Part shown: piece after piece, positions 1 to 64,000 of the stretch
Position numbering within the stretch: the stretch's first letter is position 1
Layout of the letters: every line of letters begins with the position of its first letter
Source: Candidatus Latescibacterota bacterium
GTDB lineage: Bacteria > Krumholzibacteriota > Krumholzibacteriia > WVZY01 > JAKEHA01
Length of the DNA: 64,000 nucleotides
Reading direction: 5' to 3'
NCBI GenBank assembly: GCA_963707635.1
Contig: OY970173.1
Span: 1,664,001 to 1,728,000 of the forward strand
Position numbers and translations under genes: made by a program
Notes under the pieces: model-generated
The model's database searches: none
Told to the model about the DNA's origin: nothing
The model's input: the letters and a program-made list of their open reading frames with translations, nothing else

Positions 1-122
1 ATGCCGGTCGCGGCCTCGAAATGCAACAATCCTGGAAAGGCGTTCTCGATCCCGACTTCGGCAGCGGCCGAAACAGAGGCGCTCAAAAGCAAGGCCAGGA
101 TGCAGGTCAAAAGGTGCTTCAT
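1..122 (-). CDS. N-terminus of a secreted protein, truncated by the window edge (possibly PQQ-dependent sugar dehydrogenase-like)
   Basis: Manual translation from ATG at 122: MKHLLTCILALLLSASVSAAAEVGIENAFPGLLHF. Signal peptide followed by an ENAFPxL-like start. Family assignment is weak. Confidence 0.5.
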   Translation of the reverse strand, partial: MKHLLTCILALLLSASVSAAAEVGIENAFPGLLHFEAATG

Positions 123-290
123 GGAAAAGACTCCAAAACGTGGCCGCGGTATTATAGCACAATTTGGCCGCTGACGGTCAGGCGGTCTGCCTTTGATTCG
201 GTTGCCGCGGCGAAGCGCGAGCGATTACAATGAGCGTGGTTTCGATGCCGGATGTGGTGCGTTTGTGAGAAGAACGGATGAAGCGCTTGC

Positions 291-388
291 TGCGGGGTAG
301 TTGAGTGGCACAACGCCGGGTAGTTGAGTGGCACAACGCCGCACTGTTAATGCGGATATCGGAGGTTCGAATCCTCCCCCCGCAGCCA
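291..388 (+). tRNA. tRNA-Asn(GTT) with a 23-bp internal tandem duplication
   Basis: Acceptor TGCGGGG/CCCCGCA, anticodon arm CCGCA-CTGTTAA-TGCGG, T arm GGAGG-TTCGAAT-CCTCC, G discriminator plus CCA. GGGTAGTTGAGTGGCACAACGCC occurs at 295-317 and 318-340. Confidence 0.85.
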
Positions 389-429
389 CTCTTTCGTTAT
401 CAATTCTAGTTTTCCACTGACCACGCCCA

Positions 430-842
430 ATGTCGGCCACTCCTCCGATAAACCGCCAGGAAGAGGCGATCAAGGTGTACCGTGCCCTCTTCCGGGGGGA
501 GCCGCCGGCGGCGCTCGTCGAGCGCTTCGCGGCGGCGTCGACGCAACTGGACCAGCGGGCCGATCCGCCGAAGTCGCCGCGTACGAGCGCTGGCTGGCCC
601 GGGTGGACGATCTCGAGGCGCTGGAGGTGGCCTGTCGCTACACGCGCCGCCTGCCGATCTTGAGCCGCAAGGTCCACCTGATGGTCTACATGGCGGAGAC
701 GCTTCCCGACTACCACGCCGAGTTCGTCAACGAGCACACGAGCCTCGCCGGCGGAGTCAAGGCGCTGGTGGCGGGCGCGCTCCGCACGGGGGCGAAGCTC
801 ACGAAGGGGCTCGTCCTGCTCGCGAGGCTGCGGAATGTCTGA
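430..842 (+). CDS. Hypothetical protein, frameshifted near 566
   Basis: ORFs 430..663 and 603..842 join into one ~137 aa protein if one base is restored. It overlaps the start of the GMC gene. Confidence 0.6.
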
Positions 843-2425
843 CGTCATCGTCGTCGGCGGGGGAGCCGCCGCGGCCGCCGCCGCGCTGGAGTTGGCCGAG
901 CGCGGCCTTCGGCCGCTCGTCCTGGACGTGGGGTACGCGCCCGACGCCCCGGGGTCGCCTATCGACGAAAACCTCTACGCGTTTCGTCGCCACCGCGACT
1001 CCTTCACCCTCCACATCGGCGCTGGCTTTCAGGGACTCGCGGGGCTGCTCGGCATGCGCGGCGCCAACGTCAAACTGAACGCCCCCAACATGGAGTACGT
1101 GACCCGCAACGCCGACGTGCACTCTCCGGTGGACGGCCACGATTTCGATCCGGTCCAGAGTTTCGCGGCCGGCGGGCTGGGTAATGCGTGGGGCGCGGGG
1201 CTGTATCGTTTCTGCGACGAGGACCTGGACGGCTTTCCGATAAAGCTGGCGGATCTGGATCCGTACTTCGACCGCCTGACGCGTGAAATCGGCATCGCGG
1301 GAACCGAAGACGATTTGCGCCGGTTCTTCGGCACGACGGCCGGCCTGCTGCCGCCGGTGCCGTTTTCGCACAACATCGGGCGACTCTACCGGGGCTACGA
1401 AAAGCACCGCGCTCGCATGCACCGGGAGGGAGTGTTCGTCGGGTCGCGCGCGGGTCGCGGTTCTCACGCAAGCCCACGACGGACGCCCCGCCCATCGATC
1501 GCGGAACCTGGAGTTCTGGCAGGAGACACGGTCCATCTATTCGCCCCGGTTCACACTGGAGAAGTTGAGCAAGGCGGGCACCATCGACTACCGGCGCGGC
1601 ACGCTGGTGGAATCCTGGACGGAATCGAATGACGGCGTCGTGGTGCGTGCCCGCGATCTGGCGGGCGGGGAGACCGTAACCTTCGCGGCCCGCCAGCTCG
1701 TGCTCGCCGCGGGGGCCATCAATACCGCGCGGATCGTGCTGCGTTCGCGCCAGGATTATCGAACGCAGCTGCCGCTGCTCGAGAACCCGGCAATGCAATT
1801 CCCGCTGGTGCTGTTTCGATCGCTCGGACGCGCGCTGGACGCCGACGCGTTCGGCCTGGTCCAGCTCAACATGATCTGGACGAAGAACCCGTACGGCGCC
1901 ACTCTCCAGGGCAGTATCATGGAGCTGACGTCTCCGATGCGCGCCGAGTTCTACCCGAACCTCCCGTACTCGGCGCGAGCCAACCTGCCGCTCCTTCGCA
2001 CCATGCTCCCGGCCATGCTGGTGCTGCAGATCTTCTTCCCGGGCTCGAGCATGGTGCCGGCGCGGATGTCGCTGCGCGAGAGCGGGGAACTGCGGATCGA
2101 AGGGCACCCCAACCGGATCGAGACGGGCGGAATGAAGCGACTCCTCGCCCTCCTGTGGAAGATGGGAGCGTGGAGCCAGTTGAGCCGCGTCGTCCGCGTG
2201 CCGACCGGTCACTCCATTCATTACGCGGGCACGCTGCCGATGAAAGAAACGCCGGCCGACTACGAGTGCGACCGCCTCGGACGATTGCACGGCACGCGCC
2301 GCGTCGCTATCGCCGATTCGGCCGCATTCACCCGCCTGCCCGCGAAAAACATGTCGCTCGGTATGATGGCGAACGCGATGCGCGTGGCGGCCGCGGCGGC
2401 CGAACGGCTGCGTGAGTCCGCATGA
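835..2425 (+). CDS. GMC-family FAD oxidoreductase, frameshifted near 1442
   Basis: N-terminal VIVVGGG and GGLGNAWGA motifs in ORF 835..1632. LAAGAINT, HYAGT and IADSA motifs in ORF 1283..2425. One extra base separates the two frames. Confidence 0.8.
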
Positions 2426-3312
2426 AGACCGTCCTCATCACCGGTGCCAACGGCTTCATCGCGCGCGCGGTCGCGGCGGCGTTCGCGCGCAGCGGCGTGC
2501 GGGTCATCGGCGTGTCGCGCCCCGGCGCACCGGTTGCGGGTTTCGACCGCGTATTCCGGGTGAAGCTCGGCGAGTCCATGAATCCCGTCCTCGCGGACGA
2601 GCCGGTGGATGCGGTCGTGCACTGCGCCAACGATTCGCGGCGGGACAGCTTCGCGGTCAACGTGGAGGGAACGCGCCGGTGGATCGGCGAGGCGCACGCG
2701 CGCGGGGTGCGGACCCAGCTGCTGATGAGCAGCCTCTCGGCGCGCGAGGACGCGCTCGCGGACTACGGGCGCTCGAAGTGGGCGATCGAACAGACGATGC
2801 GCGACGTGGGAGGCACTTCGTTTCGTCTGGGACTCGTGGTGGGAAACGGCGGCATGTTTCAGAGGATGGTACAGGCGCTGGCGCGGCCGGTCGTCCCGCT
2901 CCTCGACGGCGGCCGATCCCGCGTGTACGTCCTCGGCATCGACTTCGTCGCCGACGCGACCCAACGCGTCGTGTCGGGCGAGCTGCCGTCGGCCGTCGGC
3001 CGGCTCCTGCACCTCCAGCAGCCGGAGCCGTACCGGCTGGTCGACGTGCTGCGGGCGGCGCGAGCGGCGTATGGGTATCGTTGCGTGCTCGTTCCCGTTC
3101 CGTCGCTCCCGGTGCTGTGGGCGCTGACGATGGTGGAACGCTTCTCTTTCCTCAATCTGCCGGTCACCAGCACGAATGTCCGCGGACTGCGGCAGAGCGG
3201 GATGGAGTCGTTTCCGTCGGATTTCAAAGAACTGGGAGGACAGGAAGAGACGCTGGCCGAGCTGGTCGGACGCGCTGCCGTGGCGGAGGCTCGAAACGCC
3301 GCCGTGACTTAA
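2422..3312 (+). CDS. NAD-dependent epimerase/dehydratase (extended SDR)
   Basis: TGANGFIA Rossmann motif and YGRSK catalytic motif; start overlaps the GMC stop region. Confidence 0.85.
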   Translation: MKTVLITGANGFIARAVAAAFARSGVRVIGVSRPGAPVAGFDRVFRVKLGESMNPVLADEPVDAVVHCANDSRRDSFAVNVEGTRRWIGEAHARGVRTQLLMSSLSAREDALADYGRSKWAIEQTMRDVGGTSFRLGLVVGNGGMFQRMVQALARPVVPLLDGGRSRVYVLGIDFVADATQRVVSGELPSAVGRLLHLQQPEPYRLVDVLRAARAAYGYRCVLVPVPSLPVLWALTMVERFSFLNLPVTSTNVRGLRQSGMESFPSDFKELGGQEETLAELVGRAAVAEARNAAVT

Positions 3313-3449
3313 GCGCTTCTGCGGAAAATGGGTTAGCCGTTCCGGAGGCGCAAAATCGGTCTTCTCGGGCCGGCGAGCACTCTGTTATATTCCTCCCGCC
3401 GAACATGCCCGCAAGGGCATGTCGCGTTATTGGCCGGGACGATCACCTC

Positions 3450-3544
3450 GGGAATGGATGGGCCCTGGTGGACCTCGGGGACTTCAAATCCCTTAGTCGG
3501 GCGAGACCGTCCGAGGTGGGTTCGATTCCCACACATTCCCGCCA
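3450..3544 (+). tRNA. selC: tRNA-Sec (UCA)
   Basis: GGGAATGG...ACATTCCC-G-CCA extended acceptor, anticodon arm GGGGA-CTTCAAA-TCCCT, long variable arm TCGGGCG-AGAC-CGTCCGA, T arm GTGGG-TTCGATT-CCCAC. Confidence 0.92.
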
Positions 3545-3611
3545 CCCATCGCGCGCGCGGGCGTTGCGCGGGACGCGTCCCCACGGCCCCTGTCTACCGG
3601 GTAAACGACTG

Positions 3612-4349
3612 GTGTCGCTTTCATCGTCGATCGTTCTGGGCCTGACGTTCATCGCCTGGCTGGGTGCGGCGATGCCGTCGATGGCGGGGGTCGCCGAAGC
3701 GGACACGACGCGGCCGGCCGGCGCGGACAGCGCGACGATCGCTGCGCCCGATACGTCGCGAACGCCGCCGAGCGATTCGCTGCGCACGATCACGGTCAAG
3801 GATTCGCTGGGGATTCCCGGGACGCTGCGCGGTCAGACGGTGGAACCGGATCCCGCCGCGATCAAGGGGACGCTGCAACGCATGGGCTCGAACGAAATCG
3901 CGGGCCGCACGCCCTGGGAGCGAAAGAAGAACCCGAGAGTCGCGATGCTCTGTTCCGCGCTCCTTCCGGGGCTGGGGCAGACGTATAACGGAAGGCGCCT
4001 GAAGGTGGGTCTGATGGTGGGGTTCTCGACGTTCTATTCATTCAACGGGTGGCTCAACTGGAAGCGATACGAGGCCGCGATCGTGGCGCGCGACGCCGCC
4101 GAACCGGGCAGCGGGGACTATCGGGTCCAGAACGACCTGGCGGCTTTCTATAAGGAGGAAGCCCGCACGCACCTGTGGTGGTTCGGCGCCACGTGGATAC
4201 TCGGAATTCTCGACTCGTGGATCGACGCGCACCTCTACGACGTGCGCGGCTACACGCCGCCACCCCCGCCCGAGGACGCGGTTCCACGCGCGGTGAACGA
4301 GCGCATCAGCTATCTCACGTTGGGATTCGATCTCGAGTTTTCGAAATAA
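3612..4349 (+). CDS. DUF5683-like membrane/secreted protein
   Basis: C-terminal part of ORF 2412..4349. Contains KKNPRVAMLCSALLPGLGQTYNG and DSWIDAHL motifs. Start codon uncertain. Confidence 0.65.
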   Translation: MSLSSSIVLGLTFIAWLGAAMPSMAGVAEADTTRPAGADSATIAAPDTSRTPPSDSLRTITVKDSLGIPGTLRGQTVEPDPAAIKGTLQRMGSNEIAGRTPWERKKNPRVAMLCSALLPGLGQTYNGRRLKVGLMVGFSTFYSFNGWLNWKRYEAAIVARDAAEPGSGDYRVQNDLAAFYKEEARTHLWWFGATWILGILDSWIDAHLYDVRGYTPPPPPEDAVPRAVNERISYLTLGFDLEFSK

Positions 4350-4372
4350 ATGACGCCGCAGACTGATAGAAC

Positions 4373-6184
4373 ATGATATTTCCCCAGGAACGCACTCGCA
4401 ACTTCTGCATCATCGCCCACATCGACCACGGCAAGTCGACGCTGGCGGATCGTCTGCTCGAGCACACCCATACCCTCTCGGGCAAGGAGATGCGCGAGCA
4501 GGTGCTCGACACCATGGATCTGGAGCGCGAGCGCGGCATTACCATCAAGAGCCACCCGATCCGGATGATCTACCGCGCCAGGGACGGCCTCGACTACCTG
4601 TTCAACTTGATCGACACGCCGGGCCATGTCGACTTCACCTACGAAGTCTCGCGCTGCCTCGCCGCCTGCGAGGGCGCCATCCTGGTGGTGGACGCGGTGC
4701 AGGGGATCCAGGCGCAGACGGTATCCAACGTGTACCTGGCGGTCGAGAACGGCCTCGAGCTGTTGCCGGTGATCAACAAGATCGACCTGCCGGCGGCGCG
4801 GGTCGAAGAGGTCACGCACGAAATCCACGATTTGATCGGCGCTCGCGAGGACGAGATCGTGAAGGTGAGCGCGCGCGAAGGGATCGGCATCGAAGACTTG
4901 CTGGAGGCGGTGGTGGCGAAGATCCCGGCGCCGAAGGGCGACCGCGAGGGCAAGCTCCAGGGTCTGATTTTCGACTCGTTCTACGACACCTATCGCGGTT
5001 CCGTGGTCTACGTCCGCATCAAGCAGGGGCGTGTGCGCAAGGGCGACGTGATCCGGATGTGGTCGACGGGCAACACGTTCGAGGTAATGGATACGGGGCA
5101 CTTTCGCATCCAGATGATTCCAGCCCCCATGCTCGAAGCGGGAGATGTGGGATACGTCGTCACCGGCATCAAGGACATCCACGATATCAAAGTCGGCGAC
5201 ACCATCACGACCCACGCCGATCCGTGCGAGCAGCCGCTGCCCGGTTACACCGACGTGAAGCCGATGGTGTTCAGCGGGCTCTACCCGGTCGAGGCCGACG
5301 AGTACGTGGAGCTGCGCGAGGCGCTGGAAAAGCTGCGGCTCAACGACTCGTCGTTCATCTTCGAGCCGGAGACCTCGGTGGCGCTCGGCTTCGGGTTCCG
5401 CTGCGGGTTCCTCGGGCTCCTCCACATGGAAGTGATCCAGGAGCGCCTGGAACGCGAGTACAACCTGAACCTGATCACCACCATGCCCAGCGTGGAGTAC
5501 AACATCCGCACCAAGAGCGGCGAGGAGCTGGTGGTCGACAACCCGGCGTTGTTTCCCCCGGAGGGAAAGATCGAACACGTCCGCGAGCCCTACGTGAAGG
5601 TGGAGGTCGTGACCCCGAGCGAATTCGTGGGCGCGATCATGACGCTGTGCCAGGAGCGGCGGGGTACATACCTGGGCATGGAGTACGTGACCAAGGAACG
5701 GGCGGTGCTGCGCTATGAGATGCCGTTGGCCGAAATCCTCATCGATTTCTATGATAAGCTCAAGAGCCTTAGCCGGGGGTACGCGAGCCTGGACTACAAT
5801 TATGTCGGGCACCGCGAGAGCGACGTGGTCCGGTTGGACATCGCGCTCAACGGCGACCCGGTGGATGCCCTGTCGATGATCGTCCACCAGGAGAGCGCGT
5901 TCAACATGGGACGCGATCTTGCTGTCCGGCTCAAGGAAGTCATTCCACGCCAGATGTACGAGGTCGCGATCCAGGCCTGCATCGGAGCCAAGGTGATCTC
6001 GCGCACCAACGTGAAGGCGCTGCGCAAGAACGTGACGGCGAAGTGCTACGGCGGTGACATCACCCGCAAGCGCAAGCTCCTCGAGAAACAGAAAGAGGGC
6101 AAGCGCCGTATGAAGATGGTCGGCAAGGTCGAAATCCCGCAGGACGCGTTCCTGGCGGTGCTCAAGGTGGAGAGGTCAAGTTGA
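4373..6184 (+). CDS. lepA: Elongation factor 4
   Basis: [48 protein letters not shown]. Confidence 0.98.
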
Positions 6185-6780
6185 GCAAGAAGCGAAAGAA
6201 ATCCGTAGTCCGCGAGTACACCGAGATCATCGTACTCGCGGTGGGACTCGCGTTGTTCGTGCGCACGTTCTTCGTCCAGGCGTTCCGGATCCCATCGGAG
6301 TCGATGGAGGACACGCTCCTGGTCGGCGACTTCCTGTTTGCGAACAAGCTGCTCTATGGGCCCAAGCTCCCGTTCGTGTCCGTGCGCCTGCCCGAAATTC
6401 GCGCCCCGAAGCCGGGCGACATCATTATCTTCAAGTATCCCGGCGACCACAAGATCGATTACATCAAGCGCTGTGTCGCGGTGGAGGGACAGACGGTCGA
6501 GCTCATCGACAACCACCTGTTCGTGGACGGGGTGCTGCGCGATGAGGACTTCACGAAGTACGTGTTCGGCTCACGGCCGGACCGGCACTTCGGGCCGTTC
6601 AAGGTGCCGGAGGGGCACATCTTCATGATGGGGGACAATCGCGACAACAGCGCGGACAGCCGCGTGTGGGGGCCGCTGGACAAGAAGCTGATCAGCGGAA
6701 AAGCGATGTTCATCTATTTCTCGTGGAATCCGAGGTCGCACTCGATCCGCTTCTCGCGTATCGGAGACGTCATTCGTTGA
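6181..6780 (+). CDS. lepB: Signal peptidase I
   Basis: [15 protein letters not shown] and [12 protein letters not shown] motifs; follows lepA. Confidence 0.96.
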
Positions 6781-6789
6781 GCCTGGCTC

Positions 6790-6876
6790 GCGGTGACGGT
6801 GCCCCTCCGCTCATGCACTTCGCGCGCGATCATTGAAAGCGCGCCTCGTGAAATCGCGTCGGAGCACCGTCACCGC
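6790..6876. repeat. Long intergenic hairpin with a 13-bp perfect inverted repeat
   Basis: GCGGTGACGGTGC (6790-6802) pairs with GCACCGTCACCGC (6864-6876); inner GCGCGC/GCGCGC pairing also possible. Confidence 0.75.
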
Positions 6877-6890
6877 TCGCCTGTGATCCT

Positions 6891-8036
6891 ATGAAGCCAC
6901 TCTCGCTCTACATTCACGTTCCGTTCTGCACGCGGCGGTGCTCGTACTGCTCGTTCTACCACGTGCCGGCCGCGGAGGAACGTCAGCGAGCGTTTATCGA
7001 CGTGCTGGTGGATGAGATCGGCGCGGGGCTGGCCGCCGTCGGCGAGCCGGTGACGCTGCGCACGATTTTCGTGGGCGGCGGCACGCCGACGGTTCTCGAA
7101 CCGTCGCACTGGCGGCGGCTGGTGCGCGCGCTCGAACCCCACATCGCACCCGGCGCGGCGCCGGAGTTCACCGTGGAGATGAACCCGGAGGACGTGACCG
7201 GGGAACTGGTGGCCTTCCTGCGCGCCCAGGGCGTGAATCGCGCCAGTCTCGGCATCCAGTCCATGCACGCGGTGGGGCAGAAGGTGCTGAAGCGATGCGC
7301 CCCCGAGGTGAACGCGGGCGCGATCGAAATCGTGCGGCAAGCATTCGACAACGTGAGCTTCGACGTGTTGCTCGGCGTCCCGCGGACGACGATCGCGGAC
7401 CTGCGCAATACCGTTGGGACGCTGCTCGGGTTCGGTCCCGCGCACCTCTCGGTCTACGGGCTCGAGGCGGGCGGCGACATGTCCCACGAGGTAGAACGCT
7501 TCTTTCGAGCGGTTGACCCCGACCGGGTGGCTGATGAATACTTGTGGGTGTGTGAGGCGCTCCGGGCGCGGGGGTACGGCCACTACGAGGTCTCCAACTT
7601 CGCCCGGCCCGGTTTCGAGTCCGCCCACAACCGGGTGTACTGGGACGGCGGCGACTATCTGGGGGTTGGCCCGGCCGCCCATTCGTCCGTCGGCGGGCGG
7701 CGATTCTGGAACGCGCCCTCGCTGGACGCGTACCTCGAGCGGGTCCCCGGCGGGCACGTGGCGGCGCGACAGTTCGACGTGGAAGGCGACTACCGCGTCG
7801 AGCGCGCGATGCTCGCGCTGCGCACGGATCGCGGGTTGCCGCGATCGGAGTGCGCGTGCAGCGACGCGGTCCTGGGCGCGTTCGCCGCGGAGGAACTGGT
7901 GGTCGAAGCGCACGGACGCGTGTTCGCCACGGATCGCGGGTACTTGCTCTTGAACGACCTCGTCCTGCGCCTGACGGCGCCGGCGCGGGTGCACGGCGGA
8001 TACGCGACGACTCAACCATCGATGCCGACATGCTGA
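6891..8036 (+). CDS. hemW: Radical SAM heme chaperone HemW
   Basis: LYIHVPFCTRRCSYCSF, GGGTPT, YEVSNF and HNRVYW motifs; lepA-hemW-hrcA synteny. Confidence 0.92.
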   Translation: MKPLSLYIHVPFCTRRCSYCSFYHVPAAEERQRAFIDVLVDEIGAGLAAVGEPVTLRTIFVGGGTPTVLEPSHWRRLVRALEPHIAPGAAPEFTVEMNPEDVTGELVAFLRAQGVNRASLGIQSMHAVGQKVLKRCAPEVNAGAIEIVRQAFDNVSFDVLLGVPRTTIADLRNTVGTLLGFGPAHLSVYGLEAGGDMSHEVERFFRAVDPDRVADEYLWVCEALRARGYGHYEVSNFARPGFESAHNRVYWDGGDYLGVGPAAHSSVGGRRFWNAPSLDAYLERVPGGHVAARQFDVEGDYRVERAMLALRTDRGLPRSECACSDAVLGAFAAEELVVEAHGRVFATDRGYLLLNDLVLRLTAPARVHGGYATTQPSMPTC

Positions 8037-9055
8037 TCGAACAGAACCGGGACATACTCCGCGTGATCATCGACGCATACGTGGGCGACCGCGTTCCCGT
8101 CAGTTCGCAGCGCGTGCGCGAGGCGGGTCATTTGCGCTTGAGCACGGCGACCATTCGCAACCGCATGGCCGTGCTCGAGCGCGACGGCTACATTTCCAAG
8201 CCGCACGTGTCGGCCGGTCGCGTTCCCACCGACGAGGGCTATCGCGCGCACGTCGACGAGCTGCAGGCGGAAGGCTCGCGGATCGGCGCGGGCGGACTGC
8301 CCGACGTCCGCGAGGGGTTGCGCGGCGAGTCGCTCGACGTCAACGCACTCATGCTGCAGGTGTCACAGCTGCTGGGGGCGATGTCCCGCAACGTGGCGGT
8401 GGTGTACGGCGCGATCGTGCAGGAGAGCCGGGTGCGCAGTCTCAAGCTCTTCCACGTGGAGGGTGAGCGCGTCCTCGTGGTCGCCAACCTGACGCCGGAG
8501 CACGAACGCACGCTGGCGCTGCGGCTCTCGCGCCCGGTTTCGGCCGAGGCTGTCGCGGCGGCGGAGGCGCTCGTGAACCGCATGGTGGCGGATCGCACGC
8601 TCGACGCCGCGCGGCGCACCCTGGCCGAATCGGTCCGCGACAACGTGACGGAGGAGGGCATCGTGACGCGCGAGATCGCGGCGCGCCGCGACGAAATTTT
8701 TTCCGAGCCGCCGGCCATCGAGCTCTGCTTCGAGGAGCGCAGCCGAGTCCTCGATCAGCCCGAGCTCTCGGACCCGCGGACGCTGCAGCTATTGCTCCGA
8801 ATCTTGCACGACCGCGAATACCTGACGTCGATTCTGGCCAGCCGCGCTCCCGACCGCACCGAGGTGACGATCGGCAGCGAGCACGGCGATGACGCGATGC
8901 GCCCCTTCAGCCTGGTCACCGCCGGCTACCGGATGGGTGCCGCGCGCGGCGTGCTCGGCATCATCGGGCCGACGCGCATGCGCTACGATCTGGCGCTGTC
9001 TCTGGTTCGATCGATGTCGCGTGAACTGTGCGCGATCGGCGACGAGTACTTCTAA
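8030..9055 (+). CDS. hrcA: Heat-inducible transcription repressor
   Basis: STATIRNRMAVLE, PHVSAGRVPTDEGYR, GIIGPTRMRY. Confidence 0.95.
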   Translation: MLIEQNRDILRVIIDAYVGDRVPVSSQRVREAGHLRLSTATIRNRMAVLERDGYISKPHVSAGRVPTDEGYRAHVDELQAEGSRIGAGGLPDVREGLRGESLDVNALMLQVSQLLGAMSRNVAVVYGAIVQESRVRSLKLFHVEGERVLVVANLTPEHERTLALRLSRPVSAEAVAAAEALVNRMVADRTLDAARRTLAESVRDNVTEEGIVTREIAARRDEIFSEPPAIELCFEERSRVLDQPELSDPRTLQLLLRILHDREYLTSILASRAPDRTEVTIGSEHGDDAMRPFSLVTAGYRMGAARGVLGIIGPTRMRYDLALSLVRSMSRELCAIGDEYF

Positions 9056-9065
9056 GGGAGACTCC

Positions 9066-9857
9066 GTGGACAAGAAACACCGCATGCCGGCAGCCGAAGT
9101 CGACGCCGAGCGCCCGGACGACGACGCGAGCGACGCGAAGCCCGAACGGGTGTACGACCTCGACGACGCCGATCCGGCCGGCGACACCGTTCCCCCGGTT
9201 GCCGGGGAAGACGGCGCCGAAGCGGCGCCCGTTGCGGACGAGGTGGTCGAGCCCGCGCCGCCCGCGCGCGGGAAGCAGTCGGGAAAGTTCTCCCGCCGGG
9301 AGATCCTCGATCGCTTCCAGCAGAAGAACGTCGAGATCACGCGCCTGACCAAGGAGAAGGCCGTGCTCGAGAAAGAGAAGGCGGCGTTCGAGAAAGAACG
9401 GGCAACTCTTGCCGCCTCCAGGGCGACCCTCGAGACCCAGGCCGCCGAGTTCAAGGACAAGTGGCTACGCTCCGCAGCCGAGTTTGAAAACTACCGCAAG
9501 CGTTCCGCGAAGGAATGGGAATTGCTTAAACAGCAGTCGAAGACCGAAGTCATTCTGGAGGTTTTGAACTCGCTGGATGATTTCGAGCGGGCCTTTGCGG
9601 TGGCGGGGGACCAGGCTGAGAGCGAATTTGTCCGAGGTATTCGCCTCATCTACAACAACTTGCGCCAGGTCCTTCAGAAGTTCGGCGTCGAGGAAATCGA
9701 CGCACTCCACCAGCCCTTCGACCCGACCCGCCACATGGCGATCGGGCAGGTCGAGACCACCGAGGTCGCATCCGGCCACGTGGTCGAGGTCGCCGAAAAG
9801 GGTTACGCCAGTAACGGCAGCGTCATCCGGCCCGCCCGAGTCATCGTTGCAAAGTAG
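9066..9857 (+). CDS. grpE: Nucleotide exchange factor GrpE
   Basis: AEFENYRKR, FDPTRHMA, KGY...IRPARVIV; GTG start after a GGGAG RBS. Confidence 0.95.
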   Translation: MDKKHRMPAAEVDAERPDDDASDAKPERVYDLDDADPAGDTVPPVAGEDGAEAAPVADEVVEPAPPARGKQSGKFSRREILDRFQQKNVEITRLTKEKAVLEKEKAAFEKERATLAASRATLETQAAEFKDKWLRSAAEFENYRKRSAKEWELLKQQSKTEVILEVLNSLDDFERAFAVAGDQAESEFVRGIRLIYNNLRQVLQKFGVEEIDALHQPFDPTRHMAIGQVETTEVASGHVVEVAEKGYASNGSVIRPARVIVAK

Positions 9858-9980
9858 CAACGGCGACCCGAATTCGAACCAATCGAGAGTTTTTTGCACG
9901 GCGCGCCGTGCGGGCGTCCGTTCTGCGGATGCCGCACCGGCGCGACCCGTGCGGGGTTGCAACCGATTGAAGGAGCCGAG

Positions 9981-11804
<1,824 letters not shown>

Positions 11805-11945
11805 TCGGCCGGCCGCGAATCGCCGCCGACCGGCGACGATACGAAGGACCGATACCCCTCAAGCGCCCGGGTGCCTGCCCGGGCGCTTCGCGTTACGGGC
11901 TTTTCGCTGGTCGCTGCGCTTGACGGTGGGCTATATTCCACGACG

Positions 11946-13076
11946 ATGAGCAAACGCGATTACTACCACGTGCTTGGCGTCGAACGCAGCGCTGGCAAGG
12001 ACGAGATCAAGAAGGCGTACCGCAAGCTGGCGTTCCAGCACCACCCCGACAAGAACCCGGGTAATAAGGACGCGGAGGAGAAGTTCAAGGAGGCGACCGA
12101 GGCCTACGAGGTCTTGAGCGACCCCGAGAAGCGGCGCGAGTACGACCAGTTCGGCCACGCCGGGCTCGGCCGCGGCGCAGGCGGGGCCAGTCCGTTCGGC
12201 GGCGCCGGCGGCCCCGGAGGCTTCGCCGGCTTCGACCTGTCCGACGCCCTTCGGGCATTCATGCGCGAGTTCGGCGGGTTCGGCGACTTCGAGGGCGGGT
12301 TCGGCGGTGGCGGCGGTGCGCGCGTGCGCAAGGGTCGTGACCTCCAGCTGCGGGTGAAGCTGACCCTCCCCGAGATCGCGAGCGGCGTGGAGAAACAACT
12401 CAAGGTCACCAAGCTCGTCCCCTGCGGGACCTGCAAGGGTAGCGGCGCGCGCGACGGATCCCGCGCGTCGACGTGCGAGGTGTGCCAGGGCACGGGTCAG
12501 ATCAAGCAGGTCCAGCGCACGATCCTCGGCCAGTTCATCAATGTCGTCGACTGCCACGCGTGCGGCGGGGAAGGCTCGGTCGTGAAGGACCCGTGTCGCG
12601 ACTGCGACGGCGAGGGTGTGGTGAAGGGCAGCGAAACGGTAACGGTCAGGATTCCCGCCGGAGTGGCCGGCGGCAACTACATCACCGTGCGCGGCGGCGG
12701 CGACGCGACCGGGCGGGGCGGGCGCAGCGGGGACCTGTTCGTCATCATCGACGAAGAAGAGAGCGGGCGCTTCGAACGTCACGGCAACGACGTGCTCATC
12801 GACCTGCCGCTGACCTATCCGCAGCTCGCGCTCGGCACCAAACTCGAGGTGCCCACGCTCGACGGCAAGGTGCTGCTGCGGGTTCCCGGCGGGACGCCCT
12901 CGCACAAGATCTTCCGCCTGAAGGGCAAGGGGATCCCGCGCCTCAATGGGTACGGACGCGGGGATCAGCTGGTCCGCGTGGTCGCCTGGGTTCCTGAAAA
13001 GCTCAACAAGAAGGAAGAAGAGCTCTTGAAGGAGCTCGACAAGTCGCTCTCCACGCGCGCGCCCAAGGTCGAGTGA
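11946..13076 (+). CDS. dnaJ: Chaperone DnaJ
   Basis: J domain with HPD, G/F-rich region and four CxxCxGxG repeats. Confidence 0.98.
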
Positions 13077-13084
13077 GCCATGCC

Positions 13085-13151
13085 GCGGGTGGCGCCGAGG
13101 CGGGGCCCCCGCGAGGCGAAGCCCGCGGGGTGACGAGGCGACAGGACCCGC
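13085..13151 (+). repeat. Structured intergenic repeat, copy 1 (REP/MITE-like)
   Basis: 67 bp; differs from 30598-30663 at three positions. GCGGGT...ACCCGC ends and an inner stem capped by GGC-GAA-GCC. Confidence 0.85.
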
Positions 13152-13165
13152 GGCGTGAAGGTTCC

Positions 13166-13870
13166 ATGACCGCCCATCTCTTCTCGTTCTACGTGCCCGC
13201 CCTCGTCGAGTCCGACGCGACCATCGAGATCGGCGGCGACGAGCATCGCCACCTCGCGCGGGTGTTGCGCATGTCGCGCGGCGGGACCCTCCGTGTCACC
13301 AACGGGCGCGGGCTGATAGTCTCCGCCGCGATCGAGTCCATCGGGGCGTCGAAGACCCTCGCGCACGTCACCTCGGTCGACGAGCGTGATCCACCGCGGA
13401 CGCGCCTGGCGCTCGCGCTCGGCGCGATCCAGCGCGCCCACTTCGAGATCGCGGTGGCGCAGTGTGTCGAGGTGGGTGTCACGGAGGTCATTCCGGTGCT
13501 GGCCGAGAAGTGTCACGCGCGCGCGTGGTCGTCCGCGACCCGCACACGCGCGCAGCGGGTCGCGATCTCCGCGATGAAGCAAAGCAATCGTTCGTGGCTG
13601 CCGCCGATCCACGACGCCGTGACGGTCTCCGAGCTCGCGCGGTCCGCCCGCGGGTTCGCCCGCGCCGTACTCGCGGACGCAGCCGGCGGCGAGCTTCCCG
13701 GCGGGAGCGGGGAAGCCCTGGCGATCGTCGGCCCGGAAGGCGGGTTCACCGATTCGGAAATCGAGACGCTGGTGGCGGCGGGGGCCGCGCGCGCCGCGCT
13801 CGCGCGCCACCGGCTTCGCGCCGAGACCGCGGCGGTGGTGTTGGTGGCGGCGCTGGGGCGCGGAGTTTGA
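13166..13870 (+). CDS. rsmE: 16S rRNA m3U1498 methyltransferase
   Basis: HLARVLRM, IVGPEGGF, RLRAETAA; follows dnaJ. Confidence 0.92.
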   Translation: MTAHLFSFYVPALVESDATIEIGGDEHRHLARVLRMSRGGTLRVTNGRGLIVSAAIESIGASKTLAHVTSVDERDPPRTRLALALGAIQRAHFEIAVAQCVEVGVTEVIPVLAEKCHARAWSSATRTRAQRVAISAMKQSNRSWLPPIHDAVTVSELARSARGFARAVLADAAGGELPGGSGEALAIVGPEGGFTDSEIETLVAAGAARAALARHRLRAETAAVVLVAALGRGV

Positions 13871-13895
13871 CACCGTGGGGTTCGTCTCATAGACT
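13867..13895 (+). promoter_or_regulatory. Sigma70-type promoter for yqeY-cvpA-mutS2-dnaG
   Basis: TTGACA-17 nt-TAGACT. Confidence 0.7.
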
Positions 13896-13916
13896 GCAAC
13901 AAGGGGTTTATCGCAC

Positions 13917-14357
13917 ATGATTCGTGATCAATTGACCGACGACATGAAAGCCGCGCTCAAAGCCGGCGACAAGCTGCGCTTGAGCGTGGTCCGCATGCTC
14001 ATCTCGGAGCTCAAGAACGAGCGCATCGCGCAGGGCAAGGACCTCGACGAGGCCTCGGAGCGCAAGGTGCTCACCGGTTACGCGAAGAAGCGCAAGGAAG
14101 CCATGGACGCCGCGCGCTCGGGCGGGCGCGAAGAGATTGCCGCCCGCGAGCAGCAGGAGCTGGATATTACGATGTCGTATCTTCCCCGGCAGCTCAACGA
14201 CGACGAACTGCGGACCATCGTCCGCCGCCACGTCGAATCGTCGGGGGCGCCGGGGGCGCAGGCGTTCGGGGCGGTCATGAAGGCGGTCATGACCGAAGTC
14301 GGCGGACAGGCCGACGGAAAGCTCGTTTCCGCGCTCGTGCGCGAGATCCTCGGGTAG
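13917..14357 (+). CDS. GatB/YqeY domain protein
   Basis: DMKAALKAGDK...YLPRQL...GQADGKLVS. Confidence 0.92.
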   Translation: MIRDQLTDDMKAALKAGDKLRLSVVRMLISELKNERIAQGKDLDEASERKVLTGYAKKRKEAMDAARSGGREEIAAREQQELDITMSYLPRQLNDDELRTIVRRHVESSGAPGAQAFGAVMKAVMTEVGGQADGKLVSALVREILG

Positions 14358-14371
14358 CAGGGCGGGGCCCC

Positions 14372-14899
14372 ATGGACGGCGCGACCATCGCGAGCATCGT
14401 CACCCTGGGGGTCCTCGCCGTGGGCGCAATCGTGGGCGGCACCAAGGGATTCGCCCGCCAGGTGATCGAGCTCCTCGGTTTGCTGGTGTCTTTCTTCGTC
14501 GCAGCGGTGGTGGCGAGCTGGGTGGCCGCGTTTCTCTCCGATCACACGTCCATGCCGCACGCGGCCACGCTGGTGGTGGGGTTTGTCATCGTGTTCATCG
14601 GCGGGCTGGTCGCGTTTCATTTCGTGGCGCTCTCGGCGCAGCGCGTGATTCACACCACGCTGTTCGGTTGGGTGGATCGAGGGTGCGGCGCGGCGCTCGG
14701 ACTGGTGGCGGCGCTGCTGGTCGCGAGCGTTCTCGCCAACGTCCTCATCGAGCTGCCGATCTCGGCCGACCTGGAGCGGAGCCTGGAGGAGTCGTCGGTG
14801 GTCGCGTTCGTCCAGCCCATCGCCGGCTGGCTCTTTGATCTGGTGACGCCCCGCGATGGCGGCGCGTTCGCTGCCGCGCGCGCGGACCGTGTGTACTGA
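14372..14899 (+). CDS. cvpA: CvpA (colicin V production) family membrane protein
   Basis: GxxKGFARQ and DRGCGAALG motifs, hydrophobic; cvpA-mutS2 synteny. Confidence 0.85.
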   Translation: MDGATIASIVTLGVLAVGAIVGGTKGFARQVIELLGLLVSFFVAAVVASWVAAFLSDHTSMPHAATLVVGFVIVFIGGLVAFHFVALSAQRVIHTTLFGWVDRGCGAALGLVAALLVASVLANVLIELPISADLERSLEESSVVAFVQPIAGWLFDLVTPRDGGAFAAARADRVY

Positions 14900-14938
14900 T
14901 CGATGCGCCCCGCGGGGCTTCTTCCCGCCGCAATTCAC

Positions 14939-17296
14939 ATGACGATTCAAGAGACATCGCACGCCTTCGAGCACGCCGTGCGCGCGCTCGCGCTGGATGA
15001 CGCCCTCGCCCTCGTGGCGGCTCACTGCGTCAACGACGGGGCCAGGCGCGTGGTGGCGGCGTTGCGGCCGACGTCGGATGCCGCCGCCATCCGGGAATCG
15101 CTGGACGAGGTCGGCGAGTACCGGACGCTGCGCGAGCAGTCGGGCGACCTGGCGATTCCCGACACCGGATACCGCGCCGACGTCGAACGCATCGCGCGCG
15201 GCGAGCGCGGCAGCGGCGAGGCGCTGCGGAAGATCGCCGACGGCGAGCGCGCGATCGACACGCTGCGCCGCGGTCTCTCCGGCGGCGAAACCGCCTTCGC
15301 GCGCCTGCGCGCCATCGCCGCGTCCACCGTCGCCCACCCCGAGCTGGTTGCCGAAGCCGACCGCGCGCTCGAAGCCGACGGCACCGTCAAGGACGGGGCG
15401 TCGCCGGCGCTCAAAGCCATCCGGCGCGACATCCGCGCGGCGCGCGTGGGGCTGCGCGAGCGCGCCGAGAAGCTGGTCGGCGAACTCGGCGCCGATTCCC
15501 ACGCCACCGTGATGGGCACCCGCCACGTGCTGGTGGTCCCGCGCGGCAAGGTGAAGAAGGGCAGCGGCCTCGTGCACGGCGCCTCCCAGACCGGTGGATC
15601 ACTCTACGTGGAGCCGGTAGCACTGCTCGAATTGAACAACGCGCTCGAGACCCGCCTCGCCGACGAGACCGAGGAGGTCGCGCGCATCCTGGCGGCGCTC
15701 TCGGACCGGGTGCGACGCCACGCGGGCGAGATTCTCGCCAACGCGGATGCGATCGAGCGCCTGGACGGGATTCGCGCGCGCGCCGCGTTCGCGGAGCGAT
15801 TCGGCTGCGTGGCCCCCGACATCTCGGCCACCGGGAGGCTGCGCCTGGTCCGCGCCCGCCACCCGCTGCTCACCCTCGCGCTGGAGCGCGCGGGCACGCT
15901 CGATCGCCAGGTGCCGCTCGATCTCACGCTCGAGCCCGGGCGGCGGCTCCTGGTCATCACTGGTCCCAACGCCGGCGGCAAGACCGTGGCCATCAAGACC
16001 GTCGGGCTCGCGACGCTCCTCCTGCAGTGCGGCCTGCCGATTCCGTGCGCGCACGGCAGCGAGCTGCCGGTATTCGAGCAGGTGTTCGCGGACATCGGTG
16101 ACGAGCAGTCGCTGGAATCGTCGCTCTCGACCTTCACGTCGCACCTGCGCAACCTGGATGAGATGAGCCGGCGCGCCGACGCCCACACGCTCTGTTTGAT
16201 CGACGAAATCGGCGACGGCACCGACCCGGACGAAGGCTCCGCGATCGCCGTCGCCACCCTGGAGCGGATGCTCGCCTCGAAGGCCGCCGTGATCGCGAGC
16301 ACGCACTACGGGCGCATCAAGACCTTCGCGCTGGAAACCGACGGCGTGGCGAACGCGTCGATGGCCTTCGAGGACGAGGCGGCGCGGCCGCTCTATCGGC
16401 TGCTCGAAGGCATCGCGGGTCGCAGCCGCGGGATCGACACCGCGCGGCGCGTCGGGTTCGACCCGGCGGTGGTCGCGCGCGCCGAGCAGGTGGTGGGCAG
16501 CGAATCGTTTCGGCTGGAGTCCGCGCTCGCGCGCCTGGAGACCTCGTTCGTGGCACTCGAGGCAGAACGCGCCTCCCTGGCGGCGGAGCGCGCGGAACTC
16601 GATCGCCTGGTGGCGTCGAACCGCGAGAAGGAGCGGACGTTTTCGGTGACCAAGAAGGAGGCGAGCCGGCGCGCGCTGCGCGAGGCGGAAGAGTTGCTGG
16701 TCCAGACGCGGAGCGAGATCGAAAGCCTCGTGCGCTCGCTGCGCGAGCGCGGCGCCGATCGCGCCACGATCCGCGAGAGCCGCGCCCGCGTCGAGAAGAT
16801 GATCGCGGACGTGCGCGGCAAGTCCGCGCCGGAGTCCGCGGTGGCTCCGCTCGCGAGCGCGGCCGTCGGTGACCGCGTGTCGTTGAGCCCCACCGGCACG
16901 CCGTCGGGAATCGTGGTCGAGGTCGACCGCAAGGACGCGGTGGTGGAGCTCGGCGGCAAGCGCATACGTGCGCGCCTGGGCAAGCTCTACGCGGCTGCTG
17001 GCGAGGCGCCGGCGGCGCCGCGGGCGCCGATCCACGTCGAGTACGAACCGGTGGGTGCGATGGAGGTCAGCGTGCGCGGGCTCGACCGCGAGAGCGCGGT
17101 CGAGGAAGTGAGCCGGTTCGTCGACCGCGCGCTGCTCACCGGACTCCAGGAAGTGAAGATCGTGCACGGGCTGGGGGGAGGCATTCTCGGCCGCGCGGTG
17201 CGCGATTTCCTCTCGAAGGACCCGCGCGTCAAAGCGGTCCGCCCCGGCGACCCGATGGAGGGAGGCATGGGGGTGACGTTCGTCACCCTCCGCTGA
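14939..17296 (+). CDS. mutS2: Endonuclease MutS2
   Basis: ITGPNAGGKT, DIGDEQSLESSLSTF, DEIGDGTDP and a C-terminal Smr domain (IVHGLGGG). Confidence 0.95.
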   Translation: MTIQETSHAFEHAVRALALDDALALVAAHCVNDGARRVVAALRPTSDAAAIRESLDEVGEYRTLREQSGDLAIPDTGYRADVERIARGERGSGEALRKIADGERAIDTLRRGLSGGETAFARLRAIAASTVAHPELVAEADRALEADGTVKDGASPALKAIRRDIRAARVGLRERAEKLVGELGADSHATVMGTRHVLVVPRGKVKKGSGLVHGASQTGGSLYVEPVALLELNNALETRLADETEEVARILAALSDRVRRHAGEILANADAIERLDGIRARAAFAERFGCVAPDISATGRLRLVRARHPLLTLALERAGTLDRQVPLDLTLEPGRRLLVITGPNAGGKTVAIKTVGLATLLLQCGLPIPCAHGSELPVFEQVFADIGDEQSLESSLSTFTSHLRNLDEMSRRADAHTLCLIDEIGDGTDPDEGSAIAVATLERMLASKAAVIASTHYGRIKTFALETDGVANASMAFEDEAARPLYRLLEGIAGRSRGIDTARRVGFDPAVVARAEQVVGSESFRLESALARLETSFVALEAERASLAAERAELDRLVASNREKERTFSVTKKEASRRALREAEELLVQTRSEIESLVRSLRERGADRATIRESRARVEKMIADVRGKSAPESAVAPLASAAVGDRVSLSPTGTPSGIVVEVDRKDAVVELGGKRIRARLGKLYAAAGEAPAAPRAPIHVEYEPVGAMEVSVRGLDRESAVEEVSRFVDRALLTGLQEVKIVHGLGGGILGRAVRDFLSKDPRVKAVRPGDPMEGGMGVTFVTLR

Positions 17297-17301
17297 CGGT
17301 C

Positions 17302-19050
17302 ATGCCCATTCCACAGCACGTCATCGAACAGGTTCGCGACCGCAACGACGTCGTCGAGGTCGTCGGGCAGTACGTCGACTTGAAGCGCGCGGGAACGAAC
17401 TACAAGGGCCTGTGCCCGTTCCACCAGGAGAAGAGCCCGAGCTTCACGGTGAGTCCCGAGAAGCAGATCTTCCACTGCTTCGGCTGCAACAAGGGCGGCA
17501 ACGTCTTCCAGTTCGTGATGGAGATGGACGGGGTGAGCTTCCCGGAAGCGGTGCGCGCGCTCGGCCGACGTGTCGGGATCGAAGTGGAGAGCCGCCCGGG
17601 CGCGGAAGACGCGTCGGAGAACGAGGCGCTCTTCGAAGCGAACTCCTTCGCGGGGCGCTTCTACCACGCCGAGCTCACCCGCTCGCCCGCGGCCGAGAAG
17701 GCGCGCCGCTATCTCGAGGGCCGGGCGATCCCGAGGGAGGCCTGGACCCACTTCGGACTGGGCTACGCGCCGGCCACCGGGGAAGCCCTGTGGGCAGCGG
17801 CGCAGGCGAAGTCGATCTCCCGCGACGTGCTGACCCGGTTGCGCCTGGTCGTTCCGAGGGAGGGCGGACGCGGTTACTTCGACTACTTCCGGGACCGGGT
17901 CATCTTCCCGATCATTCAGCCCGGGAGCCGGGTGGTCGGCTTCGGCGCGCGGACCCTCGGGGACGCGGACCCCAAATACCTCAATTCTGCCGAGAGCGCG
18001 CTGTTTCAGAAGCGGCGGACGTTCTACGGACTCGACCGCGCCCGCGACCCCATTCGGACCCACCGCCACGCCGTCATCGTCGAGGGCTACACCGACCTGA
18101 TCCGGCTCCACCTGGTGGGCGTCACGAACACCATCGCGACCTGTGGAACCGCGCTCACCCCGGAGCACGCGACCCGGCTGCGGCGTATCACGCGACGGGT
18201 CGTCCTGGTGCCCGACGGCGACGCCGCCGGGCAGAACGCGGCGGTCGCATCCGGGGCACTCCTGATGGCGGCAGGGGTAGAAGTTGGGGTGGTACCGCTG
18301 CCAGCGGGACAGGATCCAGATTCGGCGGGTAAATCGAGTTCTCCACAAGAGTTTCAAGAACTTCTTTCGCGGCCGTTGGAATATTTCAAATTCCTTGACT
18401 ATACTATCCAACACCGAAACCTGACGGCGCGGGAGCGCGAAGACCTGATTCGACGGGTGGTTGGCGGGATCGGCGAGTCGGACGACCCTCTGCGGGGGGA
18501 TGTACTGATTGGGGAGCTGGCTCGCGTGGTACGAGTGGATCCCGCCGGGCTGAGGCGGTTGCTTCGACCGGGTGCGTCCGACGGGGCGGGAAGCGTAAGG
18601 GGTGATGCCGGGGCAGGCCGGGTCGGCGGCAACAGGCGGTCGCTCGAACGGCTCGTGCTGCGGCTGGTCATGGAGGGCACCCCGTCGGCGCTGGACGCCC
18701 TGGAGTCGCTGGATGTGGAGGATTTCTCGGAGGAGCCTAACCGCAAGTTATATAAACTGCTTGACTCGGTGCGGGAGGCCCATATTGATTTGAGGGGTCG
18801 CGACTTCCAACGTCGCGCCGAAGAAGCCGGGCTGGAGGGGTTTGCCGCTGAAACTTCCCTTTTATCCGTCCCACCCGGGAATGTCGATACACTTCTGAAA
18901 GACGCCGTTCGCAGGTTGAAGAAGCTCCGTATTCGCGACGAGTTGGCGTTGCTCCGTGAGCGACTCTTGAATCTGCCGTCGGAGAGCGACGAAGCCGTAG
19001 CCGTCGCGGAGTATTACCATCGGTTGCGCCAGGCGCTGGCCGAACTATGA
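17302..19050 (+). CDS. dnaG: DNA primase
   Basis: [11 protein letters not shown] zinc finger, KYLNS, VEGYTD, DGDAAG. Confidence 0.97.
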
Positions 19051-20861
19051 CCAGGAGAACAAAGATGAAGGTGGCGAAGGGAACCAGCACGAAAGCGGCG
19101 GCCGCTGCGACGCCGGATCGTTTCGACGACGTGCTCGAAGACATCCGTCGGATCGCGGAGGACAAGGGCTTCGTTCTGAACCACGAGATCGACTCGCTGG
19201 TGGGGGACGACTTCACGCCCGAGGACATCGTGGTCCTGTACGATCGTTTGAGCGAGGAGAAGATCGACTTCTTCGACTCGCCGGAAAAGGCGCGTCTCAA
19301 AATCGACGCGCGCAAGCGCCGCGAGGAGAAGGAAGAGCAGAAGACCGAAGAGGAAGTCAAGGCGGTCATCCGCTACGACGACCCCGTGCGCATGTACCTG
19401 CGCGAGATGGGGAAGGTGCCGCTGCTCGACCGCGAGGGCGAAGTCGAGATCGCCAAGCGCATCGAGCAGGGCCAGATCCTGATCGCGAAGGCGGTCTTCT
19501 CGCTGGATTCACCGGTGCGGGAGCTGCAGAGGCTCGCGCGGACCGTCGAGAAGGGCGACATGCGTCTCGACGAGGTGGTGCAGGTGGAGACGGGCGGGAT
19601 CGCCCCGTCGGCCACCGGCAAGAAGGAGCGCCAGATGCGCTTCCGCCCGGTCAAGAAGATCGCGGCGTTGCGCAAGGAGATCGTCGAGGTCCAGAAGAAG
19701 CTCAAGCTCAAGAAGAACACGACCAAGCGGCCGGCGCTGGAGCGCTCGCTCGAACTGCGCCAGGCGAAGCTCTTCGAGGAGTACATCAAGCTCCAGCTCA
19801 ATCCGAAGCAGCTGGAGCGCATCGTCGAAAACATCCGCGTCACCCGCGACCGGCTCAAGGATTACGAATCGAAGCTCGGCGAGTACGAAGAGTTCGTCGG
19901 GCTCACCTACGACGACATCCTCGCGCACGTGAAGAAGCTCAAGGGCGGCTCGCGCCGGCGTAACGTCAAAGTCGACGGCAAGGGGATGTGGTCGCTCGAG
20001 ATGCTGGAAGACTTCGAGCGCAAGATGCGGGCGTTGCGCGCCGAGATCAAGGAGATCGAGAAGGAAGAGAACATCTCGATCAAGGATCTCGACAAGATCG
20101 TGGACAGCATCCGCAAGGGTGAGATCCAGGTCCAGCGCGCCAAGAAGGAGATGATCGAGGCGAACGTCCGTCTCGTCATCGCCATCGCGAAGCGCTACAC
20201 CAACCGCGGGCTCGAGTTCCTCGACCTGATTCAGGAGGGCAACAGCGGGCTCATGCGCGCGGTCGACAAGTTCGACTACCGCAAGGGCTACAAGTTCTCC
20301 ACCTACGCGACGTGGTGGATCCGCCAGGCCATCACGCGCGCGATCGCGGACCAGGCGCGCACCATCCGCGTGCCCGTGCACATGATCGAGGCCATCAACA
20401 AGGTCTCCCGCGCGCAGCGCAAGCTCGTGCAGGAGAACGGCCGCGACCCGACCCCGGAAGAGGTGGCGAAGAAACTCGACTACCCGCTCGACAAGGTCAA
20501 GAGTGTGATGAAGGCGAGCATGGAGCCGATTTCGCTCGACCGGCCGATCGGCGAGGACGAGGACTCCAACCTGTCCGACTTCATCGAAGACACGTCGGCG
20601 GCTTCGCCCGCGCAGTCGGCGTCCCACGCCATGCTGCGCGACCAGCTCAACCGCGTGTTGAGCACGCTCACGCGTCGCGAGGAGAAAGTCATCCGCCTGC
20701 GCTTCGGCCTGGGGGATGGAACGCCGCGCACGCTGGAAGAGGTCGGCACGATCTTTAATGTCACGCGCGAGCGCGTGCGTCAGATCGAGGCGAAGGCCCT
20801 GAAGAAGCTCCAGCACCCGAGCCGGGCGCGAAAGCTCAAGGGCTACACCGAGATCATATGA
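19047..20861 (+). CDS. rpoD: RNA polymerase primary sigma factor
   Basis: [43 protein letters not shown]. Confidence 0.98.
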
Positions 20862-20867
20862 TCGATT

Positions 20868-20900
20868 GTCGGGCGTCGACGCGAGTGGTCGACGCCCGAC
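20868..20900 (+). terminator. Hairpin downstream of rpoD (possible terminator)
   Basis: 13-bp stem GTCGGGCGTCGAC/GTCGACGCCCGAC; no U tract. Confidence 0.55.
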
Positions 20901-20963
20901 GCGCTCCCTCCAAGTTCGACGTCTCCACGCCACGATTGCGCAGGGCCCACGCGTTAAGGATGT

Positions 20964-20993
20964 TTGACGCCAGGGCGAACGTCGGGGTATGCT
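20964..20993 (+). promoter_or_regulatory. Sigma70-type promoter of the intron-containing tRNA
   Basis: TTGACG-18 nt-TATGCT, ending 10 nt before the tRNA 5' end. Confidence 0.65.
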
Positions 20994-21034
20994 CCGGCGA
21001 CAGGGCCCATAGCTCAGGGGTTAGAGCAGCCGGC

Positions 21035-21412
21035 TCAACGCAGTGAATCTAAGTTGAGACGAGGGTTGTGTAGCTCGGCGTGGCAGTTGTGACAGACTAG
21101 AATGCACTTGTGCACCTCCGCCAACACTGAATCCAGCTTTCGGTTGGAGAGAGATCGTATGTCCAACTTGAAATGCTTCTTCTTGGCGCCAGGGGTGTGA
21201 TGAAAGGCGAGCGCGGCCAGGTTCTTGTTGTATCCGCAAATCGAGCAGCGACCGCCCGCCTTCTTGACTAGTTCGAGCTTTCTAGCCAGTCCTCGCCGCT
21301 GTTGTGCTGCGTAACTCTGATGGTGGTCGTTCTTGCAGGGAATCGAGCAGAATCGAGATTGCCGGCCTCGCAGACGGGCACCGCACACGATGCAGTTAGA
21401 CTTAATGGTCAT
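21035..21412 (-). CDS. Intron-encoded Zn-finger HNH endonuclease (putative homing endonuclease), antisense to the intron
   Basis: 125 aa with CIVC-x-FCSIPC, then CSICG...FHH...KCILVCHNCHAELH. AT-richer than the flanking genes. Confidence 0.85.
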   Translation of the reverse strand: MTIKSNCIVCGARLRGRQSRFCSIPCKNDHHQSYAAQQRRGLARKLELVKKAGGRCSICGYNKNLAALAFHHTPGAKKKHFKLDIRSLSNRKLDSVLAEVHKCILVCHNCHAELHNPRLNLDSLR

Positions 21413-21639
21413 AACTGTAATCTACGCTCAATATGATTTGATTGCCAAGGGCTGCCTGGCGAGTAATCGCCAGGGCATAGCCTGCCAAACTCGGGGAAGC
21501 CTAAATCGAGTGACACGGTAATCCCGAGCCAAGCTCCGTCAGGAGAAGGTGTAGAGACTAGACGGCAGGCACCCCACGGGGGTGAAGGGATAGTCCAGCC
21601 CACGAACTCGAAAGGGGCAGCGAAAGCTGTCGTGGGACG
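21036..21639 (+). mobile_element. Group I self-splicing intron (IC3-like) inserted after U33
   Basis: IGS GGGCTG at 21449-21454 pairs with exon CGGCT through a U-G wobble. P2 CCTGGCGA-GTAA-TCGCCAGG; P3 GCCTGCC/GGCAGGC; P AAACTCGGGGAA; Q AATCCCGAGC; R GTAGAGACTAGA; S AAGGGATAGTCC; terminal G at 21639. Confidence 0.93.
21419..21448 (-). promoter_or_regulatory. Putative promoter of the antisense HNH gene (leaderless)
   Basis: Minus strand reads TTGGCA-18 nt-TAGATT-6 nt-ATG; no room for an SD sequence. Confidence 0.55.
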
Positions 21640-21765
21640 CATAACCGGTCGCGCCCAGGTTCAAATCCTGGTGGGCCCACCAAGTTCCAGTCGCAGAGAG
21701 TTGAGCGTGCACTTCGGCACGTTGGTTGACCATATCGGAGGGAGCCACGCCGGCAGCGGCACACC

Positions 21766-22482
21766 ATGACCGACCTCCGCCGCGACATCAGCCTCTTTGT
21801 CAGCGTGGCCCGCATCGAAGCGGCGCTGCACGCGAACCACGTCACCCTCCAGAGACTGCCGCAGGAAATCGCCGCGATCGATAGCGCCCTGGCCGCGCTG
21901 GAGGCGAAGGAGAAGGCGTCGCACGCGGCGTTCGAGGAGATGCAGAAGCGGCGGCGCGAGGTGGAGCGGCTGATGCGCGAGCACGAAGATCACCTGCGGA
22001 AGTGCCGAGGCCAGCAGTCCCTGGTCAAGACCAACGAAGAGTACACCGCCATGCTCAAGGAGATCGCTCAACTCGAGCAGTCGATTTCCAACGACGAGGA
22101 GCAGATCCTCGTCCTCATGGATCAACTCGAACACGCGCAGCGCGAAGCCGCCGGGGCGACGGAGCTGTACCAGATCGAGCACGCGCGGCGCACGAAGGAG
22201 CGGCAAGCTCTGGAGGCGCAGGCGGAGTCGCTCGCGGGTGAGACCGCCCGCCTGACCGCGGAGAGGCCGCGAATCCTCGCCGAGATCACGCCGGCGCTCG
22301 TCAAACGCTACGAGCGCGTCGCCGGAAAGCACCGCGACGTCGCGGTCACGCGGGTCGAAGCGGAGCACTGCGGCGCGTGCCGCCAGCAGCTCCCGCCGCA
22401 GGTCGCGGTCGAGGTGCGCAAGAACGATCAGTTCCTCACCTGCCCGGCCTGCGGGCGCATCCTCATCCACTATGCAGATTGA
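21766..22482 (+). CDS. Coiled-coil C4-type zinc ribbon protein (DUF164/CT398-like)
   Basis: Long coiled coil followed by CGAC...CPACGRIL. Confidence 0.9.
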   Translation: MTDLRRDISLFVSVARIEAALHANHVTLQRLPQEIAAIDSALAALEAKEKASHAAFEEMQKRRREVERLMREHEDHLRKCRGQQSLVKTNEEYTAMLKEIAQLEQSISNDEEQILVLMDQLEHAQREAAGATELYQIEHARRTKERQALEAQAESLAGETARLTAERPRILAEITPALVKRYERVAGKHRDVAVTRVEAEHCGACRQQLPPQVAVEVRKNDQFLTCPACGRILIHYAD

Positions 22483-23071
22483 CGCCGCCCTCGCGGCGAA
22501 GCTCGCGATCGTCCTCGACAGGTTGCTCGACGGAAAGACGCTCGCGGTGGCGGCGGTCGAGGCCGGCATGAGTGCCTCGGAAGTGGAGCGCTTCGCGAAG
22601 GAGCTCAAGCGTGACCTGGGCCGTCCGCCGCGACCGAAACCGGTGCGCAAGGGCAAGGGCGGCCTCTCGCTCGTCGCCTACGCGGACGGCGGCTCGCGCG
22701 GCAACCCGGGTAAGGCGGCGTGCGGCGTGCTGGTGACGGATGCCGATGGCGCCGAGCTGCTCCGGCGCGCGAAGACGCTGGGGAAGACCACCAACAACGT
22801 TGCGGAGTACGAAGGGGTGCTCTACGCGCTTGAGTTGTGCCGCGATCTGGGCGCGGCGCACGTGTTGCTCCGCCTGGACAGCGAGCTGGTCGTGCGCCAG
22901 CTCGAGGGACGCTACAAGGTCAAGCACGCCGGACTCGCAAAGCTCCACGCGCGAGCCCGCGAGGCCGCTTCGGCGTTCGAGTCGTTTCACGTCGAATACG
23001 TGCCCCGCGCCCAGAACGCAATCGCGGACCAACTCGCCAACGCAGCGCTCGACGGCAAGGAACTGGACTGA
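22472..23071 (+). CDS. rnhA: Ribonuclease HI (archaeal/actinobacterial type) with N-terminal extension
   Basis: YADGGSRGNPG, TNNVAEY, DSELVVRQ, PRAQNAIADQLAN. Confidence 0.9.
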   Translation: MQIDAALAAKLAIVLDRLLDGKTLAVAAVEAGMSASEVERFAKELKRDLGRPPRPKPVRKGKGGLSLVAYADGGSRGNPGKAACGVLVTDADGAELLRRAKTLGKTTNNVAEYEGVLYALELCRDLGAAHVLLRLDSELVVRQLEGRYKVKHAGLAKLHARAREAASAFESFHVEYVPRAQNAIADQLANAALDGKELD

Positions 23072-23084
23072 AGACGGGCAGTCG

Positions 23085-23113
23085 TTGCGCGGAGAGCCCG
23101 TGCTCCCTATAAT
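23085..23113 (+). promoter_or_regulatory. Sigma70 promoter of rnpB
   Basis: TTGCGC-17 nt-TATAAT just before the RNA 5' end. Confidence 0.7.
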
Positions 23114-23118
23114 CCCCT

Positions 23119-23490
23119 CGGTCCGAGCGGGCGAGATGATCGCGGGCGGCTGCGCGCCGCTCGAGGAAAGTCCGAGCACCACGGAGCGGGATGCTGGATA
23201 ACGTCCAGCGGAAGCGATTCCAGGGAAAGTGCCACAGAAAACATACCGCCTACTCCCGGGCAACCGGGACGGCAAGGGTGAAAAGGTGAGGTAAGAGCTC
23301 ACCGGGCTTCCGGCGACGGCGGCCGTCATGGTAAACCCCATCCGGTGCAAGACCAAATAGGAGAGCAGAGGCGCTCCGCCTCAGTATGACTCTCGGGTTG
23401 GTTGCTCGAGGTGTCCGGTAACGGACATCCCAGACAAATGATCATCCTCCTTCGGGAGAACAGAACTCGGCTTATGTCCCGCTCGGACCG
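23119..23490 (+). ncRNA. rnpB: RNase P RNA, type A
   Basis: GAGGAAAGTCC, GAAAGTGCCACAGAAA, GGTAAACCCC and ACAGAACTCGGCTTA conserved blocks; P1 CGGTCCGAGCGGG/CCCGCTCGGACCG. Confidence 0.96.
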
Positions 23491-23498
23491 CTTTCTTG

Positions 23499-25212
23499 AT
23501 GAACAAGTACCGGTGGCTGCGCAACGATACGATCGATGAGGGAGCGGCGAGCGTCCTCGCCGCCGAGCTCGCGATACCGGCGGCCGCCGCGCGTTTCCTG
23601 GTCGGACGATCGATCAGCGATCCGGCCGCCGCGCACGAGTACTTTCAGCCCACCCTCGAGCACACCCACGACCCGTTTCAATTCGAGCGCATGCGCGAGG
23701 CCGTTGCGCTGGTCCAGGCGGCGGAGCGGGACGCGCAGGTCGTGCTCGTGCACGGCGACTACGACGTCGACGGCATCTCCGGCGCGGCGCTCCTGTATCA
23801 CTTTCTTGAGCGGGGCCTTTGCCACCGTGCTGCGGTTCGTGCCCGACCGGCGCCGCGACGGCTACGGCGTGGCGGAGCGCGCGATCGAGTGGGCGATCGA
23901 GCAGAAAGTCGGGCTGTTCATCGCGGTCGACTGCGGCACCTCGGACGCACCGCGTCTGCGCCGGCTCGAAGCGGCCGGCATCCGTGTGATCGTGTGCGAC
24001 CATCACCAGCTCCCGGTGGACGGCGACGTGGCCGGCGTGCTGTTGAACCCGGTGCGGCCGGGAGAAACCTATCCATTCCCGTCGCTGTGCGGAACCGGCG
24101 TCGCGTACAAGCTCATTCAGGCGCTGGCCGCGTCCGGGTTTCGCGGCGCGACCGAACCGGAGTCGCTCCTGGACCTGGTCGCGCTGGCCACGGTCGCCGA
24201 CATGGCGCCGCTGGTCGGCGAGAACCGCTACTTCGTTCGCGCGGGGCTTTCGAATATCAACCGCGCGCCGCGTCCCGGCCTCGAGGCGATCCGGAACCTC
24301 GCGCGACTGTCCGGCAGCGTGATCACCTCGCGGCACCTCTCGTTCGCGTTCGCGCCGCGCTTGAATGCGCCCGGCCGCGTGTCGCGGCCGAAGCCGTCGC
24401 TCGAAATCCTGTGCGCGGGGGTAAAGGAGCGCGCGCTCCAGCTCGCCGCGATCCTCGAGGAAGAGAACGACCGACGCCGCACGCTGACCGAACGCGTACA
24501 GACCGAGGCGATCGCCGCCATCAACGGGATGCCGGACCGCGGCGAGCGCGGCGGATTCGTGCTGGCGAGCGACGCGTGGAACGAAGGCGTGCTCGGCATC
24601 GCGGCGGCGCGGCTGGTCGAGCAGTTCGGCCGGCCCGCCATCCTCATGAGCCCGAGCAACGGGCTGCTCAAGGGCTCGGGGCGCAGCATTCCGGGGGTCA
24701 ATCTCAAGGAACACCTCGACCACTTCCAGCACAGATTGATTCGCTACGGCGGCCACGCGGGCGCGGTGGGTCTCACCATGGAGCCGGCGGAGCTGGATCG
24801 GTTCGCGGTGGATTTTTCCGACCGGCTGCGCGAAGTGCTTCCGCCCGGGAGCGGCGTCACCCTGACGATCGACGCGGAGCTCACCATCGCCGAGTGCACG
24901 CTCGAACTCGTCGACGTGCTCGCGCGGTGCGAACCGTTTGGCGCCGGCAACGCCGAGCCGGTGTGGATGCTGCGCGACGTCCAGATAGCGCGCGACACGT
25001 CGCTGGTGGGAGACGGTCATTTGAAACTGTTCTTCTTCGACGCCACCGGCGCGCGCGCGTCGGCGATCGCGTTCGGGTGGGATCGCCCGCAATCGCCGGA
25101 GGACCTGCACGGCCGCTCCCTGGATCTCGCGGTGACGCTGCGCAAGACCACCTACCTCGGAACCGCGTACCCGGACCTCCGCATCGTGGACCTGCGCGAG
25201 AGCGGGGCCTAG
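23499..25212 (+). CDS. recJ: ssDNA exonuclease RecJ, frameshifted near 23805
   Basis: HGDYDVDG in ORF 23496. DCG, DHH, ATVAD, PRLNAPGR, GSGRS and GGH in ORF 23536..25212. Confidence 0.92.
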
Positions 25213-25218
25213 CGCGCG

Positions 25219-25662
25219 ATGCGCGCCGTCGTCCAACGCGTGGAGCGGGCCGGCGTTTCCGTCGGCGGGCGCGAAATCGCGCGCATCGGGCGCGGGTTCC
25301 TGGTGCTCGTGGGCTTCCGCAAGAACGAAACGGAGACAGCGCTGGAATGGATGGCGCGAAAGATCGCGTCGCTGCGCGTGTTCCAGGACGGCGAGGGCAA
25401 GATGACCGCGGCGCTCGACACGGTGGGTGGCGAGGTGCTGGTGGTGTCGCAATTCACCCTCTACGCCGACGTGAACAAGGGTGCCAGACCGAGCTTCGAT
25501 CAGAGCGCACCCGCGGAGGAAGCGCACCGCCTCTACGACCGCTTCGTCGATCTGCTCCGCGCCCAGATCGGCGGCCGCGTGGCCACCGGAGAGTTCCAGG
25601 CCTCGATGCAGGTGGAGCTGGTGAACGACGGCCCGGTCACCATCGTGATCGAGCGGGAATGA
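25219..25662 (+). CDS. dtd: D-aminoacyl-tRNA deacylase
   Basis: MRAVVQRV, VSQFTL, NDGPVT. Confidence 0.96.
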   Translation: MRAVVQRVERAGVSVGGREIARIGRGFLVLVGFRKNETETALEWMARKIASLRVFQDGEGKMTAALDTVGGEVLVVSQFTLYADVNKGARPSFDQSAPAEEAHRLYDRFVDLLRAQIGGRVATGEFQASMQVELVNDGPVTIVIERE

Positions 25663-25669
25663 GCACGCC

Positions 25670-26261
25670 ATGAACCCGTTTCTCTCCCCGGACCAGCAGC
25701 GCGACCTCGTGCTCGCGTCGCGTTCGCCCCGCCGCGCGGAGATCATGCGCGGCCTCGGGCTCGAGTTCGAGGTCGAGCCGGCGCCGGAGCACCTCGAAGA
25801 CGACGTGACGCACGACGACCCCTTCCTGCTCCCCGGATTTCTGGCCGCGCGCAAGTGCGAGCACGTCGCCCGCCGGTGGCCCCAGCGCACCGTGATCGCG
25901 GCGGACACAGTCGTGATCGTGGACGGCGACGTCCTCAACAAGCCCGGCGAGCGACGAGCAGGCGCGCGAGTTCCTGGCGCGACTCGCGGGCCGCGCGCAC
26001 GATGTTGTCACCGCGGTCGTGATCCGCGGGGTCGCACGCCGCGTCACCGTGGCCGGCAGCGAGCGGACCCGGGTGACGTTCCGCGCGTTGAGCGCGGAGG
26101 AGATCGCGGCCTACGTGACCACGGGCGAAGGGCGCGACAAGGCGGGGTCGTACGCGGCGCAGGGCCTCGGCGCCGGGTTGATTCGTTCGATCGACGGGTG
26201 CTTTTTCAACGTCGTGGGGCTGCCGGTGTCGCTCCTGCTCGACTTGCTCAAGAGGACCTGA
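25670..26261 (+). CDS. maf: Maf nucleotide pyrophosphatase, frameshifted near 25943
   Basis: LASRSPRR and AADTVV...KP in the first frame; DKAGSY and NVVGLP in the second. Confidence 0.9.
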
Positions 26262-26262
26262 A

Positions 26263-27372
26263 ATGCCAATTGAGATCCTGCCCACCGTGCGACTCGTGCG
26301 GGGAAAGCTCCGCATCATCGACCAGACTCTGCTGCCCGCGCGCTACGAGATCCGTGACATCGGCCGCGTCGACGACGTGTGCGAAGCGATCCTCAACCTG
26401 CGCGTTCGCGGCGCTCCCGCGATCGGCGTAGCCGGCGCGTACGGCGTGCTGATTGCGATCGAAGAGTGGTCGCGGGAATGGGTGTTCGATTCGGCGGTTG
26501 GCACTGCCCGCACGAGCGCGCAGGTGCGCCCCGAGCACGCGGGCACCCGCCTCCCGACGCTCGACGAGCTGCGCGACACGCTCGAGCGCGCGGCGGCGCG
26601 GATCGTGATGACGCGCCCGACGGCGGTGAATCTGTCGGCGGCGCTCGAACGCATGCGCCGGGTGTGGCTGCAGGACGGAGAGGTGACGGCGACACTGCTC
26701 GAACTGGTGCGCGAGGCGGATGCCATCCTGGAAGAGGACCTGGCCATGTGCGCGGCGCTCTCCGCGCACGGGTCGGGGCTGATCGCGGACGGCGACGCCG
26801 TGCTGACGCACTGCAACACCGGCGGGCTCGCGACCGGCGGGGTGGGGACGGCGCTGGGAGTCGTCTTTGCGGCCGCCGGCGCGGGCAAGCGCGTCCGTGT
26901 CTACGCGGACGAGACCCGGCCGCTCCTGCAGGGCGCGCGCCTGACCGCGTGGGAGTGCCGGCGCCAGGGCGTTCCCGTCACCGTACTGGTGGAAGGCGCC
27001 GCGGCGTCGCTGCTCGCCGCGCGCGGCGTGGCGTGCGTGGTGGTGGGCGCCGACCGCATCGCCGCCAACGGCGACACCGCCAACAAGGTGGGGACCCACG
27101 CGCTCGCCATCCTGGCGCGCCGCTTCGGCGTCCCGTTCTACGTCGCGGCGCCCTCGACTTCCATCGATGCGTCGCTCCCCGACGGCGCCGGGATTCCGAT
27201 CGAGCAGCGCGCGGGCGATGAAGTCACGTCCTTTGCCGGCACACCGATCACGCCCGAGGGCGTGGATGTCTACAACCCGGCGTTCGACGTGACGCCGGCG
27301 GAATTGGTCGACGCCATCGTGACCGAACACGGCGTGCACCGCCCGCCGTTCCGGTTCGGGATACCGGCGTGA
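26263..27372 (+). CDS. mtnA: Methylthioribose-1-phosphate isomerase
   Basis: VRGAPAIG, RPTAVNL, THCNTG, ETRPLLQG, NKVGT, NPAFDVTP. Confidence 0.95.
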   Translation: MPIEILPTVRLVRGKLRIIDQTLLPARYEIRDIGRVDDVCEAILNLRVRGAPAIGVAGAYGVLIAIEEWSREWVFDSAVGTARTSAQVRPEHAGTRLPTLDELRDTLERAAARIVMTRPTAVNLSAALERMRRVWLQDGEVTATLLELVREADAILEEDLAMCAALSAHGSGLIADGDAVLTHCNTGGLATGGVGTALGVVFAAAGAGKRVRVYADETRPLLQGARLTAWECRRQGVPVTVLVEGAAASLLAARGVACVVVGADRIAANGDTANKVGTHALAILARRFGVPFYVAAPSTSIDASLPDGAGIPIEQRAGDEVTSFAGTPITPEGVDVYNPAFDVTPAELVDAIVTEHGVHRPPFRFGIPA

Positions 27373-28146
27373 TCGAATACACGGTCGTCTGTCGTGGTGG
27401 CGCTAGCGGCCTCGGCGCTGACTCTCTTTTCGGGTTTCGGTCTCGGCACGCTGCTGCTGCCCGCGTTCCTCGCCTTCTTCGCGCCGCCGATCGCGGTGGC
27501 GATGACGGCGGTGGTGCACTTTGTGAACAACCTGGTCAAGCTGGGGCTGGTCGGCCGGCTCGCGGATCGCACCGTGGTGAGGCGATTCGGTCTCCCCGCG
27601 ATACTCGCGAGCCTCGTCGGTGCCCGCATGCTGGTGACGCTGTCGAGCCGCGAGCCCATCGCGACCTACACGCTGTTCGGGCGCCCGCACGACGTCACCG
27701 TGATCGGCGTGCTCGTGGGTGCGCTCATCGCCATGTTCGCGCTCTGGGAGGTGTGGCCACGGCTCTCGCGCCTGTCATTTCCGCCTGCCTACCTCCCGGT
27801 CGGCGGGGTGTTGAGCGGCTTCTTCGGCGGGCTCTCCGGGCACCAGGGGGCGCTGCGCAGCGCGTTCCTGATTCGCTCCGGGCTCTCGAAGGAGGCGTAC
27901 ATCGGTACTGGCGTGATGATCGCGTGCCTGGTGGACACCGCCCGGCTCGTGCTTTACGGCCGGGCGATCGGGTTCGCCGCCGTGCGCGACGAGTGGCGGC
28001 TCGCCGGGGCCGCGGTAGCGGCTGCGGTGGTGGGCGCTCTTGTGGGAGCGCGCATCGTGCCCTCGGTGTCGATGCGGTTCGTTCGCCGCGTGACCACGGT
28101 GCTCCTGCTCGTGGTAGCGGTTGCCATCGCGGCCGGGCTCACGTAG
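27369..28146 (+). CDS. TauE/SafE (TSUP) family membrane transporter, likely frameshifted near 27393
   Basis: TLFSGFGLGTLL and GGLSGHQGALRS motifs. A GTG at 27369, coupled to the mtnA stop, is one base out of frame. Confidence 0.82.
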
Positions 28147-28214
28147 CGCGCTTGCAGCGCGCGCGCGGCGGTCGTACCATGAAAGCGCGCCGCGCGGGCG
28201 GCGCGGGGGGCGCC

Positions 28215-28694
28215 ATGACTCGCAAGGCATTCACCGTCGACGAGGCCAACGGGCTCATTCCCGTGCTCGCGGACGTGTTCCGCGAAGTCGAGGCCCACCG
28301 GCGCCGCATTCGAGAGGCCGCGAAGAAACTCGAGGTGTTGGAGCTGCTCTGGGGCGGGGCGCTGCGCGACGCGACCAACCCCGACCACGCAGAGTTCGCC
28401 CGCCGTCGCGAAGATATCGACCGGGCGATGCTCGCGATCCAGAACGCGGTGGAACACGGCGTGATCGCCCGCGGGCTGCGCCTTCCTCCGGGGGGCCTGG
28501 AGGAGGGGCTGGTCGACTTTCCGACCACCTATCAGGGCCGCTGGGTGTACCTGTGCTGGCACGTCGGCGAGCACGATCTGCGCTTCTGGCACGAGACGGA
28601 CGCCGGCTTCGCCGGACGGCGGAAGATCACGGAACTGCAGCGCCTCGAGATGGGTAGCCCGGGATCGTCGTCGCTGGACGAATCTCCCTTCTGA
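28215..28694 (+). CDS. DUF2203 family protein
   Basis: FTVDEAN...GLVDFP...VYLCW...WHETDAGFAGR. Confidence 0.88.
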   Translation: MTRKAFTVDEANGLIPVLADVFREVEAHRRRIREAAKKLEVLELLWGGALRDATNPDHAEFARRREDIDRAMLAIQNAVEHGVIARGLRLPPGGLEEGLVDFPTTYQGRWVYLCWHVGEHDLRFWHETDAGFAGRRKITELQRLEMGSPGSSSLDESPF

Positions 28695-28737
28695 TTTCCA
28701 GGTGAATCGTTCCTGACCTTCGATTACCATCGCCGTC

Positions 28738-29493
28738 GTGAACATCGACCTCGCGGGCAAGCGTGCGCTGGTGACCGGAGCCAGCCGCGGCATCGGACGC
28801 GCGATCGCGGAGGCGTTGATCGGGTCGGGCGCGCGCGTGGCGGTTCACTACCACCGGCAGCACGGCGCCGCCGAGGCCGTCGCGCGCGGCGGCGCGGGCT
28901 CGTGCACGATCGCCGCCGACCTGTCCGACGCGGGGGCGTGTGGCACACTGGTGGAACGCGCGGTCGCCGCGCTCGGCGGACTCGACGTGCTGGTGAACAA
29001 CGCCGGCATCGCGCTGGCCTCGCCCATCGACGACGCGGCCGAGGCGTGGACGCGTGCCTGGGACGAGACTATGGCCGTCAACCTGACGGCCTCCGCGATC
29101 CTCGCGCGGGACGCCATCCGCCACTTTCGAGGCCACGGCGGCGGGCGCATCGTGTTCATCGCGTCGCGCGCCGCGTTTCGCGGCGACGCCCCCGAGTACC
29201 TCGCGTACGCCGCGTCGAAGGGCGGGATGGTGACGCTGTCGCGTTCGATCGCGCGCGGGTTCGGCAAGGAGGGCGTGGCGTCGTTCGTCGTGGCACCCGG
29301 GTTCACGCGCACCGAGATGGCGGAAGCGTTCATCGAAACGTACGGCGAGGCCTTCGCTATGAAAGACATCGCACTCGACCGCATGACCGAACCGCGCGAC
29401 ATTGCGCCGCTGGTCGTATTTCTGGCGAGCGGGCTCGCCGACCACTGCACGGGCACCTCGATCGACGTGAACGCGGGCAGCTACGTGCGCTAG
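28738..29493 (+). CDS. SDR family oxidoreductase
   Basis: TGASRGIG, NNAG, YAASK. Confidence 0.92.
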   Translation: MNIDLAGKRALVTGASRGIGRAIAEALIGSGARVAVHYHRQHGAAEAVARGGAGSCTIAADLSDAGACGTLVERAVAALGGLDVLVNNAGIALASPIDDAAEAWTRAWDETMAVNLTASAILARDAIRHFRGHGGGRIVFIASRAAFRGDAPEYLAYAASKGGMVTLSRSIARGFGKEGVASFVVAPGFTRTEMAEAFIETYGEAFAMKDIALDRMTEPRDIAPLVVFLASGLADHCTGTSIDVNAGSYVR

Positions 29494-29501
29494 GAGAAAC
29501 C

Positions 29502-29906
29502 ATGACCGTCGATCCACGTGCCGCCGCGATGTTCGTAGCCACCCCGGTGAACCGGCTCATGGGCGCGCGCCTGGTCGCGCGCAGCGGCGAGCGGGTGGAG
29601 ATCCGGGCGCCGGTCAGCGCGGAGACCCTCCAGGAGTACGGCATCGTGCAGGGCGGGATCTTGAGTGCCTTGGCCGACACGGCGGCCGTGTACCTCGTGA
29701 TCCCCGAGGCGATGGACCGGGGGCGCGTCAACGCGGTGGAATTCAAGATGAACTTCCTCCGCCCCGCGAAGGCGGACGGCGGGGAACTGGTGGCGGTGGC
29801 GACGCCGGTGAGGATCGGCCAGCGCATCGCGGTATGCACGGTGAACGTGACGCAGGGCGAGCGCCACGTCGCGTTCGGCACGTTCACGTACCTGGTCGCC
29901 CCGTGA
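29502..29906 (+). CDS. PaaI family thioesterase
   Basis: GIVQGGILSALAD and [15 protein letters not shown]. Confidence 0.85.
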   Translation: MTVDPRAAAMFVATPVNRLMGARLVARSGERVEIRAPVSAETLQEYGIVQGGILSALADTAAVYLVIPEAMDRGRVNAVEFKMNFLRPAKADGGELVAVATPVRIGQRIAVCTVNVTQGERHVAFGTFTYLVAP

Positions 29907-30589
29907 GCGTGGCCGCGGACGAGCTGTCGGTCCCGGTCTCGGAGTCGATCGGGTCCGTGCCCGCGCTGCTCGCGGCGCCGCGCGACGCGTGGGCCGTGTA
30001 CGTTCTCGCGCACGGCGCCGGCGCGGGTATGCGCCACCCGTTTCTGGAGGAAGTGGCGGCGTCCCTGGGCGCCGCCGGGGTCGCGACGCTTCGCTACCAG
30101 TTTCCATACATGGACAAACGGCGCGGGCGGCCCGACCCGCCGGCGGTGCTGGAGCGCACCGTGCGCGCGGCCGTCGGCTGCGCGCGCGAGCACACGGACG
30201 GACTCCCGCTGTTCGCGGGCGGAAAGTCGATGGGGGGACGGATGACGTCGCAGGCCGCGGCCGCGGAATCCGTGCCGGCGCTGCTCGGGATCGCATTCCT
30301 GGGATTTCCCCTCCACGCGCCCGGGAAGCCGTCGATTGCGCGCGCCGCCCACCTCGCGAAGGTGCCGGTGCCGATGCTCTTCGTGCAGGGCACGCGCGAC
30401 GACCTGGCCGAGATCGGACGGATGCGCGCGGTGGCGACGGAGCTGGGCGCGCGCGCCACGCTCCACGTCGTGGAAGACGGCGATCACTCGTTTCGCGTGC
30501 TCAAGCGATCCGGGCGTTCTGCTCTCGCTGTAATGACAGAGATTCGCGACGCCCTGGTCGCGTGGATGCGACCGCTCGCTGCGCGATGA
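29903..30589 (+). CDS. Alpha/beta hydrolase (KANL3/Tex30-like)
   Basis: HGAGAG, GGKSMGGR, QGTRD, GDHS. Confidence 0.88.
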   Translation: MSVAADELSVPVSESIGSVPALLAAPRDAWAVYVLAHGAGAGMRHPFLEEVAASLGAAGVATLRYQFPYMDKRRGRPDPPAVLERTVRAAVGCAREHTDGLPLFAGGKSMGGRMTSQAAAAESVPALLGIAFLGFPLHAPGKPSIARAAHLAKVPVPMLFVQGTRDDLAEIGRMRAVATELGARATLHVVEDGDHSFRVLKRSGRSALAVMTEIRDALVAWMRPLAAR

Positions 30590-30597
30590 TGCGTCGA

Positions 30598-30663
30598 GCG
30601 GGTGGCGCCGAGACGGGCCCCCGCGAGGCGAAGCCCGCGGGGTGGCGAGGCGACAGGACCCGC
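30598..30663 (+). repeat. Structured intergenic repeat, copy 2
   Basis: 66 bp, near-identical to 13085-13151 and in the same orientation. Confidence 0.85.
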
Positions 30664-30686
30664 GAGAGCAAAGGGAAGGAACTGAA

Positions 30687-31061
30687 ATGCAGCACTCGAA
30701 GAGATTTCTCCAGATCGTGAGCGCCTCGAAGCGGCGCATTCGGCAGACCGACGTGCGCACCGTGCGCCAGCGCATGGAGAAGGGAGAGAAGCTGCTCCTC
30801 GTCGACGTCCGCGAAGAGAGCGAGTGGGCAGCCGGCCACCTGCCCGGGGCGATGCACCTCAGCAAGGGCATCCTCGAGCGCGACGTCGAAGTGGCGATTC
30901 CGGATCCCGAGACCGAGATCATTCTCTACTGCGGCGGCGGCTTCCGCTCGGCGCTGGCGGCCGAAAATCTACTGCGAATGGGATACACCCACGTGCTGTC
31001 GATGGACGGCGGCTACCGGGGATGGGTCGCAGCGGGGTTGCCGGTCGAGGAGGAGAAGTAG
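30687..31061 (+). CDS. Rhodanese-like sulfurtransferase
   Basis: DVREESEW, YCGGGFRS, GGYRGW. Confidence 0.92.
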   Translation: MQHSKRFLQIVSASKRRIRQTDVRTVRQRMEKGEKLLLVDVREESEWAAGHLPGAMHLSKGILERDVEVAIPDPETEIILYCGGGFRSALAAENLLRMGYTHVLSMDGGYRGWVAAGLPVEEEK

Positions 31062-31067
31062 GGCACG

Positions 31068-31679
31068 ATGACGCCGCCGCGGCGCTACCCCGTGCCGGCC
31101 GCGCCGGTTCGCGTCGAGGATCGTATCGAGCACAGCCGTTTCATCGCCACGCTCGCGCGCGCCGGGGCCGTGGCCGACGCGAAGGCGGTGATCGCGGCCG
31201 TGCGGACCGAGTTCCCGGACGCGACCCATCATTGTTTCGCGTACGCGATCGGGCCGCCGGGCAGCACGGATGCGGTGGCGGCCACCGACGCCGGCGAACC
31301 CGCGGGAACCGCCGGGCGCCCGATGCTCGGAGTGCTCCTGAACTCCGGACTCGGCGACGTCGTGGTGGTGGTGACCCGCTATTTCGGTGGCGTGAAGCTC
31401 GGCAAGGGCGGGCTGGTGCGCGCGTACCGCGGGGCGGTGCAGCACGCGTTGCGCGAGGTCGCGACCCGCGAGCGCGTGGATGTGGTGGAGCTGGCGGTGG
31501 TGGTGCCGTACGCCGCGGTGGATGCGGTGCGCCGGATCGTGGAACGCGAGGGAGGCGCCGTCGAGGCGGGGGAGTACGGCGACGAAGTGACGCTCACGCT
31601 GCGCCTGCCGGAAGACCGGCTCGAGACCGTCGAGCGCGCCGTCCAGGACACGACGTCCGGACGCGCGCGGAAACGTTGA
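31068..31679 (+). CDS. YigZ/IMPACT family protein
   Basis: SRFI, ATHHCFAY, GEPAGTAG, RYFGGVKLGKGGLVRAY. Confidence 0.92.
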   Translation: MTPPRRYPVPAAPVRVEDRIEHSRFIATLARAGAVADAKAVIAAVRTEFPDATHHCFAYAIGPPGSTDAVAATDAGEPAGTAGRPMLGVLLNSGLGDVVVVVTRYFGGVKLGKGGLVRAYRGAVQHALREVATRERVDVVELAVVVPYAAVDAVRRIVEREGGAVEAGEYGDEVTLTLRLPEDRLETVERAVQDTTSGRARKR

Positions 31680-31729
31680 CCCGTCGCACGCACGGCGACG
31701 GCCAGCATCCAGCACAGGAGATCGAACCC

Positions 31730-32512
31730 ATGAGTGCAAGCAATCGTCTCCAGGGCAAGAACGTCGTCATTACCGGCGCCAGCGCGGGGTTTGGCGAAGC
31801 CTGCGCGCACGCCTTCGGCGCACTCGGCGCGAATCTGGAGCTGTGGGCGCGCCGTGGAGACCGCCTGGAGCGCCTGAAGGCGGGTGTCGAAGACCGCCAC
31901 CGCGCCACGGTCGCCGTTCGATCCCTGGACGTGCGCGACCGCGAGGCGGTGCGCGCGGCGGCGGCGGAACTTCGCGCGCGCAAGTGGGTGCCCGACGTGC
32001 TCGTGAACAACGCGGGGCTCGCGGCGGGCTTCGACGCGATCCAGGACGGACACTACGAGGACTGGGACGCGATGATCGACACCAACATCAAGGGCCTGTT
32101 GAACGTGACGCGCGAGCTCTTGCCGATGATGATCGAGCGCGAGCGCGGCCACGTCATTAACATTGGCAGCGTGGCGGGCTACATGGTGTACCCGAAGGGC
32201 AACGTGTACAGCGCGACCAAGTTCGCGGTGCGCGCCCTCACCGAAGGGATGAGCATCGATCTGTTCGGCACGAACATCCGGGTGTCGAGCGTGGACCCCG
32301 GCGCCGCCGAGACGGAATTTTCGACGGTGCGTTTCCACGGCGACGACGCGCGCGCGAAGAAGGTGTACGAGGGGTTCGAGCCGCTCTCCGCCGCCGACGT
32401 GGCCGACGCCGTCGTCTACGTGGCCAACACGCCGCCACACGTCAACATCGCCAAACTCGTGGTGATGCCGACGGCGCAGCGCAACCCGTACCTCATCCAC
32501 CGCAAGACCTAG
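31730..32512 (+). CDS. YdfG-like SDR (3-hydroxy acid dehydrogenase family)
   Basis: TGASAGFG, NNAGLA, YSATK, ETEFSTVRF. Confidence 0.9.
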   Translation: MSASNRLQGKNVVITGASAGFGEACAHAFGALGANLELWARRGDRLERLKAGVEDRHRATVAVRSLDVRDREAVRAAAAELRARKWVPDVLVNNAGLAAGFDAIQDGHYEDWDAMIDTNIKGLLNVTRELLPMMIERERGHVINIGSVAGYMVYPKGNVYSATKFAVRALTEGMSIDLFGTNIRVSSVDPGAAETEFSTVRFHGDDARAKKVYEGFEPLSAADVADAVVYVANTPPHVNIAKLVVMPTAQRNPYLIHRKT

Positions 32513-32524
32513 GACTCGCGCGAG

Positions 32525-32920
32525 ATGGTCGACGAAAACGAACTGCTGGCCCGGATCGCCGCGAAGGGGATCACCGCCGCCCGGCGGCACATCTTCCTCT
32601 GCTGCGATCAGACCGAGCCCAAGTGCAGCACGCGCGAGGATTCGCACGCGTCGTGGGTATACCTGAAGCGGCGGCTGCAGGAACTGGGTCTGTCGGAACA
32701 CGGGGTCGCGCGCACGCGCGCGAATTGCCTGCGCGTGTGCCGGGCCGGCCCGATCGCGGTGGTGTATCCGGAGGGGACCTGGTACCGGGGGTGCACCCCG
32801 GCGGTGCTGGAACGCATCATCCAGGAGCACCTGATCGGCGGCGTGCCCGTGCGCGAGTTCGCGATCACCGAGCAGCCGCTCGCAGGCGGGCGCGTGGAAC
32901 CTCAATCCGAAGGCAAGTAG
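32525..32920 (+). CDS. Thioredoxin-like [2Fe-2S] ferredoxin
   Basis: HIFLC...C...[16 protein letters not shown]. Confidence 0.9.
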
Positions 32921-34437
32921 GCCCGCGCCAGCGATTCGAACTCGCGAACCTGCCCCTCGACCCACGCCGCATCCCGTCCCAGCGCGCGCGCCATCGCTTG
33001 CGCGACCTGGCGCGCGAGGGCCACGCTCGCGCGCGCATCCAGAAACAGCGCGCGGGTGCGTCGCGCCAGCACGTCGTCCACCCGCCGCGCCATTTCCTCG
33101 CGCACGAACCGGGTGGTTTCCTGTTCTAATGGCAGAGCTGCTCGTGTTTGGGTGCTCTGGTTGCTCTGTCCGCCGGAGTTTTCGAGCGCGTACTGCTCGA
33201 TGGGGCTCGCGGGCACGGGGCCGTTGCCGAAGGCCAGGTGCGCGGTGCGCGAGGGCCGGGGCGCGAGGCCACCCGTCTCGAGGGCGCGCGTCACCGCGTC
33301 TTCCGCCATCAAGCGGTAGGTGGTCCACTTGCCGCCCGTTACCGTGACGAGTCCGCGGGGCGACACCACCACCCGGTGGTCGCGCGTCAGCGCGGCGGTT
33401 CGCGCGTGCTTCCCGATCAGGAGCGGTCGCAGCCCGGCAAACGCGGAGCGAACGTCGGCGCGCACCGGCGGGGCCGCCAGGTAACGGGCCGCGTGGGCGA
33501 TGAGAAACTCCACGTCGTCGCGGCTCGCCGTTGGTTCGCCGACGATCTCATCGGTCGCGACGTCGGTGGTGCCGATCAGCACCCGCCCGCGCCAGGGGAT
33601 CAGGAACACCACCCGGCCATCGTCGGTGCGCGGGATCATGACCGCGTCGTCGCCGGGGAGAAACGCCCGCTCCACGACGATGTGCGCGCCACGGCTTGCG
33701 CACAGCATCGGGGCCGCCGCCGGGTCGTCCAGGCGCCGCACCGCGTCCGCGAAGACGCCGGTGGCGTTGATCACGACGCGCGCGGGGACCTCGATGGTGG
33801 CGCCGGACTCCTGGTCGACGACGCCGACCCCGGCCACGCGGCCGGAGCGGGTGAGGAAACCGGCGACGCAGGAATAATTCGCCACCACCGCGCCGAGTCC
33901 GGCCGCGGCGCGCATTACTTCGAGCGCGAAGCGGGCGTCGTCGAACTGGTCGTCGTGGTAGACCACCGCCCCGCGCAGCGATTGCGTCCGCAGCGTGGGG
34001 AGGCGAGCGCAGGTCTCGTCGCGGGAGAGGAGCCGGGTTCGCGACGAGCGCGCGCCGCCGCGGCGCGCCAGCCATTCGTAGACGCCGAGGCCGGCGCCGT
34101 AGTACGCGCGCTCGCCGGGTCGATACGTGGGAATCACGAAGGCGAGCTCGCGCACGAGCGCGGGGGCATTGCGCCGTACGAATTCCCTTTCGCGCAGCGA
34201 TTGCGCGACCAGCCCGACGTGGCCGCCGCGGAGATAGCGAACCCCGCCGTGCATGAGCTTCGTGCTGCGGCTGGAGGTCGCCCCCGCGAAATCGGCCCGT
34301 TCGACCAGCGCGGTCTTGAGTCCCCGCGCCGCCGCGTCGAGCGCGCACCCGAGGCCGGTGGCGCCGCCGCCGATGACGACGACATCCCAGGGCTCGCGCT
34401 CGCGCCGCAGGCGGTCGAGCATGTGTTCGCGGTCCAT
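32902..34437 (-). CDS. glpD: FAD-dependent glycerol-3-phosphate dehydrogenase/oxidase
   Basis: [39 protein letters not shown]. Confidence 0.92.
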
Positions 34438-34670
34438 TCGGCCCACGTTACTCGACGGTCCGAAGCGAGTTCCAGAAAGATTGGCCGGCGTTCCGGCCGC
34501 GTTCCGGCACAAAACCCGCACCGGGGTCGCCGGACCCCAGGAGGAGTCTTCCACGCATCCGGAAGCAGGCCGTTCGCCACCTCGGGGACGGCGCTGGTTT
34601 CGATCTATTTATAACCGGTTAGCGGAATGACTTCGAGTGGGACAGCAAGCTCTGGTGAGGTGATAGCGCC

Positions 34671-35168
34671 ATGGATACTCTAGTTCGCAGAGTGCTCCGC
34701 GCAATCGGCGGGGTGCTGGTCTGCATCGCCATCTGGACCGTCCAGGACCGTCTCTCGGGTGGGGGATCGAAGTCCGCGGACGCCATCCCCGCCGAAGTCT
34801 GGGGAGGCGGGGGCAACGTCGTGACGATCGAGGCCGAGGCCAGCGCGCCTGCCTCGATCTCGGCGAGCTTCGACAACAACCGGCCGATCGACGATTCCGG
34901 CCACGAGTACCTGGAAACGTGGCAGAAACTCGACGCGGGCGTGCACACGTTCAATATCTCCGTCCCACGCGACGTCTCGGGGTCGGTGTGGCTTCGTATC
35001 GACAAGCCCGACGTGGGCGCGACCATCAAACTTGCGCTGAAGGTCGACGGCAAGCTGGTGAGCGAAGATTTCGACCGGCTCGAGGCCCCGCTCGAAGCGG
35101 GCTACGGTTTCGCCATCGGCGTCGAATTGGACGACTACGCCGGCGGCAAACTCGCAGAAGACTGGTAG
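34671..35168 (+). CDS. Hypothetical membrane-anchored protein
   Basis: 165 aa ORF with an N-terminal hydrophobic segment, a GAGGTG RBS and host-like codon use. Confidence 0.7.
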   Translation: MDTLVRRVLRAIGGVLVCIAIWTVQDRLSGGGSKSADAIPAEVWGGGGNVVTIEAEASAPASISASFDNNRPIDDSGHEYLETWQKLDAGVHTFNISVPRDVSGSVWLRIDKPDVGATIKLALKVDGKLVSEDFDRLEAPLEAGYGFAIGVELDDYAGGKLAEDW

Positions 35169-35273
35169 TCACGCTGCGTAGTCATCGTGGTCCGCGCGGC
35201 CGTGTCGCGGTGATTCCGAGCGCGGAGTTCCGCCTTGTTTTGACCTGCTTCGGTGCGGTTTAATAGGCCGCGT

Positions 35274-36212
35274 ATGGACCACGAAGCTGAATCCACCCGC
35301 GCGGAACGACTCGAACGCCCGCGCGTCGAGGCGCTCGATCGTATGCTGGGTGTCCCGCAGCGAGTGCTCGACGACGGCTTCGTGCGCGTCGTCGACTACA
35401 TGGGGACCGACGAGTCCATCGTGCAGGCGGCGCGCGTGTCCTACGGCAAGGGGACCAAGAAGGTCAGCGAGGACCGCGGGCTGATTCGCTACCTGATGCG
35501 GCACCGGCACACGACGCCGTTCGAGATGTGCGAGATCAAACTCCACGTCCGCGTCCCCATGGATGCGTGGCGACAGTGGATCAGACACCGGTCGGCCAGC
35601 GTCAACGAGTACAGTACTCGCTATTCGATTGCGATCGACGCCGCGCAGACCACGCCGCCGGACCAGTGGCGCATGCAGTCGGGCGGGAACCGCCAGGGCA
35701 GCACCGGCCTCATCGACGCCGGCGCGGGTGAGGCGCTGTCGCGCGAAGAGGCCGACCTCCATCGCGAGGCGAGGCGCGTCTATGAGGCCCGCCTGGAGAA
35801 GGGGGTCGCGCGCGAACAGGCGCGCAAAGACCTTCCGCTCTCCACCTACACCGAAGCCTACTGGAAGATCGACCTGCACAACCTGCTCCACTTCCTCGCC
35901 CTGCGCATGGACGATCACTCGCAGCTCGAGATCCGCCAGTACGCGCAGCTGATCGGCGAGACGATCGTGAGCGCATGGTGCCCCCTCACCTGGGAGGCGT
36001 TCCTCGACTACCGCGTCAGTGCCTTGGTTCTCTCCTCCATCGAAACCGAGGTCGTGCGCGCGATCGCCGCGGGCGAACCGGATCGCGCGCGCGCGGTCGC
36101 GGAGCGGCACGGGTGGCTCGAGCCCGGGAAGACGGGTCTGAAGCGGAATCGGGAGCGCGAAGAGCTGGAAACGAAACTCGCGGGGCTCAACCTCTCCATT
36201 CCCTGGCGCTGA
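35274..36212 (+). CDS. thyX: Flavin-dependent thymidylate synthase
   Basis: AARVSY, HTTPFE, RQWIRHRSASVNEYSTRY, HSQLEIR. Confidence 0.96.
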   Translation: MDHEAESTRAERLERPRVEALDRMLGVPQRVLDDGFVRVVDYMGTDESIVQAARVSYGKGTKKVSEDRGLIRYLMRHRHTTPFEMCEIKLHVRVPMDAWRQWIRHRSASVNEYSTRYSIAIDAAQTTPPDQWRMQSGGNRQGSTGLIDAGAGEALSREEADLHREARRVYEARLEKGVAREQARKDLPLSTYTEAYWKIDLHNLLHFLALRMDDHSQLEIRQYAQLIGETIVSAWCPLTWEAFLDYRVSALVLSSIETEVVRAIAAGEPDRARAVAERHGWLEPGKTGLKRNREREELETKLAGLNLSIPWR

Positions 36213-36219
36213 TGTCACC

Positions 36220-36621
36220 GTGCAGGGAGAGCTCAAGCTGATAGCGCCGCGCGACCTGCTGCCGCACGAGGAAGTCGACGCGGGGCGCGTGCGGAGCATC
36301 GCCGAGGAAATCCGCTCCGCGGGAGTATTCTACCCGCCGATTCTGGTCGACGATCGCACCCGGGTGATCCTCGACGGGCACCACCGCTGGCACGCCGCCG
36401 GCGTGCTCGGGCTGCGCCGGCTCCCGTGCTACTGCGTCGACTACCGTAACGATGTGGTCGTGCGCGTGATGTCGCGCCGCCCCGAGCTCACCGTCACCAA
36501 GGACGACGTGGTCGCGACCGCCACCGAGGGCCGGCTGTACCCGCACAAGACAACGCGCCACATGTACGACCTTCCCGAGTGGATCGAGCCGGTCCCGCTC
36601 GACCGGCTGCTGAGCCCCTGA
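36220..36621 (+). CDS. ParB/Srx-fold protein resembling a minimal SerK/SbnI serine kinase
   Basis: LPHEE, PILVD, LDGHHRW, DY, TKDDV, GRLYPHKTTRH. Confidence 0.75.
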   Translation: MQGELKLIAPRDLLPHEEVDAGRVRSIAEEIRSAGVFYPPILVDDRTRVILDGHHRWHAAGVLGLRRLPCYCVDYRNDVVVRVMSRRPELTVTKDDVVATATEGRLYPHKTTRHMYDLPEWIEPVPLDRLLSP

Positions 36622-36696
36622 CCGCCTTTTCTCCGCGATTGACACGCCGCCGCCGGCCGCGCCATGCTGTGCGCGGATTCGAGAAGGAGGACTTCG

Positions 36697-37296
36697 ATGA
36701 AGCGATTCGCATACTGGCTCGCCGCCGCCGTGGTGCTGGCGGGGTGTTCGAGCGCCCCGAAGGTCCAGCGCGTGGACCCCAACGAAACCATCGACCTTTC
36801 CGGCCGCTGGAACGACACCGACTCGCGGCTGGTTTCCGAGGAGATGATCGCCGACTGCATGTCGAAGCCGTGGAAGTCGAAGCACTACCAGGCCAGCGGG
36901 GGCAAGCAGCCGATCATCATCGTGGGCGACATCCGCAACAAGACCACCGAGCACATCGCGGTCGGCACGTTCATCGGCGACATCGAGCGCGCGTTCATCA
37001 ACTCCGGCGAGGCCGAAATGGTCGCCAGCGCCGAGGAGCGCGAGCAGATCCGTTCCGAGCGCGCGGACCAGCAGCAATACTCCAGTGAAGAGACCATGAG
37101 CAAGTGGGGCCGCGAGCACGGCGCCAACTACATGCTGGGCGGAGTGATCAACAGCATCGAGGACCAGGAGAAAGGCGAGCTGGTGGTGTTCTACCAGGTC
37201 GACATGAACCTGATCGATCTCGAGCGGAACACCAAAGTCTGGCAGGGACAGAAGAAGATCAAGAAATACGTCTCGCGGTCGTCGTACAAGCCGTGA
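36697..37296 (+). CDS. lpoB: Penicillin-binding protein activator LpoB family lipoprotein
   Basis: LAGC lipobox; DLSGRWNDTD, RNKTTEHI, YQVDMNLID motifs. Confidence 0.8.
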   Translation: MKRFAYWLAAAVVLAGCSSAPKVQRVDPNETIDLSGRWNDTDSRLVSEEMIADCMSKPWKSKHYQASGGKQPIIIVGDIRNKTTEHIAVGTFIGDIERAFINSGEAEMVASAEEREQIRSERADQQQYSSEETMSKWGREHGANYMLGGVINSIEDQEKGELVVFYQVDMNLIDLERNTKVWQGQKKIKKYVSRSSYKP

Positions 37297-38654
37297 CCCC
37301 GCGCCGCGTGGTCATCGCGGCGCTCCTGGGGGTGACCGGATGCGCCGGGTACGCCAGCTACTCGCCGCTGATCGACGAGGCGCTCGTGCACGAGGATTAT
37401 TCGGCCGCGCTCGAAGTGGTCGAGAAGATCAGCCGCTCCAATTCCGAGCTGCTCTACTGCTACGAGAAGGCGATGGTGCTGCGCGCCCAGGGCGAGTACG
37501 CGGCCAGCAACGAGACCCTGGAGCGCGCCGAGGTCCTGCTCGAGGACTTGTACACCCGCAGCGTCACGCGCGAGGTGGCGTCGCTGGCCGTGTCGGAGAC
37601 CTTCGCCCAGTACCGCGGCGACGCGTTCGAGGCGATCCGGGTCAACTACTACAAGATTCTCAATTACCTGGCGCTCGACGACGTCGACGGCGCGCTGGTG
37701 GAATGCCGGCGGCTCAACCACAAGCTGCAGATGCTCCACGACGGCGGCGAGACGTACTTCGTCGACGACCCCTTCCTGCAGTACCTGACCGCGCTGGTCT
37801 ACGAAATGGGCGGCGAGTCCGAGAGCGCGGGGGTGTCGTACCGCACCGCGGCCGCGCGCTACCAGGAACCGGCGGGCGGGTGGAGCGGAGAGGCGCCGCC
37901 GTGGCTGTACTGCGACGCGGGCGCGAACGCGCGCCGGCGCGGCGACGCCGCCGCCGCGGCGGAGTACGACTCGCTCGCGACCTGCGACGAGAACGGCGCT
38001 GCGACCGGCCGGCTCACGGTCGTGATCGAGGCCGGGCGCGTGCTCCGCAAACTCGAATCCAACCTGGTGCTGCCCATCTTCGAGAAAGACGACTGGAGCG
38101 ACCGCGATGCCTTCGCCCACGAGCTGGCGGGCCGGCGCGGCGTCGTGTACGACCATCCCAAGAAGGTGAAGTACTGGCTGCGCGTGTCGCTTCCGGTGCT
38201 GGAGCCGCGCCCGCCGGGAGTCGTGTACGCCGTGGTCAAGGCCACGCGCACGGACGGGGAGCGTGGCGGCGCGGTGGAGACCCGGACGGCGCAGGTCGAA
38301 GACCTGGACGCGCAGGCGGCCCAGGCCTTCCGCGAGAAGGAGTCGACGGTGCTGCTGCGCGCGATCATTCGCGGGCTCGGCAAATACCTCGCCTCCGAAG
38401 CGGCGAATGACAAGGACGACGCACTCGGCGCGCTGGTGAACCTGATCGGCGCGGCGACGGAGACGGCCGACACCCGCAGCTGGACGACGTTGCCCGAAGT
38501 CATTCTGGTCGCCCGGCTGAACCTGCCGGCGGGCAAGTACCGCCTCGAGGCCGACGTCGTCGACGGGCGGGGTCACACCGTGAATCGTGTCGCATTCGGA
38601 GAGGTCGACGTCCGCGCCGGCAGTTCCCGCATTCAGACCGCCCGCGCCTACTGA
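37293..38654 (+). CDS. COG3014-like TPR lipoprotein
   Basis: VTGC lipobox; Y.G..FE..., [17 protein letters not shown]; usual partner of lpoB-like genes. Confidence 0.75.
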
Positions 38655-38725
38655 CGCTGGCGGGCCGGTTCCATCCACCGTATAGTGGGGCTCGTCCGAC
38701 CGGCGCCCCGGATCGATCTCGACCG

Positions 38726-40912
<2,187 letters not shown>

Positions 40913-40942
40913 GCACCGATTCCACGCGCTTGAATGTTGCCC

Positions 40943-41003
40943 TTGACATGGGTTTGTCGACGCAGTAAAGTCGCCGGGAGCTTTGTGAATCCGCGCACAA
41001 AGC
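40943..41003 (+). promoter_or_regulatory. Sigma70 promoter plus downstream palindromic operator (Rex/CRP-FNR-like)
   Basis: TTGACA-17 nt-TAAAGT (40943-40971), then TTGTGAATCCGCGCACAA (40983-41000). Confidence 0.7.
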
Positions 41004-41064
41004 CTGCTCCAGTTCTCGTAATCACCAGTCAATCAATAAGTTTCGTGCGGCCGCCCACGCGAGA

Positions 41065-41892
41065 GTGACTTTGGAACGGTCCCGGAGAAGTCTTCTTATC
41101 GGAGTGTTGCGTCTGGCGGCCTTCGCGGCGGCCGGAGCAGCGCTCGTGGGAGTTGCGTACGGGCGCAAAGCACCCGTCGATCTCGAGGTCGGGATCTCGG
41201 AGAAGCTCGGCCAGCGCGCGGCGCAAAACCTCGTGTTCACCAGCGAGTCCGGCGACACCGTCACCCTCGCCCGCCTGATCGACCGGCCCACCCTGGTTTC
41301 TCTGGTCTACTACACCTGCCCGTCGATCTGCCGTCCCCTGCTCGACGAAGTCACGGACATGCTCGGCAAACTGCAGGCGGTGGACATGCAACCGAACCGC
41401 GACTACCGGCTGATCACCATCAGCTTCGACGCGACCGACAGCGCGGCCGGGTCGACGCGGCTCAAGGACGAGTACTACCACCGGCTCCCGGATGGATTTC
41501 CGAAAGACGCCTGGACGTTTCTCACCGCCGACTCGAGCACCATCGCGCAGTTCACGCAGTCGGTCGGATTCGGGTTCCGGAAGGCGGGCGAGGACTTCGC
41601 GCACCCCACCACGCTGCTGGTGCTCTCGCCGGAGGGCAAGATCACGCGCTACCTCACCGGCTCGGAGTATCTCCCGCTCGATATCAAGATGGCGCTGATC
41701 GAGGCCAAACAGGGCCGCGTGGGCGCAACCATCGTCAAGTTCTACAAGTTCTGTTTCAGTTATGACCCGAGCGGCCAGAAATTCGTGCTCAATTCCACCC
41801 GCGTGGTCGGATTGAGCACGCTGCTCGGGGTCGCGGGAATCGTCGTCTTCGTGACCGCCTCCGGCCGGCGCCGCGAGAAGAAGGTGCACTGA
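41065..41892 (+). CDS. SCO family copper chaperone
   Basis: YYTCPSIC motif, conserved His (FAHP) and FCFSYDP. Confidence 0.9.
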   Translation: MTLERSRRSLLIGVLRLAAFAAAGAALVGVAYGRKAPVDLEVGISEKLGQRAAQNLVFTSESGDTVTLARLIDRPTLVSLVYYTCPSICRPLLDEVTDMLGKLQAVDMQPNRDYRLITISFDATDSAAGSTRLKDEYYHRLPDGFPKDAWTFLTADSSTIAQFTQSVGFGFRKAGEDFAHPTTLLVLSPEGKITRYLTGSEYLPLDIKMALIEAKQGRVGATIVKFYKFCFSYDPSGQKFVLNSTRVVGLSTLLGVAGIVVFVTASGRRREKKVH

Positions 41893-41894
41893 TC

Positions 41895-43553
41895 ATGGGC
41901 AATCACGCGAACGTGGCGCGCGCGCACCCGAGCGTTCCCGACGCCGCGGACGTCGATTTCTACCACTTCAAGGGCCGCTGGTCGGGCCTCGCGTCCTGGA
42001 TATTTTCGACCGACCACAAGCGCATCGGGCTGATGTACTTGACGCTCATGCTGATCTTCTTCACGGTCGGGATGTCGCTCGGTTTCCTGATGCGTCTGGA
42101 GCTGATCGCGCCGGGCCGCACCATCGTCGACGCGCAGACCTACAACGTGTTCTTCACGCTCCACGGCGTGTTCATGATCTTCCTGTTCGTGATCCCGGGG
42201 TTGTCGGCGTCGATGGGGAACTTCATCCTCCCGATCATGATCGGAGCGAAGGACGTGCAGTTCCCGCGCCTCAACCTGCTTTCGTGGTGGCTGTTCCTTA
42301 CCGGCGCGTTGATCGCCATTACCGCCCTGTTCACCGGCAGCGGCCCGCCCGACACCGGCTGGACCTTCTACGCGCCGTACAGCATCCGCACCGGGACCAA
42401 CGTGACCCTGGCCGCGTGCGCGGTGTTCGTGCTCGGGTTCTCGTCGATCCTGACCGGGCTCAATTTCGTGACCACCATTCACCGCATGCGCGCGCCGGGG
42501 ATGACGTTTTTCCGCATGCCCCTGTTCGTGTGGTCGATTTATGCAACCGGCTGGTTGCAGGTGATCGCGACCCCGGTGATCGGGATCACGATGGCGCTGA
42601 TCATGGTCGAGCGCAGCTTCGGCATCGGGGTGTTCGACCCGGTCAAGGGCGGCGATCCGATTCTCTACCAGCACCTGTTCTGGATCTACTCGCACCCGGC
42701 GGTCTACATCATGATCCTGCCCGCGCTGGGGGCGATCTCCGACATCCTCTCGGTGCACGCGCGGCGCACGATCTTCGGCTACAAGTTCATCGCCATGTCG
42801 AGCGTGGCCATCGCCCTGTTCGGGTCGATCGTGTGGGCGCACCACATGTTCGTGAGCGGCAACAGCCTGGTGGCGAACTTCGTCTTCTCGCTTTTGACGA
42901 TGATCGTCGCGATCCCGAGCGCCATCAAGGTCTTCAACTGGGTGGCGACCCTGTACAAGGGGTCGATCCAGCTGGAGACGCCGATGCTCTACGCGCTCGC
43001 GTTCATCTTCCTGTTCATGATCGGCGGCTTCACCGGCATGATGATCGGCGTCCTCTCCGTGGACGTCCACGTGCACGACACCTACTTCATCGTCGGGCAC
43101 TTCCACTACATTCTCTTCGGCGGGCTCGGGTTCTCGATGTTCGGTTCGCTCCACCACTGGTTCCCGAAGATGTTCGGGCGCATGTACCACCAGGTGCCGT
43201 CGAAGATCGCCTGGTTCCTCACCTTCGTCGGCTTCAACGTGCTCTATCTGCCGATGCTGGTCATGGGTTGGGAGGGGATGCCTCGCCGCTACTACGACTA
43301 CCTTCCCGAGTACCAGAAGTGGCACGTGATCTCCACCATCGGGTCGTGGATCATGATCGCGGGGATCCTGACCATGTTCATCAATCTGCTCCACTCGATC
43401 AAGCACGGCAAGATTTGCACGGACCGGAACCCGTGGGGAGGTGGCCGGACGCTGGAGTGGACGGTGCCGTCGCCGCCGCCGCTCGAGAACTTCGACGAGA
43501 TCCCGATCGTCACCCGCGGCGCCTACGACGTGGCGCCGGCGGAGGCGAAATGA
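41895..43553 (+). CDS. ctaD: Cytochrome c oxidase subunit I (A2-type)
   Basis: TDHKRIG, GWTFY, WIYSHPAVY, WAHH, HDTYFIVGHFH, MPRRY. Confidence 0.97.
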   Translation: MGNHANVARAHPSVPDAADVDFYHFKGRWSGLASWIFSTDHKRIGLMYLTLMLIFFTVGMSLGFLMRLELIAPGRTIVDAQTYNVFFTLHGVFMIFLFVIPGLSASMGNFILPIMIGAKDVQFPRLNLLSWWLFLTGALIAITALFTGSGPPDTGWTFYAPYSIRTGTNVTLAACAVFVLGFSSILTGLNFVTTIHRMRAPGMTFFRMPLFVWSIYATGWLQVIATPVIGITMALIMVERSFGIGVFDPVKGGDPILYQHLFWIYSHPAVYIMILPALGAISDILSVHARRTIFGYKFIAMSSVAIALFGSIVWAHHMFVSGNSLVANFVFSLLTMIVAIPSAIKVFNWVATLYKGSIQLETPMLYALAFIFLFMIGGFTGMMIGVLSVDVHVHDTYFIVGHFHYILFGGLGFSMFGSLHHWFPKMFGRMYHQVPSKIAWFLTFVGFNVLYLPMLVMGWEGMPRRYYDYLPEYQKWHVISTIGSWIMIAGILTMFINLLHSIKHGKICTDRNPWGGGRTLEWTVPSPPPLENFDEIPIVTRGAYDVAPAEAK

Positions 43554-44332
43554 GCACGCACTCGATCGCACTCACGAGCCACAAGGACTACCGCGGGTCG
43601 AAGTTCGCCATCTGGCTGTTCTTGATCACGGAAATAATCCTGTTCGGCGGCATGTTCCTCCTCTACTCGGTCTACCGGTCCGAGTACGCGCAGGATTTCC
43701 ACCACGCGGCGGGCGAGCTGAACACGCTGGTGGGGACGATGAACACGCTGATCCTGCTGACCAGCAGCCTCACGATGGCGCTGGGCATCGCCGCCACCCA
43801 CAAGGGAAACCGCAAGCTCGCCCTGCTCATGATTGCGGCGACGGTGGTCTGCGCCGGCTGGTTCATGGTGAACAAGTACTTCGAGTGGGGCGCGAAGATT
43901 CAGCACGGAATCTACCCCGGCTCCGAGCACCTGGCCGCGTTTCCGAAGGGCGAGCAGTTGTTCTTCGGGCTCTACTTCATGATGACCGGGGTGCACGGGA
44001 TCCACGTCCTGGTCGGCATGGTGCTGCTCACGGTGATGTTCGTCCGGGTGATGAATCAACCCAACGGGAAGCTGTCCTTCGTCGCGGGCCACGGCCTGCA
44101 GCGCGCCGAGGGATGCCACCTCGCCATCGTCGACAAGGACGGAAACGCGCTCTGGAAGGGCGAGGAAATCGACAGCACCATGGAACGCATCGACGTTCAC
44201 ACCAAGTACTGGCCGGTCAAGGAGCGATTCCGGGTGGTCGACTTCAACCTGCTGGAGAACTCGGGGCTCTACTGGCACATCGTCGACATCATCTGGATTT
44301 TCCTGTTTCCGCTGTTCTATCTCATTACCTAG
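43550..44332 (+). CDS. ctaE: Cytochrome c oxidase subunit III
   Basis: WLFLITE, NTLILLTSS, TGVHGIHV, GLYWHIVDIIW. Confidence 0.93.
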   Translation: MSTHSIALTSHKDYRGSKFAIWLFLITEIILFGGMFLLYSVYRSEYAQDFHHAAGELNTLVGTMNTLILLTSSLTMALGIAATHKGNRKLALLMIAATVVCAGWFMVNKYFEWGAKIQHGIYPGSEHLAAFPKGEQLFFGLYFMMTGVHGIHVLVGMVLLTVMFVRVMNQPNGKLSFVAGHGLQRAEGCHLAIVDKDGNALWKGEEIDSTMERIDVHTKYWPVKERFRVVDFNLLENSGLYWHIVDIIWIFLFPLFYLIT

Positions 44333-44350
44333 TTCGCTCGGGAGGGCGTC

Positions 44351-44659
44351 ATGAGCCACGAAGCGGGGCATCACGAAGAACACGCGCAGCACGAGCCGGT
44401 CGGCTACGGCTCGTATTTCCTGACGTGGTTTTCGCTGCTGGCGCTGACCGCCATCACCGTCGCCGCCGCCGGCATGCACTTCGGGAGCATGAGCGTCCTG
44501 GTGGCACTGATCATCGCGGTCATCAAGGCCTCGATCGTCCTCTACCTGTTCATGCACCTCAAGTACGAGGACGCGACGTTCCACCGCCTGTTGTTGATCG
44601 TCATCGTCGCGATGGCGATCTTCATCGGGCTGACTTTTACCGACACGCTCTTCAGGTAG
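44351..44659 (+). CDS. ctaF: Cytochrome c oxidase subunit IV
   Basis: Three TM segments with KASIV..FMHLKYE. Confidence 0.9.
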   Translation: MSHEAGHHEEHAQHEPVGYGSYFLTWFSLLALTAITVAAAGMHFGSMSVLVALIIAVIKASIVLYLFMHLKYEDATFHRLLLIVIVAMAIFIGLTFTDTLFR

Positions 44660-44666
44660 ACGACAC

Positions 44667-45623
44667 ATGCTGAGCCGTCTTTCGAGTAATTCGGACCCCG
44701 TCAACGGCCCGATACTGTTCATTTCCATCGTGTCGCTGGTGATGCTGATCGGCATTACCGCGGTGATGGTCTTCTTTGCACTGCGCTACACGCGCCGCCG
44801 GCGGCCGATCGGCGAGGACGTCCACGGCCACAATCTGCTCGAGATCACGTGGACCATCGTCCCCACCATCCTGGCCTTCGGCTTTTTCTGGTACGGGTGG
44901 GAAGGGTACAAGTTCATGAAGACTCCTCCCGACGACGCGATCCAGGTCAAGGTCACCGGGCGCATGTGGTCGTGGATGCACGAGTACGAGAACGGCGTGC
45001 AGTCGCCCGAGCTCTACGTGCCGGTGAACAAGCCGGTGAAACTCAATCTCTCGTCGCAGGACGTGATTCACAGCTACTACATCCCGGCGTTCAAGGTGAA
45101 GCAGGACGCGGTGGCCGGCGTCCCGAACCTCTTTCTGTGGTTTTCCGCCTACCAAACCGGCGACTACCACGTCTTCTGTGCGGAGTATTGCGGCAACGGT
45201 CACTCGCGCATGATGACCTGGGTGCACGTGGTCACGCAGGAAGAGTTCGACGCGTGGCTCAAGACCGAAGGCGACAAGGTCGCCGAGCTCAAGAAGGCGA
45301 CCGAGTCCGGCGCCGACGCCGGCACGCTCCACATCCTGGGCGAGCAGCTCGCGAAATCGAAGGGGTGCGTTGCCTGCCACAGCGTGGACGGGAGCAAGGT
45401 GATAGGCCCCACCTGGAAGGGCGTGTACGGCACGACCGAGACGGTCGTGACCGCCGGGCAGGAGCGCGCGGTCACGGTTGACGACGAGTACATCAAGCGG
45501 TCGATGCTCGAGCCGACGGCGGACGTGGTGAAGGGCTACCAGCCGTTGATGCCGTCGCAGCAGGGAATGGTCAACGAATCCGAGATCATGGCGCTGACCC
45601 AGTACATCAAGAGCCTGAAATAG
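44667..45623 (+). CDS. ctaC: Cytochrome c oxidase subunit II with fused cytochrome c
   Basis: DVIHS, CuA motif CAEYCGNGHSRM and C-terminal CVACH. Confidence 0.95.
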   Translation: MLSRLSSNSDPVNGPILFISIVSLVMLIGITAVMVFFALRYTRRRRPIGEDVHGHNLLEITWTIVPTILAFGFFWYGWEGYKFMKTPPDDAIQVKVTGRMWSWMHEYENGVQSPELYVPVNKPVKLNLSSQDVIHSYYIPAFKVKQDAVAGVPNLFLWFSAYQTGDYHVFCAEYCGNGHSRMMTWVHVVTQEEFDAWLKTEGDKVAELKKATESGADAGTLHILGEQLAKSKGCVACHSVDGSKVIGPTWKGVYGTTETVVTAGQERAVTVDDEYIKRSMLEPTADVVKGYQPLMPSQQGMVNESEIMALTQYIKSLK

Positions 45624-46487
45624 ATGACGGCACGGCATGGCATGAGGCACTGGGCGGGCATCGTGCTCGAGCTGGCGAAGGTCCGCATCGCGATCCTTGC
45701 CACGGCGTCCGCCGCCACCGGCTACCTGCTGGCCGCGCGCGAGTTTTCGCCGGCCATGCTGCCCGCGGTGGCGGGCGTGTTTCTGCTCGCGGCCGGCGCC
45801 GGCGCGCTCAATCAGGTGCAGGAACGCGACATCGATGCGCGGATGCACCGAACCATGCGGCGTCCGATTCCGTCCGGGCGGATCGGCGCGGGCGCCGCGC
45901 TCGCGGTGGCCGTGGCACTCCTGGTCGCGGGCTCGGCCGCGCTGGCGGGGAATTGGGTGGCGGTCGCGCTCGGCGCCGTCACCGTCATCTGGTACAACGG
46001 CGTGTACACGCCGCTGAAGCGCGTGAGCGCGTTCGCGGCGATTCCGGGCGGTGTGGTCGGGGCGATTCCACCGGTCATCGGCTGGGTGGCCGGCGGCGGC
46101 GCACCCGCCGACCCGCGCATCCTCGCGGTGGCATTCTTCTTCTTCGTGTGGCAGGTGCCGCACTTCTGGTTGCTGCTCATGCGCATCGGCGACGACTATG
46201 TGCGCGCCGGGCTGCCGACGCTGACGCGGGTGTTCACCCGGCCCCAGTTCGCGCGCATCATCTACGTGTGGATGATCGCCACCGCGGTGGCGTGCGTGTC
46301 GATGCCGCTTTTCGGCGTGTCGGTCGAAACCTGGGCGTACGCGGGTCTGGCGCTGGCGTCGCTGTGGCTGGGGTGGCACGCGACCGCCATGGTGAGGACC
46401 GACGGACGGGTGCTGGCGTTCCACCACATCAATCTCTATGCGCTGTTCGTGATCTCGCTGCTCTCGTTGAGCGGCCTTGTCGGCTAA
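45624..46487 (+). CDS. ctaB: Protoheme IX farnesyltransferase
   Basis: ERDIDARMHRT..RPIPSG, YTPLKR, WQVPHF. Confidence 0.93.
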   Translation: MTARHGMRHWAGIVLELAKVRIAILATASAATGYLLAAREFSPAMLPAVAGVFLLAAGAGALNQVQERDIDARMHRTMRRPIPSGRIGAGAALAVAVALLVAGSAALAGNWVAVALGAVTVIWYNGVYTPLKRVSAFAAIPGGVVGAIPPVIGWVAGGGAPADPRILAVAFFFFVWQVPHFWLLLMRIGDDYVRAGLPTLTRVFTRPQFARIIYVWMIATAVACVSMPLFGVSVETWAYAGLALASLWLGWHATAMVRTDGRVLAFHHINLYALFVISLLSLSGLVG

Positions 46488-46506
46488 CGCAAGGACCGGA
46501 AGGCAC

Positions 46507-47868
46507 ATGGATTTCTTCAGTCAGCACATCATCCCGTCGTCCGCGGAGCACCTGAAGCTCCTCGAGTTCCTGGCGGTGGTGACGTACGCGATCCATCTGC
46601 CATACATGGCGCTGGTGATCGGCTCCACGGCGGTGGCGATGTGGCTCACGTTTTCGGACCACGAGATACCGAACCCGCGTTTCGCGCGGCTCGCCGAAGA
46701 CCTGATCCAGACCTTCCTCGGCAGCCGGATTCCGATGCTGGTGCTCGGCGTCCTCCCGATGCTGGTGCTCCCGTTCATCTACGCGCAGTGGTTCGTCGGT
46801 TCCGCGCTGGTTCCGCTCAAGTACCTGTTCATTCCGATTCCGGGCGTGATCGTCGGGCTGGTGCTCCTGAACCTCTATCGCGGTTCGTTCACGGAGCGCG
46901 CAACCAACTTCCGGTTGCACATGGGGCTGGGGACGCTGGGGCTGGGGCTGCTCAAGGTGTCGTACCTGATCCTGCTGGCGACGGTGGCGCGTTTCCACGA
47001 CCCGGAGAAATGGTTCCGCATCAAGGACCTTGCCATCCTGCTCTTGAACTGGAATGTCATCTATAAGTTCCTGTTCTTCATCCACCTGGCCTTCGCGGCC
47101 ACGGGGGCGGCGATCCTGTTCTTCCTGTTCCGCTGGTCCAGCCGCGGGCTCTCAGGGGACCCGGACTACGCCGTTTTCGCGCGCCGCTTCGGCGCGGGGC
47201 TGGGGCTGGCGTTCTGCTTCGCGCTGCCGGTGTTCAACCTGCTCTACGTGTTCACCTCGCCCGACGTGGTGTTCGACAATACGGTCTACCTGCTGGCCAC
47301 GGCGCTGACGCTGGTGTGCATGGTCATCGCCTACGCGTTCGTGGCCGCGCTGCGCTCATCGCGGCCTCGATTCGGGGCGACCACGTTCACGCTCTTCATC
47401 GTGGTGTTCGTGCTCTCCAGTACCTTCGACCTGCGCGCGATGGCGAACGCGAATCGCGAACACGCCCGCCTGCTGGGGCAGGCCGCCGAGAAGAAGAAGC
47501 TCGAGCGCGAGGCGCAGATCGAGCAGGCCATCGCGGCCGCGTCGGGCAAGAACCTGGGCGAGGAAACCTTCAACACGGTGTGCATGCAGTGCCACCGCAT
47601 GAACGAGAAACTGGTGGGACCGCCGCTGGCGAGTGTGCTGCCCAAGTACAACCTCGAATCGCTCAAGGCGTTCATCGCGAATCCAACCAAGAAGGATCCG
47701 GCCTACCCGCCGATGCCGAATCCGGGGCTCACGCCCGCCCAGATCGAAGCCGTCGCTGCCTACGAGCTGCAGCACCTGGCCGAGCAGACGGGCGGGCAGC
47801 CGCCGTCCGAACCCGGCGCGCAAACGCCGACCCAGACCGAGGTGCCAAGTGGCCAAACGAGTCATTAA
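46507..47868 (+). CDS. Polytopic membrane protein with C-terminal monoheme cytochrome c
   Basis: Many hydrophobic helices, then CMQCH...VGPPL...PMP. Confidence 0.8.
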   Translation: MDFFSQHIIPSSAEHLKLLEFLAVVTYAIHLPYMALVIGSTAVAMWLTFSDHEIPNPRFARLAEDLIQTFLGSRIPMLVLGVLPMLVLPFIYAQWFVGSALVPLKYLFIPIPGVIVGLVLLNLYRGSFTERATNFRLHMGLGTLGLGLLKVSYLILLATVARFHDPEKWFRIKDLAILLLNWNVIYKFLFFIHLAFAATGAAILFFLFRWSSRGLSGDPDYAVFARRFGAGLGLAFCFALPVFNLLYVFTSPDVVFDNTVYLLATALTLVCMVIAYAFVAALRSSRPRFGATTFTLFIVVFVLSSTFDLRAMANANREHARLLGQAAEKKKLEREAQIEQAIAAASGKNLGEETFNTVCMQCHRMNEKLVGPPLASVLPKYNLESLKAFIANPTKKDPAYPPMPNPGLTPAQIEAVAAYELQHLAEQTGGQPPSEPGAQTPTQTEVPSGQTSH

Positions 47869-48367
47869 CGCCGCGATCTTCGGTTACTTCGCGCTGTTCA
47901 TGGCGTTGACCCTGCTGCTGGGGTTCCGGTGGAATGTCCAGCGCAAGGCGCCCGACCAGCCCATCGCGTTCAGCCACGAGATCCACGTCGGCAAGCTGAA
48001 CCTGCAATGCCTGTTCTGCCACGACATGGCGGACAAGTCGACCTTCGCGGGCATCCCCAGCGTGCAGAAGTGCATGGACTGCCACGTGGCCGTGCGTACC
48101 GATCGTCCGGAGATCCAGAAACTCACCAAGTACTGGAACGACAAGGAGCCGGTGCCCTGGAACCGCGTGCACCGGATCCGGATTCGCAACCACGTTTATT
48201 TTTCGCACAAGCGCCACGTGAAGGCGGGCGTGCAGTGTGAGCAGTGCCACGGCCAGCTGGCGGCCATGGCGAAGGTGCGCGCGGTCAGCTCGCTCAAGAT
48301 GGGCTGGTGCGCCTCGTGCCACGAAGCCAACCACGCGCCGACCGACTGCACGATCTGCCACCGCTAG
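47849..48367 (+). CDS. actA: Alternative complex III pentaheme cytochrome c
   Basis: QPIAFSH, FSHKRH and five CxxCH motifs. Confidence 0.9.
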   Translation: MAKRVINAAIFGYFALFMALTLLLGFRWNVQRKAPDQPIAFSHEIHVGKLNLQCLFCHDMADKSTFAGIPSVQKCMDCHVAVRTDRPEIQKLTKYWNDKEPVPWNRVHRIRIRNHVYFSHKRHVKAGVQCEQCHGQLAAMAKVRAVSSLKMGWCASCHEANHAPTDCTICHR

Positions 48368-48384
48368 CGGAGAACGGAGAGACG

Positions 48385-51222
48385 ATGGACAGGCGAGAAT
48401 TTCTGGGTTGGCTGGGGGTCGCGTCGGGCGCCTCGCTGCTCGCCAGTTGCGATCTTACCCGCAAGTCGGAAAAGATCATTCCGTATCTCGTTCCCCCCGA
48501 GGACGGCGTCATTCCCGGCGAGGCGACCTTCGTCGCGACCTCGTGCAACGAGTGCCCGGCCAGCTGCGGCGTCAGCGCGCGCATCCGCGACGCCCGCCCC
48601 GTCAAGGTCGACGGTCTGGCGGGCCACCCGGTGAACGACGGCGCGCTGTGCATCCGCGGGCAGGCGGCGCTCAACCGCATGTATCACACCGGCCGCATCC
48701 GCCAGCCGCTCATGCAGGACGGCGCCGGCAACCTGGTCCCCGCGACCTGGAACCAGGTGCTGGCGAAGACGGCGCAGGCCTTGAAGCAAACCGGGAAGGA
48801 ACACGTCGTTCTCTCCGGCCGCACGTCGGGCTCGCTGAGCGCGCTCATGGATGAGTTCGCGCTTCGCACCGGAGTCCGGAGGCTGCCCGAGTTCGAGCTG
48901 TTCTCCTACGCGGCGATTCGCGAGGCCAACCGCTCGCTGTTCGACCGCGCCGTGGTTCCCGCCACGCACCCCGACCGCGCGGACCTCATGATCACCGTGG
49001 GCGCCGACGTGATCGAGACCCACGGCAACCCGGTGGCGTTCTCGACCGCGCTTTCGAAGCGCCACGACGCGCCGGGTGAGTTCGTGTGGTACCACCTGGA
49101 GCCGCACGCGTCGATGAGCGGCTTCAAGGCGACGCATCGTCTGGCGCTGAAGCCCGGCACCGAGGCCCACGTGCTGGCGTTCCTGCTGCACGCGCTCTCG
49201 GAGAAGCGCTCGTTCTCCGGCCGCATCGCGGCGCACGTGCAGGCGGTGCCCGTGGTCACGGCCGAGCGCGCGTCGGAGGTCTCCGGAATCCCGCGCGAGA
49301 CCCTGGACGAACTCGCCGCCGCGCTGGTGTCGGCGCGTTCGCCGCTGTTGATCGCCGGCGGCGTGTCGACCGCGCAGGAGAGCGGGCTCGACGTGGCGCG
49401 CCTGGCGGCGCTCGTGCAGGCGGCGTGCGGCATGCACGGCAGCACCATCGACCTGGCCGCCGCCACCGACTATTCGCGCGTGGGTTCGATGGCCGACGTC
49501 GACCGGTTCGCGAGCCGTCTGGACGCGGAACAGGTCGGCACGGTGATTCTCTTCGGCGTGGACCCGGTGTCGCAGCTCCCCGACGGCGAGAAGTTTGCCT
49601 CCTCTCTCGACCGCGCCGCCTTCCTGGTCGGCGTCGGCACCATGCTCACACCGACGCTCGAACGCTGCGACGTCGTGCTGCCGCTGTCGCACTCGCTGGA
49701 GTCGTGGGGCGACGCCGAGCCGGCGGCCGGCGTCGTGAACGCGATCCAGCCCGCGATCGCCCCGCTGTTCGACACGCTCTCCGAGGGCGACATCCTGCTG
49801 CGCATCCTGGCCGAGTGGGCGGGGACGCCGCCCGCGGCCTACCAGCAGTACGTGCTCGACCGCTGGACGCGCGACTACGGCGCGGGCGTGGCGCAGGCGC
49901 TGGTGACGAACGGGTTCGCGGCGGTGCCGGTGAAGACGGCGGCCGGAGCCACGCTCCGCGACCCCGACCACCGCTACACGTTCGACGCCGCGGGCGCAAT
50001 CGCCGGCCCCGTGCTGGTGGTGGCGCCGTCGGTGCGCTGGTACGACGGACGCAGCCGCGTGCTCGACCTGCTCAATGAGATCCCGGACCCACTCTCCGCG
50101 GTGTCGTGGGGCGACTGGGTCTCGGTCGGCCTCGAGACCGCGTCGGCGCTGGGGGTCGGGGACCAGGATGAGCTCGACTTCCGGGTCGGGACGTGGTCGG
50201 GGCGGTTGACCGTGCGCCGGCAGCCGGGCCTGGCGCGCGACGTGTTCGTGGTGCAGCGCGGAGTGGCGACGCCGGCGGCGGGCTGGTCGCGCACCGGCGG
50301 CGAAGCGAACGCGGTGATCGGCGACGTGTCGGTGTCGCGCGCGGGGACGCGCAAGCCGGTCGCCATCCTCTCGGGGTCGCTCACCGACCAGGGGCGCGGC
50401 ATGGTGCCCGGCAGCCACCCCAAACACTTCGGCGCGCACCCGCGCCGGATGGAAGAACTGGAAGCGCATCCGCCCGCACGCGAAGACATCACCTTCTACC
50501 CGGTGCCGAAGTACCCGAACTACCGCTGGGCGATGGCCATCGACATGGAGAAGTGCGTCGGGTGTTCCGCGTGCGTGGCCGCGTGCTACATCGAGAACAA
50601 CGTGCCCATGACCGGGCAGCAGCAGCACATTCGCGGGCGCGAGATGTCGTGGATCCGCCTGGAGCAGTACTACGCGGAAGACGGGTCGAGCGGCGACTTC
50701 GTGCCCACGATGTGCCAGCACTGCGACTTCGCGCCGTGCGAGCCGGTCTGCCCGGTGTACGCCACCTACCACAACGACGAGGGCCTGAACGTGCAGGTCT
50801 ACAACCGCTGCGTGGGAACGCGCTACTGCATGAACAACTGTTCGTACAAGCAGCGGCGCTTCAACTTCTTCTCTTACGAGCACCGGCCGCACCCGCTCAA
50901 CCTGATGACCAACCCCGACGTGTCCATGCGCGGCAAGGGCATGATGGAGAAGTGCACGTTCTGCGTGCAGCGCATCCGCAAGGCGCGCGACGTGGCGAAG
51001 GACGAGCAGCGCGGGATCCAGGAGGGCGACGTGGTGCCGGCGTGCGCGCAGGCGTGCCCGGGCAAGGCGATCGTGTTCGGCAACCTGCTCGACTCGAACT
51101 CCGAAGTCCATCGGTGGGCGCACGACGCGCGCTCCACGCGCTTGCTCGAAGAGCTCGGCACCAGCCCGGGCGTCTTCTACCTCAAAAATGGAAATCCTAA
51201 GGGGAATCGCCATGGCGCATAG
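48385..51222 (+). CDS. actB: ACIII subunit B (molybdopterin-oxidoreductase-like domain fused to Fe-S domain)
   Basis: Tat/lipoprotein signal DRREFL...LASC; CNECPASC; CVGCSACVAAC; CQHC..APCEPVCP; RCVGTRYC; EKCTFC. Confidence 0.92.
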   Translation: MDRREFLGWLGVASGASLLASCDLTRKSEKIIPYLVPPEDGVIPGEATFVATSCNECPASCGVSARIRDARPVKVDGLAGHPVNDGALCIRGQAALNRMYHTGRIRQPLMQDGAGNLVPATWNQVLAKTAQALKQTGKEHVVLSGRTSGSLSALMDEFALRTGVRRLPEFELFSYAAIREANRSLFDRAVVPATHPDRADLMITVGADVIETHGNPVAFSTALSKRHDAPGEFVWYHLEPHASMSGFKATHRLALKPGTEAHVLAFLLHALSEKRSFSGRIAAHVQAVPVVTAERASEVSGIPRETLDELAAALVSARSPLLIAGGVSTAQESGLDVARLAALVQAACGMHGSTIDLAAATDYSRVGSMADVDRFASRLDAEQVGTVILFGVDPVSQLPDGEKFASSLDRAAFLVGVGTMLTPTLERCDVVLPLSHSLESWGDAEPAAGVVNAIQPAIAPLFDTLSEGDILLRILAEWAGTPPAAYQQYVLDRWTRDYGAGVAQALVTNGFAAVPVKTAAGATLRDPDHRYTFDAAGAIAGPVLVVAPSVRWYDGRSRVLDLLNEIPDPLSAVSWGDWVSVGLETASALGVGDQDELDFRVGTWSGRLTVRRQPGLARDVFVVQRGVATPAAGWSRTGGEANAVIGDVSVSRAGTRKPVAILSGSLTDQGRGMVPGSHPKHFGAHPRRMEELEAHPPAREDITFYPVPKYPNYRWAMAIDMEKCVGCSACVAACYIENNVPMTGQQQHIRGREMSWIRLEQYYAEDGSSGDFVPTMCQHCDFAPCEPVCPVYATYHNDEGLNVQVYNRCVGTRYCMNNCSYKQRRFNFFSYEHRPHPLNLMTNPDVSMRGKGMMEKCTFCVQRIRKARDVAKDEQRGIQEGDVVPACAQACPGKAIVFGNLLDSNSEVHRWAHDARSTRLLEELGTSPGVFYLKNGNPKGNRHGA

Positions 51223-52552
51223 CGGTGAGGTGGCGATGGGCGGGACCAGGCACCCCGCGTCCGAGGCGCGCCTGCAGATCGAGCGCGACATCATCCAGGC
51301 CATGCAGAAGCCCGGGCTCGTGTACTGGGGGCTGGTCGGGCTGTTCGCGACCGGTTTCGGCGTCTTCCTGCTGGGCGCCTGGGCGATGCAGATCTACAAG
51401 GGAATCGGCCTCGGCGGACAGCTGAACCCGGTCGGGTGGGGCATCTACATCGTCAACTTCGTGTTCTGGGTCGGGATCGCGCACTCGGGGACGCTGATCT
51501 CGGCGGTGCTGTTCCTGTTCCGCTCCAAGTTCCGCGCGAGCTTCAACCGCGCCGCCGAGGCGATGACGGTGATCGCCGTGATGTGCGCGGGGATGTACCC
51601 GCTGATCCACCTGGGGCGCGTCTGGTACTTCTTCTGGCTGCTGCCGTACCCGAACCAGCGCATGCTGTGGACGAATTTCAAGTCCCCGCTGGAGTGGGAC
51701 GTCTTCGCGATCAGCACCTACCTGACGATCAGCGTCGTCTTCTTCTACGTGGGGCTGATCCCGGACTTCGCCATCGTCAAGCGCTACACGCGCGGGGTGA
51801 GCCGCCACGTGTACAGCGCGCTCTCGCTCGGCTGGCTCGGGACCAAGGAGCAGTGGCGCAACTACAACATGCTCTACGCCCTGCTGGCCGGGTTCGCGAC
51901 CCCGCTGGTGCTCTCCGTGCACTCGGTCGTGTCCTGGGATTTCGCCATGGGGCTGGTGCCGGGGTGGCACACCACCATCTTCGCGCCCTACTTCGTGGCC
52001 GGCGCCATCTTCTCGGGCTGCGCCATGGTGTTGACGCTGTGCATCCCGATGCGCAAGATCCAGAAGCTCGAACGCGTCATGCCCATCGAACACTTCGAGA
52101 AACTCGCGAAGACGATGCTGTTCACGTCGATGATCGTCGGCTACGCGTACATCGTCGAATTCATCCTGGCCTACTACAGCGGCAACGTCTACGAGTTCGG
52201 CATCTTCCGGGACCGCGCGCTGGGGCACTACAAGTGGCAGTACTGGGGCATGGTGTTCTGCAACGTGATCGTCCCGCTGCCGCTGTTCATCAAGAAGCTG
52301 CGGCGCAGCCTCGCGTACCTGTTCGTCACGTCGATCTTCGTCAATATCGGCATGTGGCTCGAGCGCTTCGTGATCATCATCGGGTCGCTGGCTCATGAGT
52401 ACACTCCCTACGCGTGGGGCAACTACAAGCCGCGGCCGGTGGAGATCAGCATCACCATCGGGACCTTCTGTTTCTTCTTCATGATGTTTCTCCTGTTCGC
52501 GAAGTTCATGCCGGTGGTGGCGATTACGGAGAAGAAGGAGGAAGTGCATTGA
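51212..52552 (+). CDS. actC: ACIII NrfD-like subunit C
   Basis: NFVFWVGIAHSGTLISA, HLGR, SPLEWD, SVHSVVSWDF. Confidence 0.93.
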   Translation: MAHSGEVAMGGTRHPASEARLQIERDIIQAMQKPGLVYWGLVGLFATGFGVFLLGAWAMQIYKGIGLGGQLNPVGWGIYIVNFVFWVGIAHSGTLISAVLFLFRSKFRASFNRAAEAMTVIAVMCAGMYPLIHLGRVWYFFWLLPYPNQRMLWTNFKSPLEWDVFAISTYLTISVVFFYVGLIPDFAIVKRYTRGVSRHVYSALSLGWLGTKEQWRNYNMLYALLAGFATPLVLSVHSVVSWDFAMGLVPGWHTTIFAPYFVAGAIFSGCAMVLTLCIPMRKIQKLERVMPIEHFEKLAKTMLFTSMIVGYAYIVEFILAYYSGNVYEFGIFRDRALGHYKWQYWGMVFCNVIVPLPLFIKKLRRSLAYLFVTSIFVNIGMWLERFVIIIGSLAHEYTPYAWGNYKPRPVEISITIGTFCFFFMMFLLFAKFMPVVAITEKKEEVH

Positions 52553-52977
52553 GCGAGCGAATGGTGTTCGAGAGCGAGCACGACTTCCTGCACAAGCTCG
52601 AGGAGCTGGTGAAGAACGGCGTCAAGCCGCGCGACATCGAGACGCGGGCGCCCCACCCGGTGCACCGGGCCGAGGAAATCCTCGGCGTCCGTCCCAGCCA
52701 CGTCCGCCTGTTCGTGCTGATCGGCGGGCTGACCGGGGCGACGACCGGGTACCTGTTCACCTCGCTGACCGCGCTGTCGTGGGTGCTGCCGGTGGGCAAC
52801 AAGCCCATCGTGGGCATCCCGCCGTTCACCGTGATTGCGTTCGAGTTGACCGTGCTCTTCGGGGGGCTGTCGGCGTTTCTGGGCTTCCTGGTCACCTCGC
52901 GCATGCCGGCCGTGCGCACCATCATTTCGAACGACGAGTTCAAGGATAGTTTCGAGATCCGCGTGAAGAAAGGCTGA
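52549..52977 (+). CDS. actD: ACIII subunit D (DUF3341)
   Basis: PHPVH, GNKP, FELTVLF. Confidence 0.88.
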   Translation: MSERMVFESEHDFLHKLEELVKNGVKPRDIETRAPHPVHRAEEILGVRPSHVRLFVLIGGLTGATTGYLFTSLTALSWVLPVGNKPIVGIPPFTVIAFELTVLFGGLSAFLGFLVTSRMPAVRTIISNDEFKDSFEIRVKKG

Positions 52978-52979
52978 CC

Positions 52980-54059
52980 ATGGGGATCCGGTTGAAGGGC
53001 ACGAGCTGGTTGATCGCGTGCGTGGCGGTGGCGGGTATCGCCTTCGTGGCCGAGCGGCTGCTCGAGCCGGGCGCGGGGGGATCGCTGCTCATTACCATGG
53101 CGCTGTTCCTCGGGCTGGCGGAGGGCGCGACCGTGCTGATGGCGGGCGCGGAGATTTCCGACGGCCACTGGCACCGTCCGCTCCTGCCGCGGGTGGCGGC
53201 GCTGCACACGATCATCCCGGCGGTGGCGCTGCTCTTCGTGGTGAACATCCCGCAGACGACCATGTACCCGTGGGCCGCGCACGAGGGCGCGTGGCTCAAC
53301 CGCAATTTCTTCGTCGCCCGCCACCTGGTGCTCATGCTGCTCGCCTTTGCGATCGCCCGCAAGTTCGTCACCGAGGCGCTGCGCGGCTCGCGCACGTCGC
53401 GCTTCTGGGGCGTGATTCTCGTCATCGTGTTCATGGCGCAGCTCTCCATGGTCGGCATCGAGTGGTTCATGTCGATCGAGCAGCCCTGGTTCAGCACCCT
53501 CTTCGGGGCGTTCGTCGCGGTGAGCGCGTTCCTGGCCGGGATCTGCACCTGCGCGCTGATCGTGCTGGGGTGGCGCAAGCGAACCGACGCCCCGGCGAAG
53601 CTGGTGCAGAAGTCGCTCGGCGGGCTCATGTTCGGGTTCGCGACCTTCTGGGCGTATTTCTACTTCTCGCAACTGATCGTGATCTGGTACGGGAACATCC
53701 CCGAGGAGACGATGTACCTGGCGAAGCGCATCGGCTACCACACGCCCTACTGGCTGGCCGCGCGGCTCATTTTCGCCATGGTGTGGGGGATCCCGTTTGC
53801 GGTGCTGCTGAGCCGGAAGAACAAGACCCGGCCCTTCGTCACCTCCGCGCTCGCCCTGTGCGTCTTGAGCGGCATCACGCTCCAGTTCTGGCTGATGCTG
53901 GTGCCGGTGGTTCCGGTCAGCATCCCGCTGCTCCTGATCGAGATGGGGCTGATGGCGCTGCTGACGGCGAGCGTGGTGCGGTCCTACGACACGCTGCTGC
54001 GGGTGCCGGCCGAGGCGGCCGAGGGGCGTCTGGCCATGGAGTCGCACGGCAGCGCCTGA
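52980..54059 (+). CDS. actF: ACIII subunit F
   Basis: WFMSIEQPWFSTLFG and FWAYFYFSQLIVIWYGNIPEE. Confidence 0.88.
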   Translation: MGIRLKGTSWLIACVAVAGIAFVAERLLEPGAGGSLLITMALFLGLAEGATVLMAGAEISDGHWHRPLLPRVAALHTIIPAVALLFVVNIPQTTMYPWAAHEGAWLNRNFFVARHLVLMLLAFAIARKFVTEALRGSRTSRFWGVILVIVFMAQLSMVGIEWFMSIEQPWFSTLFGAFVAVSAFLAGICTCALIVLGWRKRTDAPAKLVQKSLGGLMFGFATFWAYFYFSQLIVIWYGNIPEETMYLAKRIGYHTPYWLAARLIFAMVWGIPFAVLLSRKNKTRPFVTSALALCVLSGITLQFWLMLVPVVPVSIPLLLIEMGLMALLTASVVRSYDTLLRVPAEAAEGRLAMESHGSA

Positions 54060-54217
54060 CCCGGGCGAGGGCGCGGGGCGGGTCCGGGGCCTCCGGATTG
54101 GGCCTTGACGCACCCCGGGGTGCTTGGTATACGTTAACGGCTTTCCCTTTTCTCCCCCGCCGGAGAATTGACGGGTGTACGCGGCGCGCCGGGCGCGCAG
54201 GTGGTTTTGGCATGTTC

Positions 54218-54655
54218 ATGAAGACACATACGGTCAAGGCAAAGGATATCAAGGAGCACTGGTACGTGATCGACGCCGCGAACCGGCCGCTGGGCCGTGT
54301 CGCCAGCGAGGTCGCGAACGTGCTGCGTGGCAAGCATCACCCGGAGTACTCCCCGCATCTGTCGCTCGGCGACCACGTCGTGATCGTCAACGTGGACAAG
54401 GTCTCCATCAGCGGCGACAAGGTGGAGCAGAAGCTCTACTACCGGTTTTCGGGCTACCCCGGGGGGCTCAAGATCCACTCGATGCGCGAGGTCATGGCCA
54501 AGGACCCGACCCTGGTGATGCGGCACGCGGTCCGGCGCATGCTGCCGAAGACGCGCCTCGGGCGGGATCTGCTGGGCAACTTGAGAATCTACGTCGGTCA
54601 GGAGCACCCGCACTCGGCGCAACGGCCGGGACCCATGCCGCCGACCGGATACTGA
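54218..54655 (+). CDS. rplM: 50S ribosomal protein L13
   Basis: WYVIDA..LGR, LRGKH, GYPGGLK, MLPK. Confidence 0.96.
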
Positions 54656-54680
54656 TCGGCACAAACGAAGGAAACCCACA

Positions 54681-55091
54681 GTGGCAAAGAAACAGGATGT
54701 GAAAGCGGCGCTCACGGGCGCGACGGGACGGCGCAAGGAAGCCGTGGCTCGCGTGTTCATCCGCCCGGGCAGCGGCAAGGTTACCGTCAACGGTCGTGAT
54801 GTGGCCGACTACCTCGGCCGCGAGACGCTCGTGCTGCTGGTGCGCGAGCCGCTCGAGGCCACCGATTCGAACGACAAGTTCGATATCCATGCCACGCTGG
54901 ATGGGGGCGGCATCACGGGCCAGGCCGGCGCGCTGCGCCTTGGCATCGCACGCGCCCTGGTGCGCACCGATGAACGCTTTCACCCGATGTTGAAGTCTCG
55001 TGGACTCCTCACGCGCGACCCGCGCATGAAGGAGCGCAAGAAGTACGGCCTCGCAGGCCGTCGTAAGCGGTTCCAGTTCTCGAAGCGATAG
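54681..55091 (+). CDS. rpsI: 30S ribosomal protein S9
   Basis: [26 protein letters not shown]. Confidence 0.97.
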
Positions 55092-55210
55092 GACCTGGAA
55101 GAGTGGACGCTCCGGGGCCGCCCGGAGTGCCTCGCATTCCTCGAATCCATCCCACGATTGTTGGAACGCGATCGCCGGGCAGGAAGACCGCTCGGAGCGA
55201 TCGCATAACG

Positions 55211-55293
55211 TCACACACCGCGCCCCGGTGGGGTCGTCCCGGTGCCCCGGCTTCGGCTGGGGTGGACGATTCCCGCGCGGTGGAGGCATAACC
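55211..55293 (+). promoter_or_regulatory. rpsB (S2) autoregulatory leader
   Basis: CACACC...GGTGC...GTGGAGGCATAACC, as in known rpsB 5' UTR structures. Confidence 0.6.
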
Positions 55294-55307
55294 GAAGGGG
55301 GTAACCC

Positions 55308-56063
55308 ATGGGTGAGCTCACCCTCAAAGACCTGCTCGAAGCGGGCGTTCATTTCGGCCACCAGACCAAACGGTGGAACCCCAAGATGAAGCCCTATCTT
55401 TTTGCCGAGAAAAACGGCATCCACATCATCGACCTCGAGAAGTCGCTGCAGTGCATTCTGGCCGCGCGCGACGCCATCATCGAGGTCGTCACCGGCGGCA
55501 AGCCCGTCCTGTTCGTCGGGACCAAGCCGCAGGCCAAGCACGCCATCAAGGAAGAGGCGGAGCGCTCCGGCATGCCGTACGTCACCGAGCGCTGGCTCGG
55601 CGGCACGCTGACCAACTTCAACACCGTGCGCCGAAGCTTGAACCGCCTGCAGTACCTCGAGAAGATGGAGGTCGATGGGTCCATCGCCCAGTTCTCGAAG
55701 AAAGAGGTGTCGCGTTTCGCGAAGGAGAGAGGCCGCATCCTCAAGACGCTCGGCGGCATCCGTACCATGGCCGATCTGCCGGGGATGGTGTTCGTCGTCG
55801 ACACCAAGAAGGAAATCAACGCCGTCAACGAGGCGCGGAAACTCAAGATACCGATCGTCGGGGTCGTGGACAGCAACGCGGACCCGGAAGAGGTAACCTA
55901 CCCGGTGCCGGGCAACGACGACGCCATGCGCGCCATCAGCCTGATCGCGCGGGTCGTTGCGGACGCGTGCATCGATGGCCGCTCCCGCTACACCGAGGGC
56001 CGCGACGTGTCCAGCGGTGACGAGGCGGTTGCAGCGGTGGCCAGCAAGGAGAACGTCGCCTAG
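55308..56063 (+). CDS. rpsB: 30S ribosomal protein S2
   Basis: [33 protein letters not shown]. Confidence 0.98.
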
Positions 56064-56105
56064 CGCGACGCCCCCTGCCTCGGCCGGGGATCTACGGGAG
56101 GAACG

Positions 56106-56699
56106 ATGGAGATTACGGCCGGACTGGTGAAGGGCCTGCGCGAACGAACCGGCGCGGGCATGATGGATTGCAAGAAGGCGCTCGAAGAAGCCGCCGGGGA
56201 TGTCGACAAGGCGATCGACCTCCTGCGCGTGCGCGGCCTCTCGAAGGCGGCGAAGAAGGCGGGCCGCGACACCAGCGAAGGCCTGGTGGTGTCCTACATT
56301 CACCCGGGCAACCGCATCGGCGTGCTGGTGGAAGTCAACTGCGAGACCGACTTCGTGGCGCGCACCGACGAGTTCCAGACGCTCGTGCGCAACCTCGCCA
56401 TGCACATCGCGGCCGCCGCGCCGCTCGGGGTATCGCGCGACGATATCCCCGCCGATCTGGTAGCGAAGGAGCGCGAAGTCTTCAAGGCGCAGGCGCTCGA
56501 GGAGGGCAAGCCCGCGGCGGTGGTGGACAAGATCGTCCAGGGCCGCATCGAGAAGTTCTTCGCCGAAGCCGCGCTGCTCGACCAGATCTACGTCAAGGAC
56601 AACGACAAGAAGGTCGGCGACCTCGTGAGCGAGGCGATCGCGAAACTCGGCGAAAATATAAGAGTCGCCCGTTTCGCCCGTTTCCAGCTGGGATCCTAG
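56106..56699 (+). CDS. tsf: Elongation factor Ts (short form)
   Basis: [26 protein letters not shown]. Confidence 0.97.
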
Positions 56700-56710
56700 G
56701 AGGCTCGACG

Positions 56711-57424
56711 TTGAGCGGGCTCAAGTTTCGGAGAATCCTGCTCAAGTTCAGTGGTGAGATCCTCGCGCGCGAGGACGGGGGCGGGATCGACTTCGAGAAG
56801 CTCTCCGGCTACTCCCAGCAGATCGCCGAGGTCAAGAAGCTCGGCACCGAGATCGGCCTGGTGATCGGCGGCGGCAACATGGTCCGCGGCAGCGCCTCCA
56901 GCGAGAACGGCATCGACCGCGTGACCGCGGACTACATGGGAATGCTGGCGACGGTGATCAACGCGCTGGCGTTCCAGAGCGCGCTCGAGCGCATCGGGGT
57001 CGACACCCGCGTGCTCACCGCGATCAAGATGGAGCAGCTCGCCGAGCCCTACATCAAGCGCCGCGCGATCCGACACCTGGAGAAGGGGCGGGTCGTGATC
57101 TTCGCCGGCGGCACCGGCAACCCCTACTTCACCACCGACACCGCCGCCGCGCTGCGCGCCATCGAGATCGAAGCCGACGTGGTCATGAAGGGCACCAAGG
57201 TGGACGGCGTCTACGACGGCGACCCTGTCAAGGACCCCAAGGCCAGCCGCTTCGATTCCCTCGCCTATATCGACGTGCTGAACCGGCGCCTGAAGGTGAT
57301 GGACGCGACCGCCATTTCCCTGTGCATGGAGAACCGCTTGCCGATCGTGGTGTTCAAGCTCACGGGCGACAATAACTTGCTTCGCGTCGTGCGGGGCGAG
57401 CCGGTTGGCACCATCGTCTCGTAA
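56711..57424 (+). CDS. pyrH: UMP kinase
   Basis: [30 protein letters not shown] start after AGGAGG. Confidence 0.96.
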
Positions 57425-57435
57425 TGGAGGCAGCG

Positions 57436-57993
57436 ATGCTGGACGAGCTGTACCGGAAGACTGAAGAGCACATGAAGAAGACGCTGGAAATGCTCCTGCA
57501 CGAACTCGGGGGCATCCGAACCGGCAAGGCGAGCCCCGCGCTCCTCGACACCATCAAGGTGAACTACTACGGACAGATGGTGCCCGTGAAGCAGGTCGCC
57601 AACGTGGGCACCCCCGACCCGCGCACGATCACCATCCAGCCATGGGATCGCACCCTCATCCACGAGATCGAAAAGGCCATCCGCATTTCGGACCTCGGGC
57701 TCAACCCCCAGAACGACGGAGGCTTGATCCGGCTGCCGATCCCGCCCCTGACCGAAGAGCGCCGCCGCGACCTGGTCAAGGTCGTCAAGCGCATCGGCGA
57801 GGACTCCAAGGTCGCGGTGCGCAACGTCCGCCGCGACGCCAACGAACGGGTCAAGAAGCTCCAGAAGGACCACCAGCTATCCGAAGACGAAACGCACCAC
57901 AAACAGGACGAGATCCAGAAGCTGACCGACGCCTACATCAAGAAGGTGGATGAGGCGATCGGCGCGAAGGAGAAAGAAGTCCTGGAGCTGTAG
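57436..57993 (+). CDS. frr: Ribosome recycling factor
   Basis: IRTGKASP, PPLTEERR, VRNVRRD. Confidence 0.97.
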   Translation: MLDELYRKTEEHMKKTLEMLLHELGGIRTGKASPALLDTIKVNYYGQMVPVKQVANVGTPDPRTITIQPWDRTLIHEIEKAIRISDLGLNPQNDGGLIRLPIPPLTEERRRDLVKVVKRIGEDSKVAVRNVRRDANERVKKLQKDHQLSEDETHHKQDEIQKLTDAYIKKVDEAIGAKEKEVLEL

Positions 57994-58063
57994 CGCCTCG
58001 CGGCGGTCGTCGGCGTTGCCGGATCCGCCGCGGTGCGACGCCACCCAGACAGCGGTTGCGGGC

Positions 58064-58810
58064 ATGAGCAAGGATATCGACGCGCAGATCCGCGAGCTCA
58101 AGGCCACCCGGAACCTTCCCCGACACATCGCCATCATCATGGACGGCAACGGTCGCTGGGCGAAGAAGCGCCGGCTGCCCCGTATCGCCGGACACCGCGC
58201 CGGCACCGAGCCGGTTCGCGTCTGCGTGCGGACCTGCGCCCGCCTCGGCGTCGAGTATTTGACCCTGTACACGTTTTCCGCCGAAAACTGGAATCGCCCG
58301 AAGGCGGAGGTGGTGGGTCTGATGCGCGTGCTCGAGGAAGTCTTGCGCAAAGAGGTGGCGGAGCTCGACAAGAACGGCGTGCGTCTCAACGCGATCGGGC
58401 GGCTGGACATGCTCCCGGCCGCCGCGCGCCGCACCCTCGACTCGACCCGGCGGAAACTCGCCGACAACACCGGACTGGTGTTGACGCTCGCGTTGAGCTA
58501 CGGGGGCCGCGTCGAAATCCTCGACGCGTGCCGCAGGCTCGCCGAACGAGTCGCGGCGGGCGAGCTCGCGCCCGACGCCATCGACGAGGCGTCGTTTCAC
58601 GACGCGCTCTACGACCCCGCGCTCCCCGACCCCGACCTCTTGATCCGCACCAGCGGCGAGCTGCGCATCTCCAACTTCCTCCTCTGGCAGATCGCGTATA
58701 GCGAGATCTGGGTGACAGACGTGCTCTGGCCCGACTTCACCGCGCTGGACCTGCTGGAAGCGGTCCGCGCCTTCCAGAAACGCAACCGCCGCTACGGAAT
58801 CCACGAGTGA
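58064..58810 (+). CDS. uppS: Undecaprenyl diphosphate synthase
   Basis: HIAIIMDGNGRWA, FSAENW, RTSGELRISNFLLWQ. Confidence 0.97.
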   Translation: MSKDIDAQIRELKATRNLPRHIAIIMDGNGRWAKKRRLPRIAGHRAGTEPVRVCVRTCARLGVEYLTLYTFSAENWNRPKAEVVGLMRVLEEVLRKEVAELDKNGVRLNAIGRLDMLPAAARRTLDSTRRKLADNTGLVLTLALSYGGRVEILDACRRLAERVAAGELAPDAIDEASFHDALYDPALPDPDLLIRTSGELRISNFLLWQIAYSEIWVTDVLWPDFTALDLLEAVRAFQKRNRRYGIHE

Positions 58811-59685
58811 CGCCCGAGCGCATGACGCACGCCACCCACACACCCGTCGCCTGGTACCGGCGCTCGATCGTCCCGCGCGTCATGACCGGCGTTGTGTTCA
58901 TTCCCGCCTTCGCGTGGGTCACCCTCGCGGGCGGCTACTGGTTCCTGGGGTTCGTCGGCCTGGTGATCCTGATCGGAATGCTCGAGTTCTACCGCATGAT
59001 GCGGGAGAAGGGGATGCACCCGTACCGCGGCATCGGGGTCGTCTCGGGGCTCACCCTTGCCACCTACATGTACTTCCGCAGCGGACTGTATGGAAACTTC
59101 TTCCTCACCTTCGTGGTGATCGCCATCATGGGGCTGGAGCTCACCCGCCGAGACAACCGCATGGCGGTCTACCACGTGTCCACCACCGTGTTCGGCGTGG
59201 TGTACGTCGGGTACCTGGCCTCGCACCTGATCCTGCTGCGCGAGCTGCCGCTCCAGATCGGGCGCGACTACCGTCTGGGTGCGTCGTTTGTTTTCCTGGT
59301 TTTCACGGTGACGTGGGCCGCGGACACGGGTGCCTACGCGGTGGGGAGCTTGTTTGGGCGCCGTCCACTCCTGCCGCGAGTGTCGGAGAAGAAGACGTGG
59401 GAAGGCGCGGTCGGCGGGGTGGCGTTCGGGGCGCTGGCCGGGTGGGTCGCGTCGCGGACCTTCGCCGGCTACCTGGCCCCGTGGCAGGGGCCCGCGCTGG
59501 GCGCGCTCGCGGCCGTGGTGGGCCTGCTCGGCGACCTCTTCGAGTCGCTGCTCAAGCGCGACGCCGAGTTGAAGGACACCTCGCGTGTGATCCCGGGGCA
59601 CGGCGGCGTGCTGGATCGATTTGACAGTTTACTCTTCACCGCCCCTCTCATATACTACCTGCTCAAGTTCGTGATTTTCCAATGA
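58807..59685 (+). CDS. cdsA: Phosphatidate cytidylyltransferase
   Basis: DTGAY, KKTWEG, GDLFESLLKR, PGHGGVLDRFDS. Confidence 0.96.
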   Translation: MTPERMTHATHTPVAWYRRSIVPRVMTGVVFIPAFAWVTLAGGYWFLGFVGLVILIGMLEFYRMMREKGMHPYRGIGVVSGLTLATYMYFRSGLYGNFFLTFVVIAIMGLELTRRDNRMAVYHVSTTVFGVVYVGYLASHLILLRELPLQIGRDYRLGASFVFLVFTVTWAADTGAYAVGSLFGRRPLLPRVSEKKTWEGAVGGVAFGALAGWVASRTFAGYLAPWQGPALGALAAVVGLLGDLFESLLKRDAELKDTSRVIPGHGGVLDRFDSLLFTAPLIYYLLKFVIFQ

Positions 59686-59716
59686 GTTACACGCACATGC
59701 CCGAACTTTTCCGCCT

Positions 59717-60886
59717 ATGAAGCGAGTGGTCGTCCTCGGATCGACCGGCTCGATCGGTCGCAACGTGCTCGACGTCGTCCGTCGCCACCCTGGTGAGTTC
59801 GAGGTGGTCGGGCTGGCGGCGCATCGCAACGTCGGTGTCCTCCAGGCCCAGTGCGCCGATCATCCGCGCGCGCGCTTCGTGGTGACCGACCCCGCGTGCC
59901 GCGTGGAGGTGGACGCGAATGCCGCCTGGCGGGCCCGCTGCGCCGGCTTCGGCCCCGAGGCGCTCGCCGGCATCGCCTGCGACGGCAAGCCGGACCTGGT
60001 CGTCAACGCGCTGGTCGGATTCGTCGGCCTCGCACCCACGCTGGCCGCGCTCTCCGCCGGTATTCCGGTGGCGATCGCCAACAAGGAGTCCATCGTCGCG
60101 GGCGGCGAGGTGCTGCTCAACGCGGCGCGCGCCTCCGGCGCCGAGCTGGTTCCGATCGACAGCGAGCACGTCGCCATCGCGCAGTGCCTGGCGGGCAGCC
60201 GGGTGGAGGACGTGGAGAAGGTGATCCTCACCGCCTCGGGCGGGTCGCTCCGCGACCGCAGCGCCGACGACCTGGAGCGCGCAACCGTGGACGAAGTCCT
60301 CGCGCACCCGACGTGGAGCATGGGGGCCAAAATCACGGTGGACAGCGCCACCCTCATGAACAAGGGGCTCGAGGTCATCGAGGCCCACTGGCTCTTCGGC
60401 CTCCCCTACCCGAAGATCGAGGTTGTGATCCACCCGCAGTCGATCGTGCACTCGGTGGTGCAGTTCGTCGACGGCGCGATGCTCGCGCAGATGGGGAAGC
60501 CCGACATGCGCCTCCCGATCCTCTACGCGCTCTCGCACCCGCGCCGGCTACGCTCCGACCTGGGCGCGAGTCTGCTCGAGTTTCCGACCCTTTCGTTCGC
60601 CCCGATCGACGAGCAGCGCTACCCGTGCTTCCGGCTGGCGCTGGCCGCGGCGCGGGTCGGGGGGACCGCCCCGACGGTACTGAGCGCGGCCAACGAGGTC
60701 GCGGTGTCGGCGTTTCTGGGGCGCCGGCTCTCCTTCGGCGGAATCGCCGACATGATCGCCGCCGCGCTGGAGGCGGTCCCGCCGCGTCCGGCGACGGGGA
60801 TCGAAGACATCATCGACGCGGACCGCGCCACGCGCGCCTGGATCCGCGACCACTACGCCACCACCACGACCGGCGACAGCCGTTAG
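59717..60886 (+). CDS. dxr: 1-deoxy-D-xylulose-5-phosphate reductoisomerase
   Basis: LGSTGSIG, ANKES, PIDSEH, HPTWSMG.KITVDSAT. Confidence 0.97.
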   Translation: MKRVVVLGSTGSIGRNVLDVVRRHPGEFEVVGLAAHRNVGVLQAQCADHPRARFVVTDPACRVEVDANAAWRARCAGFGPEALAGIACDGKPDLVVNALVGFVGLAPTLAALSAGIPVAIANKESIVAGGEVLLNAARASGAELVPIDSEHVAIAQCLAGSRVEDVEKVILTASGGSLRDRSADDLERATVDEVLAHPTWSMGAKITVDSATLMNKGLEVIEAHWLFGLPYPKIEVVIHPQSIVHSVVQFVDGAMLAQMGKPDMRLPILYALSHPRRLRSDLGASLLEFPTLSFAPIDEQRYPCFRLALAAARVGGTAPTVLSAANEVAVSAFLGRRLSFGGIADMIAAALEAVPPRPATGIEDIIDADRATRAWIRDHYATTTTGDSR

Positions 60887-60899
60887 CGACGAGGAGTTC

Positions 60900-62282
60900 A
60901 TGCTGACCACTATCATTGCGGGCGCGTTCGTTCTGGGTGTCGTCGTCGTCGTGCATGAATTCGGTCACTTCATCGTCGCCAAACTGGCGGGCGTCTATGT
61001 GAAGACGTTCTCGATCGGTTTCGGCAAGAAACTCCTGCGGCACCGCTCGGGCGAGACGCTCTACGCGCTCTCGGCGCTCCCTTTCGGCGGGTACGTGAAG
61101 TTCGCCGGGGAGTCGGATCTGACCGGCGAGCCCGCGCCCGAAAGCGCCGCGCCGCGCGGCCCGCTCGACGAGGTCCCCGACCGCGAGATACCGCGCTCGC
61201 GCTACTTCACGACCCAGAGCAAGTGGATTCGCGCCGCCGTCCTGTTCGCGGGGCCGTTCATGAACTATGTGCTCGCGGTGATTCTCTACGTCGGCGTGTT
61301 TCTCGTGCAGGGCGAACACTTCATTCCCACCACCTGCGTGGGAGAGGTGGTCGCGGAGGGTCCGGCCGCCCGGGCCGGGATCGCGCCGGGCGACACCGTC
61401 GTGTCGATCGCGGGGGAACCGGTGAGCGACTGGTACGACGTCACCACCCTCCTCTTGCGCGACCCGAAAGACAAGAAGGAGATTCGCATCCGCCGCGACG
61501 GTGAGGAGCACGACCTGTCGTTCCAGGCCGGGATGGAGGGCCGGGAGGTCGAGCTCGGGCTGTTTCCGTACGTGTCCGCGCGCATCGGGCGCGTTCAAAA
61601 AGGCAAGCCGGCGTACCGGGCCGGCATCACGCCGGGCTCCGTGATCGAGGCGATAGGCGACACGGCGGTGACCTCGTACGACGACGTGCGCCGCATCATC
61701 AACGCCAACCCGAACCGGTCGTTGTACGTGCGCTGGTCGAGCGACGGGCTGGCACACGCCGACACGGTCATTCCGGAAGCGCGCGAGTTTCTCAAGGCCG
61801 GTTCGACCAGCGAATTCGAGACGGTGGGGGTGATCGGCATTTTTCCGTATTCCGAACGCCGCCGCCAGGGGCTCGGCGCGGCGCTCGTCAGCGGGTTCGA
61901 GACCGCCAACGGCATGATCGCCCAGATTCTCAGCTATCTCGGCCAGCTCGTGACCGGGAGGGTGGGGGTGAAGACGCTCGGGGGTCCCATCCTGATCACG
62001 CAGATGGCCGGCGACGTCGCCCGGGTCGGGTTCGATTACCTGCTTCTGTTTCTCGCGTTCTTCAATATCAACCTGTGCGTGTTCAACCTGATCCCGATCC
62101 TGCCATTCGACGGCGGTCACCTCGCCATGCTGGCGTACGAGGGAATCGCGCGGCGGCCCGTCAATCGGCGCCTGCGCGACTGGCTGACGCAAGGCGGCTT
62201 CGTGCTGATCATCCTGCTGATGGCGTTCGTGCTGGTGCTCGACTTGACTCGGTGCTCGGGGTCAACGCCCGGTGGGTTCTGA
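60900..62282 (+). CDS. rseP: RIP metalloprotease RseP with two PDZ domains
   Basis: HEFGH, AGPFMN, NLIPILPFDGG. Confidence 0.95.
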   Translation: MLTTIIAGAFVLGVVVVVHEFGHFIVAKLAGVYVKTFSIGFGKKLLRHRSGETLYALSALPFGGYVKFAGESDLTGEPAPESAAPRGPLDEVPDREIPRSRYFTTQSKWIRAAVLFAGPFMNYVLAVILYVGVFLVQGEHFIPTTCVGEVVAEGPAARAGIAPGDTVVSIAGEPVSDWYDVTTLLLRDPKDKKEIRIRRDGEEHDLSFQAGMEGREVELGLFPYVSARIGRVQKGKPAYRAGITPGSVIEAIGDTAVTSYDDVRRIINANPNRSLYVRWSSDGLAHADTVIPEAREFLKAGSTSEFETVGVIGIFPYSERRRQGLGAALVSGFETANGMIAQILSYLGQLVTGRVGVKTLGGPILITQMAGDVARVGFDYLLLFLAFFNINLCVFNLIPILPFDGGHLAMLAYEGIARRPVNRRLRDWLTQGGFVLIILLMAFVLVLDLTRCSGSTPGGF

Positions 62283-62603
62283 TGTCTCCGTCGAGTCCGG
62301 CGACCCCGTCAGCCGGCGTTCGATGTTCTCGAACACGAAGACCCACCGCTCCGGCCTGGCGTTGAGGCTGGCCACGGTTCGGGCGACGCGCAGCGTGTCG
62401 ACGTCGCCCGCGAGTTCGGCGAGCAGGCTGTCCCCGACGGCCCGTTGGGTGGTGAAGATCGCACCCGCCCGCCGGACGCGCACGTACGCATCGACGAGGT
62501 AGAGCTCGTCCGGAGAGAGCGAGGAAGGCGGGGGTTGCTTCTCCGCGCCGCAGGAGAGAATCAACGCGATGAGGGCTCCCTCAATAACGATCCAGCGGCG
62601 CAT
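62262..62603 (-). CDS. Hypothetical lipoprotein
   Basis: MRRWIVIEGALIALILSC lipobox-like signal; about 113 aa. Confidence 0.6.
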   Translation of the reverse strand: MRRWIVIEGALIALILSCGAEKQPPPSSLSPDELYLVDAYVRVRRAGAIFTTQRAVGDSLLAELAGDVDTLRVARTVASLNARPERWVFVFENIERRLTGSPDSTETSEPTGR

Positions 62604-62688
62604 GCGGGGGATGATGGGTCGTACACTCCTGGTCCTGGCCGCACCGGGGCCGATCGATGGATACACCCGGCGCGCACGCGGTGTCAAG

Positions 62689-64000
62689 GTGCGCGCTCCC
62701 TGGCTGGCGGTCGTCGTCGGACTGGCGTGGTCGGTGATCGGCGCTGCCGCCGTTCTCGCGCAGGAACCCGTCGACTCGTCGGTGTTCTTAAACCGCGTCA
62801 TCCTGGTCGGCAACGCCTCCGTGTCGACCGGCGAGTTGCGCGCCCGCATGCGCACGAGAGAACCCTCGAGCCTCAACTTCCTCCGCCGGCCCAGGCTCGA
62901 CCGCCCGCAGATCGATCGCGACATCGCGCAGCTGCAGGCGTACTACCACGCGATCGGCTATCCGGACGCGACCGTGCGGCTCGAGCGAATCGACTACCTC
63001 CAAGACAACCGCTTCGCGGACGTGGTGATCCGGATCGTCGAGGGGGAGGCCATCCGCGTGCGCGAAGTCCTGTTCAAAGGCCACTACCTGATCGACGACA
63101 AGGAGCTGCGGGAGGGACTCCTGCTCAAGCCCGGGGCCGCCTACAACTCGTCGCTCCTGTCCACCGACGTCTATCGCATCAAGGGGAAGTACTTCGACCG
63201 CGGGTACTTCGGGGTGACCGTGCAGGACTCCATCCGCGTCGACCAGCGCCAGGTCACGATCCGTTTTACCATCGACGCCGGACCGCAGCTCCGGGTCGGC
63301 AAGGTCGCGATCGAGGGAAACAAGCTGGTGAAGCTCGGCGTCCTCGAGGGCGAGGTGACCTTCGAGTCCGGCGAGGTATGCCGGTACGGGGAGCTGATCA
63401 AGACCCAGCGCAACCTGTTCGAGACCGGGTTGTTCACACAAGTGGACGTGCTGCCGGAGAACCTCGACGTCGCGGCGCAGACGGTCGACGTACGCATCAA
63501 GGTCCGCGAACGCAAAAGCTCGTGGGTGGAGGTGGGCTTCGGCGTGGGCAGCGTGCTCGGCAGCCGGGTGTTCGGGGAATGGGGCACGCGCAATTTCCTC
63601 GGCACCGGGCGCACCGTGCGCTTCAAGGCCCAGTACGCCTTCGATCTCTTCGAGGGGGACGAGTTCGACGTGAACCAGTTCCGCGTCGCCACCACCTTCT
63701 ACCGCTACGACGCAGTCTACAGCCAGCGACGGCTGTTCGGCATCAAGATGGGATTCGGGGTCAACGCGTACCTGGAGAACGATGCCACCGTCCCGGACAT
63801 CGAGGTGAAGACGCTCGGAACCGCCGTGGGGGTAACGCACGAGTTCAGCGAGTTCACCAAGGCCATTGCCACGTTTTCGGTCGAGAACATCCGCCGGCGG
63901 GAATACACGCTGCCGGAAGTGAATTCGACTTCGCATATCCTGGGGAGCGCCCTGAGCCGGGACACGCGCGACTTCATCCTGAACCCGCGCAGCGGCGAGT
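62689..64000 (+). CDS. BamA/TamA family outer membrane protein (partial, runs off the window)
   Basis: Manual translation: signal peptide WLAVVVGLAWSVIGAAAVLA-QEP, POTRA repeats (GN..VS..EL, YYHAIGY, YFDRGY, LFETGLF), RNFLGTG and RDTRDFILNPRSG. Start could be 62611 instead. Confidence 0.88.
   Translation, partial: MRAPWLAVVVGLAWSVIGAAAVLAQEPVDSSVFLNRVILVGNASVSTGELRARMRTREPSSLNFLRRPRLDRPQIDRDIAQLQAYYHAIGYPDATVRLERIDYLQDNRFADVVIRIVEGEAIRVREVLFKGHYLIDDKELREGLLLKPGAAYNSSLLSTDVYRIKGKYFDRGYFGVTVQDSIRVDQRQVTIRFTIDAGPQLRVGKVAIEGNKLVKLGVLEGEVTFESGEVCRYGELIKTQRNLFETGLFTQVDVLPENLDVAAQTVDVRIKVRERKSSWVEVGFGVGSVLGSRVFGEWGTRNFLGTGRTVRFKAQYAFDLFEGDEFDVNQFRVATTFYRYDAVYSQRRLFGIKMGFGVNAYLENDATVPDIEVKTLGTAVGVTHEFSEFTKAIATFSVENIRRREYTLPEVNSTSHILGSALSRDTRDFILNPRSGE

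Follow-up and report, generated by a model that had tools for sequence, protein, structure and literature searches.

What interrupts the tRNA gene that follows rpoD in a Candidatus Latescibacterota bacterium, and what might depend on removal of the interruption? The gene lies on contig OY970173.1 of assembly GCA_963707635.1, within positions 1,664,001-1,728,000; these 64,000 nt are the window analyzed here, the genome carrying it is labelled G000, and coordinates are window positions unless labelled otherwise. The gene order is dnaG-rpoD and then the split tRNA gene, and E. coli ileX lies directly after dnaG-rpoD-mug. The 5' exon (21003-21035, plus strand; sequence reading, ARAGORN, and exon comparison) holds positions 1-33 of a tRNA-Ile2(CAU) and ends on U33, and the 3' exon (21640-21682, plus strand; sequence reading and ARAGORN) holds positions 34-76, from the CAU anticodon to the encoded CCA. 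ARAGORN in intron mode returned exactly the 21003-21682 gene, with a 604-nt intron at 33/34 and a full cloverleaf, in agreement with an initial annotation that had given these exon borders, a 604-nt insert ending in G, and the U33 site. That annotation also held that standard annotation misses the tRNA, which is borne out for default ARAGORN and the Rfam tRNA model, neither of which detected it, but not for ARAGORN in intron mode, which finds the gene and labels it Met, the program not separating CAU isotypes. Alternative ARAGORN calls that gave homologues as Leu(CAA/CAG/UAA) were set aside, since U-1, omega-G, and a complete anticodon stem come together in no phase but 33/34, and a split tRNA-Arg(UCG) called elsewhere in the genome was discarded as false, with no RF00028 match there.

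A sigma70-type host promoter for the pre-tRNA is predicted downstream of rpoD (20964-20993, plus strand), purely as a consensus match (9/12, 18-nt spacer). Two promoter-like sites occur in 20800-21800 (shuffle mean 0.2), this one before the tRNA and one on the minus strand belonging to an HNH gene described below. The window also holds a class A RNase P RNA (23124-23489) and a tRNA-Sec (3450-3544). The recJ-like (23496-25212) and maf-like (25670-26431) genes, identified by eye, each appear split over two frames, which suggests indel errors or pseudogenes.

The initial annotation regarded the insert (21036-21639, plus strand) as a group I intron, and the search that it proposed supports this, with an Rfam RF00028 match at 21436-21613 of 52.9 bits (E 1.4e-10), above the gathering threshold of 50. 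The ribozyme core (21456-21636, plus strand; RF00028, mapping, and covariation) runs from P2 to P9.1, with P2 (GUAA loop), P3, P4, P5, P6, P6a, P7, P8, P9.0, P9, and P9.1 all mapped; P7 is formed by 21554-21560 with 21591-21596 and contains both the bulged A and the G site's G-C pair. In an alignment of 42 rows (41 distinct homologous cores, selected by length from the 74 loci described below), 95.4% of cells kept the core pairing and both sides had changed in 29 of 52 pairs, although the structure came from the window's own sequence, which is somewhat in its favor in the pairing count. None of 500 shuffles reached the observed values, and slid controls paired at 30-50%.

Upstream of the core, an internal guide sequence (21449-21454, plus strand; guide-sequence search and precursor fold) forms P1 by pairing 21450-21454 with C29-U33, including U33.G at G21450, and this helix appears when the entire precursor is folded to minimum energy. 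The same fold (z -2.9, 20 shuffles) contains a long P1 extension that shuts off the insert, its 5' strand at 21040-21058 and its 3' strand at 21427-21445 (both plus strand; pairing across loci and precursor fold). The guide sequence was located in 69 of the 74 loci by a locator that demanded a G-run, so that the count of U.G pairs is partly by construction; in 68 of these 69, native pairing of the P1 extension exceeded the cross-locus mean. P10 amounts to a single base pair, in the window and in 65 of the 69 loci. Omega-G was found in 74/74 distinct loci, with that base left free in the search pattern. With a P3-P9 core carrying the P7 G-binding site, U(-1).G in P1, and a terminal omega-G, 21036-21639 (RF00028, ARAGORN intron mode, homologous loci, and covariation) is a group I intron, one that likely self-splices. 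We take it to resemble subgroup IC3.

Whether splicing matters to the cell depends on the identity of the tRNA. According to the part of Silva et al. 2006 (PMC1635315) consulted, G3/C70 marks Ile among CAU tRNAs, where C4-G69 and C5-G68 are frequent. The joined exons carry all three pairs as well as A73, and G3-C70 recurs in 73 of the 74 distinct homologous loci, at positions left free in the pattern. Against E. coli ileX the joined exons show 17 differing positions and against metT 27; the count is 27 for the Met and 34 for the fMet of this genome, and 2 for the intron-less allele of the congener G009. The Ile2 identity proposed in the initial annotation thus rests on these pairs, on greater nearness to ileX than to metT, and on the linkage to rpoD that ileX shares. 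If the host were instead an elongator tRNA-Met, AUA decoding would be independent of the intron. The Met label from ARAGORN fits such a reading, which we nonetheless consider very improbable given the three stem pairs, the distances, and the rpoD linkage, and because the genome's two other CAU tRNAs are a separate elongator Met with C3-G70 and an fMet with a C1 mismatch. The elongator tRNA-Met gene stands directly before tilS, elsewhere in the genome.

The tRNA is thus read as Ile2, and it appears to be the only one. ARAGORN finds 46 intact tRNAs in the genome, a single contig of 3.2 Mb with 96% completeness; two of them are CAU genes, and neither a UAU tRNA nor another Ile2 gene was found in it; each exon of the split tRNA occurs in one copy. 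The conjecture that this is the sole Ile2 gene, raised in the initial annotation, therefore holds in this assembly, where the other CAU tRNAs are Met and fMet and a UAU gene is absent. ATA codons number 911, in 630 of 1519 long ORFs of a heuristic ORF set. Because the split gene is the sole Ile2 gene, Met and fMet account for the remaining CAU tRNAs, and the genome has tilS, AUA decoding probably hinges on removal of the intron.

These observations also bear on the reading of the tRNA as a pseudogene and of the intron as defunct or an artifact of assembly. The RF00028 score is barely above gathering, a congener (G013) carries a deleted version of the gene with no replacement visible in the stretch examined, and the apparent frameshifts in the neighboring recJ and maf hint at assembly indels. 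Nevertheless, every core helix is intact and covarying, this single contig, 96% complete, offers no other Ile2 or UAU tRNA for the 911 ATA codons counted, and an independent DNA run (X1) yielded near-identical pieces spanning both intron junctions, so that we regard a dead or artifactual intron as extremely unlikely. Among seven RNA runs, there was no exon-exon joint assignable to this organism and no circle junction. Exon-exon joints in metatranscriptome contigs were rejected as splicing evidence, as their letters differ and their source is the intron-less tRNAs of other organisms.

Within the likely self-splicing intron, loop L1 carries, antisense to the tRNA, a 125-aa ORF for a likely zinc-binding HNH-type endonuclease (21035-21412, minus strand; homologues, PHROGs, Atlas, and model). 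The initial annotation, in its reading of this loop of about 400 nt, had overlooked the antisense gene and its promoter. Homologues comprised 357 clusters among 395 candidates, the best 120 being 66-78% identical; PHROGs HNH families were matched at E 6e-19 and 4e-17, and the top Atlas match was 'HNH endonuclease family' (0.97). Two Cys clusters and the His residues are invariant in 46 sequences, with H71, H72, C107, C110, H111, and H115. A Pfam search of the ORF gave no HNH match, and a sequence search for solved HNH structures reached E 0.057 at best. When compared with solved structures for the beta-beta-alpha-metal fold, the AlphaFold model (pLDDT 85.5) returned HNH nucleases as the top Foldseek rows, the best at E 0.2 and none at E<=0.001. 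A median dN/dS of 0.11 across 13 unsaturated pairs, the window's gene being in none of them, indicates that the HNH gene is under purifying selection in the family.

The gene's stop codon consists of U33 and the first two intron bases, overlapping the 5' splice site, and the stop overlaps U33 in 43 of the 61 loci with a scorable intact ORF (13 of the 74 fall outside this scoring); its last codons double as the 5' strand of the P1 extension. A predicted sigma70-type promoter (21419-21448, minus strand; consensus motif and conserved position) has its -35 at 21448-21443 and its -10 at 21424-21419, and its spacer and -35 region overlap the 3' strand of that extension. In 45/61 loci a sigma70-like promoter has its -10 ending exactly 6 nt before the ATG, versus 152/35,800 background positions; the family consensus has one well-kept position at which the window's own -10 deviates. 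Because of the 6-nt distance the mRNA is predicted to be leaderless, and the simplest reading of the motif is that the HNH gene is expressed from a convergent, leaderless antisense transcript.

The start region of the HNH gene (21410-21418), when read as plus strand, agrees with the six bases that open the 3' exon, a likeness conserved in most homologues, with at least 4 of 6 bases matching in 49/61 loci. No covariation of the start region with the exon was found at positions 40-42 across homologous loci. The likeness is to the target's 3' half, and use of the region as an autorepression operator is a doubtful proposition; an insertion relic or a leaderless-start constraint are other candidate readings of the likeness.

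The initial annotation implied that an Ile2/U33 intron is a rarity, an implication weakened by the presence of at least 74 distinct loci in several phyla. We examined 102 loci found through the protein (20 from GTDB genomes, the best 80 of 451 metagenome loci, and 2 that ranked highest among 80 viral loci) with patterns that demanded U33 and a CAU start of the 3' exon. Both exons flank the antisense ORF in 83 of the 102, giving 85 loci with the window and the congener G003, 74 of them distinct. The 19 misses comprise 12 contig ends, 2 ORFs in sense orientation in tRNA-Asn introns, 4 free-standing copies, and 1 distant locus. The loci come from Chloroflexota, Patescibacteria, and metagenomes, with named hosts that include Anaerolineae, Thermoflexus, Gracilibacteria, and other Patescibacteria. 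The window HNH is 73-74% identical to Anaerolineae and metagenome copies, whereas among 208 genomes in its own phylum just two, G000 and G003, have a close HNH, a patchy distribution that fits mobility. The combination of Ile2/U33 intron and HNH gene is a real and widespread element, and probably a selfish one.

Relatives of the nuclease also occur outside this setting. Of the free-standing copies, one (L093) retains the leaderless-type promoter and has no intron, another (L023) lies directly before an intron-split tRNA-Asn, and a viral copy (L106) is convergent to an intact CAU tRNA; these and L098, also free-standing, are possible precursor or escape states. In G000 itself, a group I intron of 242 nt with no ORF (95.5 bits) interrupts a canonical-looking tRNA-Asn(GUU) (C1:245982-246298, minus strand) at 35/36, and the same intron in the genome G001 carries a sense-strand relative of the HNH, 41% identical. 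The sole intact tRNA-Asn(GUU), at window 314-388, has non-standard pairs at 1-72 and 4-69 that make it atypical, and for this reason Asn decoding may also need the intron-split gene. A third group I intron of the genome (C1:1538472-1539124) apparently lies in a 23S rRNA gene and has a 138-aa sense ORF, which by motif we presume to be a LAGLIDADG endonuclease.

Such copies bear on whether the nuclease drives mobility or is a passenger, that is, a tRNA-associated cassette with its own promoter that was inserted into an intron that splices and does not drive its homing, for instance because it nicks elsewhere or is silent here. A passenger might be expected from the wider HNH family in phages, whose members are free-standing near tRNA genes (a tRNA at 64/80 viral loci, at <=300 nt in 59, figures that carry no background control), from close copies with no intron or tRNA nearby (L093 and L098), from distant members in sense orientation in tRNA-Asn introns, and from HNH-less alleles. 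The purifying selection on the HNH speaks against it, as does the retention of the same insertion site across phyla. The phage relatives, moreover, are found most often by Asn, Ile, and Met tRNAs, all of which have the U36-A37-A38 motif. Protein and ribozyme distances are also in step (Mantel rho 0.75, reached in 0/499 permutations), a correlation over 60 loci whose kin are not independent and which kinship alone can partly explain. We therefore judge a passenger improbable and favor a nuclease that acts in homing.

The initial annotation had proposed looking for intron-minus alleles of the rpoD-adjacent tRNA in relatives, and these are common in the genus, where 10 of 17 genomes are intron-less. 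Two of the others have the intron with the HNH (G000 and G003), one has an HNH-less intron of 251 nt (G010), one is deleted, and three are undecided. The deleted allele (G013:C5:390171-390382) is an rpoD-linked Ile2 gene that lacks U33 together with the first two thirds of the intron, and is either a pseudogene or an assembly error. Near-identical HNH-less contigs in three RNA runs from two studies (X11-X13) indicate that the ORF is optional, although splicing is not thereby demonstrated. As all states of the cycle occur within one genus, homing is directly testable there.

A survey of relatives with a U33-intron pattern gave 17 matches, 9 of them chance-like by inspection, and the remainder being 4 Ile2 and 4 fMet U33 introns. 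The fMet introns (L198, L199, L200, and L201) occur in four relatives of the same order, have cores 70-74% identical to that of the window, and carry full sense-strand PF11645 PD-(D/E)xK ORFs in G024 and G033 and remnants in G019 and G028, a pattern that we interpret as a parallel homing cycle. In a ribozyme tree, the fMet cores form a separate clade (100/100); since the tree's backbone lacks resolution, we claim no donor or order of events.

Taken together, the locus very probably holds a likely self-splicing U33 intron in the sole predicted tRNA-Ile2(CAU) gene. The first loop of this intron encodes, antisense to the tRNA, an HNH protein that likely acts as a homing endonuclease. Transcription from the promoter after rpoD would yield a precursor of about 680 nt, in which the P1 extension would loop out a 370-nt insert, U33.G would define the 5' site, and omega-G with P9.0 the 3' site. 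Guanosine-dependent splicing would then join the exons, a step whose structural basis is supported by covariation and whose chemistry is presumed from what is known of group I introns, and TilS would modify C34 so that the tRNA reads AUA. A separate mRNA, convergent, antisense, and leaderless, would likely supply the nuclease, as the conserved promoter motif predicts. The HNH protein would cleave or nick Ile2 alleles that have no intron, close to the anticodon, and the intron would spread through repair templated by the copy that bears it; the HNH gene may later be lost while the intron persists or decays, states of the kind observed in relatives.

In its wider form, the interpretation is one that we lean towards with some reserve: a previously undescribed, cross-phylum family of mobile tRNA-Ile2 introns, in which a convergent, leaderless antisense transcript expresses the homing nuclease, the P1 extension by the guide sequence also serves as -35 and spacer of the promoter, and the splice site itself supplies the stop codon. 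The same HNH clan, that of phage tRNA-cluster nucleases, would have entered tRNA-Asn introns independently and in sense orientation, and sister fMet U33 introns would carry an unrelated PD-(D/E)xK nuclease. Decoding of AUA, a probably essential function, would be made dependent on a ribozyme with a selfish gene; a separate antisense and predicted leaderless transcript would be a bacterial answer to the problem of expressing an ORF inside a non-translated RNA; and the 125-aa protein would be a very small candidate site-specific nuclease with a predictable target. Because default tRNA callers miss such genes or call them Met or Leu, genomes can wrongly seem to have no Ile2.

Among known systems, the closest in site is the tRNA-fMet intron of Synechocystis PCC 6803, class fMet.2Ug, which encodes I-Ssp6803I (Williams 2020, bioRxiv 10.1101/2020.01.27.920355; available part of PMC3073962). 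It shares with the window intron a CAU tRNA host, insertion after U33, and an endonuclease ORF in P1. The window intron differs in having an Ile2 host and an HNH rather than a PD-(D/E)xK nuclease, so that it does not belong to the I-Ssp6803I type, and its ORF is antisense, has its own predicted promoter, and does not intrude into the core. The fMet introns of G024 and G033 likewise differ from the window in encoding PF11645 in sense. The Azoarcus intron, as described in the part of PMC13168695 consulted, resembles that of the window in its Ile2 host, compact core of about 190-205 nt, and P1 extension, but is inserted after U36 (position 5; Ile2.5Ug), is 205 nt long, and has no ORF. The tFind catalogue recognizes 21 classes of tRNA group I introns (4 classical, all IC3, and 17 new) and notes that introns longer than about 400 nt may contain ORFs (Williams 2020). 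In its nomenclature the window intron would be Ile2.2Ug, with U-1 and omega-G in a bacterial anticodon loop as in the catalogue. The classical sites summarized in the initial annotation accord with that source, which lists fMet.2Ug and Ile2.5Ug; the combination of Ile2 host and U33 site that it put forward as new is real, but its novelty is weakened, because those 17 new classes may already include the site.

The text of Williams 2020 describes no ORF family, orientation, or promoter, unlike the analysis of the window. An antisense HNH in a tRNA-Ile2 intron was not described in the literature searched, which covered the main text of Williams 2020 and passages of PMC11835236, PMC3984707, and PMC3428280. 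I-DirII of Didymium, in a nuclear rDNA group I intron, offers a parallel in being a homing endonuclease gene antisense to the host RNA with its own promoter (PMC3073962; see also PMC9548176). Such nuclear rDNA genes are eukaryotic, of the His-Cys type, expressed from Pol II promoters, and located in rRNA introns, whereas the window counterpart is a bacterial HNH with a sigma70-like promoter and predicted leaderless start in a tRNA intron. Among phage nucleases, T4 SegB is free-standing in a tRNA cluster and, unlike the window HNH, is a GIY-YIG enzyme (PMC2330249, part consulted). The HNH families PHROG 2255 and 3106 are associated with tRNA regions and belong to the same broad protein family as the window HNH, which is embedded in a chromosomal tRNA intron, unlike these free-standing phage-cluster nucleases. 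The lasting interest of the locus lies in its antisense nuclease cassette, which is more distinctive than a combination of site and host that has probably been catalogued.

Follow-up and report, generated by a model that had tools for sequence, protein, structure and literature searches.

A putative antisense HNH homing endonuclease gene in the P1 loop of a group I intron that splits tRNA-Ile2 in a Candidatus Latescibacterota bacterium

The tRNA-Ile2(CAU) gene of this bacterium, which encodes its AUA-reading isoleucine tRNA, is interrupted by a group I intron whose P1 loop carries, on the opposite strand, a gene for a small zinc-finger and HNH protein. This protein is probably a homing endonuclease that acts on intron-less tRNA-Ile2 genes and thereby spreads the intron. 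Judged from sequence evidence, such a function is likely in view of the layout of the locus, its recurrence, a covarying RNA stem, purifying selection on the reading frame and the patchy distribution of alleles. The arrangement, found again in many uncultured bacteria, is that of an intron-encoded homing gene, with the reading frame in a peripheral loop, a fixed insertion site and empty alleles in kin. In the following, the window denotes the whole stretch of 64,000 nucleotides that was analysed, and positions refer to it unless stated otherwise (Table 1).

The split tRNA-Ile2 gene and its setting

In its intron mode, ARAGORN placed a split CAU tRNA with a 604-nt intron at positions 1685003-1685682 of the genome. 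Default ARAGORN did not call the gene, and this explains why Ile2 genes are missing from annotations. The window tRNA has C4-G69 and C5-G68 without a C1-A72 mismatch, and we take these two pairs to be the identity elements that assign a CAU tRNA to Ile2 (lysidine). Since separate fMet-type and Met-type CAU tRNAs are also present elsewhere in the host genome, the interrupted tRNA is Ile2 and not fMet or Met. The host genome (G000) furthermore contains a TilS-family gene (PF01171 match, E 4e-47). The interrupted gene is the sole tRNA-Ile2 found in this single-contig, 96% complete genome, so splicing of the intron is likely required, and the pre-tRNA is predicted from its sequence to self-splice.

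Besides the split tRNA, the window contains dnaG and rpoD, genes for a zinc-ribbon and an RNase H-like protein, all named from their proteins, and the RNase P RNA. The last of these is of class A and lies at 23124-23489 (301 bits); a tRNA-SeC (3450-3544) and a tRNA-Asn (314-388) are also encoded in the window. A 13-bp perfect GC-rich inverted repeat without a T run is situated 3′ of rpoD (20868-20900) and could serve as a shared terminator of the rpoD and antisense nuclease transcripts.

Table 1. Features of the split tRNA-Ile2 locus (positions in the window)
Feature	Position	Strand	Remark
Predicted sigma-70 promoter of the tRNA gene	20964..20993	+	converges on nuclease promoter
tRNA-Ile2(CAU) 5′ exon	21003..21035	+	ends at U33, the 5′ splice site, position 33/34 (ARAGORN with introns)
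Zn-finger and HNH endonuclease gene (putative)	21035..21412	-	125 aa, ATG start; in P1 loop
Group I intron	21036..21639	+	604 nt; ends in omega-G at 21639; Rfam RF00028 52.9 bits
P1a (extended P1 stem), 5′ strand	21039..21060	+	same bases are the last ORF codons on the other strand
7-base target-core copy TCATAAC	21409..21415	+	over ORF start codon; candidate autorepression operator
Predicted antisense sigma-70 promoter	21419..21448	-	-35 at 21448-21443, -10 at 21424-21419, 6 nt before ATG
P1a stem, 3′ strand	21425..21445	+	shares bases with the -35 and spacer of the antisense promoter
Internal guide sequence (3′ strand of P1)	21449..21454	+	P1 pairs fixed in 118/118 loci
Ribozyme body, P2 to P9	21455..21639	+	conserved P3/P4/P7 elements; Rfam alignment; invariant core positions over 104 loci
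tRNA-Ile2 3′ exon	21640..21682	+	CAU anticodon through encoded CCA

The antisense HNH protein

A previous, sequence-only reading of the locus had taken the whole interval between the 5′ splice site and the guide sequence for a minus-strand ORF of 125 codons plus its upstream region. This description is exact, as the interval runs from 21035 to 21448 and the internal guide starts at 21449. The stop codon of the ORF is completed by the 5′-exon base U33 (21035). Among 143 loci with a 5′ exon, the stop codon lies over U33 in 80, inside the intron in 23, and is reached through the 5′ exon in 40. The GC content of the ORF is 54% (GC3 65%) compared with 63-69% (GC3 79-91%) in four neighbouring genes, in agreement with the earlier remark that it is AT-richer than host genes.

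The CxxC finger and HNH module that had been claimed are both present and conserved, with C7/C10/C22/C26 in the finger and C56/C59, H71/H72, C107/C110 and H111/H115 in the HNH module. Over 116 distinct intron-borne copies, C7, C26, C56, C59, H71 (116/116) and C110 are invariant, while C10, C22, C107, H72 (114/116), H111 (115/116) and H115 (114/116) are nearly so; conservation of the catalytic histidines, which had been set as a test of the proposal, was thus borne out. The ORF family shows about 50 near-invariant residues, and the median dN/dS over 36 pairs (dS 0.05-1; the window copy is in no pair) is 0.12, with no value above 0.5. As judged from these substitution rates, the ORF is under purifying selection. 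Together with the near-invariant residues, the intact frame in the window and the conserved promoter described below, this makes it scarcely credible that the ORF is a dead passenger or the shadow of an RNA structure, even though its last codons and promoter overlap the P1a stem and some family members are broken.

A homology search yielded 357 proteins at E<=0.001, of which the best 120 share 66-78% identity, so the ORF is not a product of chance. A profile search gave 22,042 representatives at E<=0.001, 217 of them at E<=1e-30, which indicates a tight clade inside a very large HNH group. HNH families of PHROG match the ORF (best phrog_2255, E 6e-19), and the Atlas neighbours of the protein are viral HNH clusters (0.95-0.97). 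Pfam gave no HNH match to the protein. Three other assignments were rejected, namely PLATZ, a sub-threshold Pfam match on the Cys finger (18.9 bits against a cut-off of 25), DUF6705, which gave only a weak Pfam match, and RAD51, the sole PDB match by single sequence, where E 0.6 indicates chance.

In an AlphaFold model (pLDDT 89.9), the protein folds into a finger, a long helix and a beta-beta-alpha core made of strands 68-72 and 103-107 and helix 108-115. A histidine base and metal ligands stand in the beta-beta-alpha order of HNH nucleases and are accompanied by CxxC zinc sites. The top structural neighbours are HNH nucleases as well, at weak scores (Z<=3.9, rmsd 3.4-6.5 over 59-69 residues). 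Foldseek returned nothing at E<=0.001, its matches lying at E>=0.25.

Prediction of a homodimer gave a score of 0.70, compared with 0.00 for the best of three controls. In the calibration, scores at least this high were obtained for 20 of 30 solved homodimers and for 1 of 23 single chains, the present prediction differing from the calibration set in its use of a custom alignment and zinc. The dimer runs showed 100% contact agreement with pLDDT >=83, and the interface is formed by residues 61-67 and 107-124, many of which are conserved. On this model, the protein is predicted to form a symmetric two-fold homodimer, while the score may reflect likeness, since solved HNH dimers exist.

The dimer bears on the mode of cleavage. 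The same homing role could be played by a monomeric or single-site nickase, with homing via nick-initiated recombination, and we regard this as a lesser but serious possibility. I-HmuI, I-HmuII, I-BasI and I-PfoP3I are described as nickases (PMC3428280), the best PDB sequence matches of the window protein are T5 nicking endonuclease chains (E 0.016), and the Gme nicking HNH ranks first among its fold matches (Z 3.9, below significance). The predicted two-fold dimer is formed via conserved residues, however, and the target arm is an inverted repeat. Moreover, the protein is without a separate long DNA-binding domain, so that two copies would supply the specificity. Where the sequence-only reading left nuclease and nickase side by side, a double-strand-cutting dimer is therefore favoured by the predicted structure as somewhat more likely, and the nickase becomes less so.

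Recurrence of the layout

The survey covered the best 80 of 90 genome loci and the best 80 of 225 metagenome loci. In 147 of these 160 close-homologue loci, the ORF lies in an Ile2 intron at the same site, and always antisense; this layout is seen in 77/80 of the best genome loci (72 complete, 5 partly seen) and in 70/80 of the best metagenome loci. An association of homologues with tRNA introns, which the sequence-only reading had proposed as a test, is therefore evident. By record title, the hosts are mostly Anaerolineae together with many Patescibacteria lineages. No Bdellovibrionota hosts are claimed, as one such MAG (G103, locus L052) is 1.1 Mb in size and its protein groups with Patescibacteria, so that the label is likely wrong; loci L057 and L073 also come from Bdellovibrionales-titled MAGs, the element again grouping with Patescibacteria.

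Twelve of the 13 exceptional loci adjoin a CAU tRNA, a tRNA half or an intron. Six genes are free-standing directly upstream of an intron-less CAU tRNA (L049, L088, L153, L161, L164 and L170), and four are free-standing beside an ORF-less intron copy next to a tRNA cluster (L150, L162, L084 and L167), these ORF-less introns being called by sequence and ARAGORN at scores below the Rfam gathering score. The remaining three are L154 with a circle-type junction, L157 beside a tRNA 3′ half, and L151 without a tRNA. Downstream of the tRNA in L088 there is also a LAGLIDADG-like ORF.

All 11 viral loci are free-standing; tRNAs occur within 1.5 kb in 10 of them, and the most similar one, L001 (54%), lies directly against a CAU tRNA. 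Beyond this phage HNH gene, a second, incomplete tRNA 3′ half with its own promoter-like site is located at L001:1390-1340 (minus), and the 3′ half in L157 is similar to that of L001.

Group I introns at position 35/36 of tRNA-Asn(GUU) carry in P1, on the sense strand, genes for a sister family of HNH proteins that are 40-45% identical. This family is represented by L209, L211, L212 and L213 (about 1447-2109, ORF orientation) and by a shorter member in the host genus (L174, G001:C29:4726-7956). Catalytic positions are altered in L212, L213 has an internal stop, and in L210 the sister gene is free-standing beside an ORF-less Asn intron. The main difference between the Asn and Ile2 arms is the anticodon.

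In the order and family of the host, introns also occupy the same 33/34 site of tRNA-fMet (L180-L183, in G033, G019, G028 and G024, respectively). Two of them have an intact sense ORF and two deleted remnants. The fMet intron ORFs (L180, L183) lie on the sense strand and differ from the antisense HNH ORF; we presume them to be I-Ssp6803I-like.

RNA anatomy of the intron

The Rfam Intron_gpI match spans 21436-21613, its score exceeding the gathering score of 50, and the relatives L012, L040, L052, L154 and L178 reach 51-78 bits on RF00028. Family introns are 591-684 nt long with a median of 606 nt (n=134), and the core of the window intron is 71-72% identical to that of the fMet introns at 33/34 from the host's order and family. 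The four classical bacterial tRNA intron classes belong to subgroup IC3 (10.1101/2020.01.27.920355). In P1, the pairs +1 pyrimidine-G, U33-G, C32-G and G31-C are invariant across the 118 loci.

P1 is extended by a stem, P1a, in which the first 25 bases of the intron pair with the 28 bases preceding the guide sequence. The mean energy of this duplex is -16.2 kcal/mol with its own 3′ strand compared with -7.8 kcal/mol with swapped partners (n=118), and the own partner is among the best 5% in 85/118 loci. The stem is also present in the MFE fold of the window intron and is kept, capped by a short loop, in the ORF-less intron L178 of the host genus and in the RNA contig X11. That own-partner pairing beats the swaps indicates a ribozyme that has adapted so that the ORF is looped out.

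In L154, omega-G is joined to a base aligning as intron +3, between two units that are 90% alike. Proteins P0042 and P0120 read through into the antisense of the intron 3′ end, which indicates junctions at +3 and +1. The Azoarcus intron is described as circularising after base 2 (PMC13168695). By their sequence, the junctions in L154, P0042 and P0120 may represent circles of excised intron, assembly chimeras being possible as well.

Public RNA data gave no evidence of this organism, as no run contained half of the sequence words of the locus. In the four RNA runs that were mapped, the ORF was covered by no contig, the covered parts being exons and ribozyme of other organisms. Contigs with joined exons were rejected as evidence of splicing, as their sequences differ from the window; their probable source is intron-less tRNAs in other organisms.

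Two further variants were noted. In L015/L207, the Ile2 intron has the antisense HNH gene in P1 and, inserted in the 3′ part of the ribozyme, a sense 203-aa LAGLIDADG-like ORF whose motif was read by eye. In L179 (G013:C5 near 390171-390340), the Ile2 gene has the intron 3′ half only and lacks U33, so that it is either an assembly error or a dead allele.

Predicted antisense expression

Within 20840-21780, two promoter-like sites were detected, those of the tRNA and of the antisense nuclease, while 0.3 is expected from shuffles. Across 122 distinct loci (seven others were dropped, having no guide sequence or start by pattern), a TAnnnT box stands 5-7 nt before the ATG in 110, and an SD-like motif is found in only six. 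Against the sigma-70 consensus, the loci have 3.4 mismatches on average, compared with 6.0+/-0.09 in 200 shuffles. With the -10 box some 6 nt upstream of the ATG and SD motifs scarce, a leaderless mRNA is predicted; an SD is present instead in the free-standing relatives L151, L157, L162 and L167. The suggestion that antisense coding allows expression independent of the tRNA precursor gains support from this conserved predicted promoter.

Each position of the TCATAAC copy outside the start codon is conserved in 109-115 of the 122 loci. I-TevI is described as repressing itself via a mimic of its homing site (PMC2988022). By analogy, the target copy over the start codon would let the protein repress its own gene, to which we give an even chance at best. 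RNA pairing with the Asn116 codon is possible but was rejected as the sole explanation of why AAC next to the start codon is conserved, since AAC is kept in 17 loci whose Asn116 codon is AAT, where the C is unable to pair. An inverted-repeat operator was rejected too: a second half-site (TATG/TACG/TAAG type) is present in most loci but absent in at least 38 of the 122, and it may be RNA structure, since it persists in the ORF-less L178.

Target site and specificity

Neither the target core GCTCATAAC nor D-stem bases -12 to -9 vary among the 110 intron junctions. Read as DNA, the anticodon stem forms an inverted repeat, a symmetry fitting for a dimer. The same 11-base core occurs, within different flanks, in the intron-less fMet gene of the host. 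Therefore, specificity must come from the flanks, and recognition likely extends outward. The sequence-only reading had named intron-less CAU tRNA anticodon loops as the target; on these sequences, recognition is likely confined to the anticodon arm of Ile2 and does not take in all CAU tRNAs.

In five of the six loci with a free-standing gene upstream of an intron-less CAU tRNA, pair 31-39 of that tRNA is altered. Four of these loci have T31-A39 and one has A31-T39, and L161 keeps the usual pair; the tRNA of phage L001 has T31-A39. For comparison, 11 Ile2 genes were taken from the order to which G404 belongs, few of the genomes having been checked for the nuclease; T31-A39 occurs in none of them, G-C in seven and A-T in four. 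Since the six free-standing genes beside intron-less CAU tRNAs form one clade (98/96), their altered tRNAs count as one event. The altered 31-39 pair fits an immune allele that arose in about two independent events, and these free-standing genes are candidates for intronless homing.

Combined, the data are best explained by the following mechanism. The predicted convergent sigma-70 promoter inside P1 would produce a leaderless nuclease mRNA, and the dimer would read the anticodon arm as an inverted repeat around the invariant core, the flanking bases sparing the host's fMet gene. A break of both strands in the intron-less allele would then be repaired with the intron allele as template, and the intron insertion itself would destroy the target site. 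The core copy over the start codon may add autorepression.

Alleles, mobility and phylogeny

Of 208 genomes from the host phylum, 2 contain a close family member, and both belong to a single genus. Among those of the 17 genomes of this genus that could be assigned, G000 and G003 have an intact element, G010 an ORF-less one and G013 a half intron. The allele of G009 was read as empty, and G001, G011, G012, G015 and G016 are empty by abutting exon hits. Among loci L184-L205, 21 empty Ile2 alleles were read. The class of G101 comprises 301 genomes with three intact copies (one of which is the seed), one copy with an in-frame deletion and five members of the sister family. Four family copies are broken by TAA or TAG stops. 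L053 and L080 were rejected as broken copies: they contain only TGA stops, several at conserved Gly, and their flanks are open under table 25. By sequence, their hosts likely read TGA as Gly.

This distribution bears on why the nuclease is kept. Strong purifying selection on the ORF, distant relatives in phage tRNA clusters and free-standing relatives beside altered tRNA alleles would also be expected if the nuclease served mainly to keep out incoming DNA such as CAU tRNA genes of phages or plasmids, or to kill cells that have lost the intron in the manner of an addiction factor, homing being a by-product. We consider this improbable, as copies are rare and patchy, in the host phylum as in the class of G101 with 3 intact/301, and include broken and ORF-less ones, a pattern that fits the gain-decay-loss cycle of selfish genes.

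Distances correlate most strongly between ribozyme and protein (rho 0.64), compared with 0.39 for exon and protein and 0.31 for exon and ribozyme (n=104, with kin being non-independent). This co-divergence, together with the circle-type junctions, which suggest that the intron RNA may persist, could point to a protein that has the intron RNA as its partner, either as a guide-dependent nuclease or as a splicing maturase. The sequence-only reading had raised such a role as speculation, and it is very improbable on the present evidence. Thirteen close relatives are free-standing, nine of them without an intron found in the locus; ORF-less introns exist at the same site; the protein has no RuvC domain and the locus no variable guide segment; and co-divergence is itself expected from co-transfer.

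The proteins nearest to the window copy come from Chloroflexota (73-74%). The genes of L150, L162, L084 and L167 nest within intron-borne Chloroflexota copies (99/98, 99/94, 100/97), which indicates one escape from the intron (supported 99/94, 100/97). At the base of the Ile2 family, neither of two trees placed a free-standing or an intronic ancestor.

A broader reading is possible, though we hold it only tentatively. Here, an HNH lineage of about 120-aa dimers would read anticodon arms as palindromes, from antisense genes in Ile2 and sense genes in Asn, and would throttle itself through start-codon mimics. It would follow three lifestyles: intron-borne, free-standing by an ORF-less intron, and free-standing by an immune intron-less tRNA.

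Comparison with known systems

The closest layout is that of the Synechocystis PCC 6803 fMet intron, which lies in the anticodon loop of a CAU tRNA and has the I-Ssp6803I ORF in P1 (PMC3073962; PMC1995217). I-Ssp6803I is described as a PD-(D/E)xK enzyme of 150 aa whose gene and the tRNA are co-transcribed from a single start site (PMC11622646). The window intron resembles this element (class fMet.2Ug) as an anticodon-loop intron of a CAU tRNA with a nuclease ORF in P1. It differs in that the nuclease is an HNH protein of 125 aa, is encoded antisense with its own predicted leaderless promoter, and resides in Ile2. By its HNH motifs, orientation and tRNA, the protein is not a member of the I-Ssp6803I family.

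Williams lists 21 bacterial tRNA intron settings and remarks that introns above ~400 bp may hold protein genes; that text names no ORF family or orientation, while the intron class may stand in its Table 1 or Fig. 3 (10.1101/2020.01.27.920355). Like Azoarcus Ile2.5Ug, the window intron is a U-1/omega-G intron in the Ile2 anticodon loop. Unlike the classical Ile2 intron at position 5 (after the anticodon), it is inserted at position 2.

Antisense homing genes are described in myxomycete nuclear rDNA group I introns, where the His-Cys box genes I-DirII and I-DsqI are expressed from their own promoter and full-length intron circles occur (PMC9548176; PMC3073962). The window gene likewise runs opposite to its intron with its own promoter, here predicted. 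I-DirII and I-DsqI, in contrast, belong to eukaryotic rDNA and not to a bacterium or a tRNA, are His-Cys box enzymes and depend on Pol II expression with spliceosomal introns.

The window protein has sequence kin in phage HNH families. As with I-HmuI, I-BasI, I-TslI, I-PfoP3I and I-TevIII, an HNH nuclease lies in or beside its target gene, and the free-standing copies recall SegB and other free-standing phage homing genes near tRNAs (collaborative and intronless homing), where the gene stands beside its target. The window protein differs from the phage intron enzymes in its other Zn-finger and HNH build and its predicted dimer. Nickases of the I-HmuI type have separate DNA-binding domains beside the HNH core. 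Pfam gave no such domain in the window protein and the PDB no sequence match to the I-HmuI family, distant kinship being possible. T4 intron enzymes, too, are described as having their own promoters (PMC2988022). The introns of the phage HNH enzymes interrupt phage protein genes, with none listed in a tRNA in the 2007 compilation (PMC1995217). Unlike RNA-guided HNH proteins of the IscB/Cas9 type, the window protein has 125 aa, consists of HNH only without RuvC, and has intron-free relatives; from these sequence features, it is judged not to be RNA-guided.

The same compilation names one bacterial tRNA-intron homing enzyme, a PD-(D/E)xK protein, and HNH enzymes only in introns of phage protein genes (PMC1995217). 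In the openly readable full-text literature that was searched, no account of HNH genes inside bacterial tRNA introns came up.

Implications

The element would add a second, unrelated and widespread homing solution for bacterial tRNA introns. It also provides a bacterial case of antisense homing-gene expression, here predicted, which was previously known from nuclear rDNA. Two questions become testable in this family, namely how a protein gene is expressed from within a tRNA precursor that is not translated and is rapidly processed, and which way genes pass between the free-standing and intron-borne states. If the dimer cuts both strands, this 125-aa site-specific nuclease would be of interest as a tool. 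If the multi-isotype, three-lifestyle reading were true, the family would contain one of the smallest site-specific double-strand nucleases and would offer a natural series of every step in the formation and dissolution of a mobile intron.
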